From assembly GCA_043732185.1 (NCBI GenBank), contig JAYTHY010000014.1:1-16076 (forward strand): a DNA stretch of 16,076 bases, read 5' to 3'. The notes beneath the pieces are model-generated. The model was not told the DNA's origin. It worked only from the letters and a program-made list of their open reading frames with translations, and did not search any database. The DNA comes from Fibrobacteria bacterium (GTDB lineage Bacteria; Fibrobacterota; Fibrobacteria; UBA11236). The translations under genes and the position numbers were made by a program. Numbering within the stretch: the first letter of the stretch is position 1; each line of letters begins with the position of its first letter. Shown here piece by piece: positions 1-16,076 of the stretch.

Positions 1-1
1 C

Positions 2-862
2 ACCACCTTTTCACGCAAGCCGCTTTTCGGCTATCGGGCCATCATCTATGCAACTATGGTGGCTGGATTGCTCTCCTTTGTGGTTTGGGCGCATCATCAG
101 TTCATCGCTGGAATCGATCCGCGTATGGCCTCGGTATTCAGCGTCACCACCATTCTGATTTCCATTCCTTTTGCTGTAACCATTTTCTCCTATTTCGCAA
201 CATTATGGCGCGGGGATTTTCGCTTCAAACCGCCGATGTTATTTGCTGTAGGCTTTCTGGCAGAATTTTTGATCGGGGGCGTTACAGGAATTTACCTTGG
301 CTCCAGTGCATTCGATATCTATGCCCACGACACTTATTTTGTAGTGGCTCATTTTCATTACACCTTGATTCCTGTGGTTATTTTCTGCGGCTTTGCAGCC
401 ATCTATTTCTGGTATCCTAAATTCACGGGCCGCATGATGAATGAAACGCTGGGAAAAATCCATTTCTGGGGCACGGCGATTTTCTTCAATGGCATCTTTA
501 TCCCATTGTTCATCAATGGAATGCGTGGCGAGCATCGGAGAATTGCGGATTATTCCGCTTGGCCGGAATTTATGACGTCCAATATGCGGGAAATGCGAAT
601 CATCGCAACCACCAGTCTTATCATCGTCATAGCCTTTCAAGTTCCCTTTATCCTGAATCTGATTCTAAGCCTATTCAAAGGCAAGCCGGCAGGAAATAAC
701 CCTTGGCAATCCAACTCGCTGGAGTGGACGGTTCCTTCGCCTCCTCCGCATGGAAACTTTCCTTCCGTGCCAACGGTATACCGTGGTGCCTACGAATACA
801 ATGTTCCCGGCCGAGACTCGGATTTCTGGCCACAAAGTGAAATAGGTAAGGATCGGTCATGA
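2..862 (+). CDS. ctaD: Cytochrome c oxidase subunit I (A-family heme-copper oxidase), 5'-truncated by window edge
   Basis: Frame is open from base 2 (TTFSRKPLFGYRAIIYATM...). It has the CuB ligand motif VWAHH, the heme ligand motif HDTYFVVAHFHY, the conserved RR pair (GEHRRIADY) and a typical tail NPWQSNSLEW..PSPPPHGNF. Confidence 0.97.
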   Translation, partial: TTFSRKPLFGYRAIIYATMVAGLLSFVVWAHHQFIAGIDPRMASVFSVTTILISIPFAVTIFSYFATLWRGDFRFKPPMLFAVGFLAEFLIGGVTGIYLGSSAFDIYAHDTYFVVAHFHYTLIPVVIFCGFAAIYFWYPKFTGRMMNETLGKIHFWGTAIFFNGIFIPLFINGMRGEHRRIADYSAWPEFMTSNMREMRIIATTSLIIVIAFQVPFILNLILSLFKGKPAGNNPWQSNSLEWTVPSPPPHGNFPSVPTVYRGAYEYNVPGRDSDFWPQSEIGKDRS

Positions 863-1602
863 AAGAAATGAATATTGGCTTAACCTCCAAAGGCCGAGCC
901 GCCATGTGGTGGATGGTCGCCTCCGAGGCTGTCATCTTCGGTGGATTCATTGTGTGCTATCTATTGTATCGGGTCAGGCATCCGGAATGGTCCGCGATTG
1001 CGGAACACACCTCCACACCACTCGGCATTCTGAATACGCTGATTCTGCTTACGAGCGGACTTTTCATGGCCCAAGCCGCCAGACAAGCCGCGCAAGGAAA
1101 AGGGGGCGGAGCAGCCTTGAATATTGTTCTGACCATTGTGCTCGCGCTGGGATTCCTGACCGTTAAGGGTTATGAATACTCCCTGAAAATTGCGCATGGA
1201 AATATTCCCGGTTCGCATTTATTCTGGGACTTCTATTTCGGGATGACGGGGCTACACGGCTTGCATATACTAGCAGGTATTATCGCAATGATCATAATCG
1301 CCATTGCGGCTAAACGCGGAGATCATTTAGGTCGCGTGGAAATGGTAGGCCTGTATTGGTACCTGGTCGATGTTGTTTGGGTTTTCATCTTTTCACTATT
1401 GTATCTCGACCATTTTTCACGAGTGATCGTTTGGCCCGCGGCTGCGGCCATTGCCGGGTTGGGAATTTTCCAATTCATGGGACTGAAACGGGAGTCCATC
1501 GTGTTCCAAGGGGCTGTGGTATTCGCAGTCATATGTCTTGGGTTTTTCTTTTTCGGGGTGTACCCGGACATTATCCCCATCACCTCGGTTATCGCCAAAT
1601 GA
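859..1602 (+). CDS. ctaE: Cytochrome c oxidase subunit III with C-terminal subunit IV-like extension
   Basis: ATGA overlap with subunit I. Subunit III motifs: WWMVASEAVIFG, NTLILLTSG, KGYEY, MTGLHGLHI, GLYWYLVDVVWVFIF. About 60 extra aa carry FQFMGLKRE and two hydrophobic helices. Confidence 0.9.
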   Translation: MKEMNIGLTSKGRAAMWWMVASEAVIFGGFIVCYLLYRVRHPEWSAIAEHTSTPLGILNTLILLTSGLFMAQAARQAAQGKGGGAALNIVLTIVLALGFLTVKGYEYSLKIAHGNIPGSHLFWDFYFGMTGLHGLHILAGIIAMIIIAIAAKRGDHLGRVEMVGLYWYLVDVVWVFIFSLLYLDHFSRVIVWPAAAAIAGLGIFQFMGLKRESIVFQGAVVFAVICLGFFFFGVYPDIIPITSVIAK

Positions 1603-2168
1603 ACTACACTCTTTCTTTACCGCGTCGTCTCGATCCCTCATCGGCCCTTATGGGAATGTCACTCTGGCTATTTACAGAGCTCATGTTTTTTGCCGCACTG
1701 ATCAGCGCCTTCTTTGTTGCGCGTTCCGCGTCCATCGCCTGGCCTCCGATGGGCCAGCCCCGATTGCCGGTGGTGCTTACAGGAATAAACTCCGTAGTCC
1801 TGTTGGCGAGCGCTTGGGTTATTTGGCCTGCAGCCTTTGGCACTGGGTCCGGTAAGGATACGTTGCGGGATCGTTCGCGGTATTTGACTGCCTTGCTTTT
1901 AGGTGCAGTTTTCATTTTGATTCAAGGATTCGAATGGATCCGACTGATCGGGTTTGGATTGGCGCTCACTTCCGGAACATATGGTGCATTCTTCTATCTC
2001 ATTATTGGTGCGCATGCCATCCATGCTTTGGCTGGGTTGGTTGCATTGGGGTTTTCCTTACCTGCCGTGGGTCAATCGGGTGGGCAGGCGGGGCGACCGG
2101 TTGCCTTGTATTGGCTTTTCGTGGTGGGTCTATGGCCTATTCTGTATGGACTGGTTTACTTGTTGTGA
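1599..2168 (+). CDS. ctaE: Cytochrome c oxidase subunit III (second paralogue)
   Basis: ATG at 1599 overlaps the previous TGA (ATGA). Motifs LWLFTELMFF, NSVVLLAS, QGFEW, FYLIIGAHAIH, YWLFVVGLWPILY. The ORF-track start at 1356 is a spurious extension. Confidence 0.9.
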   Translation: MNYTLSLPRRLDPSSALMGMSLWLFTELMFFAALISAFFVARSASIAWPPMGQPRLPVVLTGINSVVLLASAWVIWPAAFGTGSGKDTLRDRSRYLTALLLGAVFILIQGFEWIRLIGFGLALTSGTYGAFFYLIIGAHAIHALAGLVALGFSLPAVGQSGGQAGRPVALYWLFVVGLWPILYGLVYLL

Positions 2169-2211
2169 TGTCACCTAGGTCACGAAGCAGAATTATGCAG
2201 CATCGAAAGCT

Positions 2212-2460
2212 ATGAAGTCATTTTTCAATATACTGACTGTAACAGTTTTAATCGGTGTTCATGCATCAATGGCTTGCTCTGTTTGTGGTGGACCACTCAC
2301 CCCGCGTACCTTAAACGCCTATATTCTCATGACAATGTTGCTCAGTCTTTTCCCATTTCTATTGCTGGGAACCGGGCTTTGGGTGTACCTAAAAAGTGCA
2401 ACGCCTGTCCATCAAGGCAAGGACGTGGAAGCCGTCACCAAGGGCATGACGGGATTGTGA
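2212..2460 (+). CDS. Small membrane protein: signal-like N-terminus, ACSVC (CxxC) motif, one TM helix; probable oxidase operon accessory protein
   Basis: 82-aa ORF 43 nt after the last subunit III on the same strand. Hydrophobic N-terminus ends in ASMA|CSVC and is followed by a TM segment (YILMTMLLSLFPFLLLGTGLWVYL). Confidence 0.65.
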   Translation: MKSFFNILTVTVLIGVHASMACSVCGGPLTPRTLNAYILMTMLLSLFPFLLLGTGLWVYLKSATPVHQGKDVEAVTKGMTGL

Positions 2461-3659
2461 GTTCCATTGAAATGCGCCGCGACTACCAAGGTCTTGGCTC
2501 CTTTCCATACGCGAGCTTCTACGGAACATTGATCCAAATTGCAAATCTGGTACTCACGATCACCGAAGGTATTGCGATATATATGGGTGTGCAATCCAGT
2601 AAAATTAGTGCGTTCCAATGTTAGGGAAAACATGTTGGTATCTGCTGCACTGACACCAGAGGATACAATCTTCAGTGTGGGAATGGTGGACCTTAGGCGC
2701 AGGGCGTCGGCAACGGATAAGGATGCTTGAACAGGCGGGCGTATGCGAATCCCTCTGGCATAATGCAAGGCCACAACCAATGAGTCGATGCCCGTCAAGC
2801 CCGTAGCGGGACCCACCAGATGAGTAGGGTCCCCATCCAAGTTGTTGAAGCCTGGAATCAATCCCAAACCCTTTTTATTATGTACCAATGGAGTGCCTTC
2901 ACCGGGAACATCGGAATCCACAGTGGGCAATTTAAAATTTTCCAATGCCAATAGGATATGCACCTGGTTTGCAGAGTCTTGATAGGCATCGGTAATACGC
3001 ACTTTAGAACCCGCCGGTGATAACGCCTCATCCACAAAGAAGGTATCCGGTTCCTGCACGGGCAACCTGGCATGGGTACCGTTGACATGCAAGTCAGCGG
3101 TTAGGAAAGTTCCTTTTTGAAGCTTTTGTGAAGCCACAGATAGCCAAGCCGCATAGGCAATGTCGTACTCAATTGCGTTGTAATTGAGATGCCAATGTGC
3201 ACCTGGCGGTACATTATGAAATCCAGTCATAAATTTAATGGAATCCGAAGTGCCTGTTGTATCGAGTGATGCAGATGTAAAAAACACAGCTGGCCAGGCG
3301 GATCGAACTTCCATATGCATTGGAATATTGGATGGGTCGGACGGAATAAGGACATGGTATACCAACAAAGAATCCTGATATCCTTTCACTTTCACAAGCC
3401 AATTTTTCCCTTGCGCCGTTCCCAGTGATGCCACAAATGGTGATGACGGCACAGTACCGGCGTCCCAAAGTGTTTCATATATAATGGTTGTATCTTCAAA
3501 ATTCACCAATGTGATTTGCAACCGGTCCACCCCTGCGGGCACCTTGGAAAGGGTCAGTTCCACTTGTTCGCTTTTATTGGATTCAATACAGGATGAAAAC
3601 AGGAAACTCACCCCGAGCAACCAGGCTATCGAAACACTTTTTAACGAATACCTAGTCAT
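2412..3659 (-). CDS. Hypothetical lipoprotein with repeated His-motif domains
   Basis: Start at 3659 (MTRYSLKSVSIAWLLGVSFLFSSC) gives a lipobox Cys at residue 24 and overlaps the stop of the upstream gene (ATGACTAG). Long, beta-strand-like sequence. Confidence 0.85.
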   Translation of the reverse strand: MTRYSLKSVSIAWLLGVSFLFSSCIESNKSEQVELTLSKVPAGVDRLQITLVNFEDTTIIYETLWDAGTVPSSPFVASLGTAQGKNWLVKVKGYQDSLLVYHVLIPSDPSNIPMHMEVRSAWPAVFFTSASLDTTGTSDSIKFMTGFHNVPPGAHWHLNYNAIEYDIAYAAWLSVASQKLQKGTFLTADLHVNGTHARLPVQEPDTFFVDEALSPAGSKVRITDAYQDSANQVHILLALENFKLPTVDSDVPGEGTPLVHNKKGLGLIPGFNNLDGDPTHLVGPATGLTGIDSLVVALHYARGIRIRPPVQASLSVADALRLRSTIPTLKIVSSGVSAADTNMFSLTLERTNFTGLHTHIYRNTFGDREYQICNLDQCSVEARVWKGAKTLVVAAHFNGTHNPVMPLVTASTSLP

Positions 3660-4296
3660 GGATGCGGTACACCTTTGGGCTATTCTCACTGGTCATTACG
3701 AAATACGTTGCCGTCCCTGCTCCCGCCACCACTGCGGCTCCACCGGCCAGCCACCAAACCAAGTTGGAGCTGTGGCGCTCTTGTTTTAAAGCTGGTTCGG
3801 GTTTGGGAGATTCCTTTTTCGTGGAATCCACTTTCGGCGTTGCCGGGATTTCTCCCACGGCCTTCATCGTCACCAACAATTCGGGATGCAATTCCATGAA
3901 TTCTTCCCGTACCTCGCGAAAAACTGTTCGAATGGTTTCACTGGGATAAAAATCCGTAATGGACGCCATCGGGTCTACGCGCAGGAGCATATTGAAATAA
4001 TAACGGCCCTTTTCCCGCCTCACTGGGTCGGAGGCGTAAATCACACCCAGGCATTTGAAGGCTAGAATGCTGTCGGCACGGTCTTTGAACACTGGTTTGG
4101 AACGGCTCCCTCGAATATAAAGAAGAACCGAATCCAGTTCACCGCCTTTGTAGGCTTGGAGAATTTGTGAACGTGGTAAGGCAGCCGATTCTTGCGCGGG
4201 TGTGGTGGTCGCAAAAGTTAAAATGAAGAGGCTGAATATTAAGCCTAATCCCGGTGTTTTAAGCATGGGCAAAAGGTAGTCAATAAGTGTGTGCAT
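3652..4296 (-). CDS. Hypothetical exported protein, TPR-like helical domain with C-terminal membrane anchor
   Basis: N-terminal hydrophobic signal (LGLIFSLFILTFA..PAQE), TPR-like AFKCLGVIYA...GRYYFNMLLRVDP, Pro/Lys linker, and C-terminal WWLAGGAAVVAGAGTATYFVM. True start may be 4266. Confidence 0.8.
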   Translation of the reverse strand: MHTLIDYLLPMLKTPGLGLIFSLFILTFATTTPAQESAALPRSQILQAYKGGELDSVLLYIRGSRSKPVFKDRADSILAFKCLGVIYASDPVRREKGRYYFNMLLRVDPMASITDFYPSETIRTVFREVREEFMELHPELLVTMKAVGEIPATPKVDSTKKESPKPEPALKQERHSSNLVWWLAGGAAVVAGAGTATYFVMTSENSPKVYRIHD

Positions 4297-4467
4297 GAAA
4301 CCATTATCGCTTCAACAATTCTGCGGCGACAAAGCTTTCGAACAATGCTCCTCTCATTGGATGCGTGGCGCTCAGTTGGAAGCCATTTCCGATTTTTTAT
4401 CTGCTGGTCCTATGGGATTTGATTTATTTGGCGGTAAATGGGTCAATAATCGGTATTTCACCTTACC

Positions 4468-4496
4468 TTGTAATTTAGAATTTCAAATACTATAAT
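4468..4496 (+). promoter_or_regulatory. Sigma-70 promoter (TTGTAA-17-TATAAT) with overlapping palindrome; probably leaderless mRNA
   Basis: TTGTAA 4468-4473, 17-nt spacer, TATAAT 4491-4496, ATG 7 nt later at 4504 with no SD. Inverted repeat TTGTAATT-TAG-AATTTCAA at 4468-4486. Confidence 0.65.
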
Positions 4497-4503
4497 ACAT
4501 GGT

Positions 4504-5682
4504 ATGATAACTCGAGCTCTTCCGGATGAACTGCATCGGAAGTTGCGAAACTTTCCGATTTTGGTGATTTTAGGCCCTCGCCAATCCGGAAAAACCACTT
4601 TTACCAGGAATGCGCTGGTCGATTGGCGATACCTCGATTTAGAAAAGCCTTCGGATCTGGCACCCTTACATTCTGACCCTGAAAGGCGGTTGGAACAACT
4701 GGGCGACCACGTTATCTTCGATGAAGCCCAGCGGCTACCGCAAATTTTCCCGTTGCTACGATCCATCGTTGACGGCAATCGCAAGCGAAATGGACGTTAC
4801 GTACTTTTAGGATCGGCTTCTCCGGAATTGGTCCGTGGCGTATCGGAAACTTTGGCGGGCAGGGCGGCATTTATTGAGCTTACCCCTTTTCAATGGCAAG
4901 AAGTGGCGGGTATCCGTAATGTTACCTTGGATTCATTTTGGCTAAAGGGAGGATTCCCGGATGCTTTCCTGGTCCGCGATCCACACGCTCGGTGGGATTG
5001 GTATGAGGGTTATACCCAAACATTTCTGGAGCGAGACCTGCCGGCTTTAGGGCTTTCCGTTTCCCCGGTTCGGATGCGAATGCTTTGGGGTATGCTCGCG
5101 CATGCCCATGCTAATCTTTGGAATGCCTCGCAGTTCGGCGCTTCAATGGGCATCAATTATCATACCGTCAATCGATATGCCGATATCCTCGAGCACACTT
5201 ACCTCATTCGCCGCCTACAGCCTTTCCATGCAAACATCGGAAAGCGGTTGACCAAAAGCCCCAAGATTTATTTACGGGATACCGGCATCCTACATTACTT
5301 TCTAGGTATTCGCGATCAGGCAACGCTGGATGTGTATCACGCACGAGGGGCAAGCTGGGAAGGTTTTCTTCTCGAACAATTGATATCCCTTTATCGACAA
5401 ATGGAGCCGCAAGCGCGTCCTTATTTCTGGAGAACTTCCGGAGGGGCTGAGGTCGATCTATTGATGGATCTTGGTAACCGGAAAATTCCTTTTGAATTTA
5501 AACTCAACTCTGCCCCAGCCCCGTCCGACTTAAAAGGCTTACGCAATTGCATGGCCGACCTCGGCATTCGTAAAGGTTACGTAGTCTATCCAGGTAAGGA
5601 AGATTTTTCTTTGGGAAATGGTATCGAAGCTCTAGCCGCCAAGGATTTATTGGCAAACCCCAAACGACTTGCCTCACTGTAA
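4504..5682 (+). CDS. AAA_14 + DUF4143 family ATP-binding protein
   Basis: Walker A GPRQSGKTT, Walker B VIFDEAQR, LLGSAS, GGFP, KRLTKSPKIYLRDTG, and C-terminal FWRTSGGAEVDL...FEFK (PD-(D/E)XK-like). Confidence 0.95.
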   Translation: MITRALPDELHRKLRNFPILVILGPRQSGKTTFTRNALVDWRYLDLEKPSDLAPLHSDPERRLEQLGDHVIFDEAQRLPQIFPLLRSIVDGNRKRNGRYVLLGSASPELVRGVSETLAGRAAFIELTPFQWQEVAGIRNVTLDSFWLKGGFPDAFLVRDPHARWDWYEGYTQTFLERDLPALGLSVSPVRMRMLWGMLAHAHANLWNASQFGASMGINYHTVNRYADILEHTYLIRRLQPFHANIGKRLTKSPKIYLRDTGILHYFLGIRDQATLDVYHARGASWEGFLLEQLISLYRQMEPQARPYFWRTSGGAEVDLLMDLGNRKIPFEFKLNSAPAPSDLKGLRNCMADLGIRKGYVVYPGKEDFSLGNGIEALAAKDLLANPKRLASL

Positions 5683-5779
5683 ACTCCAGATCATGTGGAT
5701 TTCCATAAAACCCCAGATAATATTGGACAGCCATCCTAAACGCTTCCGCTTCTAGGTTTCCGCTTCTGCCGACATCTAT

Positions 5780-5992
5780 TTGCGAGTAGAAATACCGGCT
5801 GAAATCCATCGTCGGATTGGCGGCTTTTGTCCGGAGGCAAAATTATTTCATTATCGGAATGGCCATGGGGCCGAAGTCGACTTTGTCGTGGAGGCCGGAA
5901 AAGAAGTTTTGGGAACCCGGAAACAGGTGTGTGACGGGGTGGAGTTCTTGCCTTCGGAGAATTTTCTTCAAACAGTTCCGAGCCAAAATTAA
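5780..5992 (+). pseudogene. C-terminal fragment of a second AAA/DUF4143-type gene
   Basis: KLFHYRNGHGAEVDFVVEAGKEV and GVEFLPSENFL resemble the DUF4143 C-terminus (compare FWRTSGGAEVDLLMD upstream). The ATPase domain is absent. Confidence 0.6.
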
Positions 5993-5995
5993 ATA

Positions 5996-6020
5996 ATTGG
6001 TCGGGATGGCGGGATTCGAA
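5996..6020. repeat. att core direct repeat (displaced copy of tRNA-Pro 3' end)
   Basis: ATTGGTCGGGATGGCGGGATTCGAA is identical to 7742-7766, covering the tRNA T-loop through CCA plus 2 nt. Confidence 0.92.
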
Positions 6021-6085
6021 AACGAGATACCCGCTTTACCCTTAGATGGAACTCTCCGGAAATTGTCGGTGGAAGAAGGAAATGA

Positions 6086-6108
6086 AATCTTGGCAAAAGC
6101 TTGGCAAC
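6086..6108. repeat. Internal end repeat, putative integrase arm-type site (TTGGCAA-N4-TTGGCAA)
   Basis: AATCTTGGCAAAAGCTTGGCAAC matches 7675-7697 at 22/23 positions. Confidence 0.65.
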
Positions 6109-6279
6109 GGTTTTCCGACCCGGTCTTCGTCCGGCATCTTCTCGGGTCCTTGGACTTGAGCCAGGAGGAGCTACAGGAATCCCTTCAGGCCCTTGAGCGT
6201 CTACGGCCGTGCCGGGATGGGCGGGCTCGGGCCTGAACCCCGAAAACCGTAAAAACCCCAATCCCGATCTACTGCGCTA

Positions 6280-6308
6280 TTGACATATAAGTGTCATTGA
6301 CGTATACT
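6280..6308 (+). promoter_or_regulatory. Sigma-70 promoter of the TA operon with palindromic operator
   Basis: TTGACA 6280-6285, 17-nt spacer, TATACT 6303-6308. Inverted repeat TGACA-TATAAG-TGTCA at 6281-6296. Confidence 0.8.
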
Positions 6309-6314
6309 AAGGGA

Positions 6315-6458
6315 GTGACTTCCGAACCGAATATGCCCGAAAACGGATTGACCTTCCTCGCCCTGTATCCCAAAAACGAAAAGGCCGATTTGACGGCTGA
6401 GGACAAAAAGGAACTCCGGAAAGAAGTCCGGAAAATCAAAGAGGAGGCTTACCCATGA
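6315..6458 (+). pseudogene. higB: Internally deleted HigB/RelE-family toxin (47 aa)
   Basis: GTG-started ORF VTSEPNMPENGLTFLALYPKNEKADLTAEDKKELRKEVRKIKEEAYP. YxKNEKADLT..KK.L is the HigB-2-type C-terminus, but the catalytic GKxGGxRV region is missing. ATGA overlap with the antitoxin. Confidence 0.7.
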
Positions 6459-6931
6459 GCACCAAGAAAACCCCGAGCATTGCGGAGCAGGCGCGCGAAG
6501 GTGCCGCCGAGCTGGACGGATGGGTCCGCGGGGATACCCGTTTCCGTGTCACCGTTGCCGGCAAGGATGGGAGTCGAGCGACCTTTCACGCAACCCGCGA
6601 CGAGCTCGCAGCCATCAAAAAGCAGCGCGCGGAGGCTTTGAAGGAAATACGAGGAACGTTGCACATGAGCCAGGCCGGATTTGCGCGTCTTCTCCATGTT
6701 GCTCCAGGGACATTGAAGGGCTGGGAAATTGCCCGCCGCGCAGTCCCGGAACATGTCTACCGCTTGGCAGAATTGGCCCGGGATATCCCCGCCGCTCGTG
6801 CGCATTTAGAGGCGACGGCCGAGAGCGCAATATTGTCCGCGGACAGGCGCCCCAAGGGAGGTGCACCCATTGCCGGTGCCGCCTATTCCTCCTCGAGCCA
6901 GGCTACCAGGAAGCGCGCGGCACACGCTTAG
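6455..6931 (+). CDS. higA: XRE-family HTH protein, HigA-like antitoxin
   Basis: LKEIRGTLHMSQAGFARLLHVAPGTLKGWE is an HTH_3 motif. SD GAGGAGG lies upstream, and the gene follows a toxin remnant (toxin-first order). Confidence 0.8.
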   Translation: MSTKKTPSIAEQAREGAAELDGWVRGDTRFRVTVAGKDGSRATFHATRDELAAIKKQRAEALKEIRGTLHMSQAGFARLLHVAPGTLKGWEIARRAVPEHVYRLAELARDIPAARAHLEATAESAILSADRRPKGGAPIAGAAYSSSSQATRKRAAHA

Positions 6932-6971
6932 GCCGTTTCGCCGAAGCCGCACGAGGCTGGTAGAAACCAAG

Positions 6972-7003
6972 GTCCCCAGGAGAAATCCCGGGGGCTGTTT
7001 TAT
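6972..7003 (+). terminator. Putative intrinsic terminator after higA
   Basis: Stem-loop CCCCAGGA-GAAA-TCCCGGGG (one mismatch) followed by TGTTTTATT. Confidence 0.55.
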
Positions 7004-7143
7004 TGCCCATACTTAAACAGTCCACCCCCCGTGCCGGCACCAATCCGGGATCCTAAGGTATGACACTCTGGTGGTTCACGGTAGTGCTCTCCGATCCGTT
7101 GGTGTCCTGGATCCCATGACTTATCGAGCTCCCTTTCATATAA

Positions 7144-7359
7144 GAGAATCCCCGCACAGTTCAGAAATGGGAGCAAGCCAGATCGTCAATCGATCTGGCA
7201 GCATGGAACCTTTTGCAACTGGCAGTTCGGGTGACCGAAGTGAGGCGGATCATGGCAGATTCTTGCCGATATGGAGAAACTGCAAAATCCGGCACTGCTC
7301 ATCTGCCTGACCGTGCACTCCATGGATTGGCTCCGGGGCGGTGTGAGCCTGAACTATAA
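7144..7359 (+). pseudogene. Remnant of a second XRE-type HTH gene
   Basis: Start-less frame after TAA 7141-7143 reads ENPRTVQKWEQARSSIDLAAWNLLQLA, resembling an XRE recognition helix and the following helix. Confidence 0.45.
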
Positions 7360-7700
7360 GAATGTGAAGAACCGCGATCCGGATAAATGTTGGGTGCCGG
7401 TGCCTCAACCTCTCATTGGATGGATCTGGGAGGATTGCCTGGGTCGGAAGTTGGAAGAACCCTTTACCTCCATTTCCAAGAACAACGCAATCTAGTTCTT
7501 CGCCGTGACCCGAAGCGTCCCCCTTTGCCATTCAGGACGTGATGCGTCATGCCTCTGTGGACACCAGCGGGGTTTATCTGCGAGAACGGCTCAAGCGGAT
7601 CCGCGGGGCGCAGCAACTATTGATCGGTGAGGTTTTCCCGGGAAACGGGAACTCTCTGGAAGAACTCGGAAATCAATCTTGGCAAAAGATTGGCAACAAA
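7271..7700 (+). pseudogene. Tyrosine recombinase (integrase) remnant
   Basis: Two frames: ICLTVHSMDW...KNVKNRDPDKCWVPVPQPL (patch II/III-like), then after a stop and frameshift EASPFAIQDVMRHASVDTSGVYL (box II H...Y). No HxxR motif is visible. Abuts the tRNA att site. Confidence 0.65.
7675..7697. repeat. Internal end repeat, putative integrase arm-type site
   Basis: AATCTTGGCAAAAGATTGGCAAC matches 6086-6108 at 22/23 positions. Confidence 0.65.
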
Positions 7701-7741
7701 AAAGAAGAGCCCCTGCAACTCATTGAATTACAAGGGATCTC
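7698..7741 (-). terminator. Imperfect hairpin plus U-tract downstream of tRNA-Pro, containing an IHF-like site
   Basis: Minus strand reads GAGATCCCTTGTAATTCAATGAGTTGCAGGGGCTCTTCTTTTTT. ATTCAATGAGTTG (7716-7728) has one mismatch to WATCAANNNNTTR. Confidence 0.5.
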
Positions 7742-7743
7742 AT

Positions 7744-7820
7744 TGGTCGGGATGGCGGGATTCGAACCCACGACCCCTACGTCCCGAACGTAGTGCTCTA
7801 CCAGACTGAGCCACATCCCG
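7744..7820 (-). tRNA. tRNA-Pro (anticodon CGG)
   Basis: 77 nt, CGGGATG...CATCCCG-A-CCA acceptor stem, anticodon arm CTACG-TTCGGGA-CGTAG, T-loop GTTCGAATC. Confidence 0.98.
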
Positions 7821-7856
7821 CCGACTAAAAATCGGTGCGCCGACCAAGGGCAAGTG

Positions 7857-7885
7857 AATCTAATTCCCGCGGCCAGAAATGACAA
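7857..7885 (-). promoter_or_regulatory. Sigma-70 promoter for tRNA-Pro
   Basis: Minus strand TTGTCA-17 nt-TAGATT, about 36 nt upstream of the tRNA. Confidence 0.55.
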
Positions 7886-7899
7886 CTGGAAGGCAATGC

Positions 7900-7926
7900 A
7901 AAAGGGCCAGGATGACCCCGGCCCTT
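7900..7926 (-). terminator. Intrinsic terminator after amtB
   Basis: Minus strand GGGCCGGG-GTCAT-CCTGGCCC-TTTT, about 40 nt after the amtB stop. Confidence 0.65.
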
Positions 7927-7968
7927 CAATACTAGTGCTATACCTACAACTAGCTGTTTTGTTGCGAG

Positions 7969-9495
7969 TTAATTCTCGTCGTAGTGGTATCCGGCTTCAC
8001 CATGGTCGCTGAAGTCCAGGCCTTGTAGTTCATCGTCGTTAGCGGGGCGAAGTCCTACTAAGGCTTTGACGACATAGGCGAGTACAACTGTGCCTACAAT
8101 GGCAATGGCCATTGTCAATCCAATTGCCTTGACTTGTTCCATCCAGAGGCCGTTTCCTATTAAGCCCTTTAAATTGGTATTCAAATTGGCATTCACATCA
8201 GACGTGGCCAAGAATCCGGTGAGGAGTGCGCCCATAGTGCCGCCCACACCGTGTACGCCGAAAGTGTCCAGGGCGTCATCGTATTTGAACCAATTCTTGA
8301 GCTGGGTGACAGCCAGGAAAGGCACCAAACCGGCCATGACACCGATGATGACTGCGCCGGTCGCGTTCACAAATCCGGTGGCGGGGGTTATGACGACAAG
8401 ACCGGCAACGGCCCCGGAACAAAATCCAAGTACCGTGGGTTTGCCGCGAATGATCCATTCAAGCATGGGCCAGACGAAAGCGGCGACTGCGGTGGCAAGC
8501 GTTGTGGTCATAAAGGCGTTGGAGGCGACGCCATCAGCGGCAACGGCGCTACCGGCATTGAATCCATACCATCCAACCCAAAGCATTCCCGTTCCAATCA
8601 TTGTCATGACCAAGCTGTGTGGAGCGAAATTTTTCTGGCCGAAACCGATGCGCTTTCCGAGAATAAGGCAGAGGACCAGAGCGGACCATCCAGATGTCAT
8701 ATGCACCACAGTTCCGCCGGCAAAGTCGATAGATTTGATTTTGGCTGCGGCATTCCAAACGCCGTTCATGAATCCGTCAATGCCCCATACCATGTGCGCC
8801 ATGGGGAAGTACACGACGAGCATCCACAGGAAAATGAACAACATGATAGCGCTGTATTTCATGCGTTCGGCAATGGCACCCACAATCAGGGCGGGTGTGA
8901 TGATGGCGAACATCAACTGGTACATGGCAAAAACATTATGCGAAACCCAGTAGGAATAGTTGGTATTGGGCGCACTGGTCACGCCCTTCAAAAAGGCGAA
9001 ATGCAGACCGCCTAAGAAAGGGGAGCCAGCATCAAAGGCCAAGCTGTACCCAAAGGCCCACCACATGAGTGTGACGAGGCCGGCGCAACCAAAGCACTGG
9101 GCCACAACCGAAAGGACGTTTTTGGTACGAACCAAACCACCATAGAATAAGGCGAGTCCCGGCAAGGTCATGAATAATACCAAAGCGGCGCATATCATCA
9201 TAAACCCGTTATGGCCAGGGCCAGGAACACCAACGAGTTTGGTGGCGCCGGTATTGTTTATGTACGCTTCTAAATCCGCCAGGCGGACGAGCACAGAAGA
9301 ATCGACAGGCGCAGTGGCTGGGACTGCGGCGGCGGCGGCAGCAGGAGCTGCGACAGCGGCAGTGACAGCTTGGGTCGCTGCAGCTTTAGTGGAGTCGCTA
9401 ACGGTCTCACCAAAGCTACCCATCGCCATAAATAGGCATAGGGCCAATGCCCATAAACCCGTGTATTTCGCTTTTATGCTGCTGCTCTTTATCAT
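7969..9495 (-). CDS. amtB: Ammonium transporter AmtB
   Basis: Motifs LVLFMTLPGLALFYGGLVR, QLMFAIIT, DFAGGTVVH, GWYGFNAGS and DDALDTFGVHG (both pore His present). ATG at 9495 has AGGAG 7 nt upstream. Confidence 0.98.
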   Translation of the reverse strand: MIKSSSIKAKYTGLWALALCLFMAMGSFGETVSDSTKAAATQAVTAAVAAPAAAAAAVPATAPVDSSVLVRLADLEAYINNTGATKLVGVPGPGHNGFMMICAALVLFMTLPGLALFYGGLVRTKNVLSVVAQCFGCAGLVTLMWWAFGYSLAFDAGSPFLGGLHFAFLKGVTSAPNTNYSYWVSHNVFAMYQLMFAIITPALIVGAIAERMKYSAIMLFIFLWMLVVYFPMAHMVWGIDGFMNGVWNAAAKIKSIDFAGGTVVHMTSGWSALVLCLILGKRIGFGQKNFAPHSLVMTMIGTGMLWVGWYGFNAGSAVAADGVASNAFMTTTLATAVAAFVWPMLEWIIRGKPTVLGFCSGAVAGLVVITPATGFVNATGAVIIGVMAGLVPFLAVTQLKNWFKYDDALDTFGVHGVGGTMGALLTGFLATSDVNANLNTNLKGLIGNGLWMEQVKAIGLTMAIAIVGTVVLAYVVKALVGLRPANDDELQGLDFSDHGEAGYHYDEN

Positions 9496-9590
9496 GTATA
9501 GACTCCTAGATTTCGGAATTTCAGGTTGTATCTTTTGAGACACCAAAAGCATTGCTTTCTTAGTCTGTCGGATAGCTCAATCAGACCTAT

Positions 9591-9607
9591 AGCATTGACT
9601 ATGCCAA
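9591..9607 (-). promoter_or_regulatory. Sigma-54 promoter for amtB
   Basis: Minus strand TTGGCAT-AGTCA-ATGCT gives exact GG-N10-GC spacing. Confidence 0.75.
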
Positions 9608-9819
9608 TTTTTAGAATGGTCCGTTTGGACTGGAAAATGGAATGAATGGAGAAGAATTAGGGCGCTTAAAAGTAAACTGTCATCATTTTGCGTAAAAGTG
9701 TAAATAAGTGTCTAAAATAGTCCTTTAGATCCGATAATTGTCATCGGTCCTGGGTGGTAAAGCGTGGGTCTTCCCCCTTTTTTTACGAATTGGTGCGCTT
9801 CCACTCGTCACCAAGTTAA

Positions 9820-9836
9820 CTGGCATGAGGATTGAT
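9820..9836 (+). promoter_or_regulatory. Sigma-54 promoter for the porin-PII operon
   Basis: CTGGCAT-GAGGA-TTGAT: a -24 TGGCA box and a -12 TTGA variant at the correct spacing. Confidence 0.7.
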
Positions 9837-9913
9837 ATACCTAGCTGTGGATGAATACTTCGGCTTCAAAACCGATTCAACATGCAAACCGATTAGATCA
9901 GGAGAACGCTAGG

Positions 9914-11038
9914 ATGAAATCAGGACTTTCAAAAATCAGGATTGGGAACCCTAAAACCAGTTCAAGCCTTGCTGCCGCAGGATTGGCGATAGTAGGCCTC
10001 GCAGCACTAACTGTTTCTGCCGGAACCAGCATTACCGGTTCACTAGAAGCCGGTTATAACTACAACCTATCGATTCCTTCCGACAGCAATAAAAATGTCC
10101 TGCACTCGTATGATGGGATGTCAAAAACATTCACTTTAAATAATGCGCACTTGGTGTTTTCCGGGTCTGATTCTGCAACGGGGCTGGGATATACTGTAGA
10201 AACGGATATTGGTAGCGATGCTAAATTTAATAGAAGCCTGGATGCTTCATTGGGTGCCGCCGATATATTTGATTTGCAAGAAGGCTATATCACGTGGGCC
10301 TTTGGACCCGGAAGGACCTGGACCTTGAAGGCCGGTAAGTATGTCACTTATCAAGGCATTGAGGTGGTGGAAGGTGGCTCTAATCCAACTGTGACCCGCG
10401 GATTATTATTTGGTTTGGCGGAACCGGTTAGCCATACGGGTTTGGATATTTCCAATACAATGGGCATTTTTGACGTGCACGCAGCAGTGGTTAATGGATG
10501 TGATCTTTTCATCGACAACAACACAATGCCATCGCTGGTAGGCAAGGTCGGCATTAATTTGGGCAACCCTTTGGCCTTAACGATTTCGACCATGTGGGGA
10601 CCTGAAAAGGCTGGAAACATTGACGACAAGCGGTTTACCCTGGATGCCACGGGCGTTACCAAGGTTATTCCCATGGTAGACCTCTGGTTCCAAGGCTTGT
10701 ATGGTATGGAAGATAAAGCTTCCTTAGTGACTACTGGGGAGGACAATTCTTGGATGGGATTTGGATTACAGCCATTGGTTCACCTTAACAACTGGTTTGG
10801 CTTAGGATTGCGCTATGAATTCTTCAGCGATGTTGCTGGTTCGCGTACATCGATCCCCGTCAAGGACCTCACTTTGCAGAATATTTCCTTAGCCCCCACC
10901 ATCTGGTTGACCAACACTACGATGGTCCGAGGTGAATTCCGGATGGATTTTGCCTCCAAGGATATTTATTTAGACGGCGACGCCAAGGCTGCGGGCAGCC
11001 AGATGGAAATTGCGGCTGATTTCGTAACCGGGTTTTGA
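9914..11038 (+). CDS. Outer-membrane beta-barrel porin (putative BBP2/OmpL-like family)
   Basis: AGGAGA SD 8 nt before ATG 9914, signal peptide, and motifs GYNYN, FTLNNAHL, LQEGYI, AGKYVTYQGIEV, HTG, LRYEFFSD, RGEFRMD. Terminal Phe. Confidence 0.88.
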   Translation: MKSGLSKIRIGNPKTSSSLAAAGLAIVGLAALTVSAGTSITGSLEAGYNYNLSIPSDSNKNVLHSYDGMSKTFTLNNAHLVFSGSDSATGLGYTVETDIGSDAKFNRSLDASLGAADIFDLQEGYITWAFGPGRTWTLKAGKYVTYQGIEVVEGGSNPTVTRGLLFGLAEPVSHTGLDISNTMGIFDVHAAVVNGCDLFIDNNTMPSLVGKVGINLGNPLALTISTMWGPEKAGNIDDKRFTLDATGVTKVIPMVDLWFQGLYGMEDKASLVTTGEDNSWMGFGLQPLVHLNNWFGLGLRYEFFSDVAGSRTSIPVKDLTLQNISLAPTIWLTNTTMVRGEFRMDFASKDIYLDGDAKAAGSQMEIAADFVTGF

Positions 11039-11043
11039 TCGGT

Positions 11044-11062
11044 CCGGTGGGAATTCCACCGG
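11044..11062 (+). other. Intercistronic hairpin between porin and P-II genes
   Basis: CCGGTGG-GAATT-CCACCGG is a perfect 7-bp stem with no U-tract. Confidence 0.45.
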
Positions 11063-11084
11063 CAAGAAATACTATTATAGTTGA

Positions 11085-11456
<372 letters not shown>

Positions 11457-11458
11457 TC

Positions 11459-12028
11459 TTATTTATTTTCCCCCTGGTCAGTCCGGGGGGAATCTTTTAC
11501 AAGTAACTGGCGCAATTGAAACGCCAATTTTGACCTGGCGACCAACAGGTATCCTTGGTATTCCTCACTGCGATAGTCGGGGTAGGTCCAGTCAAAAGGC
11601 AAGAACCGGCCTGCCTGGAAATACAGGGTGGGTTCGACAAAAATGCCTTCTCGAATATACACGCGTTGACGTTGGTCTTTGGTAGTAGCCAGGAAAAACT
11701 GGCCCAAAGTCATATAGCCGGGGTCGATGTTAACGGGTCTTAATCCCTCCACACTAAGGCTCAATTCCAATTCATTGGTAAACCGTTTGATTTCCACTAT
11801 CCGCTCTCTGGAAATGGCGGAAGCATAGGAAATGAAACTCCGCAAGGGGGCCGCGCCCAACTCATCGGCGTAATAGTTGGTCCACGTAAACGGGATCGCT
11901 TCCATAACCGCTTCTTCGTCACCATACTTGTCCATCAACAACATGCGTGCCGTTTTGAGTATTTGTGGATTGGCCCCGAGAAGTCCTATGACCAATTTCA
12001 CGGGCGCCGGGACTTTATATTGACCCAA
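11459..12028 (-). CDS. DUF4416 family protein
   Basis: TTG start with AAGGAG SD. Motifs FTWTNYY..ELG, IKRFTNELE, RPVNIDPGY, LATTK, WTYPDY. Confidence 0.88.
   Translation of the reverse strand: MGQYKVPAPVKLVIGLLGANPQILKTARMLLMDKYGDEEAVMEAIPFTWTNYYADELGAAPLRSFISYASAISRERIVEIKRFTNELELSLSVEGLRPVNIDPGYMTLGQFFLATTKDQRQRVYIREGIFVEPTLYFQAGRFLPFDWTYPDYRSEEYQGYLLVARSKLAFQLRQLLVKDSPRTDQGENK
11468..11498 (+). terminator. Intrinsic terminator after the P-II gene, embedded in the 3' end of the convergent gene
   Basis: TTCCCCCTGG-TCAGT-CCGGGGGGAA followed by TCTTTT. Confidence 0.6.
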
Positions 12029-12208
12029 AAGGGGCTCCTTCCAGCAGCAGATATTGGGAGGGGTCTGACGCCTGATGACAAAAGAATGTAAATTTGGAAA
12101 ATCGAGTCAATTTGTTATTTCTGGTATCTGGAGTGCATGAAAATCAGTACCCTGGATCCAAAAATATAAAAGCAAAGTCGGTCTTGGAATCAATAGGTGG
12201 CTTAAGGA

Positions 12209-12553
12209 ATGGCAAGAAACGCGTTTTCCTGTAGAAATTATATGAAGCGCGGCCATGCCGTCGTGGAATTAACCGGTGACCTCACCTTTGAAACCGTGGA
12301 CGTCATGCGCCAGGAATTTGTCAATCTTCGTCTGCAAAAACCTGAAAAGGTGGTTCTGGATTGCATTGGCGTCACTATGCTTTCTAGTGTGGGTTTGGGG
12401 GAGTTTTCCAAGCTCATCAAATGGGGTTTGGACAGCCAATGCGAATTTAAAATCGTCTGCGAAACCGGCCATGTTGTTGAAGTGCTGGAAATAGCAGGCA
12501 TCACGGATATGATTCCTCTCTATCCGACCATTGATATTGCTTTGAATCGGTAA
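12209..12553 (+). CDS. STAS-domain protein (anti-sigma factor antagonist-like)
   Basis: VVELTGDL, VVLDCIGVTMLSSVGLG, VVEVLEIAGITDMIPLY. SD AAGG; 114 aa. Confidence 0.88.
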   Translation: MARNAFSCRNYMKRGHAVVELTGDLTFETVDVMRQEFVNLRLQKPEKVVLDCIGVTMLSSVGLGEFSKLIKWGLDSQCEFKIVCETGHVVEVLEIAGITDMIPLYPTIDIALNR

Positions 12554-12606
12554 GCCATAAGGGCTACCGCTACCTTGAAGAATTGAGACCAAACGGAAAG
12601 GTTTTT

Positions 12607-13734
12607 GTGAGTCAATCTGCCGAAATTTTAGCAGCCGCTGCAGCCATTGAGGCTGGTAAAAGCCGCATTGCATCCAAGCATATCCTGGTTGGTTTTGATG
12701 GCTTTGTGGATGAAATCATCCATGCCGTGGCCATACGTAAAAACAAGTCCGAGTACGAACGTATCAAGACTTTGACGGAATTCGCGGAACGCATTGCAAC
12801 GGCGGCGGGAAAGTCGGCGAATATTGAACTTGTCCCACAGCTTGAAAAATTGGGGGGCAATGGCCCGCTTATGGCATTGGCCTCTGCCACTATTGGCAGC
12901 CAAGTAACCTGTATTGGGATGCTTGGGTACCCGACCCTTCATCCGGTTTTCCAAGGTTTAAAAAGTCTTTGTAAAGTGATTTCCGTGGGCGCTCCTGGGC
13001 ATACCGATGCGCTTGAGTTTAACGATGGGAAGTTGATGCTGGGCAAGCTGAACACCATCAAGGATATGTGCTGGAGTCGGCTTTTGGAGGTCGTAGGAGA
13101 AAGCGAACTCAGCAAACTCTTTTTTGAGTCCGACATGGTAGCCTGCACCAATTGGACCATGCTTACGGAGATGGATGAAATTCTGGAAAATATTATCCGC
13201 ATGGTTCCGAAAGGCAGTCGGGTAAAATTCTTTTTTGATTTGGCCGATCCGGAAAAGCGGTCTCGCCCCGATTTGCAAAGGGTTTTAAACCAGATTCAAG
13301 CTTTGGGGAAAAAGACGGAAGTTGTTTTCGGTCTGAACTTTCGTGAGGCGGAACAGGTTAGCGAGGCATTGGGCAATATGGTCGCTCCCACCGAATCCGT
13401 ACAGGGTATGGAAGACGCTTCGCTGCGACTGCGCGAACGACTTGGAATTCACGGCGTTGTGGTACATGCCATCAAATACGCGGGTGCTGCGGTTGGCGCA
13501 CAAAGCGCCGGAATTGAAGGGCCTTTCTGCCCTAATCCAAAACTTTCCACCGGGGCTGGAGACCATTTCAATGGCGGATTTTGCAGCGGACTGCTTGCCG
13601 ATTTATCGGTACGCGATGCGCTGTACATGGGTGTGGGGACTTCCGGTTCTTATGTGCGAAAGGCCGGTAGCCCAAACCTAGCTGAGATTACGGGCCTCCT
13701 GCGCACATGGGGCCAGGGCACTCTAAAGGATTAA
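12607..13734 (+). CDS. PfkB/ribokinase-family carbohydrate kinase
   Basis: VGFDGFVDEI, KLGGNGP, GLN..EA and the anion-hole motif STGAGDHFNGGF. GTG start at 12607 with GGAAAGG upstream (ORF-track start is 12583). Confidence 0.9.
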   Translation: MSQSAEILAAAAAIEAGKSRIASKHILVGFDGFVDEIIHAVAIRKNKSEYERIKTLTEFAERIATAAGKSANIELVPQLEKLGGNGPLMALASATIGSQVTCIGMLGYPTLHPVFQGLKSLCKVISVGAPGHTDALEFNDGKLMLGKLNTIKDMCWSRLLEVVGESELSKLFFESDMVACTNWTMLTEMDEILENIIRMVPKGSRVKFFFDLADPEKRSRPDLQRVLNQIQALGKKTEVVFGLNFREAEQVSEALGNMVAPTESVQGMEDASLRLRERLGIHGVVVHAIKYAGAAVGAQSAGIEGPFCPNPKLSTGAGDHFNGGFCSGLLADLSVRDALYMGVGTSGSYVRKAGSPNLAEITGLLRTWGQGTLKD

Positions 13735-13780
13735 GGACCGAAAAAAGGACCGAATAAAGGACCGTATAAAGGACCGAAGT
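13733..13780. repeat. Tandem repeat, 4 x 12 bp (AAGGACCG-N4)
   Basis: Units AAGGACCGAAAA, AAGGACCGAATA, AAGGACCGTATA, AAGGACCGAAGT. Confidence 0.9.
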
Positions 13781-14842
13781 TTAAAGACTTAGGTTCTGCA
13801 TTCCTTCCTTCAATCGGGCAGCTACTTCCTGGCGCAGCGATTCCGGTTTAAGCGGAATCAGATCCGGAACCAGCGAAAGAATCCAATTCACAAAATCCGG
13901 TTTGATCACGATTTTCACTTCAAAGCACACATCTTTGCCTTGCCGGACTATTTTTCCGGGAGGATGAAAATGGCTTTCCGACAGAAACTTTTCCAGCCAT
14001 CCGGCTCTTAAAACCAGTACAACGGTTACGGGGTTTTCATTTAACTGCCGTGCCCATTGGCCAAAACAGTATTTATAGAACTCGGCCGGATCAAATGCTT
14101 CCCGCTTAAAACCCTGTTGTGTTGCGATGCACCGCTTAATGCGTTTGACCGATAAACTTTTGAAAATGCCCGGGTTCTCGGCTTGCTGGCCAATTAGGTA
14201 GAGTGTTCCCACTCTGAGGCTGAGCGTGTAGGGGAAAAAAATGTGTTCTCCCGTTCCCGATGAATAGCCAGAATAGGCAATGCGAACGGCGCTGCGCATG
14301 GCAATGGCTGTTTCCAGGATCTTAAGAATTCCTTGCGCTGGGTCGGCTTCTGCAAAGGGTCCGTGATCAATAAAATAGGCATCAGTAGCGGGCGGCAGTG
14401 TTTCACTTTTATTCGGACTGCCGACAGGGGCATCTTTAGCTTCCAAATAGTGGATGAGCTGGGAAATGATGCCGGAGTATTTGGGATTGCCGCCGGCATT
14501 TAGTTCGCCACGGATTTTTTTTAAGGCGGGTAGGTAATGCTCCGGGGTTCCGGGCCCACGCTGAATATGATACAGGGATTTTCGTCCCCCGATGCGCTTG
14601 GAAACCAAATCGAATTTGAGCCGTTTAAGGTCCGAGAGGTATCGCTTCACCGTGCGTTCATCCACTCCAAGTAAGGAGGAGAGATGTTGGATGCCCAAAC
14701 CTTCGGAATGGGTTTGCAGCAGGCTCACCATTTTGTGCATCTTGGCGGTTTTAGTATTGAGAGGAGGCAGTCGATGATCGGGAACCGACAGCCCGCCGGT
14801 TTGGCGAATCTGTTTCTCAATATGCGAAAGCACTTTAGTCAT
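13781..14842 (-). CDS. WYL-domain transcriptional regulator (wHTH-WYL-WCX)
   Basis: HTH LSSLLGVDERTVKRYLSDLK, WYL region ILETAI..RSAVRIAY...PYTL....TLYLIG....KSLSVKRI, and WCX region WILSL...PESLRQEV. ATG at 14842 with GGTGGAG SD. Confidence 0.9.
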   Translation of the reverse strand: MTKVLSHIEKQIRQTGGLSVPDHRLPPLNTKTAKMHKMVSLLQTHSEGLGIQHLSSLLGVDERTVKRYLSDLKRLKFDLVSKRIGGRKSLYHIQRGPGTPEHYLPALKKIRGELNAGGNPKYSGIISQLIHYLEAKDAPVGSPNKSETLPPATDAYFIDHGPFAEADPAQGILKILETAIAMRSAVRIAYSGYSSGTGEHIFFPYTLSLRVGTLYLIGQQAENPGIFKSLSVKRIKRCIATQQGFKREAFDPAEFYKYCFGQWARQLNENPVTVVLVLRAGWLEKFLSESHFHPPGKIVRQGKDVCFEVKIVIKPDFVNWILSLVPDLIPLKPESLRQEVAARLKEGMQNLSL

Positions 14843-14881
14843 GTCGCACTCCACCGGGTATTATAGGTGTACCAACCGGGG

Positions 14882-16075
14882 TTAGGGCGTGGGTGCTGTT
14901 TTAACCTGACCGCTGCGTATGCACTCGGAGGCTTTGCGCATGCGGCGCAGTACCGTATCCCTGCCCAATGCGGACATCAGTTCAAACAGGCCCGGCCCGA
15001 AAGGAATACCGGATATGGCAAGGCGGGTGGGATGGATGAGATCACCGCCTTTCACCGACCACTGTTCGGCAGTCGCGCGGTATAGGGCTTCGAGAGTGGG
15101 CACTTCAAAATTCGGCGCATCGGAAAGCAGCTGGGCGAGGTCGTCGATAAGTTTTTCGCCGCCAGGAAGGAAATATTTTTTGGCGACCTTCTCATCATAG
15201 GTTTCAGGTTCTTGAAAAAAGTAAAGGCCATAGGTAACGAAGTCGGGAAGGCGCTTGGAACGATCCTTAAGCAAGGCGACGGCTTTGAGAATATAGGCTT
15301 CGTCCCAGGCGGATAAGTTCACGCCCGCTTTTTCCCATAGGGGCTTAACCAGCGGCACCAAAAATTCTGGTTCACGGCGCAAAAAGAATTGGCCATTGAG
15401 CCATTCCAATTTTTTCTCATCGAAGGCTGCGCTCTTGGGATTGATTTTTTCCAAAGTGAACAATTCAATCAGTTTATCGATTTCCATGATTTCCAAATCG
15501 CCGCCCGGGCTCCAACCCAGCAAGGACAGGAAGTTTACCATGGTATGGGGCATATACCCCAAATCGCGATAGTCGCCGACCGAAGCCGCACCCTTTCGCT
15601 TACTGAGTTTGCCGCCGTCGGCGGAAAGGATAACTGGCAAATGCACGAAGGTCGGCGGTTCCCAGCCGAATGCCTGATAGAGTAGAACATGGCGAGGGGT
15701 GCTGGGAATCCATTCATCCCCGCGCAGCACATGCGTGATCTGCATAAAGTGATCATCCACAACATTGGCGAGATGGTAGGTGGGAAAGCCATCGGTTTTC
15801 ATCAGAACCATGTCATCCAAAATCCGATTTTGGTAATCGATTTTTCCGCGTAGGAAATCATTGAAAACGGTGTTGCCGTGAAAGGGAACCTTAAGCCGAA
15901 TGGTATGCTTTTCGCCCGCGTCCACACGCTGTTTGGCAACATCGGCGGGAATGCTGCGGCACAGTCGATCATAACTGGTCGGCAAGTTGTTTAGTTTCTG
16001 CTGTTCGCGCAGACCATCGAGTCTTTCTGAAGTGCAGAAGCAGGGATAGGCGTGGCCACCGGTTACCAGTAGCTG
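14882..16075 (-). CDS. gltX: Glutamate--tRNA ligase, 5'-truncated by window edge
   Basis: HAYPCFCT, DGFPTYHLANVVDDH, ITHVLRGDEW, KLSKR, and anticodon-binding domain (PTRLAISG...GPGLFELM). Frame is open to the window end. Confidence 0.98.
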   Translation of the reverse strand, partial: QLLVTGGHAYPCFCTSERLDGLREQQKLNNLPTSYDRLCRSIPADVAKQRVDAGEKHTIRLKVPFHGNTVFNDFLRGKIDYQNRILDDMVLMKTDGFPTYHLANVVDDHFMQITHVLRGDEWIPSTPRHVLLYQAFGWEPPTFVHLPVILSADGGKLSKRKGAASVGDYRDLGYMPHTMVNFLSLLGWSPGGDLEIMEIDKLIELFTLEKINPKSAAFDEKKLEWLNGQFFLRREPEFLVPLVKPLWEKAGVNLSAWDEAYILKAVALLKDRSKRLPDFVTYGLYFFQEPETYDEKVAKKYFLPGGEKLIDDLAQLLSDAPNFEVPTLEALYRATAEQWSVKGGDLIHPTRLAISGIPFGPGLFELMSALGRDTVLRRMRKASECIRSGQVKTAPTP

Positions 16076-16076
16076 G

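Follow-up and report, generated by a model that had tools for sequence, protein, structure and literature searches.

A clade of A-family heme-copper oxidases that lacks the K-channel residues and carries new invariant polar residues

Contig C14 of a Fibrobacteria bacterium assembly begins with the 16,076 nucleotides analysed here (the window), which open within a gene for subunit I of an A-family heme-copper oxidase whose K proton channel, judging from the alignment, appears to be shut from entrance to top. Our data support the view that this protein belongs to a real, divergent and monophyletic clade with a rewired proton pathway, as the preliminary description had suggested from the window. 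The clade enzyme acts like an A-type O2 reductase, and overall very probably is one, yet it lacks the K-channel expected of a canonical A1 enzyme. A fixed set of new polar residues in subunits I and II probably forms a replacement proton route.

Gene, operon and channel residues

Frame 2 at the window start encodes the last 286 residues of subunit I, and residues 1–314 are encoded at one end of contig C22 of the same assembly, the genome being reported as 100% complete. The C22 end overlaps the window start by 99 identical terminal bases, as is the case for many contig pairs of this assembly, and the joined contigs translate exactly to a 568-aa database protein (P0001). A whole, unbroken copy of the gene is found in a named Fibrobacteria record (L018), and a second assembly (G008) has the same protein, with 100% identity over the fragment. 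Residue numbers are those of the full P0001, with bovine equivalents obtained through an alignment with canonical alphaproteobacterial COX1; the Rhodobacter sphaeroides equivalents follow an alignment for subunit II and the customary numbering for subunit I. The features are listed in Table 1.

Table 1. Coordinates of the oxidase operon and of the subunit I residues discussed (window positions unless C22 is given)
Feature	Position	Strand	Basis or remark
Sigma-54 box of the host clade operon	C22:1982-1966		
coxB, CuA subunit II fused to a C-terminal cytochrome c	C22:1914-958		above TIGR02866 cut-off
coxA, residues 1-314	C22:944-3	-	
coxA 3' half (residues 283-568), A-family oxidase subunit I lacking the K-channel residues	2..862	+	Pfam COX1; join gives P0001
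CuB ligands His313-His314 and clade-specific Gln315 (bovine Met292)	92..100	+	
Ser336 (bovine Ala313), one turn above the lost Thr	161..163	+	347/347 clade sequences
K-channel segment, apparently closed: Phe339 (Thr316), Thr342 (Lys319), Ser345, Tyr346	170..193	+	alignment
Glu370, helix IX (bovine Leu347)	263..265	+	helix wheel and interface prediction
Heme ligands His399 and His401, then Ile405-Pro406 replacing bovine Ser382-Met383	350..373	+	
His460-Arg461-Arg462, GEHRR for GMPRR	533..541	+	propionate-binding Arg pair kept
First subunit III homologue, with C-terminal extension	859..1602	+	Pfam COX3
Second subunit III homologue	1602..2168	+	Pfam COX3
82-aa membrane protein, A-C-x-x-C-G motif	2212..2460	+	no Pfam family

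The operon order in the host is coxB, coxA, two COX3 genes and the small Cys-motif protein; most relatives have an extra dihaem cytochrome c upstream and COX4 between the two COX3 genes. The extension of the first COX3 homologue is probably the remnant of a fused subunit IV: in relatives this place is taken by a separate COX4_pro gene, and a search of the extension gave no COX4 match. The 82-aa protein is a possible accessory factor, and a similar Cys motif lies downstream in 5 of the 21 clade loci with enough flanking sequence, not all of these five being certain, and also in a small number of Lys-bearing operons. Small A-C-x-x-C membrane proteins with no Pfam family, the motif following a signal-like stretch, also trail several double-COX3 operons (L113, L133, L171), with or without the lysine. 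Subunit IV is fused to a cytochrome c domain in the clade operons of several Gemmatimonadota and one member of the Bradymonadia (L031:8201-8989, L032, L033, L035).

Subunit I scored 584 bits against the profile CtaD_CoxA, for which the cut-off is 670.75. Its alignment-based model (pLDDT 86.6; the single-sequence fold reached only 44) matched aa3 oxidases, with a Z score of 46.5 and an rmsd of 1.8 Å over 503 residues for 3om3_A, and ba3 chains matched the sequence at an E value of about 1e-9, as against 1e-116 for aa3.

Helix VIII aligned without gaps, LISIPFAVTIFSY in the query against LIAVPTGVKFFNW in the Lys-bearing mycobacterial aa3 enzyme, and the register also holds to bovine Thr316 and Lys319 through the canonical alphaproteobacterial COX1. 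This alignment confirmed the earlier observation that both K-channel residues are gone, with Phe339 at 170–172 and Thr342 at 179–181; the count from the second CuB histidine at position 92 had given the right register, although position 92 is the first helix VII histidine. Lysine was found at position 342 in none of the 347 clade sequences, which have mostly Met, Ile or Leu and in 11 cases Thr, and position 339 is Ile, Phe, Val or Leu but never Ser or Thr (0/347). The conserved Asn/Ser and Trp at positions 345 and 346 are lost in the clade, Ser279 is replaced with Ala (Ser retained in 6/347), and the subunit II entry glutamate, equivalent to R. sphaeroides Glu101, is replaced, by Gln62 in the query, the entry-Glu pattern occurring in 4 of 49 clade operons versus 106 of 113 Lys-bearing ones.

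The metal ligands visible in the window had been described as intact, and this can now be extended to all six histidines (His79, 264, 313, 314, 399 and 401), invariant where covered (175 sequences). The active-site tyrosine and the D-channel residues, to which the preliminary description had pointed as lying upstream of the window, are also present. Tyr268 on helix VI was found in 347/347 sequences (the cross-link itself being invisible in sequence), as was Glu266, in an intact GHPEVY that contains the A1 glutamate of XGHPEV; Asp109, Asn98 and Asn116 at the D-channel entry are invariant where covered, Asn187 occurs in 346/347, and the two upper D-channel serines, under Glu177, are swapped for Ala/Phe. 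The CuA ligands are invariant in 48 subunit II sequences. Gln315 (HHQF, 98–100), His460 (GEHRR, 533–535) and Glu370 (263–265) are as previously described: Gln315 occurs in 344/347 clade sequences and in none of 275 others, and His460 in 323/347, followed by Arg461 in 172/172. Pro406 was found in 343 of the 347, with one gap; it falls in the region of bovine Ser382-Met383, a redox-mobile helix X segment linked to the D-channel according to the accessible text of PMC4550891.

The clade has the common fold, the six histidines, GHPEVY with its Glu and Tyr, the D-channel Asp/Asn entry, a CuA subunit II and subunit III in common with the canonical A1 aa3/caa3 enzymes of R. sphaeroides, P. denitrificans, mitochondria and mycobacteria, and thus the sequence features of an A-family O2 reductase other than the K-channel, of which all five polar positions (the Lys362, Thr359, Ser299, Ser365 and subunit II Glu101 equivalents) are lost. 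It differs from them further in having gained Glu177, Ser336, Gln315, Pro406 and subunit II Asp77. A B-family assignment (no D-channel, polar K-channel analogue) does not fit, the D-channel being kept in the clade.

Definition, relatives and spread of the clade

Membership of the clade was decided by identity alone: its 347 distinct sequences, among the 622 examined, are at least 52% identical to P0001, and none of the others exceeds 50%. These other 275 served as the comparison set. In a tree of 65 rows built by a quick method without bootstrap, and with the signature columns removed, the clade formed one branch with an SH-aLRT value of 100. Assembly error and decay, considered as explanations of the missing lysine, were ruled out by the identical protein in G008, by the exact P0001 join and by the absence of Lys from 347/347 sequences; the substitution is not unique to this assembly. 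Named carriers belong to the Fibrobacteria, Myxococcota, Gemmatimonadota, Verrucomicrobiota, Oligoflexia, Bacteroidota, Spirochaetia and SAR324. The two largest clade clusters, with 804 and 842 members, include SAR324-labelled proteins, and one RefSeq isolate, Pelagicoccus sp. SDUM812002, has the clade enzyme.

A larger branch (SH-aLRT 98) joined the clade with the A1 subtype a-III, Lys-bearing Gemmatimonadota A1 enzymes and two other Lys-less groups. Subtype a-III, the COX3-doublet subtype in the accessible parts of Degli Esposti 2019 (PMC6431628) and 2021 (PMC8239418), shares two COX3 genes and 42–45% identity with the clade, but it keeps the K-channel, forms a separate clade (SH-aLRT 100 for each) and has COX4 after both COX3 genes rather than between them.

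Loss of the lysine itself has precedent, and it is the spread of this clade, its role as the sole detectable oxidase and the recurrent compensating residues that bear on the need for a K-channel. Lys-less A-family oxidases are already in print (Degli Esposti 2020/2021), with three A1 subclades in the accessible text of PMC8239418. The 'KC channel' A1 group (Elusimicrobia, Ca. Calescamantes, Methylacidiphilaceae) and the 'Oligoflexia' group (Bacteriovorax) of Degli Esposti 2021 share with our clade the A1 motif, the missing lysine, Ser336 and the larger branch. However, the proteins matching their patterns, P0125 (Elusimicrobia) and L052 (Halobacteriovorax), fell into clades of their own and still have Ser at 339, but none of Glu177, Gln315 and Glu370. 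The best quick tree joined our clade with the Elusimicrobia-type proteins with a support of 7, and the Halobacteriovorax-type group was placed apart from it, with a-III and the Gemmatimonadota A1 enzymes (SH-aLRT 90). Bacterium HR19, seen as a table row with Thr at the Lys and Phe at the Thr position, shares 7 of 10 positions with the query. In the Lys-less oxidases of acidophilic iron oxidisers, Thioclava and Chloroflexi (10.1101/2020.03.01.968255) and of Ferrigenium straubiae (10.64898/2026.01.22.701106), the lysine and the subunit II entry Glu are lost and the D-channel is kept, with an effect described as unclear in the accessible text; the iron-oxidiser group nevertheless keeps Thr at 339 and branches elsewhere, and the proteins matching its pattern have Glu333 instead of subunit II Asp77. 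Our literature searches yielded no account of the clade, Glu177, Ser336 or subunit II Asp77, and one may be contained in subscription papers and in supplementary Figures S9–S11 of 10.1101/2020.03.01.968255; the accessible part of PMC11841059 made no link to the clade enzyme.

New invariant residues and a candidate proton route

Several changes are more constant than Glu370, either upstream of the window (Glu177 and subunit II Asp77) or within it (Ser336 and Pro406). Glu or Asp at 177, at the top of the D-channel, was found in all 347 clade sequences versus 2/275 outside; it maps to bovine Ala153, and a helix wheel places it on the helix IV face of D-channel positions 180, 184 and 187. Ser or Thr at 336 is also frequent in other Lys-less A-family proteins (28 of the 34 outside the clade with an apolar replacement of Lys, versus 5 of 222 Lys-bearing proteins), and 19 proteins with Gln, His or Glu in place of Lys mostly retain Ala. 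Glu333, facing the subunit II helix of Asp77, was found in 11 of the 34 and in 0/222. Asp77, buried in TM2 of subunit II, was present in 75/75 paired clade loci versus 0/113 Lys-bearing operons, and in one Lys-less operon of the Oligoflexia type an Asp lies at most one residue away from this position. It is located 15 residues past the lost entry Glu and would lie about level with the active site; in the window's enzyme, eleven apolar residues separate it from the cytoplasmic end of TM2, and a Glu341/His70 rung is missing, which speaks against the route proposed below. An independent-pairs test on a tree of 114 scored rows (the degenerate P0238, P0252 and P0266 being left out) with nine Lys-loss changes showed Ser/Thr336 to follow in 5.0 of 6 pairs with none against (median p 0.06, not significant); for Glu333, the median p was 0.25, also not significant. 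The unrelated Lys-less A-family proteins with a Glu three residues before Ser/Thr336 are P0139, P0150, P0167, P0172, P0196, P0207, P0211, P0222, P0223, P0263 and L159.

The predicted interface between subunits I and II names residues 333–334, 336–337 and 340–341 of helix VIII, 365, 368–369 and 372–373 of helix IX, and 34, 70, 73–74 and 77 of subunit II, with a score of 0.85 (best control 0.00), at least 94% contact agreement between runs and a partner pLDDT of at least 86. The score mark was reached by 116 of 157 solved pairs and 2 of 215 mismatched pairs, and since subunits I and II are a textbook pair, passing it shows likeness only; the top interface pairs listed do not include 77 with 336.

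In the mechanism we propose, cytochrome c would feed an O2 reductase of A-family descent, with a CuA subunit II fused to cytochrome c and a heme/heme-CuB/His-Tyr site. The one or two protons that normally reach the active-site tyrosine through the K-channel in the reductive half-cycle would instead take a short path between subunits I and II, from Asp77 on TM2 of subunit II to Ser336 on helix VIII and then to the hydroxyl of heme a3 and Tyr268. In solved structures, this heme a3 hydroxyl bonds to the tyrosine, and Ala313 lies alongside the side chain that bears it. The D-channel would carry the remaining protons; Glu177, an additional carboxylate directly beneath Glu266, and the change of the underlying serines to Ala/Phe would retune it, and Glu370 would be a secondary change beside the Pro406 kink. 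From the alignment to solved enzymes, the helix wheels and the list of interface residues, we give roughly even chances to the proposal that Asp77, Ser336 and Tyr268 replace the K-channel; Asp77 and Ser336 could, however, be structural or electrostatic.

In a rival reading that we consider somewhat unlikely, Glu177 would be a second donor below Glu266, the D-channel would supply all the chemical protons, Asp77 and Ser336 would only stabilise the closed K-channel or tune the charge near heme a3, and pumping might be reduced or uncoupled. Glu/Asp177 is indeed as invariant as the ligands and on the D-channel face of helix IV, at what we take to be the site of the uncoupled S197D mutant, which our literature searches did not find. 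The D-channel-linked segment of helix X (accessible text of PMC4550891) is remodelled as well, by Pro406, and in the available part of PMC6934443 the added D-channel carboxylates N139D and N207D uncouple pumping with turnover kept. A barrier between the D-channel end and the tyrosine has nevertheless been argued for, in the accessible text of PMC8079940. Furthermore, other Lys-less lineages without Glu177 share Ser336 and an interface acid, so that what recurs along with Lys loss is the change at the interface. We therefore prefer the route from the interface acid through Ser336 to Tyr268, on the basis of this convergence, and both readings may hold in part. The broader idea that K-channel loss in the A family has been mended repeatedly in one way, by a Ser in place of Ala313 together with a buried carboxylate where helix VIII meets subunit II TM2, is in our judgement unlikely.

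The suggestion in the preliminary description that the helix IX glutamate occupies the K-channel space was not supported. Glu370 is common in the clade (265/347, versus 1/275 outside) but dispensable: it is absent from the other 82 sequences and from basal members, a tree of 75 loci shows nine changes of its state, and the two largest SAR324-labelled clusters have Ala instead. On a helix wheel it is turned 100 degrees away from the Phe371 face and 120 degrees away from the face predicted to contact subunit II, which would make it point away from the K site, and it probably faces helices X and XI. The interface prediction does not name Glu370, which by itself is no evidence. No covariation of Glu370 with subunit II Glu34 was detected across the 75 loci, and Glu34 is also found in 10/113 Lys-bearing operons. 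A related reading, that Glu370, with Glu341 in some members, takes over from Lys362 as the group that is protonated in a K-channel of shifted course, can draw on the presence of Glu341 in 221/347 sequences, so that only 27/347 lack both glutamates, and on its pairing with subunit II His70 in 56/56 Glu341 loci, which represent only two independent pairs. The losses extend, however, to the channel entrance and to the Thr above the Lys, and, in view of the repeated loss and the orientation of Glu370, we consider this reading very unlikely.

If, under the broader idea of one recurrent solution, the buried interface acid is fed from the periplasm, the reductive-phase protons would be non-electrogenic and, with Glu177 retuning the D-channel, the clade would consist of lower-yield oxidases. 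Less energy than the annotation suggests would in that case be conserved by the principal A-family oxidase of a Myxococcota order, of many Longimicrobiales and probably of marine SAR324. Many members carry the database label 'cbb3-type subunit I', which would mislead counts of high- versus low-affinity oxidases in marine surveys.

Genome context, activity and other features of the window

Among the 41 genomes examined around the host, the only tally to include the unpublished G011, four carry the clade gene (G000, G008, G027 and G029). The host also has a Lys-bearing A2 oxidase linked to ACIII, a bd oxidase and a cNOR-type operon, and because of these and the sigma-54 box (Table 1) the clade enzyme would be accessory in this organism. 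The box is one of 12 top-scoring sites, the other 11 being located 30–79 nt before an ORF, and rpoN is present. Similar boxes were found at L019 and L021; clade-wide sigma-54 control was rejected, a strong box lying within 2.6 kb in 3 of 22 clade loci versus 2.3 expected.

In a sample of 51 genomes from one Longimicrobiales family, the clade enzyme replaces, rather than joins, other A-type enzymes: 14 of the 16 carriers have no other A-type match, and 34 of the 35 non-carriers have one. Fifteen of these carriers were shown to be Lys-less, and, as kin, they are not independent. Within a sample of 61 genomes from one Myxococcota order, 57 have a match of 57–62% identity, and the 29 matches checked by sequence all lack the Lys and have both Glu177 and Asp77. 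A further match at E 1e-60 was missing from 40 of the 57; 32 of these 40 were tested, and 14 have cbb3, two of them with a bd-type match as well. Of the 18 without cbb3 or bd, nine showed no second heme-copper enzyme; 12 loci were retrieved from the remaining nine, and their motifs were of NOR type in all but one, which was unclassified.

The clade enzyme was thus the only heme-copper enzyme (PF00115), with bd not found, in 14 genomes (G044, G050, G063, G091, G094 and nine Myxococcota), most of them MAGs, so that the reading is 'not found' rather than 'absent'; the record of G044 consists of one chromosome, and a single contig of G109 holds 4.54 of about 4.6 Mb. The search for an alternative oxidase had no positive control, and heme A synthase was present in 5/5 genomes tested. 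This sole occurrence without bd makes O2 reduction the most likely activity. Among the genomes listed in the accessible Dataset S6 of Murali 2024 (PMC11214002), each of 12 from order SAR324 has one A-family enzyme, possibly that of the clade, and eight have no other heme-copper enzyme.

The R. sphaeroides K362M mutation abolishes oxidase turnover but spares peroxidase activity, according to the accessible text of PMC7601700, and the clade enzyme could accordingly be imagined as its natural counterpart, with no reductive phase with O2 and acting as a cytochrome c-dependent H2O2 reductase. The accessory position of the host operon, beside a Lys-bearing A2 oxidase and a bd oxidase and under a sigma-54 box, would suit such a role. 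Nevertheless, we consider it highly improbable, given the 14 genomes in which no other heme-copper or bd enzyme was found, the place of the enzyme as the core A-family oxidase of the Myxococcota order (57/61) and its replacement of other A-type enzymes in the Longimicrobiales family. It has long been asked why two channels are needed in A-family enzymes, and a large natural clade without the K-channel, the only O2 reductase found in several genomes, must have found a solution.

NO or N2O chemistry, the other half of the earlier proposal of a rewired pathway or a different activity, was not supported, and it appears exceedingly improbable that the clade is an NO or N2O reductase derived from the A family. 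Extra buried carboxylates and a possible periplasmic proton access are loosely NOR-like, and carriers often hold denitrification-type heme-copper enzymes. These are, however, separate enzymes of the cNOR, qNOR or eNOR type, judged by their motifs, as is the cNOR-type operon of the host. The accessible text of Murali 2024 (PMC11214002) describes cNOR, qNOR, eNOR, sNOR, gNOR, nNOR, bNOR and a putative N2O reductase as sharing the heme-copper scaffold, with a CuA partner in the B-derived ones, but as having no active-site tyrosine and originating from the B or C family, whereas our clade keeps both the D-channel and an invariant tyrosine.

One clade operon (L245, G081:C1:242515-253541) is located about 9 kb from a Lys-bearing A1 operon, and in G111 another (L295, with L274, G111:C48) is about 5 kb from an eNOR-type gene. 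Two Verrucomicrobiota genomes encode CcoN-like proteins of about 495 aa with one and three His only (L190:1372-2856 and L193:1375-2856), which are ligand-less cbb3 subunit I paralogues.

The remainder of the window contains a 25-nt exact copy of a tRNA-Pro(CGG) 3' end, at 5996–6020 and 7742–7766, which brackets about 1.7 kb (5996–7820) with a 158-aa ORF without a Pfam family and is probably a small integrated element or its remnant. At 7969–11456, a minus-strand ammonium transporter gene is divergent from genes for a BBP2 beta-barrel porin and a PII-like protein (PII by sequence alone), forming a compact nitrogen-uptake cluster. A 357-aa minus-strand protein encoded at 13781–14854, with no Pfam match at E 1e-5, resembles an HTH-WYL regulator by eye.
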